Of a stretch of DNA of 8,062 nucleotides, positions 1-8,062 are shown piece after piece. How positions within the stretch are numbered: position 1 is the first letter of the stretch; every line of letters starts with the position of its first letter. The stretch is from a virus (lineage: Duplodnaviria > Heunggongvirae > Uroviricota > Caudoviricetes). The notes beneath the pieces are model-generated. The model ran no database searches. It saw only the letters and a list, made by a program, of their open reading frames with translations, and was not told where the DNA came from. The translations under genes were made by a program, and so were the position numbers. The stretch lies in IMG/VR virus record IMGVR_UViG_2802429244_000020, one strand, 5' to 3'.

Positions 1-1014
1 TTACTCTACTGTGGACACTGTGTGGACACTCTCGGCCTCAGTACCACCTCTCAGCGGATTAAGAGAAATGGCGTCCTGAAGGTACTCTGGAGCAAAATGA
101 GCGTAAACCATAGTTTGCTCAATCCGCGTGTGACCTAGTATCCGTTGTAGCGTGATAATACTTCCTCCATTAATCATGAAATGAGTGGCAAAGCTGTGCC
201 TTAGTGCATGTGTGGCTTGCCCCATTGGCAAATCCGGTTTTATTGCTTTCATTGTTCGTCTGAAGCGAGGGTAATCAGCATCAGGGAATAAAAAACCTCG
301 TTTGTTATCCGCGATCATTTTGGCAACAGCCTCTGAGATCGGGACGGTGCGTGGTTTGTTTGTTTTCGTTTTAACAAACGTGACGCGGTTATGAATGATA
401 TTTTCTGCTTTCAAACGAGCTGCTTCTCCCCAACGTGCTCCAGTACTCAGGCAAAGAATCGCAATCTTTTTGTTGTCGCCGTCAAGAGCTGCGAGCAGTA
501 AGGCAATTTCTTCCTGCGTGAGATAGCCTGTGTCTGGTTTTTCCTCCTTAAGCCTTTTTGTCCCTCTGATAGGGTGCTCACCAAAGTATAACTCCGCTTC
601 AATCAGGGCTGTAAACATGCCGCTAATACATGTTAAATCACGATTGATACTCGAAGGTTTAATACCCTGACTTCTTCGGGTGGCGCAGTATTGGCTGATA
701 AGCGATTTCGTAATTTGAAATGCGCATGGGTCATTCGTTATTTTTGTGAAGATTTCAATTTTTCCAAGATTAGATTTCCCATGCTCTTCGTGTTTACCCT
801 TTAAATCCCACCAGATCTGTGTCAGCTCCGACAGACGTCGCTTGTCTGTTGGTTTTGATAGCCATTCTTTATTGTGGTGGTTGTACAACGTGTATTTCTC
901 GAAAGCGACAGCTTCGCTTTTCTTATCAAACTTCCTACGGATGCGTTTTCCATTACGTCCAGTAGGGCGGATGTCCACTTCATATCGACCATCATCGAGT
1001 TTTTTGATTGCCAT
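1..1014 (-). CDS. int: P2-type tyrosine integrase (site-specific recombinase), complete, 337 aa
   Basis: Full ORF on minus strand: ATG at 1014..1012, stop TAA at 3..1. GGAGG lies 8 nt upstream of the ATG on the minus strand. C-terminal tyrosine-recombinase motifs are visible in the translation: ARWGEAARL (Arg box), HALRHSFATHF (HxxR), LGH and TMVYAHF (catalytic Tyr). N-terminus MAIKKLDDGRYEVD is typical of P2-family Int. Confidence 0.95.
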   Translation of the reverse strand: MAIKKLDDGRYEVDIRPTGRNGKRIRRKFDKKSEAVAFEKYTLYNHHNKEWLSKPTDKRRLSELTQIWWDLKGKHEEHGKSNLGKIEIFTKITNDPCAFQITKSLISQYCATRRSQGIKPSSINRDLTCISGMFTALIEAELYFGEHPIRGTKRLKEEKPDTGYLTQEEIALLLAALDGDNKKIAILCLSTGARWGEAARLKAENIIHNRVTFVKTKTNKPRTVPISEAVAKMIADNKRGFLFPDADYPRFRRTMKAIKPDLPMGQATHALRHSFATHFMINGGSIITLQRILGHTRIEQTMVYAHFAPEYLQDAISLNPLRGGTEAESVHTVSTVE

Positions 1015-1129
1015 CAGAAAACCCTCCGAGTGGTGTGTTTTTTTGCGACTACTAATCGTTTTTTTCGTGGTGGCTGAAATTTAGCCACCAATAGTAGGCA
1101 CTTGTGATGAATATATTCACGATGAATTG

Positions 1130-1429
1130 TTAACCAGTCTTTTGACCGGAGTGGGGCGACGTTGTTTCGTTTTGCCCAAAGTGTGCGAGAGCGGGCGCAA
1201 TTTGCCCGGACTCAGGAGCGATCTGATTTGTCATGAACCATAAAGTGTATTTGGTGAATTGTGGGGTCTGCAGGATGTTCATCATGACATCTGTTGGAGG
1301 TGTTGAACGACCACTTTCATAGTAACTCAGCGTGCCATACGGAACCCCTGTTAAATCAGCAAGTTGTTGTCTGCTCAAATACTCTGATTTTCGCATTAAG
1401 ACTATCTTCTCGCTTATCGTGTTTGACAT
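1130..1429 (-). CDS. C: Immunity repressor C (P2 C-like, 99 aa, HTH)
   Basis: 99-aa minus-strand ORF immediately upstream of int and divergent from cox. The N-terminal segment LSRQQLADLTGVPYGTLSYYESG looks like a helix-turn-helix. Size and position match P2 repressor C; the ATG (1429..1427) overlaps the -35 of the rightward promoter. Confidence 0.9.
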   Translation of the reverse strand: MSNTISEKIVLMRKSEYLSRQQLADLTGVPYGTLSYYESGRSTPPTDVMMNILQTPQFTKYTLWFMTNQIAPESGQIAPALAHFGQNETTSPHSGQKTG

Positions 1430-1451
1430 GGTGTTTAGATCTCAATAGTAT
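1423..1451 (+). promoter_or_regulatory. Early promoter Pe candidate: -35 TTGACA (1423-1428), 17-nt spacer, -10 TAGTAT (1446-1451)
   Basis: Perfect consensus -35 hexamer with a 17-nt spacer to a TAnnnT-type -10, oriented toward cox. The -10 sits between the two operator repeats, as described for P2 Pe. Confidence 0.55.
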
Positions 1452-1462
1452 TTAGTTTAGAT
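1433..1462. promoter_or_regulatory. Operator for repressor C: two exact 8-bp direct repeats GTTTAGAT (1433-1440 and 1455-1462), 22 bp centre to centre
   Basis: Exact direct repeat read from the sequence, flanking the putative Pe -10. P2 C is known to bind two 8-bp direct repeats flanking the Pe -10. A further TTTAG unit is at 1451-1455 and a degenerate TTTAGTG at 1471-1477. Confidence 0.6.
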
Positions 1463-1492
1463 GTAGATTGTTTAGTGCTTGGATGTGGGCAC

Positions 1493-1520
1493 TAAAAGGC
1501 ATTATAAGGCATTAAACGCA
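1493..1520. promoter_or_regulatory. Three tandem cox-box-like repeats (TAAAAGGCA 1493-1501, TATAAGGCA 1503-1511, TTAAACGCA 1512-1520)
   Basis: Three 9-bp direct repeats at roughly 10-bp periodicity, fitting the T(T/A)(A/T)AA(G/C)NCA pattern I recall for P2 Cox binding sites. They overlap the candidate Pc -10, consistent with Cox repressing Pc. The consensus is from memory. Confidence 0.45.
1501..1506 (-). promoter_or_regulatory. Leftward lysogenic promoter Pc candidate: perfect -10 TATAAT on minus strand
   Basis: Plus-strand ATTATA at 1501-1506 is TATAAT on the minus strand, pointing toward C/int. No good -35 is found at 16-18-nt spacing, so this would be a weak promoter. It is about 50 bp from the Pe -10 on the opposite strand, giving the face-to-face arrangement known for P2. 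Confidence 0.4.
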
Positions 1521-1543
1521 ATTCATGAGGGCTGGAGGACGAC

Positions 1544-1819
1544 ATGAGCAAGCAAGTAACACTCATGACTGATGCGATTCCTTATCAGGAGTTCGCAAAA
1601 CTAATAGGAAAATCGACAGGAGCGGTTCGTCGGATGATCGATAAAGGAAAGCTGCCTGTAATTGATATGACCGATCCACAATCAGCTTCAGGTCGTGCAG
1701 GTGAATATTGGGTATATCTTCCGGCATGGAATAACGGACTAAAACTGGCTTATGAAAGCCGCCCTAAAGAGATTCGTGACGGCTGGTTGATGTGGTTAGG
1801 TCTTGGTGAACCACGTTAA
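1544..1819 (+). CDS. cox: Cox (excisionase / developmental-switch repressor of Pc), 91 aa
   Basis: First gene of the rightward operon, divergent from C. GGAGG at 1534-1538, 5 nt before the ATG. 91 aa, matching the size and position of P2 Cox. Confidence 0.9.
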   Translation: MSKQVTLMTDAIPYQEFAKLIGKSTGAVRRMIDKGKLPVIDMTDPQSASGRAGEYWVYLPAWNNGLKLAYESRPKEIRDGWLMWLGLGEPR

Positions 1820-1829
1820 GGAGAACCGT

Positions 1830-2000
1830 ATGAATGAGCCTCGTTGTATTGCTCAGTTATTGCGTAACGAAAGCCCCAGGGCGATTGACTTCAACATCAC
1901 CCACGGTAAGGGGCGTAAGGGAATCATTATCCGCACCAAAAAACAGAGTCCGTTAAAAAAGGTTCTGACCTTTCTGAAAAGCCGGAGGGTATGGAAATGA
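1830..2000 (+). CDS. Small basic hypothetical protein (56 aa) between cox and B, P2 orf78-like position
   Basis: The ORF track starts at a TTG at 1803; the first ATG with a Shine-Dalgarno (GGAG 1820-1823, 6-nt spacer) is at 1830. Lys/Arg-rich. Stop TGA 1998-2000 overlaps the B start codon. Confidence 0.6.
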   Translation: MNEPRCIAQLLRNESPRAIDFNITHGKGRKGIIIRTKKQSPLKKVLTFLKSRRVWK

Positions 2001-2497
2001 CAGTGATGACGCTCAATCTCGTTGAAAAACAGCCAACAACTATGCGCCGGATAATTGGTAAGCATCTGGCCGTCCCTCGCTGGCAGGAGACATGCGATTA
2101 TTATAATCAGATGATGGAACGCGAACGGTTAACGGTTTGCTTCCATGCGCAGTTAAAACAACGTCACGCAACGATGCGTTTTGAAGAAATGAACGACGTC
2201 GAACGTGAACGGCTGGTTTGTGCAATTGATGAACTGCGCGGGGCATTCTCAAAACGCCGTCAGGTCGGTGCAAGTGAGTATGCATATATTAGTTTTTTAA
2301 CAGTCAGTCAGCGTCGTACTTTATTTATGCATGCGGGATTGACAGAAAAAGAATTCAATCAGCCGTACTGGCGCATTAATGAAGAATCATGTTACTGGCG
2401 TGATGCTTTATTCCGTGCATTACGTGAATTATTCAGCCTGTTTGAGTATGCACCGACAATTCTGACGTCGGTAAAACCAGAGCAATATCTGCATTAA
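1997..2497 (+). CDS. B: Replication protein B (P2 B-like, 166 aa from the ATG at 1997)
   Basis: ORF after cox in conserved P2 order. Three in-frame ATGs (1991, 1997, 2006); 1997 has the best spacing (8 nt) from GGAGG at 1984-1988 and gives 166 aa, the size I recall for P2 B. ATGA overlap with the upstream stop. Confidence 0.8.
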   Translation: MTVMTLNLVEKQPTTMRRIIGKHLAVPRWQETCDYYNQMMERERLTVCFHAQLKQRHATMRFEEMNDVERERLVCAIDELRGAFSKRRQVGASEYAYISFLTVSQRRTLFMHAGLTEKEFNQPYWRINEESCYWRDALFRALRELFSLFEYAPTILTSVKPEQYLH

Positions 2498-2560
2498 GTA
2501 ATTAACCAGAGTTTTTAACGCACTTAATTGTGCGGGGCTTCTTTTTGCCTGGAGAAAGTC

Positions 2561-2785
2561 ATGCATACAGTTTCTGAAAATCAGTGCGGTAAATACGCAT
2601 TACTGCTGCAACAGGCCAGAACCGAAGCACAGGCTGATGCTGCGACGCGCTTTTCTTCTCATCTTGACGCCATGATTCGCCACATCACAAAGGCGGAGTT
2701 ATCCCGCGTGGAGATAGTCGAGCTGCTCAGTCAGGAGTCGGAAAAATTTCACAATATCGGATTGTCTCGCGGGGAGGTGCTTTGA
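2561..2785 (+). CDS. Hypothetical early-operon protein (74 aa)
   Basis: The ORF track starts at a TTG at 2528; the first ATG at 2561 is preceded by GGAG (2551-2554, 6-nt spacer). About 50% G+C like the core. Stop TGA 2783-2785 overlaps the next ATG. Confidence 0.65.
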
Positions 2786-3087
2786 TGTCCTGTTCTCATT
2801 CAGTTGTATTACTGAATAACGCCTTAAAAATCGCCGTTATGAAAAATGGCGATTTGTCTCTTATTCAACTTTGTCTTGATAAAGAAAAACGCGACATAAC
2901 TGAATCTGTTATCGCGATTTATCAGAATGAATTAAACCTACTGTCTGATGTGGTCAATTTACTTGTTAAACGCGCTGTATTCCACAAGCAAGTTTCCTCC
3001 GTGGATGAACTAACAAAATTAACGACAGAAATCGCCAGTTATTGCGCTGATGAATTTAAGAAACTGAACGACAAAAGGAACTGGTAA
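2785..3087 (+). CDS. Hypothetical protein (100 aa), markedly AT-rich
   Basis: ATG at 2785 with GGAGG at 2773-2777 (7-nt spacer); the track's 2782 start is a TTG. Hand-counted G+C of two 60-nt lines inside it is about 32-35%, against about 53% in the flanking ORF. TAATG overlap with the next gene. Confidence 0.65.
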   Translation: MSCSHSVVLLNNALKIAVMKNGDLSLIQLCLDKEKRDITESVIAIYQNELNLLSDVVNLLVKRAVFHKQVSSVDELTKLTTEIASYCADEFKKLNDKRNW

Positions 3088-3311
3088 TGCCGGACAACGT
3101 AGATTTTATTCAGGAACAACAGGCTGAATTACTGGAGCGTCATATTAATGCGGCAAGGGTAAAACATTGCGGTGTTTCTGCGCTGGTTTGTGAAGAGTGT
3201 GACGCGCCAATACCTGCTGCCCGTCGTGCGGCTTATCCGTCAGCCACGCGTTGTGTTTCCTGCCAGTCAGTCTTTGAAGCAAAAAACAAGCATTACCGGA
3301 GAATGGCATGA
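3087..3311 (+). CDS. TraR/DksA-family C4 zinc-finger protein (74 aa)
   Basis: Two CxxC pairs (CEEC and CVSC) separated by about 17 residues in the C-terminal half, the usual DksA/TraR C4 arrangement. AGGA 7 nt upstream of the ATG. Proteins of this type are common in P2-like early operons. Confidence 0.7.
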   Translation: MPDNVDFIQEQQAELLERHINAARVKHCGVSALVCEECDAPIPAARRAAYPSATRCVSCQSVFEAKNKHYRRMA

Positions 3312-3586
3312 GTATTCGTATCGAAATTGGCGAACGTTATGTCGTTACCAGTGACAGCTTTCAGTTTATTCTCCACGAGAAAAAGAGAGCGGAAAGCGGT
3401 AAAAACGCCGGTCAGGAATGGCTGGCGGTGGTTGGTTATTACCCGAAATTAAGCCAGCTCGTTTCCGGCCTGATGCATCACGATATTCTGACCGGAAGCG
3501 CAAAGTCTTTTGCTGATTTAAACGCGCAGGTTGAGCAACTCAGCAAGCGTTGTTCAGAGGCGTTCTCCAGAGGAGCGTCTGAATGA
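3308..3586 (+). CDS. Hypothetical early-operon protein (92 aa)
   Basis: ATG 3308 overlaps the upstream stop (ATGA). GGAG at 3298-3301 with a 6-nt spacer. No recognisable motif. Confidence 0.65.
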   Translation: MSIRIEIGERYVVTSDSFQFILHEKKRAESGKNAGQEWLAVVGYYPKLSQLVSGLMHHDILTGSAKSFADLNAQVEQLSKRCSEAFSRGASE

Positions 3587-4590
3587 TTACTGATGCTCGT
3601 TGCCATACTGAAAATACCATCAATGTTATTTTTGTTTCAGGTGGAAAGGACAGCCTTGCTCAGTGGCTTGTCGCTATTGAAGAAAATGTACCCATATTGC
3701 CGGTTTTTGCTGATACGGGACATGAACATCCACAGACAATGAAATATCTGGATTATCTGGAAAAACGGCTTGGCCCAATTAAAAGGGTCAGGGCTGATTT
3801 TTCCTGCCGGATTGAATCAAAGCGCAAGTTTATCCAGACCAAATGGCCTGATTTGTTGGTTAACGATTGTGGAATGTCGGAAGAAGAAGCGCACCAGCGC
3901 ATCAGTTGTGCGCTGGAAATTCTCAAACCAACGGGTATCCCGTTTCTTGATTTGTGTCTGTGGAAGGGGCGTTTCCCATCAACCAAAGCCAGATTTTGCA
4001 CATTTGAACTGAAACATGAGCCCGTGCGTTCTCAGGTAATATTGCCTTTACTCAATGAATTTGAGGAAGTGATTAGCTGGCAGGGAGTGCGTGCTCAGGA
4101 ATCGCCATCACGCGCTGCTTTACCTGTCTGGGAAGAGGATGCAGACAACACCCCCGGATTGCATGTATATCGCCCGATTTTGCACTGGAAGCATGAAGAT
4201 GTATTTGCAATAGCCAGAAGACATGACATTAAGCCAAATCCGTTATATCAGCAGGGGTGTGGCCGTGTTGGTTGTATGCCATGTATTCATGTCCGTAAAT
4301 CTGAACTGGCAGAAATTTTTCGCCGGTGGCCGGAGGAAATAAAACGGGTTGCTGAATGGGAACGACTGGTTGCGTCGTGCTCCCGTCGGGGAAATTCCAC
4401 TTTTTTCCCATCCACACATGATCCGCTACGCGCAGAACGTCGTATTGAGATTGTAACAGTCGAGGCATACGGAATAGAAACCTACCATGACTGGACAATG
4501 ACAACGCGTGGGGGTACTCAGTTTGATTTACTGGCTTCGGCGAATGATAAAGCCGTTTGCAGTAGTGTCTATGCCGGTGTATGTGAATGA
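3583..4590 (+). CDS. PAPS-reductase-like PP-loop ATP-pyrophosphatase family protein (335 aa)
   Basis: N-terminal FVSGGKDS matches the SGGxDS PP-loop motif of the PAPS reductase / adenine-nucleotide alpha-hydrolase superfamily. Cys-rich C-terminal segment QQGCGRVGCMPC. AGGAG at 3571-3575 (7-nt spacer); ATGA overlap at both ends. Confidence 0.8.
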   Translation: MITDARCHTENTINVIFVSGGKDSLAQWLVAIEENVPILPVFADTGHEHPQTMKYLDYLEKRLGPIKRVRADFSCRIESKRKFIQTKWPDLLVNDCGMSEEEAHQRISCALEILKPTGIPFLDLCLWKGRFPSTKARFCTFELKHEPVRSQVILPLLNEFEEVISWQGVRAQESPSRAALPVWEEDADNTPGLHVYRPILHWKHEDVFAIARRHDIKPNPLYQQGCGRVGCMPCIHVRKSELAEIFRRWPEEIKRVAEWERLVASCSRRGNSTFFPSTHDPLRAERRIEIVTVEAYGIETYHDWTMTTRGGTQFDLLASANDKAVCSSVYAGVCE

Positions 4591-6872
4591 GTCATTCTTT
4601 CCAGGAGCAATACACCTGCGTACCTCCGTCTGCGTTTGCCGCAGGCACCGGTAAGGCGTTTACCGGTGCTTATGCATGGAACGCGCCACGCGAGGCTGTC
4701 GGGCGCGAAAGACCCCTTACACGTGACGAGATGCGTCAGGTGCAAAGTGTTTTATCCACGATTAACCGCCTGCCTTACTTTTTGCGCTCGCTGTTTACTT
4801 CACGCTATGACTACATCCGGCGCAATAAAAGCCCGGTGCACGGGTTTTATTTCCTCACATCCACTTTTCAGCGTCGTTTATGGCCGCGCATTGAGCGTGT
4901 GAATCAGCGCCATGAAATGAACACTGACGCGTCGTTGCTGTTTCTGGCAGAGCGTGACCATTATGCGCGTTTGCCTGGAATGAATGACAAGGAGCTGAAA
5001 AAGTTTGCCGCCCGTATCTCATCACAGCTTTTCATGATGTATGAGGAACTCTGCGATGCCTGGGTGGATGCGCATGGCGAGAAAGAATCGCTGTTTACGG
5101 ATGAGGCGCAGGCTCACCTGTATGGTCATGTTGCTGGCGCTGCACGAGCTTTCAATATTTCCCCTCTCTACTGGAAAAAATACCGTAAAGGGCAGATAAC
5201 CACGAGGCAGGCATATTCTGCCATTGCCCGTCTGTTTAACGATGAGTGGTGGACTCATCAGCTTAAAGGCCAGCGTATGCGCTGGCATGAGGCGTTACTG
5301 ATTGCTGTCGGGGAGGTGAATAAAGACCGTTCTCCTTATGCCAGTAAACATGCCATTCGTGATGTACGTGCACGCCGCCAGGCAAATCTGGAATTTCTTA
5401 AATCGTGTGACCTTGAAAACAGGGAAACCGGCGAGCGCATCGACCTTATCAGTAAGGTGATGGGCAGTATTTCTAATCCTGAAATTCGCCGGATGGAGCT
5501 GATGAACACCATTGCCGGTATTGAGCGTTACGCCGCCGCAGAGGGTGATGTGGGGATGTTTATCACGCTGACCGCGCCGTCAAAGTATCACCCGACACGT
5601 CAGGTCAGAAAAGGCGAAAGTAAAACCGTTCAGCTTAATCACGGCTGGAACGATGAGGCATTTAATCCAAAGGATGCGCAGCGTTATCTCTGCCGCATCT
5701 GGAGCCTGATGCGCACGGCATTCAAGGATAATGATTTACAGGTCTACGGTTTGCGTGTCGTCGAGCCACACCACGACGGAACGCCGCACTGGCATATGAT
5801 GCTTTTTTGTAATCCGCGCCAGCGTAACCAGATTATCGAAATCATGCGTCGCTATGCGCTCAAAGAGGATGGCGACGAAAGAGGAGCCGCGCGAAACCGT
5901 TTTCAGGCAAAACACCTTAATCGGGGCGGTGCTGCGGGGTATATCGCGAAATACATCTCAAAAAACATCGACGGCTATGCACTGGATGGTCAGCTCGATA
6001 ACGATACCGGCAGACCTCTGAAAGATACTGCCGCGGCTGTTACTGCATGGGCGTCAACGTGGCGCATCCCGCAATTTAAAACGGTTGGTCTGCCGACAAT
6101 GGGGGCTTACCGTGAACTACGCAAATTGCCGCGCGGCGTCAGCATTGCTGATGAGTTTGACGAGCGCGTCGAGGCTGCACGCGCCGCCGCAGACAGTGGT
6201 GATTTTGCGTTGTATATCAGCGCGCAGGGTGGGGCAAATGTCCCGCGCGATTGTCAGACTGTCAGGGTCGCCCGTAGCCCGTCGGATGACGTTAACGAGT
6301 ACGAGGAAGAGGTCGAGAGAGTGGTCGGCATTTACGCGCCGCATCTCGGCGCGCGTCATATTCATATCACCAGAACGACGGACTGGCGCATTGTGCCGAA
6401 AGTTCCGGTCGTTGAGCCTTTGACTTTAAAAAGCGGCATCGCCGCGCCTCGGAGTCCTGTCAATAACTGTGGAAAGCCTGCCAGCAGTGATGCTTCGTTA
6501 CCGGCTCCCACACCTTCTGAACACGCCGCAGCAGTGCTTAATCTGGTAGATGACGGTGTTATCGAATGGAATGACCCGGAGGTTGTGAGGGCGCTCAGGG
6601 GGGCATTAAAACACGGCCTGAGAAGACCAAATCGCCAGCAAAGAAACGGAAGCCCGTTAAAACCACATGAAATAGCGCCATCGGCCAGACTGACCCGGTC
6701 GGAACGAATGCAAATTACCCGTATCCGCGTTGACCTTGCTCAGAACGGTATCAGGCCTCAGCGATGGGAGCTTGAGGCGCTGGCGCGTGGCGCGACTGTA
6801 AATTATGACGGGAAAAAATTCGCTTATCCGGTCGCTGATGGATGGCCAGGGTTCACAACTGTAATAGATTGA
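4587..6872 (+). CDS. A: Rolling-circle replication initiator endonuclease A (P2 gpA-like, 761 aa)
   Basis: 761-aa ORF at the conserved position. HUH-type motif HWH (nt 5787-5795, within GTPHWHMMLF) and two tyrosines four residues apart in YIAKYISK (Tyr codons 5940-5942 and 5952-5954), the hallmark of P2 A-type nicking initiators. Confidence 0.95.
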   Translation: MSHSFQEQYTCVPPSAFAAGTGKAFTGAYAWNAPREAVGRERPLTRDEMRQVQSVLSTINRLPYFLRSLFTSRYDYIRRNKSPVHGFYFLTSTFQRRLWPRIERVNQRHEMNTDASLLFLAERDHYARLPGMNDKELKKFAARISSQLFMMYEELCDAWVDAHGEKESLFTDEAQAHLYGHVAGAARAFNISPLYWKKYRKGQITTRQAYSAIARLFNDEWWTHQLKGQRMRWHEALLIAVGEVNKDRSPYASKHAIRDVRARRQANLEFLKSCDLENRETGERIDLISKVMGSISNPEIRRMELMNTIAGIERYAAAEGDVGMFITLTAPSKYHPTRQVRKGESKTVQLNHGWNDEAFNPKDAQRYLCRIWSLMRTAFKDNDLQVYGLRVVEPHHDGTPHWHMMLFCNPRQRNQIIEIMRRYALKEDGDERGAARNRFQAKHLNRGGAAGYIAKYISKNIDGYALDGQLDNDTGRPLKDTAAAVTAWASTWRIPQFKTVGLPTMGAYRELRKLPRGVSIADEFDERVEAARAAADSGDFALYISAQGGANVPRDCQTVRVARSPSDDVNEYEEEVERVVGIYAPHLGARHIHITRTTDWRIVPKVPVVEPLTLKSGIAAPRSPVNNCGKPASSDASLPAPTPSEHAAAVLNLVDDGVIEWNDPEVVRALRGALKHGLRRPNRQQRNGSPLKPHEIAPSARLTRSERMQITRIRVDLAQNGIRPQRWELEALARGATVNYDGKKFAYPVADGWPGFTTVID

Positions 6873-6978
6873 AATAGTGTGAATATCTAAGAGATAAAAC
6901 TATATAAGGTGTGTATTAATACTGTGCTGGAGGAAAAGGTGAAAACCAGATGGCATGGCTACAATAATAAAACGATAA

Positions 6979-7007
6979 GCCTCATTTTTAATGAGGCCGT
7001 TTTTATT
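6979..7007. terminator. Bidirectional intrinsic terminator candidate between A and the leftward cargo genes
   Basis: 8-bp perfect inverted repeat GCCTCATT / AATGAGGC (6979-6986 and 6990-6997) with a 3-nt loop, followed on plus by CGTTTTTATT and preceded by AATAATAAAACGATAA (a T-rich tract on the minus strand). It lies 107 nt after the A stop and about 40 nt after the stop of the leftward 223-aa gene. Confidence 0.6.
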
Positions 7008-7037
7008 ACATCAAAAGAATTGAATTGTATTGTTAAC

Positions 7038-7709
7038 TTAAAGGGCAAACCTTTCTATGGTTCGATACACCTTGTCAAAAATTTGCTCTGAAAGTGAAAT
7101 GGACCCATTTGTGTTAATTTCTAATGACTCATAACCGGTCACATCCTTAACATTAAGTTTAACTTTATCAATTGTAAAATTTGCATTTTTGAAAATGTTT
7201 CTTATTTCCATAAGTGCGTCACTTGATGACTCAAGTTCCAGTATGCCGGATGTGTGCTTGCTAAACGTTAAGTCTTTTAATTTTGCTTTGTGCACTTGTA
7301 TTTTTTCAAAGTGCGGGGTCAGGAAATAAATGAAGTCCTCAATTTTGATGTTGAGATTTGACACATTAAAATCAGAATGTGTTGATTTAATTATGTTTGA
7401 TATGAAGTTTTTAATGCTTCTGGGAGGCGACTCAATGATTAAGATGAAGTTTTTACCTTTTGTTGTGTAAAGCCAAAAGTTAAATTGAATATATTTTAGC
7501 TGTGTATATTGAGTCTCGTTTCCATATGGATCAACGATTATCTCGTTGACCTCTACTTTCTCGATGTATCGAGATGATATTGCATTTTCTTCATATGAGT
7601 TGATACTAAATCCCCAGCCTTTATCACTATCAAAAGGAGTGTTAATGATAGACTGATATAAACTATCAAGTCCAGCAGGGAAGTTGGCAGTAAACCATTT
7701 TGTTTTCAT
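7038..7709 (-). CDS. Hypothetical AT-rich cargo protein (223 aa), distal gene of a leftward operon in the post-A variable locus
   Basis: Complete minus-strand ORF. ATG at 7709..7707 is preceded by AAGGAG (plus 7715-7720, 5-nt spacer). Only 11 nt separate it from the upstream gene's stop. No Cys, no long hydrophobic segment, rich in N/I/K/F/S. No motif I can recognise. Confidence 0.75.
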   Translation of the reverse strand: MKTKWFTANFPAGLDSLYQSIINTPFDSDKGWGFSINSYEENAISSRYIEKVEVNEIIVDPYGNETQYTQLKYIQFNFWLYTTKGKNFILIIESPPRSIKNFISNIIKSTHSDFNVSNLNIKIEDFIYFLTPHFEKIQVHKAKLKDLTFSKHTSGILELESSSDALMEIRNIFKNANFTIDKVKLNVKDVTGYESLEINTNGSISLSEQIFDKVYRTIERFAL

Positions 7710-7720
7710 AACAACTCCTT

Positions 7721-8062
7721 TTATTTATCAGTAACAACCTCAATTGTGTTTGAGGCGATAATACTGTTTGAAATTTCGCGAGCGGTTTTTTCAAGTGCTA
7801 ATAATAGCAGTTTTTCCTTCTCTTTATCTACATTTTGACGATTTGCATATTCGTTTATATTTTTGTACTTATAAACACCGCGAACGATATACGAGAATAA
7901 CTTGCAATTATCTGGGTCGACAAATTGAGCCTCGAATTCATATTTGTCCGAGTCTTTATAAGTGTCAACAACAGAACTCCAAATGATTTTGGTAATATAA
8001 AATCCTTTTCCTAACAACTCTTTAAACTCGAGAGAGTCAAGAACGCTGCGCCCTTTTAGTGA
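7721..8062 (-). CDS. 3' end (last 113 codons) of a larger leftward cargo gene; 5' part lies beyond the window
   Basis: The minus-strand reading frame is open from the window edge (8062) to the TAA at 7723..7721. The track's start at 8017 is a TTG, and translation continues upstream without a stop (…SLKGRSVLDSLEFKELLGKGFYITK…). Same low G+C as the downstream gene. Confidence 0.7.
   Translation of the reverse strand, partial: SLKGRSVLDSLEFKELLGKGFYITKIIWSSVVDTYKDSDKYEFEAQFVDPDNCKLFSYIVRGVYKYKNINEYANRQNVDKEKEKLLLLALEKTAREISNSIIASNTIEVVTDK

Follow-up and report, generated by a model that had tools for sequence, protein, structure and literature searches.

What does a PAPS-reductase-like enzyme do in the replication operon of a P2-type prophage? 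The question is raised by an 8,062-nucleotide stretch of viral DNA (Caudoviricetes; IMG/VR record IMGVR_UViG_2802429244_000020), hereafter the window, in which the gene for such an enzyme lies between an orf83-like gene and the replication initiator gene A (Table 1). The original prediction, made from the letters of the DNA, described a plus-strand reading frame with an SGGxDS motif, a Cys cluster and ATGA overlaps at both ends, all of which are present as described. The encoded protein ends in ...VYAGVCE. A ribosome-binding site, GAGGAG, is located at 3570–3575, 7 nt 5′ of the start codon, and no comparable site could be read in front of gene A. Between positions 2400 and 5200, no sigma-70-like promoter was found on the plus strand, and of terminator-like hairpins only weak ones were seen. 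Lacking a promoter of its own in this region, the enzyme gene is thus expected to be expressed with the early operon.

Table 1 Features of the enzyme gene and its surroundings in the window
Feature	Position	Strand	Basis or remark
Cassette of 1055 bp absent from P2	3565..4619	+	blastn of window against P2; takes the place of 35 bp of P2
orf83-like gene (DUF5405), 92 aa, upstream	3308..3586	+	PF17399, E=5e-14; 99% identity to P2 orf83
PAPS-reductase-like PP-loop enzyme gene	3583..4590	+	335 aa ORF; ortholog of phage 186 orf84
ATGA overlap, orf83-like stop and enzyme start	3583..3586	+	ATG 3583-3585, TGA 3584-3586
PP-loop codons S19-G-G-K-D-S24 (ATP pyrophosphatase signature)	3637..3654	+	read from sequence
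Invariant Cys139 codon, motif F-C-T-x-x-L-K144	3997..3999	+	homolog conservation
Cys cluster C226-x4-C231-x2-C234	4258..4284	+	within residues 225-234, G-C-G-R-V-G-C-M-P-C
C-terminal tail C326...G332-V-C334-E335	4558..4587	+	penultimate Cys conserved; low-confidence, flexible tail
Predicted RNA stem GGUGUAU/AUACACC around A start codon	4576..4616	+	weak prediction
ATGA overlap, A start and enzyme stop	4587..4590	+	ATG 4587-4589, TGA 4588-4590; translational coupling junction
Replication initiator gene A, 761 aa, rolling-circle nickase	4587..6872	+	PF05840, E=5.8e-123; 97% identity to P2 gpA

Alignment to P2 by blastn gave 97.8% identity over positions 1–3564 of the window and 95.9% over 4620–6871. 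Between these segments, the cassette spans the enzyme gene in full, together with the final 7 codons of the orf83-like gene on one side and the opening 11 codons of A on the other. P2, Wphi and L-413C do not have the enzyme gene, in agreement with the original view that it is not a classical P2 function. It is also accessory rather than core, being carried by 44 of 5426 complete Escherichia coli genomes, as against 1735 with a match anywhere in the window. Alleles at least 99% identical in DNA to that of the window are present in about 25 E. coli genomes. Proteobacterial prophages contain thousands of members of the enzyme family as a whole. A foreign base composition was considered and rejected, the GC content of the gene (0.45–0.49) being the same as that of the neighbouring early genes. 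The locus contains a real, intact accessory gene that immediately precedes the replication gene A in a P2-type prophage.

The gene has a long-known counterpart. Phage 186 carries orf84 (NP_052288.1), which is 76% identical in amino acid sequence over residues 2–335, the full length of the protein, also lies between a DUF5405 gene and A, and has the same ...GVCE-stop/ATGA junction. By contrast with 186, the flanks here are P2-type (97% identity to P2), A shares only 36% identity with 186 A, and the gene came as a cassette. The original prediction had overlooked orf84, the same gene at the same place. Any novelty that it implied falls away, since orf84 was annotated decades ago and is on record as non-essential (186 record; PMC10269572). 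The 186 record describes orf84 as 'not essential; translation to end of orf84 appears necessary for translation of A', and this non-essentiality is the sole biochemical or genetic test on record for the orf84 subfamily. The enzyme gene is thus the counterpart of a familiar but functionally unexplained gene and is itself no discovery. Closer relatives, at 82% amino acid identity, are the PAPS reductase family proteins of Yersinia phage P37 and of 'Peduovirus P2' OU784746, both P2-like phages with the gene directly before A, although the allele differs from that of the window. More distant is gp57 of Burkholderia phage phiE125 (PHROG 424; 44% identity over the full length), which is encoded in the early/replication region and keeps every invariant residue, including the C-terminal Cys-Glu, but has a DNA methyltransferase and a ParB-like protein as neighbours instead of gene A.

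The assignment to the PP-loop proteins of the PAPS reductase superfamily, made in the original prediction, was upheld by a profile search and by structure. Pfam PF01507 (PAPS_reduct) matched residues 15–236 far past chance (E=5.4e-35; 121.4 bits against a cut-off of 22.5), PHROG 424 matched residues 1–334 (E=7e-86), and the core fold superposes on solved members of the superfamily. The AF2 model has a pLDDT of 92.3, falling to a mean of 59 in the last residues. Outside the reductase core, it contains an extra helical insert (residues ~74–128) and a C-terminal domain (~239–335). A search of viral folds in BFVD gave no matches beyond distant short-form PAPS reductases and QueC, and was uninformative for the C-terminal domain. 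Membership of the QueC family was rejected, as the match is limited to the first ~60–70 profile positions around the PP-loop. A weak PDB match to 21fy_C ('PptA'; E=1.4e-4) was also recorded. The longer homologs P0125 and Alfacinha1 gp49 have N-terminal extensions in which no Pfam domain was found.

Conservation was assessed in 121 diverse homologs, down to about 40% identity. The canonical PP-loop SGGKDS is 88–94% conserved; G21, D23 and S24 are invariant in a further alignment (A1), and the enzyme keeps all 24 of the invariant columns of that alignment. C139 is present in every homolog (100%) and is also invariant in A1. Within the Cys cluster, C231 (100%) and C234 (98%) are conserved, and C226 (7%) is not. 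The tail is likewise maintained (C334 98%, G332 92%, E335 88%, C326 80%), with a family consensus C-terminus of YGLCE. C231 and C234 correspond in alignment to the CxxC at the [4Fe-4S] site in the APS reductases of Mycobacterium tuberculosis and Pseudomonas aeruginosa. The Cys-Cys pair of these reductases aligns to P147-V148, and the invariant C139, 8 residues upstream, might stand in for the missing ligands. Taken together, the PP-loop, C139, C231-x2-C234 and the G-x-C-E tail suggest an ATP-dependent sulfur-transfer enzyme of the Fe-S type.

To examine the genomic setting, we drew related loci from IMG/VR and GTDB genomes. Among relatives at 63–100% identity, the gene directly upstream is a DNA methyltransferase in 31 of 75 distinct neighbours (30 D12-class Dam and 1 N6_N4), and most upstream genes overlap the enzyme gene by 4 nt; the methyltransferase pattern holds in 13 of 33 clusters formed at 90% identity. 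In 73 distant proteobacterial prophage loci, a DNA methyltransferase is again the commonest nearest large neighbour (11/54 upstream, 9/53 downstream), the remaining neighbours being replication genes. Annotated phages show the orders MTase-PAPS (phiE125) and MTase-PAPS-MTase (Rivra), and in L010 a Dam gene overlaps the PAPS gene. Because the adjoining methyltransferases come from unrelated families (D12, PF05869, N6_N4 and C5), the association points to DNA modification in general, although some of it could reflect an accessory-gene slot that the two kinds of gene share in early operons. Elsewhere the enzyme gene is found without A, beside replication genes of the DnaB, O, P and SSB type. ParB-like genes adjoin or lie near the homologs in phiE125 and Riah, and HTH_ParB occurs in 2 of 75 upstream neighbours. 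Neither the window nor 186 has a neighbouring methyltransferase or a partner of the DndA/D/E or SspB/C type.

We tentatively favour, at somewhat less than even confidence, an early-expressed accessory enzyme of DNA modification or anti-restriction, the 3′ end of whose gene also couples translation of A. The modification role put forward in the original prediction is plausible, backed by the methyltransferase adjacency and by a phage cassette with a PAPS-Dam fusion. This cassette, from Vibrio crassostreae podophage 44E38.1, confers resistance to Dnd and is the only experimental tie of a PAPS-reductase domain to defence evasion (bioRxiv 10.1101/2021.05.05.442762). There, a phage protein physically joins a PAPS-reductase domain to a DNA adenine methylase; however, the domain is a short form of ~175 aa from a distant branch, and the effect belongs to the two-gene cassette rather than to the domain alone. 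The short-form domain was not recovered as a homolog of our enzyme at E<=1e-5, so any transfer of function is loose.

For the mechanism, we adopt the model of DndC and SspD, which are reported to combine an ATP pyrophosphatase activity with sulfur-transfer chemistry (PMC12707154). The enzyme gene would be transcribed from the early promoter, in lytic growth only, together with the replication genes. With its adenine-nucleotide alpha-hydrolase fold and canonical SGGKDS, the protein would bind ATP, adenylate its substrate and release pyrophosphate. C139, C231 and C234 probably hold an iron-sulfur cluster, and C334, on the flexible C-terminal tail, is probably a mobile nucleophile or persulfide carrier. 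We infer that the substrate is replicating phage DNA, on which the enzyme, often acting beside an orphan DNA methyltransferase, would place a sulfur-containing (or other adenylation-dependent) mark; the mark would guard against host defences that read modification status. In a more specific form, which we regard as rather unlikely, the orf84 family would be a stand-alone phage enzyme for DNA sulfur modification, one protein that by itself writes phosphorothioates or thio-bases. It would use the host cysteine desulfurase and act on replicating phage DNA, often with an orphan Dam (a Dam-orf84-A module), be co-translated with the rolling-circle initiator and give P2/186-like phages resistance to modification-reading defences such as Dnd, Ssp or BREX type 4.

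Several observations bear on DNA as the substrate. With partners and methyltransferase missing from the window, one protein would need to locate and modify DNA unaided, and its near-neutral pI (6.5), the lack of a recognisable DNA-binding domain and a weak DndC score count against such a role. The first two of these properties fit instead a PP-loop/Fe-S enzyme that acts, by thiolation or otherwise, on tRNA or other RNA, a small molecule or a protein. Structural relatives of the enzyme include the tRNA thiolases TtuA and NcsA, the lysidine synthase TilS, the sulfur transferase LarE and Cap9, and candidate targets are, for example, a replication factor or, on the pattern of the QueC-like Cap9 modifying a CD-NTase, a host defence protein. 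Translational coupling would also supply such an enzyme in a fixed ratio to A, but the gene occurs without A as well, so A is no obligatory target. Given the recurrent adjacency to, overlap with and, in a distant branch, fusion to DNA methyltransferases of unrelated families, we consider a non-DNA substrate unlikely. The usual 'viral cysH' reading, a role assumed in several papers, would make the enzyme a genuine PAPS or APS reductase that raises assimilatory sulfate reduction during infection; we consider it highly improbable. CysH and APS reductases are the best matches among solved structures, DTG and G-x-R-x-x-E/Q-S-x-x-R motifs are common to the enzyme and CysH, and the APS-reductase-like CxxC and the tail cysteine are reminiscent of the reductases, the latter of the catalytic Cys of CysH. 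Yet the superposition covers only ~180 of 335 residues, and all four curated profiles score far below their cut-offs (PRK02090, 67.4 against 154 bits; TIGR00434, 46.7 against 165.1; TIGR02055, 53.1 against 235.3; TIGR02057, 39.9 against 254.2). Where CysH has a degenerate SSSFGIQA, the enzyme has the ATP-type SGGKDS, and the APS reductase Cys-Cys pair falls on non-cysteine residues. CysH carries a C-terminal catalytic E-C-G-[LI]-H motif, whereas the enzyme ends in GVCE. Sulfur-assimilation genes were never among the neighbours of the relatives examined, which are DNA methyltransferases and replication genes, and E. coli already has cysH.

A place among known defence enzymes was likewise considered. 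DndC, SspD and BrxP have the superfamily, a canonical PP-loop and probable Fe-S cysteines in common with our enzyme, which differs in being phage-borne, stand-alone and expressed lytically. The likeness to DndC and BREX-associated proteins noted in the original prediction does not extend to membership, as curated cut-offs are missed widely and partner genes are absent. TIGR03183 gave 21.3 bits against 290.4 required for DndC, and the PADLOC DndC profile matched residues 132–214 only (E about 1e-7); nor does the context fit DndC, whose gene clusters with dndA/D/E and often with dndFGH, the neighbours here being P2 early genes and A in the window and methyltransferases and replication genes in 127 related loci. 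The best PADLOC matches, SspD (2.7e-21; 74.5 bits) and BrxP (8e-13; 45 bits), are confined to profile positions 73–216 of 277 and 212–336 of 779, respectively. These matches, together with the ParB-like genes near some homologs, could speak for a Dnd-, Ssp- or BREX-4-like defence module of the lysogen, or for an IbrA-like co-activator of prophage genes with a ParB-like partner. IbrA-type proteins (COG3969) combine PAPS_reduct with a C-terminal DUF3440 and act with the ParB-like IbrB. Here PF01507 is the sole Pfam domain at E<=0.01, with no DUF3440, and a ParB-like gene is absent from the window, as is any Dnd, Ssp (SspB/SspC), DUF4007 or BREX partner gene. Moreover, a gene without its own promoter in a repressor-controlled early lytic operon should be silent in the lysogen, and we give this pair of explanations very little credence.

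The 3′ end of the gene has a role of its own. The original claim of translational coupling to A is strengthened by the comparison of loci: among 56 related loci with an A reading frame, 48 retain an (A/G)TGA overlap, across A proteins that are 29% to 98% identical, and the 186 record ties translation of A to the end of orf84. The absence of a comparable ribosome site in front of A fits coupling, and the A start codon lies inside the predicted stem (minimum free energy of 4575–4685, −41.2 kcal/mol; z=-2.4 against shuffles). Ribosomes finishing the enzyme gene would reinitiate at the overlapping A start, such that the initiator would be made only after full upstream translation. This cis role, shown in 186, is conserved here. 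It might even be the whole function, with a dispensable protein and a reading frame that serves as a translated leader, bringing ribosomes to a weak A start and setting A expression, as the non-essentiality of 186 orf84 could suggest. In P2, orf83 overlaps A and does the same job, which speaks for a leader and equally shows coupling in a phage that lacks the enzyme gene. For a leader, however, 335 codons and catalytic residues invariant down to 40% identity, in a family of thousands, would be superfluous, and the family is conserved equally in phages without a following A gene. We therefore regard a leader-only function as improbable and the coupling role as real but additional to that of the protein.

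Among the accessory genes of phages, prophages and conjugative plasmids that still lack an explanation, PAPS-reductase-like genes are some of the most common, and virome studies routinely tag them as a 'cysH auxiliary metabolic gene'. For the orf84 family, the ATP-type PP-loop, the missing CysH motifs and the methyltransferase and replication neighbours argue against that label. The P2 and 186 versions belong to the temperate phages of E. coli with the most developed genetics, so the function of the enzyme can be tested there directly.

The gene lies at the position originally predicted, between an upstream DUF5405 gene (orf83-like) and the replication initiator gene A, and each flanking stop/start pair overlaps, placing ATGA at both ends. 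A ribosome-binding site, GAGGAG, stands 7 nt 5′ of its start; no comparable site was found when the start region of A was read. Residues 19–24 of the product read SGGKDS, residues 225–234 G-C-G-R-V-G-C-M-P-C, and the C terminus ...C326SSVYAGVC334E. The profile search proposed with the original prediction placed the protein in PAPS_reduct (PF01507) far above the Pfam cut-off (E=5.4e-35, 121 bits versus 22.5), which together with SGGKDS confirms a PAPS-reductase-like PP-loop protein with a Cys cluster.

Features of the window, module loci and conserved enzyme residues (percentages over 121 diverse homologs)
Feature	Position	Strand	Remark
orf81-like gene	2782..3087		DUF5405, E=1.5e-33
Upstream DUF5405 gene (orf83-like)	3308..3586	+	DUF5405, E=5e-14; TGA overlapped by enzyme-gene ATG
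Enzyme gene	3583..4590	+	335 aa
Gene A	4587..6872	+	ATG overlapped by enzyme-gene TGA
Cargo gene, 223 aa	7038..7709	-	PADLOC 'Hp3' 6e-8; PHROG 5850
Cargo gene, C-terminal 98 aa, runs off the window	7721..>8062	-	PADLOC 'Hp2' 1.5e-8, profile positions 266-353 of 359; PHROG 6531
Dam-orf84-A module, IMG/VR loci L018, L026, L042, L056, L081 and others	about 3100-4000		upstream of PAPS-like gene
PP-loop	S19-G-G-K-D-S24		88-94%
Motif	D44-T-G-x-E48		88-97%
Residue	D123		98%
Residue	C139		100%
Residue	K144		100%
Motif	G168-x-R170-x-x-E173-S174		96-99%
Motif	N219-P-L-Y222		88-100%
Motif	R228-V-G-C231-x-P-C234		93-100%; C231 100%, C234 98%
Residue	K239		93%
Residue	E260		98%
Extreme C terminus	G332-x-C334-E335		G332 92%, C334 98%, E335 88%
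Residues	C125 and C326		each about 80%
Residue	C226		7%, not conserved

The window covers the early region of a P2-type prophage, with the gene order int, C, cox, B, orf80–83 homologs, enzyme gene and A. Positions 1–3564 and 4620–6871 are 97.8% and 95.9% identical to P2, respectively, and the intervening 1,055 bp (3565–4619) stand where P2 has 35 bp. This segment takes in 7 codons from the end of orf83, the complete enzyme gene and 11 codons from the start of A; the gene thus arrived as a cassette with its own coupling junction. It is absent from P2, Wphi and L-413C, as expected if it is not a classical P2 function. Megablast detected it in 44 of 5,426 complete E. coli genomes, a lower bound as regards divergent alleles, while some part of the window matched in 1,735; this marks an accessory rather than a core gene. 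In GC content it equals the adjoining early genes, and a scan of the + strand from 2400 to 5200 found no promoter-like site. Expression should come only from the repressor-controlled early promoter, in lytic growth.

Elsewhere in the window, the two DUF5405 paralogs flank a DksA/TraR-type zinc-finger gene (3087..3311). The orf83-like gene carries the PHROG label 'replication initiation protein' (phrog_154); the 186 record lists its DUF5405 gene as non-essential. Directly after A, positions 6872–8062 hold AT-rich cargo (GC 0.32–0.34 versus 0.45–0.58 elsewhere) where P2 has orf91/tin/old. This cargo recurs in E. coli 401651 as three genes for hypothetical proteins (223, 370 and 354 aa), flanked by A and the portal gene; it seems distantly related to the '3HP' (three-hypothetical-protein) defence cargo that occupies P2 hotspots. 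The related prophage of that strain (L176) lacks the PAPS-like gene, and an IS3-family transposase gene adjoining its hotspot cargo overlaps the annotated A 3′ end by ~30 nt (9347–10575).

The enzyme gene is a P2-backbone copy of phage 186 orf84, hence an already known gene. The 186 protein is 76% identical and occupies the same slot, between a DUF5405 gene and A, and the 3′ end ...GGTGTATGTGAATGA is identical between 186 and the window. The 186 record describes orf84 as 'unknown function; not essential. translation to end of orf84 appears necessary for translation of A protein', and a published phage paper also calls the 186 PAPS reductase non-essential (PMC10269572). In IMG/VR relatives (63–100% amino-acid identity of the enzyme), an A homolog, 29% to 98% identical to the window's A, usually follows. 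The downstream ATG or GTG overlaps the enzyme-gene stop as (A/G)TGA at 48 of the 56 loci with a long ORF downstream, the start codon of A arising from the conserved terminal Glu codon (GAA/GAG) plus TGA. Predicted translational coupling to A is thus upheld by the 186 record and by this overlap. A second role of the gene, ribosome delivery to A, rests on the 186 genetics and the conserved junction. A predicted stem surrounding the A start (4576–4582 with 4610–4616, z=-2.4) hints weakly that coupling may depend on RNA structure. Further downstream, ~60 nt into A, lies a perfect 9-bp hairpin (CACCGGTAA ggcgt TTACCGGTG; 4646–4668) that is also present in P2. The 186 record annotates a terminator, tM1, ~85 nt into its A, which is reported to stop transcripts if A is untranslated; no T-run follows the window hairpin, so a terminator role is doubtful.

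Searching a large protein set yielded 5,826 homologs at E<=1e-5, and a 99%-identical cluster holds 185 sequences. At E<=1e-30, 308 cluster representatives (50% identity) match. The AF2 model has a pLDDT of 92.3, falling to 59 in the last residues, which would place C334 on a flexible tail. Family-specific parts are a helical insert (about 74–128) and a C-terminal domain (about 239–335).

The neighbourhood of the gene is the most informative result. Among 75 distinct upstream neighbours drawn from P2/186-like viral contigs, 30 are D12-class Dam methyltransferases (MTases) and one is an N6_N4 methylase, followed by DUF5405 (6/75), as in the window; most overlap the PAPS-like gene by 4 nt. Counted by motif, 13 of the 33 clusters formed at 90% identity have an MTase upstream. 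Many P2/186-like prophages carry Dam MTase, orf84-like enzyme and A as three translationally coupled genes; in the window and in 186, a DUF5405 gene replaces Dam. Among more distant relatives (73 proteobacterial prophage loci), the nearest large gene on the same strand is most often a DNA MTase (11/54 upstream, 9/53 downstream), the others being DnaB, GPA, SSB, lambda-P-like and VapE replication genes and integrases. The order is MTase-PAPS-ParB in phiE125 and MTase-PAPS-MTase in Rivra; in S1, Parlo and Alfacinha1, MTases lie at most two or three genes away, and at locus L010 a PF05869 Dam overlaps the gene. As these MTases belong to unrelated families, the gene is linked with DNA modification as such rather than with any single partner protein. 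Roughly a fifth of phages have a methyltransferase among their dozens of genes, so that chance adjacency would, as a rough expectation, reach a few percent at most, although common residence in the early accessory slot could inflate the figure.

Two further settings were observed. In Escherichia phage phi458 (L007), a 31%-identical, 414-aa homolog is annotated 'putative transcriptional regulator'; the gene after it (4679–5278, -), in the opposite orientation, encodes a small protein with a SAM-dependent methyltransferase fold (Methyltransf_11/25) rather than a classical DNA MTase. A distant (~26% identity) PAPS-reductase-family gene occurs on 1,477 plasmids, mostly conjugative Enterobacterales plasmids (for example, NC_019158.1 3734–4336; NZ_CP133877.1 2596–3198), in many records within the first 2.6–4.3 kb; these plasmid genes are a further mobile-element lineage of the superfamily.

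Several papers label such genes 'viral cysH auxiliary metabolic gene'. The enzyme misses all curated cut-offs for CysH and APS reductase, its PP-loop keeps the canonical form, in contrast to SSSFGIQA in CysH and SFSGAEDV in APS reductase, and the ECGLH motif is absent; the label is therefore poorly supported for the orf84-type family, and a role in sulfate assimilation is improbable. In alignment with solved reductases, the cluster CxxC of APS reductases matches C231/C234, and the reductase Cys-Cys pair falls on P147-V148. Partial PADLOC matches extend to SspD (2.7e-21), BrxP (8e-13) and DndC (1e-7), but the DndC curated cut-off is missed (21 versus 290 bits) and the window holds no partner genes of the three systems. 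The proposed DndC-like or BREX-associated kinship is thus not supported. Of the original interpretation, superfamily, coupling and accessory status are borne out, and the MTase company makes a role in phage DNA modification plausible.

Motifs, homology and context suggest a mechanism that we hold tentatively, at somewhat less than an even chance. The enzyme would bind ATP at the PP-loop and adenylate its substrate, replicating phage DNA; C139, C231 and C234 would hold an Fe-S cluster, and the tail cysteine C334, aided by C326, would shuttle sulfur or attack the activated intermediate, shielding the phage against host systems that read DNA modification. Reviews credit DndC and SspD with sulfur transfer in phosphorothioation (PMC12707154; PMC12839542). 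Only one experiment ties a PAPS-reductase domain of a phage to a phenotype: a Vibrio podophage escapes Dnd by means of a PAPS-Dam fusion cassette (bioRxiv 10.1101/2021.05.05.442762); its domain is a distant short form relative to the enzyme. Phage homologs were termed unexplained in 2024 (PMC11437467), and a 2026 NAR paper proposed an anti-defence role for PAPS reductases in Aca-regulated operons (PMC13551039). Of the other readings, a substrate other than DNA (tRNA, a small molecule or protein) is unlikely yet the most credible. That the gene is merely a translated leader is less likely still, given that its catalytic residues are conserved over long range and the family also occurs where no A follows; sulfate assimilation ranks slightly lower, and an IbrA-like regulator or prophage defence module is very improbable. 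As the Dam-orf84-A module resides in genetically tractable phages, the function of the orf84-type family is testable.

Follow-up and report, generated by a model that had tools for sequence, protein, structure and literature searches.

A divergent 3HP operon in the A-Q slot of a P2-like prophage and its possible relationship to GAPS4

The AT-rich end of the analysed DNA (8,062 nt, in the following the window) carries the last part of a probable three-gene operon whose products very probably belong to the 3HP (Rst_3HP) family of defence systems. As judged from protein comparisons, the locus is a divergent 3HP member, with 36, 31 and 19 % identity of Hp1, Hp2 and Hp3 to the experimentally tested proteins, and very probably an anti-phage system. 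The overall explanation that we favour, with fair confidence, is a 3HP operon in the A-Q slot of a P2-like prophage that acts through an abortive DNase mechanism resembling that of GAPS4. Profile HMM scores of 16-19 bits with shuffle controls suggest that Hp1 is distantly homologous to GAPS4a and Hp2 to GAPS4b, in collinear arrangement, and both Hp2 and Hp3 are modelled, as predicted monomers, with the DNA-binding fold of RdgC and Iml3.

Prophage arm and AT-rich region

Gene content and Pfam affiliations characterized the whole window as the left arm of a P2-like prophage (Table 1). The initial annotation had described, directly behind gene A, an AT-rich pair of tightly packed, co-oriented minus-strand genes which oppose the early operon, are walled off from it by a bidirectional terminator and belong to an operon that continues past the window end, and the present comparison agrees with each of these points. 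The G+C content amounts to 0.480 in positions 1-6872 and to 0.534 within gene A, and falls sharply to 0.334 in 6873-8062, right after the A stop codon; windows of 1190 bases over the first ~6.6 kb had a mean of 0.472 with a standard deviation of 0.034, placing the drop at ~4 sd. The hairpin in the spacer behind gene A resembled an intrinsic terminator in either direction (the search gave four sites of this kind, shuffled sequences 0.8) and would stop transcription of the early operon and of the 3HP operon alike. A plus-strand open reading frame of 60 aa with a GTG start (6909-7091) traverses this terminator and overlaps the 3' end of the Hp3 gene. Being also unrelated to the 60-aa CDS that a second locus with gpA or gpQ nearby (L002) has at the corresponding position, it probably does not represent a gene.

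Table 1 Features of the prophage arm, with positions in the window
Feature	Position	Strand	Remarks
Integrase	1-1014	-	Prophage left arm
C repressor	1130-1429	-	Prophage left arm
cox and early operon		+	Next after the C repressor in the left arm
PAPS-reductase-domain gene	3583-4590	+	PF01507, 5.4e-35
P2-type replication gene A	4587-6872	+	PF05840, 5.8e-123; left edge of the variable slot
AT-rich spacer, A stop to Hp3 stop	6873-7037	.	G+C 0.309; identical in L001
Hairpin resembling a bidirectional intrinsic terminator	6978-6998	.	GCCTCAT-loop-ATGAGGC; T-runs on both strands
Hp3 gene, complete	7038-7709	-	223 aa, 25.9 kDa; third 3HP subunit; RdgC/Iml3 (TBP-like) fold, predicted
Hp2-Hp3 junction, 11 nt	7710-7720	-	Shine-Dalgarno AAGGAG at 7715-7720, five nt upstream of the Hp3 ATG
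Hp2 gene, 3' end	7721-8062	-	Codons 258-370 of 370 (113 codons), stop at 7721-7723; open to the window end

The complete operon was found in an Escherichia coli prophage locus (L001) that is 99.4 % identical to the window over 6800-8062 and encodes protein-identical counterparts of the window Hp3 and of Hp2 residues 258-370. In L001 the operon lies between gene A and the portal gene Q and codes for Hp1 (354 aa), Hp2 (370 aa) and Hp3 (223 aa); the 370-aa gene and, upstream of it, the 354-aa gene are the second and third genes counted from the end that the window covers. RefSeq lists Hp1 of L001 as 'PD-(D/E)XK nuclease domain-containing protein'. By its near-identity to L001, the AT-rich region very probably is the promoter-distal end of an Hp1-Hp2-Hp3 operon, with Hp1 and the promoter expected beyond position 8062. 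Upstream of Hp1 in L001 no strong sigma-70 match was obtained besides a 9/12 site overlapping the start codon. Between the region upstream of Hp1 and the portal gene Q, at L001 12243-12300, lies GGCGAGGCGGGGAAAGCAC, which we take to be a cos-type sequence of P2; if it truly is cos, the 3HP promoter region abuts cos.

Further upstream in the window, the PAPS-reductase-domain gene shares its last 4 nt with the start of gene A. PADLOC relates its product to SspD (2.7e-21), BrxP (8e-13) and DndC (1e-7), and it may function in DNA modification or counter-defence. The gene is present in some P2-like backbones, among them that of locus L008, and absent from L001 in spite of the same 3HP cargo; backbone and cargo are thus mosaic.

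Occupancy of the A-Q slot

According to Rousset et al. (2022, Cell Host Microbe, PMC9122126), anti-phage systems have a hotspot in the A-Q interval of P2 prophages. The assignment of the AT-rich genes to this slot, which holds old and tin in P2, and the variability proposed for it in the initial annotation were supported by the position of the L001 operon between genes A and Q and by a comparison of slot occupancy: the backbone (1-6851) was present at a coverage of at least 80 % in 343 complete E. coli genomes, the 3HP cargo region at an identity of at least 99 % in nine, one of them the source of L001. Locus L008 of E. coli ECA64 has the same backbone, including the PAPS-reductase gene, with a helix-turn-helix and reverse-transcriptase cargo in the A-Q slot. 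This cargo (L008 13324-15718) consists of a small hypothetical gene, an HTH regulator, a reverse-transcriptase family protein and a 266-aa hypothetical protein, and may be retron- or DRT-like. Megablast homology between the backbone and other E. coli prophages extends to ~6851, some 20 nt short of the A stop codon, hence the recombination boundary of the hotspot seems to lie within the last codons of A. Old and Tin of P2 share with the window operon the slot and the nature of a prophage-borne exclusion cargo (PMC9122126), but have no homology to the window proteins. A BLASTP comparison of Hp3 with Tin gave an E-value of 0.81, i.e., no similarity, and PADLOC assigned only Hp2 and Hp3 among the window proteins, with no Old or Tin model.

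Affiliation to the 3HP family

The window Hp3 matched the PADLOC model PDLC03006 (6e-8, profile positions 3-199 of 227) and the Hp2 fragment the C-terminal part of PDLC03005 (1.6e-10, 250-353 of 359). With the proteins of L001 the full-length Hp2 was matched by PDLC03005 over 4-353 of 359 (3.6e-37), Hp1 by PDLC03004 over its full length (1.7e-63) and Hp3 by the Hp3 model (6e-8). The family goes back to an 'hp + hp + hp' operon of E. coli E1114 that was cloned from the hotspot on plasmid pFR109 (Table S2, PMC9122126) and protected against P1, one of eight phages (PMC9122126). BLASTP against the proteins of this validated operon revealed 36 % identity for Hp1 (E 2e-67), 31 % for Hp2 (E 2e-39) and 19 % over 201 residues for Hp3 (E 1e-10). 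Moreover, the exact RefSeq trio of L001 is included as a P2 locus in Table S5 of the same study (PMC9122126). The window operon and the family share three co-oriented genes in the order Hp1-Hp2-Hp3, of about 350, 365 and 225 aa, the A-Q hotspot of P2-like prophages and homology of all three proteins; the divergence from the E1114 proteins marks the window operon as a divergent subtype. A survey of 2024 still treated Rst_3HP as unclassifiable by domain.

These matches bear on the claim of the initial annotation that the genes form an uncharacterised anti-phage system without assignable motifs. The anti-phage function very probably holds, while 'uncharacterised' applies only to the mechanism, which is unpublished: the 3HP family was described in 2022. 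The lack of assignable motifs is correct for Pfam and NCBIfam, where none of the three proteins had a match that rose above noise (in a Pfam copy that does not contain PF26115), and incorrect for defence libraries, where PADLOC recognizes Hp2 and Hp3. The phage collection contained no megablast match to the region. A defence system unrelated to any described family has become very improbable. Such a system would agree with the absence of Pfam and NCBIfam matches for Hp2 and Hp3, with profile searches of the three protein families against PDB sequences, in which no related structure was found, and with the entries of all three families in PHROGs as function unknown. Against it stand the nearly full-length matches to all three PADLOC models, the BLASTP E-values of 1e-10 to 2e-67 to validated proteins and the listing of the trio in the 2022 catalogue. 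The PADLOC matches of Hp2 and Hp3, the homologous operon validated against P1 and the exact trio in Table S5 thus exclude the novelty of the system that had been proposed, in the very way the initial annotation had named as a refutation. Standard defence finders would tag the window operon as 3HP, and its exact trio already stands in a published catalogue.

Distribution and constancy of the operon

A word-seeded search detected Hp3 homologues in Enterobacterales only, down to 36 % identity. Identical copies of the Hp3 sequence occurred on 655 contigs; near-identical ones occurred on at least 1000, which came largely from Salmonella. The Hp2 profile reached further: HMMER over 1.84 billion representatives returned 614 clusters (50 % identity) at E <= 1e-3, and a genome scan with the Hp2 alignment yielded 29 loci in Gamma-, Beta- and Alphaproteobacteria as well as in Balneola. 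The locus set analysed comprised these 29 loci and five more reached from Hp1 homologues. Hp1 accompanied Hp2 in each complete locus, and the order Hp1-Hp2-Hp3 was kept in all 32 complete loci, i.e., those not cut by contig ends; in a Ralstonia locus Hp3 is an uncalled open reading frame with a TTG start. This constancy makes Hp3 an integral component of the system.

The family extends far beyond P2 prophages, most loci having been found outside of prophages. A gpA or gpQ gene was located nearby in three of the 29 loci (L001, L002, L010) and in two remnants; thus, 3HP has to be seen as a general mobile defence cassette that was captured by P2-like phages. Two loci outside of prophages have neighbours that are consistent with defence islands: in Alteromonas (L005 4138-5658) the operon lies beside Mrr_cat and NYN/OST-HTH genes and an integrase, and in Ralstonia (L007 9902-10828) an SRA_ScoMcrA gene was observed beside dnaA-dnaN-gyrB. 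One Vibrio cholerae locus carries a 74-aa HNH-domain gene directly downstream of Hp3 (L004 8898-9122, minus strand), which the otherwise identical locus L003 does not have. HNH homing endonucleases (bas24_0090, T7 gp3.8) are reported to attenuate GAPS4 (GAPS4 preprint), and the adjacency of HNH gene and Hp3 may or may not be meaningful in this respect.

Hp1, Hp2 and the GAPS4 proteins

GAPS4 is formed by GAPS4a and GAPS4b, known from Vibrio parahaemolyticus MAVP-R and E. coli RiKo (Mahata et al., bioRxiv 10.1101/2023.03.28.534373, 10.1101/2025.09.07.674715). In the 2:2 complex GAPS4b builds a ring and GAPS4a, a PD-(D/E)xK DNase, is docked on its helical domains (Mahata et al. preprint). The system is reported to degrade host and phage DNA in an abortive response and to be triggered by nalidixic acid or by a DNase delivered through a type VI secretion system, i.e., by DNA breaks (Mahata et al. 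preprint).

Across 30 diverse Hp1 sequences the motif H50-P-x-D53 ... N-T-D72-L-K74-S-Y was invariant, corresponding to a PD-(D/E)XK core, and Hp1 homologues carry the precomputed Pfam assignment PF26115 (PDDEXK_GAPS4). A role of Hp1 as nuclease effector is therefore regarded as likely. For direct comparison the sequences of GAPS4a (321 aa) and GAPS4b (379 aa) were taken from the supplementary AlphaFold3 file of the GAPS4 preprint. With an HMM of 120 Hp1 sequences (Hp1 was represented by that of L001, its gene being outside of the window) GAPS4a reached 19.2 bits (P 3e-8), compared with at most 8.0 for 2000 shuffled sequences and 0.6 for the reversed one. The alignment placed HPxD on HGID59 and DLK on SVK81 of GAPS4a, and mutation of D59 abolishes GAPS4 defence (Mahata et al. 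preprint). An HMM of 209 Hp2 sequences scored GAPS4b with 16.0 bits (P 2.8e-7), collinear over 17-283, against 6.5 for the best of 2000 shuffles and 2.4 for the reversed sequence. This wide Hp2 HMM was built from the search of 1.84 billion proteins after hhalign with the narrow profile had been judged insufficient: against the single GAPS4b sequence the narrow Hp2 profile aligned 54 N-terminal columns at a non-significant E-value of 0.056, while Hp1 obtained a probability of 42 % against the single GAPS4a sequence. No similarity of Hp3 to GAPS4b was detected by hhalign.

Both systems start with the gene of the nuclease, its PD-(D/E)xK domain N-terminal, followed by a partner of ~375 aa with an N-terminal helical domain; the gene order is the same and the sizes are comparable (354 and 370 aa for Hp1 and Hp2, 321 and 379 aa for GAPS4a and GAPS4b). 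They differ in the motif, HPxD...DLK in Hp1 versus HGxD...SxK in GAPS4a, and in the number of genes: GAPS4 has two, sometimes fused, whereas 3HP has Hp3 as obligatory third gene. As Hp3 was present in every one of the complete loci and had no detectable similarity to GAPS4b, we did not file 3HP as GAPS4. Neither GAPS4 paper (bioRxiv 10.1101/2023.03.28.534373, 10.1101/2025.09.07.674715) mentions 3HP, and within an incomplete search of the literature a link between 3HP, GAPS4 and RdgC therefore seems unstated.

Predicted RdgC-like fold of Hp2 and Hp3

In a Foldseek comparison of the predicted fold with viral models, phage RdgC was the top match (E 2.7e-7). The relation of Hp2 and Hp3 to RdgC is one of predicted fold without membership by sequence: neither protein had a hit to the Pfam RdgC family (E <= 1, noise aside) or a match among PDB sequences. 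Between Hp2 and Hp3 no sequence relationship was revealed by hhalign with narrow and wide profiles, hence the shared fold cannot be called paralogy. The Hp2 fragment in the window represents the last beta-sheet/helix module of the predicted RdgC-like protein that appears remotely homologous to GAPS4b. RdgC dimerizes into a ring whose basic pore binds DNA, and Iml3-Chl4 (CENP-L/CENP-N) is a horseshoe-shaped heterodimer of the same fold that grips DNA. The RexA protein of phage lambda, a sensor in phage exclusion, is likewise a DNA binder of the RdgC fold. In general, proteins of the RdgC/RexA/Iml3-Chl4 type bind DNA non-specifically, as ring or horseshoe dimers. The likeness of Hp2 and Hp3 to these proteins lies in the predicted fold; Hp3 has 223 aa, compared with about 300 aa in RdgC, and a partnership with a nuclease is a feature neither of RdgC nor of RexA/RexB.

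Proposed mechanism and alternatives

In the mechanism proposed here, Hp1 would be the PD-(D/E)XK DNase effector and Hp2 the counterpart of GAPS4b, a DNA-binding scaffold of RdgC fold that forms a ring or horseshoe and bears Hp1 on its N-terminal helical domain. Hp3 would be a second subunit of RdgC/Iml3 fold, which either pairs with Hp2 as Iml3 does with Chl4 or gates Hp2. If it acts by analogy to GAPS4, infection would present the complex with DNA ends or breaks or with aberrant replication intermediates, to which it would respond by setting free a DNase activity. This activity would be non-selective and destroy the DNA of phage and host alike, resulting in abortive infection. The parts of this scheme differ in their probability. 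A trigger of the GAPS4 type, DNA damage or DNA ends, has by analogy a little less than an even chance. A hetero-clamp of Hp2 and Hp3 is suggested tentatively, and the same reserve applies to the complete picture of 3HP as a three-subunit DNA-break sentinel of GAPS4 type, in which a clamp of Hp2 and Hp3 on DNA, similar to RdgC or CENP-N-CENP-L, would license Hp1. GAPS4 works with two genes, hence Hp3, as an obligatory third component, may alter what triggers the system or how it operates; together with the narrow range of the one tested 3HP operon (P1 only), the extra subunit makes a different trigger conceivable.

In a reading that we consider rather unlikely, the operon is a 3HP defence system that works unlike GAPS4: Hp3 would sense a specific phage protein or DNA structure, e.g., a replication or recombination intermediate of P1 type or an anti-RecBCD factor, and Hp1 would act selectively on phage DNA, with no abortive self-destruction of the cell. 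The presence of Hp3 in every locus without a counterpart in GAPS4 speaks for such a specialization, as do the activity of the validated operon against P1 only, compared with many phages for GAPS4, and the canonical DxK of Hp1 in place of the SxK of GAPS4a. The narrow range is, however, weak evidence, as it stems from one heterologous test, and the collinear homology of Hp1 and Hp2 to GAPS4a and GAPS4b makes a shared core mechanism the simpler assumption. A function in the DNA metabolism of the prophage itself is far less probable. The operon would then be a recombination modulator of RdgC type with a nuclease, used in phage replication and recombination, or an addiction module; indeed, both Hp2 and Hp3 have a likeness to RdgC, and in phage genomes genes of RdgC 'recombination-associated proteins' are common beside those of exonucleases. 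A homologous operon cloned alone conferred phage resistance, however, and the genes lie in an accessory hotspot, with a foreign G+C content and in opposite orientation, on a backbone that works equally with unrelated cargo. The scarcity of gpA and gpQ around the loci, the occurrence of most members outside of prophages and the neighbourhood of Mrr-, NYN- or SRA/McrA-type genes in some of them also oppose a role in the phage's own DNA metabolism.

Implications for 3HP and GAPS4

The GAPS4-like mechanism provides a concrete, testable proposal for 3HP, a family for which surveys still give no recognisable domains. If it is true, GAPS4 and 3HP, which are now catalogued separately, would merge, and 3HP would be explained as a DNA-damage sentinel. 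The RdgC fold, as in RexA of lambda, would then be a recurrent sensor of the DNA state in phage exclusion. The many strains of Salmonella and E. coli that carry the operon would then be predicted to pay a cost, a sensitisation towards quinolones and DNase toxins.

Follow-up and report, generated by a model that had tools for sequence, protein, structure and literature searches.

Gene content and organization of the locus

The window analyzed in this work, viz. the whole stretch of 8,062 nucleotides, covers the left arm of a P2-like prophage, and the features that it contains are listed in Table 1. The ORF under study, referred to here as Hp3, consists of 672 nt inclusive of the stop codon and begins with ATG; the preliminary description of this DNA had reported it correctly as a cysteine-free ORF of 223 aa, to which we add that it lies on the minus strand. 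It is convergent with the replication endonuclease gene gpA, from which it is separated by a bidirectional terminator. A terminator scan carried out on a 99.5%-identical prophage (locus L001) placed this element at positions 6179-6199 on both strands, and the same sequence is present in the window. In L001, where the gpA homologue is labelled 'replication endonuclease', three co-directional genes encoding proteins of 354, 370 and 223 aa are found between gpA and the portal gene on the far side, and the first two of these genes overlap by 4 bp. The window cuts gene 2 (Hp2) short and gene 1 (Hp1) falls outside it; the portion of Hp2 that it retains is identical to residues 258-370 of the L001 protein. 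The same cargo is present at 99.2-99.5% identity in 9 complete E. coli chromosomes, of which L001 is one. The ORF had been described as the distal gene of a coupled pair located in a defence hotspot. Its location as cargo of the P2 gpA-gpQ hotspot, which was defined in earlier work (PMC9122126), is borne out, and the ORF is indeed distal and translationally coupled to the gene upstream of it. However, as the cargo of L001 consists of three genes, the pair is only the visible end of a triple.

Table 1. Genes and other features of the P2-like prophage window
Feature	Position	Strand	Remarks
Integrase	1-1014	-	
HTH repressor (C repressor)	1130-1429	-	
Cox	1544-1819	+	
Small genes DUF2732, DUF5405 and TraR/DksA; ORF with PAPS-reductase domain	within window		
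P2-type replication endonuclease gpA	4587-6872	+	761-aa ORF; bounds the gpA-gpQ cargo hotspot on the left
Bidirectional terminator	6979-6997	.	GC-rich hairpin, T-runs present on each strand; between convergent gpA and Hp3
Hp3 coding sequence, gene 3 of the 3HP-type operon	7038-7709	-	223 aa plus stop; predicted RdgC/Iml3-like fold
Shine-Dalgarno site of Hp3, AAGGAG	7715-7720	-	5 nt 5' of the ATG, abuts the Hp2 stop; read from the sequence
Hp2, C-terminal 113 codons plus stop	7721-8062	-	full protein 370 aa; gene leaves the window end

The Hp3 ORF is a genuine gene and not a chance ORF. Its Shine-Dalgarno site is strong, as had been stated previously, and the TAA stop codon of Hp2 (7721-7723) is separated from Hp3 by 11 nt; this short gap, together with the abutment of AAGGAG on the upstream TAA, indicates tight coupling of Hp2 and Hp3. 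The cargo is AT-rich, with a GC content of about 33% versus 50-58% in the flanking replication gene. Identical or near-identical copies of Hp3 occur on well over 1,000 contigs of E. coli and Salmonella, the protein matches phrog_5850 with an E value of 1.4e-86, and the profile of its family recovers 726 cluster representatives, nearly all of which are 220-238 aa long. The N-terminal sequence MKxKW is conserved, which supports the ATG that was chosen as the start. The protein has a mass of 26 kDa and a pI of 6.1, i.e. it is mildly acidic overall, which is atypical for strong DNA binders. The highest mean hydropathy in any 19-residue segment (Kyte-Doolittle) is 0.72; the earlier statement that no transmembrane segment is present is thus upheld, and a role of Hp3 as a membrane effector was considered and rejected. 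In searches against Pfam nothing was seen above noise, the MutS_IV match (E 0.054) being under the cut-off, and NCBIfam yielded no match. Searches of Pfam, NCBIfam and PDB sequences using either the single sequence or a profile of 71 sequences likewise gave nothing usable, and no enzyme was matched.

Assignment of the cargo to the 3HP system

The suggestion in the preliminary description that the protein may be of an unfamiliar type does not stand, as its sequence matches Hp3 of Rst_3HP, a catalogued and experimentally validated system, and the neighbouring genes match Hp2 and Hp1. Rst_3HP is represented in PADLOC by the models PDLC03004-03006 and it is defined by the presence of all three genes. 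The Hp3 model (PDLC03006) matches the ORF with an E value of 6e-8 and 30.7 bits, aligning residues 2-201 with positions 3-199 of a profile of 227; this match is weak and barely reaches the model, but it is collinear and extends over about 90% of the length of the protein. The fragment of Hp2 present in the window matches the C-terminal part of the PADLOC Hp2 profile (1.6e-10), and the proteins of L001 match the three models over their full length and in the right order, with E values of 2.2e-63 for Hp1, 3.6e-37 for Hp2 and 5e-8 for Hp3. The system known as 'hp + hp + hp' was cloned by Rousset in 2022 from the P2 hotspot of E. coli E1114 in the plasmid pFR109; its proteins showed no clear predicted domain and, among eight phages, it protected against P1 only (PMC9122126). 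In BLASTP comparisons with the tested proteins of pFR109, collinear similarity was observed for Hp1 (35% identity), Hp2 (31%) and Hp3 (19% over 201 aa, E 1e-10). Further, the accession of the Hp2 from the copy studied here is itself listed in the hotspot table of Rousset 2022 as 'hypothetical + hypothetical + hypothetical'.

The arrangement of the genes agrees with these matches. Hp2 is located directly upstream of Hp3 on the same strand and Hp1 comes first, as seen in L001 and in the 9 E. coli chromosomes with the same cargo, so that Hp1, Hp2 and Hp3 occupy the gpA-gpQ hotspot in this order and on a single strand, in the present copy as in that of E1114; in neither copy is a protein with a classical Pfam domain found. 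The studied copy differs in being a divergent allele at the identities given above, and protection is recorded for the E1114 allele only. By its sequence, the ORF is hence identified as Hp3, the third gene of the catalogued 3HP system of P2-like prophages, which is present here as a divergent copy. The claim of novelty had been made dependent on whether a clear, high-coverage match to a characterized protein could be found; such a match exists at the level of system membership (viz. Rst_3HP), but not at the level of biochemical function, and in the literature searched neither a published mechanism for 3HP nor a function for Hp3 was found. The classical occupants of this hotspot, P2 Old and Tin, exclude other phages (PMC9122126), and the cargo shares with them its locus in P2-like phages and, putatively, a phage-exclusion role. 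However, similarity to these proteins is lacking and PADLOC returned only Hp3 and Hp2. Identity with P2 Old (an ATPase with a Toprim nuclease) or Tin was rejected, as neither appeared in the PADLOC or Pfam scans.

Relationship of Hp1 and Hp2 to the GAPS4 proteins

GAPS4, consisting of GAPS4a and GAPS4b, was reportedly described by Mahata et al. in 2024. In this two-gene system, GAPS4a is of the PD-(D/E)xK type with the motif HGxD...SxK and it forms a GAPS4a2b2 complex, in which a ring made up of the two GAPS4b proteins is predicted. [quoted passage not shown] The 3HP system is not mentioned in that preprint. Our comparisons drew on the GAPS4a sequences of its File S1, while those of RiKo GAPS4a and GAPS4b were read from its AF3 CIF file (bioRxiv 10.1101/2025.09.07.674715).

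Profile comparisons of the kind proposed in the preliminary description were carried out and they connected two of the three 3HP proteins with GAPS4. In hhalign runs, Hp1 matched the GAPS4a profile at 97.4% (E 1.2e-11, 242 columns), and nearly all Hp1 homologues carry the Pfam domain PF26115 (PDDEXK_GAPS4); the assignment of Hp1 to this family is based on precomputed PF26115 labels and on these hhalign runs. The invariant residues of Hp1 are H50, P51, D53 and D72-L73-K74, making up the motif HPxD...DLK, which differs from HGxD...SxK of GAPS4a. However, D53 of Hp1 aligns with D49 of GAPS4a, the catalytic Asp, whose change from D to A leads to loss of defence (bioRxiv 10.1101/2025.09.07.674715). 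Hp1 is thus a predicted PD-(D/E)xK nuclease, homologous to GAPS4a and with its motif intact.

For Hp2, a profile of 23 GAPS4b sequences was constructed from RiKo and from 22 metagenome loci, in which the ORF downstream of GAPS4a was used. The match of Hp2 to this profile, at 90.1% and E 1.6e-6, extends over 217 columns (Hp2 residues 12-232) and spans the N-terminal 60% of the protein, whereas all four control comparisons (viz. Hp2/GAPS4a, Hp2/Hp1, GAPS4b/Hp1 and GAPS4b/Hp3) remained below 1%. The link emerged only with the 23-sequence profile, as the comparison of a single GAPS4b sequence with Hp2 in hhalign showed no significant similarity. We consider with moderate confidence that Hp2 is homologous to GAPS4b over the covered part of its length. 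In its structural model, Hp2 has an N-terminal four-helix domain (residues 10-68) and a disordered acidic loop is inserted at 230-252; the Pfam RdgC family gave no match to Hp2 at E <= 1.

In the case of Hp3, no significant sequence match was obtained in these profile comparisons (E 0.26 against the GAPS4b profile in hhalign), and the GAPS4 loci sampled contain no conserved third ORF of about 225 aa. Since Hp3 has no counterpart in GAPS4, the operon should be regarded as a three-gene relative of GAPS4 and not as a GAPS4 system. Both systems are found in P2-like prophage hotspots, they share the PF26115 protein and the GAPS4b-type protein, and from these sequence relationships 3HP can be described as a GAPS4 relative with one extra subunit, viz. 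Hp3. By analogy, the mechanism of 3HP is best modelled on that of GAPS4. However, the broad range of GAPS4 versus the narrow range of the tested 3HP system suggests that the trigger of 3HP may differ from simple DNA breaks.

Conservation of gene order and divergence of the three subunits

The sample of loci used for studying gene order takes in seven Enterobacterales (L001-L007), Marinobacterium, Ralstonia, Vibrio parahaemolyticus, Alteromonas and a Pseudomonas Pf-like filamentous phage; the seven Enterobacterales loci were obtained with the narrow Hp3 alignment and the distant contexts came from contigs encoding homologues. In all 13 independent loci in which Hp1 or Hp2 is visible the order Hp1-Hp2-Hp3 is kept, with Hp3 directly downstream of Hp1-Hp2, and within the 3HP loci the genes either overlap or are separated by 0-11 nt. 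The Ralstonia locus, in which Hp3 was apparently lacking, is a case of a gene-caller miss, as a six-frame search revealed an ORF at 6122-6850 matching the Hp3 profile with an E value of 1.4e-58. These observations bear upon the possibility that Hp3 is an unrelated passenger (moron) located beside a two-gene system, for which it can be said that two-gene systems of the GAPS4 type function alone. However, the constant position of Hp3 in distant taxa and in different mobile elements, the minimal gaps or overlaps, the inclusion of all three genes in the PADLOC definition of the system and the lack of such a gene in the sampled GAPS4 loci all argue against it, and the chance that Hp3 is a passenger is next to negligible.

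The three proteins have not diverged equally. Averaged over pairs of loci, the identity amounts to 57% in Hp1, 50% in Hp2 and 36% in Hp3, and in 54 of the 55 pairs Hp3 is the least conserved subunit. Hp3 is the fastest-evolving of the three subunits.

Predicted fold and conserved residues of Hp3

Structure prediction with a fold search, which had also been proposed earlier, gave a confident AlphaFold2 model of Hp3 based on 38 homologues (pLDDT 91.1, pTM 0.84). With this model, the top match in Foldseek was RdgC (E 5e-7, probability 1.00, TM 0.52-0.56), followed by Iml3 and CENP-L. When the two models are compared, strands and helices succeed one another in Hp3 just as they do in the body of Hp2 that follows its four-helix domain. 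In addition, a homologue of Hp3 in Pseudomonas phage 54-4 bears the GenBank label 'RdgC-like', which was given independently by its depositor. The resemblance does not extend to the sequence, as no similarity of Hp3 to Hp2, GAPS4b or RdgC was detectable by Pfam, PDB profile search or hhalign; the Pfam RdgC family gave no match to Hp3 at E <= 1 and RdgC was not among the PDB sequences recovered by the profile search. Hp3 thus has the RdgC fold in its predicted structure, whereas by sequence it does not fall within the RdgC family, and its link to Hp2, GAPS4b and RdgC is drawn entirely from the predicted structure. We predict from these models that Hp2 and Hp3 both have the DNA-binding fold of RdgC/Iml3/CENP-L. 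KA1 domains and adaptin appendages, which are not DNA-binding, share the fold type of Hp3 at lower Z.

RdgC forms ring-shaped dimers, which are non-catalytic and have a basic pore for the non-specific binding of DNA, and it acts on the RecA pathway; Iml3 and Chl4, the former small and the latter large, share this fold and form a horseshoe heterodimer with a basic face contacting DNA; and RexA, which belongs to a phage exclusion system, is a DNA-binding protein resembling RdgC (PMC11077077). Compared to the E. coli RdgC (PDB 2OWL; 303 aa), Hp3 at 223 aa is 80 residues shorter and it is without sequence similarity, and RdgC is a housekeeping homodimer located outside any nuclease operon. The combination of the small Iml3 (about 245 aa) with the larger Chl4 in the kinetochore, as also in CENP-L-CENP-N, parallels that of Hp3 with Hp2 (370 aa), but the parallel is architectural only, as the Iml3-Chl4 proteins are eukaryotic, have no nuclease partner and show no sequence similarity. 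The structural match of Hp3 to lambda RexA is much weaker than that to RdgC or Iml3. Further, RexA works with the membrane protein RexB, whereas the 3HP operon has a nuclease and no membrane protein; a RexAB-like pair was considered and rejected, as a multi-pass membrane partner was not found.

In an alignment of 71 diverse homologues, the best-conserved residues of Hp3 are G33, G63, P61, F78, P96, S161 and G202; a PPRSxKxF motif is kept across the family and about 8 basic positions (K2, K4, R47, K51, K72, R97, K100 and K182) are also conserved. No Asp/Glu/His/Cys constellation is seen across these homologues and, with the null results from Pfam and NCBIfam noted above, the earlier observation that a recognizable catalytic motif is lacking is confirmed. 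Due to this, it is very improbable that Hp3 is itself the effector or an enzyme, i.e. a nuclease or another toxin of an unrecognized family. Its position as the distal gene in a defence operon would suit such a role, and a GenBank record names a homologue 'RdgC-like exonuclease'. However, 'exonuclease' is a legacy database name of RdgC, which is described as a non-catalytic DNA-binding ring (PMC11077077), no cluster of acidic, His or Cys residues is conserved, no enzyme is matched in Pfam, NCBIfam or PDB sequences, and the operon already has a PD-(D/E)xK nuclease in Hp1. Of the roles listed in the preliminary description, viz. effector, sensor or specificity partner, the first is therefore not favoured and the other two are more likely. 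Our prediction is that Hp3 serves a GAPS4-type nuclease as an RdgC-like partner, which binds DNA and has no enzymatic activity of its own.

Proposed role of Hp3 and alternative explanations

The reading that we prefer, and to which we give a probability of about 0.6, is that Hp3 is the last, non-enzymatic subunit of a divergent 3HP-type operon, which pairs with Hp2 and gates the Hp1 nuclease. According to this proposal, Hp3 would pair with the RdgC-like body of Hp2 to form a DNA-binding horseshoe or ring, and the Hp2-Hp3 module would detect either a DNA state that is produced by infection (e.g. ends, breaks or linear DNA) or an infection-specific factor. Hp1 would dock on the helical domain at the N-terminus of Hp2, as is predicted for GAPS4a on GAPS4b, and upon detection by Hp2-Hp3 the nuclease would be released or positioned to degrade phage DNA, and probably also host DNA, with an outcome resembling abortive infection. 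As Hp3 evolves the fastest of the three proteins, it is the prime candidate for setting the specificity of the trigger.

A more detailed form of this proposal, which we put forward only tentatively, is that 3HP is an offshoot of GAPS4, the sentinel of DNA breaks, with three subunits, in which Hp3, as a truncated RdgC-like paralogue, would take the place of the second GAPS4b in the ring. The symmetric a2b2 complex would thereby become an asymmetric Hp1-Hp2-Hp3 assembly, and the fast-evolving face contributed by Hp3 would re-tune which DNA structure or phage factor sets off the nuclease. If the ring is indeed asymmetric in this manner, it would account for the narrowness of 3HP (P1 only) versus the breadth of GAPS4.

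Some of the same observations can also be accommodated if Hp3 is a brake, acting like an antitoxin, which holds Hp1-Hp2 inactive until it is displaced, titrated or degraded on infection, with no sensing of DNA. The two-gene GAPS4 system works without an Hp3-like protein, so that Hp3 can be seen as an add-on to a complete nuclease plus scaffold; as GAPS4 activates itself on DNA damage, a prophage would benefit from a further restraint; Hp3 is distal and tightly coupled, so that it is made only after its partners; and the tested range of 3HP is narrow. However, antitoxins are more often encoded first, or they are small and labile, whereas Hp3 is predicted to be a well-folded protein of 26 kDa, and the RdgC/Iml3 fold suggests roles in DNA binding or as a scaffold. 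We regard a brake as unlikely.

Another explanation is that Hp3 senses a specific phage protein, such as a factor involved in recombination or replication, or one that counters defence, and signals to Hp1-Hp2, in which case DNA binding would be irrelevant. The rapid divergence of Hp3 (36% versus 50% and 57%) and its identity of only 19% to the tested Hp3 are expected of a surface engaged in an arms race, the tested system is narrow in its phage specificity, and RdgC itself works on the RecA pathway. However, the fast evolution of Hp3 should not be interpreted as specific to such a role, as it may also reflect weak constraint on a scaffold, and the approximately 8 basic positions and the PPRSxK sequence that are kept family-wide are more readily explained by a common ligand, e.g. 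DNA or Hp2, than by phage proteins, which are variable. A sensor of this kind appears quite improbable. The data do not separate a DNA-sensing partner, a brake and a phage-protein sensor from each other, while the enzyme and passenger roles are unlikely.

Significance of the results

The 3HP system was already known, and what is new here is the homology of Hp1 to GAPS4a and of Hp2 to GAPS4b, at the strengths given above, and the placement of Hp3 as a second protein with a predicted RdgC/Iml3 fold. These results link 3HP and GAPS4, which are treated as unrelated in the literature that was consulted, and, subject to its predicted structure, Hp3 joins lambda RexA as an example of the RdgC fold being employed for phage exclusion. 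In terms of annotation, a 223-aa 'hypothetical protein' present on well over 1,000 contigs can be labelled as a 3HP-type third subunit. Further, although 3HP is listed by both PADLOC and DefenseFinder, its proteins are without annotated domains, and the placing of Hp1, Hp2 and Hp3 provides a testable model for the system as a whole.

Features flanking the operon and gpA

The positions of two features of the window, viz. a GC-rich hairpin and an ORF containing a PAPS-reductase domain, are listed in the table below. The hairpin is located between the convergent genes for the P2-type replication endonuclease gpA and for Hp3, the third gene of the Rst_3HP-type operon (3HP), and it is likely a bidirectional terminator. 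The PAPS-reductase ORF overlaps the start of gpA by 4 bp; this ORF is absent from the otherwise syntenic E. coli prophage L001, where a DUF5405 gene directly precedes gpA, and it seems to mark a further site of variable cargo, the second in this phage.

Features of the window near gpA and Hp3
Feature	Position in window	Strand	Basis
GC-rich hairpin GCCTCAT-TTTTA-ATGAGGC	6979-6997	T-runs on both	sequence
335-aa ORF, PAPS-reductase domain	3583-4590	+	PF01507, E 5.4e-35

Sequence conservation and variation of the 3HP proteins

Among the loci in the L001-L013 set, the conservation falls in a steady gradient along the operon: the mean pairwise identity is 57% between Hp1 proteins, 50% between Hp2 proteins and 36% between Hp3 proteins. 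In 54 of the 55 locus pairs, Hp3 shows the lowest conservation of the three proteins. A variant of the Hp2-Hp3 region showing 75% DNA identity is present on an E. coli chromosome (NZ_CP018206.1, 3539267-3540142; hit H10), and due to this, the existence of intermediate alleles of the window's 3HP lineage within E. coli is suggested. The Hp2 protein (L001 6922-8034; overall pI 5.1) contains, at about residues 230-252, a strongly acidic insertion rich in Asp, Glu and Ser, which is modelled with low confidence within the predicted RdgC-like body and could be a DNA-mimicking or an autoinhibitory loop.

Distribution of 3HP and related systems in mobile elements

The E. coli RiKo example of the two-gene defence system GAPS4 is found on an IMG/VR P2-like contig (L014 3085-5158), in a different P2-like phage hotspot from that occupied by 3HP. 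The ORFs flanking this pair (749 and 175 aa upstream; 396 and 172 aa downstream) look, from their sizes alone, like tail-fibre genes and sheath and tube genes, respectively. Thus, with the L014 flanks judged by ORF sizes, two different P2 hotspots hold related nuclease systems. Further, 3HP is carried as cargo by very different mobile elements, as a full Hp1-Hp2-Hp3 cassette is present in Pseudomonas phage 54-4 (OR621021.1; L047 485-3252), a Pf-like filamentous phage (Tubulavirales), where it adjoins the repressor and excisionase genes. The profile E-values for this cassette are 2.3e-83 (Hp1), 7.4e-67 (Hp2) and 4.4e-41 (Hp3), and its Hp3 homologue was labelled 'RdgC-like exonuclease' by the depositor.

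Gene callers can miss or truncate the Hp3 genes. For the Ralstonia mojiangensis region L011 6122-6850, the public gene call contains only an 88-aa product, and the stop-to-stop ORF of this region matches the Hp3 profile at 1.4e-58. Where Hp3 is missed or truncated in this manner, 3HP would resemble a two-gene system.

Follow-up and report, generated by a model that had tools for sequence, protein, structure and literature searches.

An open frame at the edge of a P2-like prophage window is the 3′ end of hp2 from a divergent 3HP operon with probable kinship to GAPS4

What is the gene that is cut off at the right-hand edge of this phage DNA, and how might its product act? The window, that is, the whole 8,062-nt stretch that was analyzed, holds on its minus strand at 7721-8062 a run of 113 codons without a stop followed by TAA, and the translated frame is open to the edge. 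The ORF lister gave only a 98-aa version of it, from an internal TTG start, because edge-crossing ORFs are left off its list. An earlier note had taken this frame for the tail of a larger cargo gene, linked through an 11-nt gap with AAGGAG to the translation of the neighboring 223-aa ORF, and had seen in its DPD tripeptide a weak reminder of the DxD motif of the TOPRIM domains of OLD-family and Gabija GajA nucleases. The features that bear on these points are the following.

4587..6872, plus strand: gpA (P2 replication gene A; Pfam Phage_GPA, E 6e-123), the left border of the hotspot
6978..6998, both strands: hairpin GCCTCATTTTTAATGAGGC that resembles a terminator, with runs of T on either strand; it separates the convergent genes gpA and hp3
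7038..7709, minus strand: hp3, 223 aa, the third gene of the operon (PADLOC Hp3, E 5.1e-8; PHROG 5850, E 1.4e-86)
7710..7720, minus strand: hp2-hp3 spacer AAGGAGTTGTT, 11 nt, read from the sequence, with the Shine-Dalgarno (SD) AAGGAG at 7715-7720
7721..8062, minus strand: 3′ end of hp2, residues 258-370 of the 370-aa Hp2, with the TAA stop at 7721-7723; the gene continues past the edge
7910..7918, minus strand: DPD (D306-P307-D308) of FVDPDNCKL, a beta-hairpin turn and not a catalytic DxD
8051..8062, minus strand: codons of S258-L-K-G261, the end of the motif H253-I-S-K-A-S-L-K-G261, which is cut by the window edge

The segment at 6873-8062 of the window (1190 bases) recurs with 99.2-99.5% identity in 9 of 5,426 complete E. 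coli genomes, and in each of them it is chromosomal. In these nine near-identical genomes the frame runs on into an annotated 370-aa CDS; the hp2 frame is therefore a real gene, and a full-length gene that does not match Hp2 is excluded for these nine. The window fragment corresponds to residues 258-370 of E. coli WP_001398851.1 (370 aa) with 100% identity and zero mismatches. Across Hp3 and the Hp2 fragment, the only amino-acid difference between the window and the locus of E. coli strain 1409 (L001) is R216 vs. L216 in Hp3. The open frame and the 11-nt gap with AAGGAG are both present as claimed, and the gene is indeed larger in full, with 370 aa in the complete CDS of the near-identical genomes. 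When the fragment alone was used for a homologue search only 2 matches were returned, because P0003, the representative of the 90%-identity cluster to which the present Hp2 belongs (346 members), is itself C-terminally truncated (325 aa) and so stops ahead of most of the residues in the fragment.

Locus L001 is 99.5% identical and lies in a P2-like prophage beside pflA. Its left arm reads integrase, HTH repressor, Cox, small early genes and the replication endonuclease gpA; three minus-strand genes annotated as "hypothetical protein" (354, 370, and 223 aa) come after gpA and are followed by genes for portal, terminase, scaffold and capsid. The left arm of the window carries the domains Int, HTH_3 repressor, Phage_Cox, DUF2732, DUF5405, a TraR/DksA zinc finger, a second DUF5405, a PAPS-reductase-domain protein and Phage_GPA. 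In this P2-like prophage the operon occupies the variable cargo slot, which is bordered by replication gene A and by gene Q for the portal. The interval from gpA to gpQ in P2-like phages was defined as a defence hotspot; canonical phage P2 carries old in this same slot, and P2 hotspots also hold non-defence cargo, e.g., partition systems and toxins (Rousset 2022; PMC9122126). A terminator scan found the hairpin at 6978-6998 on both strands, with 4 sites in the region vs. 0.5 expected from shuffles; the hairpin marks the end of the operon and is a putative bidirectional terminator. The G+C content is ∼34% in the cargo (window 6601-8062) vs. 50-58% in gpA (window 4201-6600), which would fit a recent acquisition of the hp3/hp2 cargo from a donor of low G+C.

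Two other genes of the left arm were noted. At 3583-4590 (plus strand) the early operon encodes a 335-aa PAPS-reductase-domain protein (PF01507, E 5e-35), and its gene has 4-nt overlaps with the preceding DUF5405 gene and with the start of gpA. The otherwise similar L001 prophage is without this gene, and DUF5405 runs directly into gpA there. The gene may mark a second cargo slot in the early operon, e.g., for DNA modification or anti-defence. At 1991-2497 (plus strand) lies a 168-aa early ORF without a Pfam match, the L001 equivalent of which is a 166-aa "hypothetical protein."

The AAGGAG lies immediately 3′ of the hp2 stop and 5 nt ahead of the hp3 ATG. Through this stop-SD-ATG junction hp2 and hp3 share an operon; they are co-transcribed, and coupled translation is permitted. 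Since hp3 has a strong SD of its own, coupling to hp2 translation is not needed. Of the earlier proposal of co-translation with the 223-aa ORF, the shared operon and its junction stand. In relatives hp2 and hp3 overlap by 4 nt, as judged from annotated CDS coordinates. In L001, hp1 and hp2 overlap by ATGA.

We regard it as practically certain that the open frame encodes the C-terminal third of Hp2, whose gene stands in the middle of the operon hp1-hp2-hp3 of the anti-phage system 3HP (Rst_3HP in DefenseFinder). The full proteins matched the PADLOC models of Hp1 (2.2e-63), Hp2 (3.6e-37) and Hp3 (5.1e-8), with no other PADLOC matches. Residues 4-363 of full Hp2 align to profile positions 4-353 of 359 of PDLC03005 (E 3.6e-37), and the window fragment alone aligns to positions 250-353 of 359 (E 1.6e-10). 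Hp3 is in the window and Hp1 is upstream in L001, all on the same strand and within the gpA-gpQ hotspot. Hp2 belongs to PHROG 6531 (E 3e-156), and all three proteins fall in PHROG families of unknown function; Pfam and NCBIfam returned only sub-threshold noise with the three proteins. WP_001398851 itself stands in Table S5A of Rousset 2022, in a P2-hotspot locus entered there as "hypothetical + hypothetical + hypothetical" (PMC9122126). The 3HP matches and the hotspot position bear out the view of a cargo gene in a defence locus.

The validated 3HP is the "hp + hp + hp" system of E. coli E1114, carried on plasmid pFR109, which protected against P1 only in a panel of 8 phages; no clear predicted domain was found in any 3HP gene (Rousset 2022; PMC9122126). 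BLASTP of the present proteins against those of pFR109 gave 35% identity for Hp1 (1e-67), 31% for Hp2 (2e-39), and 19% for Hp3 (1e-10), with collinear matches. With 19-35% identity to the validated proteins, the present operon is therefore a divergent lineage of a known system. Gene order and gpA-gpQ hotspot are the same, and the sizes are comparable (354/370/223 aa here vs. 333/359/227 aa in pFR109). P1 protection was shown for the E1114 system, whereas the present variant is known from its sequence. We found no mechanistic study of 3HP in the literature searched.

The first gene suggests a biochemical activity. Hp1 (354 aa) lies beyond the window and was read from L001. Its H50-P51-x-D53 and D72-L73-K74 are invariant in 51 diverse homologues, and Hp1 homologues are annotated as Pfam PF26115, PDDEXK_GAPS4 (these assignments come from precomputed annotations). 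GAPS4 is a two-gene defence system in which GAPS4a is a PD-(D/E)xK nuclease with an HGxD-SxK motif and GAPS4b makes up the ring of a 2:2 heterotetramer; its DNase is triggered by DNA breaks, neither gene protects alone, and its phage range is broad (bioRxiv 10.1101/2023.03.28.534373; 10.1101/2025.09.07.674715). The sequences of GAPS4a and GAPS4b were taken from the AlphaFold3 files in the supplement of the GAPS4 preprint. With hhalign, the Hp1 profile matched GAPS4a-RiKo with a probability of 93% and an E of 2.9e-7 over 206 columns. Hp1 D53 aligns to D49 of GAPS4a-RiKo, the residue whose D-to-A replacement inactivated GAPS4-RiKo (Mahata et al. 2024/2025; bioRxiv 10.1101/2023.03.28.534373; 10.1101/2025.09.07.674715). 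A PDB sequence search with Hp1 gave only noise. By fold and motif, Hp1 is a PD-(D/E)xK nuclease of the GAPS4a family with an intact active site, which is a new assignment for 3HP. Both proteins fall in PF26115, and the H-x-x-D of Hp1 aligns with the HGxD of GAPS4a; in contrast, the S-x-K of GAPS4a corresponds in Hp1 to the canonical D-x-K, and Hp1 is longer by about 45 aa.

Does the second gene follow the same kinship? A profile of 200 Hp2 relatives was compared with a profile of 6 GAPS4b sequences. The local profile-profile alignment scored 38.7 (P 1.8e-4) over 249 columns from residue 1, and the global alignment scored 31.9 (P 5e-6) over 336 columns. With 100 column-shuffled GAPS4b alignments, the local scores had a mean of 14.6 (sd 2.3, maximum 26.1) and the global scores a mean of 2.1 (sd 1.6, maximum 9.0), so that the real scores lie ∼10 and ∼18 sd above, respectively. 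The reversed alignment and the comparison of the Hp1 family with GAPS4b gave noise-level scores. The alignment of Hp2 and GAPS4b has 14% identity and an HH probability of 49-70%. A single GAPS4b sequence did not match a narrower Hp2 profile, and an HMM search of a single GAPS4b sequence against Hp2 yielded 1.8 bits. The GAPS4b profile is shallow (Neff 1.9), because scans for GAPS4b found only 3 close loci in genome contigs and only 2 in plasmids. Common landmarks are an N-terminal L-x-x-[KS]-R-G, a helix with R-x-x-[FY]-[FL]-x-x-L and an L/V-K-G segment, which in GAPS4b aligns with the invariant Hp2 motif. The similarity is best read as remote homology, with Hp2 a putative remote homologue of GAPS4b that is detectable only profile against profile. 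Like GAPS4b, Hp2 is encoded directly downstream of the nuclease gene, and the lengths are close (370 vs. 379-385 aa).

The two systems differ in gene number. The GAPS4 locus on an Ewingella plasmid consists of two genes, beyond which lies a convergent gene unrelated to them, whereas every 3HP-type locus examined (from E. coli, Vibrio, Alteromonas, a TARA metagenome contig, a Citrobacter IncFIB plasmid and a Pseudomonas megaplasmid) has the third gene, hp3. In each of these loci a gene for 215-236 aa follows the Hp2 homologue, and the Hp3 proteins align mutually. The order of the three genes persists even where Hp1 identity has fallen to 26% (26-30% in the remote loci). With hhalign, Hp3 gave noise-level scores against Hp2, GAPS4b, Hp1, and RdgC, and a PDB search with Hp3 returned only noise. 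Since GAPS4 has two genes and 3HP three, their mechanisms may differ in trigger or control. GAPS4 also protects broadly, whereas the validated 3HP protected only against P1. We found no paper naming both 3HP and GAPS4 in the literature searched, and 3HP goes unmentioned in the GAPS4 preprint.

The Hp2 family comprises 617 clusters at 50% identity (E <= 1e-3), all of ∼340-420 aa and with end-to-end matches. Several related operons lie beside mobility genes: in loci L002 and L003 (Vibrio), L004 (Alteromonas) and L007 (Pseudomonas plasmid) the 3HP-type operon adjoins a tyrosine integrase, and in L004 it also adjoins nuclease-like genes (Mrr_cat, NYN) in what resembles a defence island. Hp2 relatives with 24-33% identity occur in OR621024.1 and OR621021.1 (Pseudomonas, 13 kb), MK416011.1 (Klebsiella) and PQ189388.1 (Vibrio). 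Since these records are of non-P2 phages or of satellite size, the system is carried by mobile elements of several kinds and not in P2 hotspots alone. Another E. coli hp3/hp2 copy, at 3539267-3540142 of NZ_CP018206.1 with 75% DNA identity, represents an intermediate 3HP lineage.

An AlphaFold2 model was made of P0004, which is 80% identical to Hp2, from 60 sequences (mean pLDDT 81.8, pTM 0.72; P0004 numbering is +3 relative to WP_001398851). In the model, a four-helix domain at the N terminus is followed by alpha+beta domains, then by a disordered, acidic linker (residues 229-250) and finally by an alpha+beta domain at the C terminus. This last domain, the portion seen in the window, is predicted to comprise a helix, three long strands in antiparallel arrangement and a further helix of 26 residues. 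Conservation in Hp2 is highest in the segment H253-I-S-K-A-S-L-K-G261; its last four residues are in the window and are invariant in 61 homologues. A search of the PDB with the Hp2 family profile gave no match, and Foldseek of the model against the PDB returned nothing at E <= 1e-3. Hp2 is without a recognizable catalytic motif.

The DPD tripeptide is present in FVDPDNCKL, with D306 64 residues from the C-terminal residue rather than the ∼75 that had been given. By DSSP it is the turn between antiparallel strands 300-309 and 314-324 (P0004 numbering), with pLDDT > 90. Among 61 sequences (full Hp2 and 60 homologues, down to 35% identity), position 306 is D in 49, position 307 is P in 24, and position 308 is D in 36 and E in 22; invariant are E299, E301, F304, and F313 on the flanking strands. 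The counterpart of DPD is DSE in the validated Hp2 and a longer loop in GAPS4b.

These observations decide against the identity that DPD had brought to mind, an OLD-family or GajA-like nuclease that would begin with an ABC-type ATPase and end in a TOPRIM domain, with DPD serving as the DxD of the latter. It is true that P2 Old occupies the same prophage slot (PMC9122126), that both are anti-phage cargo, and that both acidic positions of the tripeptide are mostly kept across homologues. The full protein has only 370 aa, however, and Walker A ([AG]xxxxGK[ST]) is absent from all 61 sequences. Full-length Hp2 matched no ATPase, TOPRIM, OLD or GajA model in Pfam, NCBIfam or PADLOC, and none of AAA/ABC type at cut-offs of E <= 1 (Pfam) and E <= 0.01 (PADLOC); it differs from P2 Old and GajA in fold and in size. 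With no ATPase or TOPRIM architecture in the full protein, and DPD in a turn that varies among homologues, both findings that the earlier note had named as refuting its suggestion were made, and a TOPRIM/OLD nuclease identity for Hp2 was rejected; we give it next to no credence. A second alternative arises from the model, in which Hp2 appears to resemble RdgC, a toroidal dimer that encircles DNA (PMC1885664, PMC2965237; PDB 2owl, 2owy). Hp2 alone might then be an RdgC-like toroidal DNA-binder rather than a subunit of a nuclease complex, and might block recombination or replication of incoming phage DNA, e.g., by antagonizing RecA or phage recombinases. We treat the resemblance as one of fold only, a structural lead, and claim no family membership: hhalign of RdgC against Hp2 and against GAPS4b gave noise-level scores, Foldseek with the Hp2 model did not recover RdgC (E <= 1e-3), and Hp2 differs by an extra N-terminal helical domain and the acidic linker. 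Moreover, hp2 always stands in tight linkage with hp3 and with the gene of a nuclease whose active site is invariant, and in the related GAPS4 neither gene protects alone. Action of Hp2 by itself in this manner is thus quite improbable.

It might also be argued that the three genes are non-defence prophage cargo, or a decayed and inactive copy, and that the 3HP match reflects shared ancestry only. The identity of only 19-35% to the validated system and the partition systems and toxins carried by other P2 hotspots would fit such a view. On the other hand, none of the three ORFs is disrupted and they hardly vary among the nine genomes, the catalytic residues of Hp1 are kept, and the family is widespread, with its many clusters beside integrases, on plasmids and in phages, as is typical of defence cargo. 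We consider this alternative unlikely, and return to the reading of Hp2 as a component of a 3HP defence operon.

The Hp1-GAPS4a and Hp2-GAPS4b links suggest that 3HP probably acts through a nuclease complex of the GAPS4 type, with Hp3 as a further subunit. Taken as a whole, the explanation of the locus as Hp2 of a 3HP operon in a P2-like prophage, acting with Hp1 and Hp3 in a GAPS4-like nuclease complex, appears to us a good deal more probable than its opposite. By analogy with GAPS4, we propose that (i) Hp2 would be the counterpart of GAPS4b, non-catalytic, probably dimeric, ring-forming and DNA-contacting, and would hold and control the Hp1 PD-(D/E)xK nuclease as a scaffold or sensor; (ii) the trigger would most plausibly be free DNA ends or breaks that arise after infection; (iii) the released Hp1 DNase would let the complex degrade DNA, leading to abortive infection; and (iv) Hp3 would be an added third subunit without a GAPS4 counterpart, perhaps a regulator or specificity factor. 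For this mechanism, with Hp2 as scaffold or sensor for the Hp1 DNase, we see roughly even chances.

A bolder version is that 3HP forms a three-subunit branch of GAPS4, in which the Hp2 ring on DNA ends licenses Hp1 and Hp3 gates the activity. Here an Hp2 dimer ring of GAPS4b/RdgC-like form would thread onto, or clamp, free DNA ends, and gating by Hp3 might keep chromosomal breaks from provoking autoimmunity, or might confine the trigger to particular phages such as P1. This version is offered tentatively, and the odds lean somewhat against it.

As a genome feature the locus is unremarkable: a defence system already in the catalogues, here in a divergent copy and in the expected place. A wrong lead has been removed, for the gene is not an OLD/TOPRIM nuclease. 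The 3HP system and the P2 hotspot were known already; what is new is the proposed assignment of Hp1 and Hp2 to the GAPS4 family. With it, the domain-less 3HP gains a testable model, that of a DNA-break-sensing abortive DNase with an extra subunit. Two separately named systems, 3HP and GAPS4, may belong to one family, which bears on the classification of defence systems and on the prediction of side effects, e.g., quinolone sensitization. If true, the three-subunit reading would give 3HP a testable mechanism, lacking in the literature searched here, and the three-subunit GAPS4 branch would show a break-sensing DNase tuned by an accessory subunit, Hp3.
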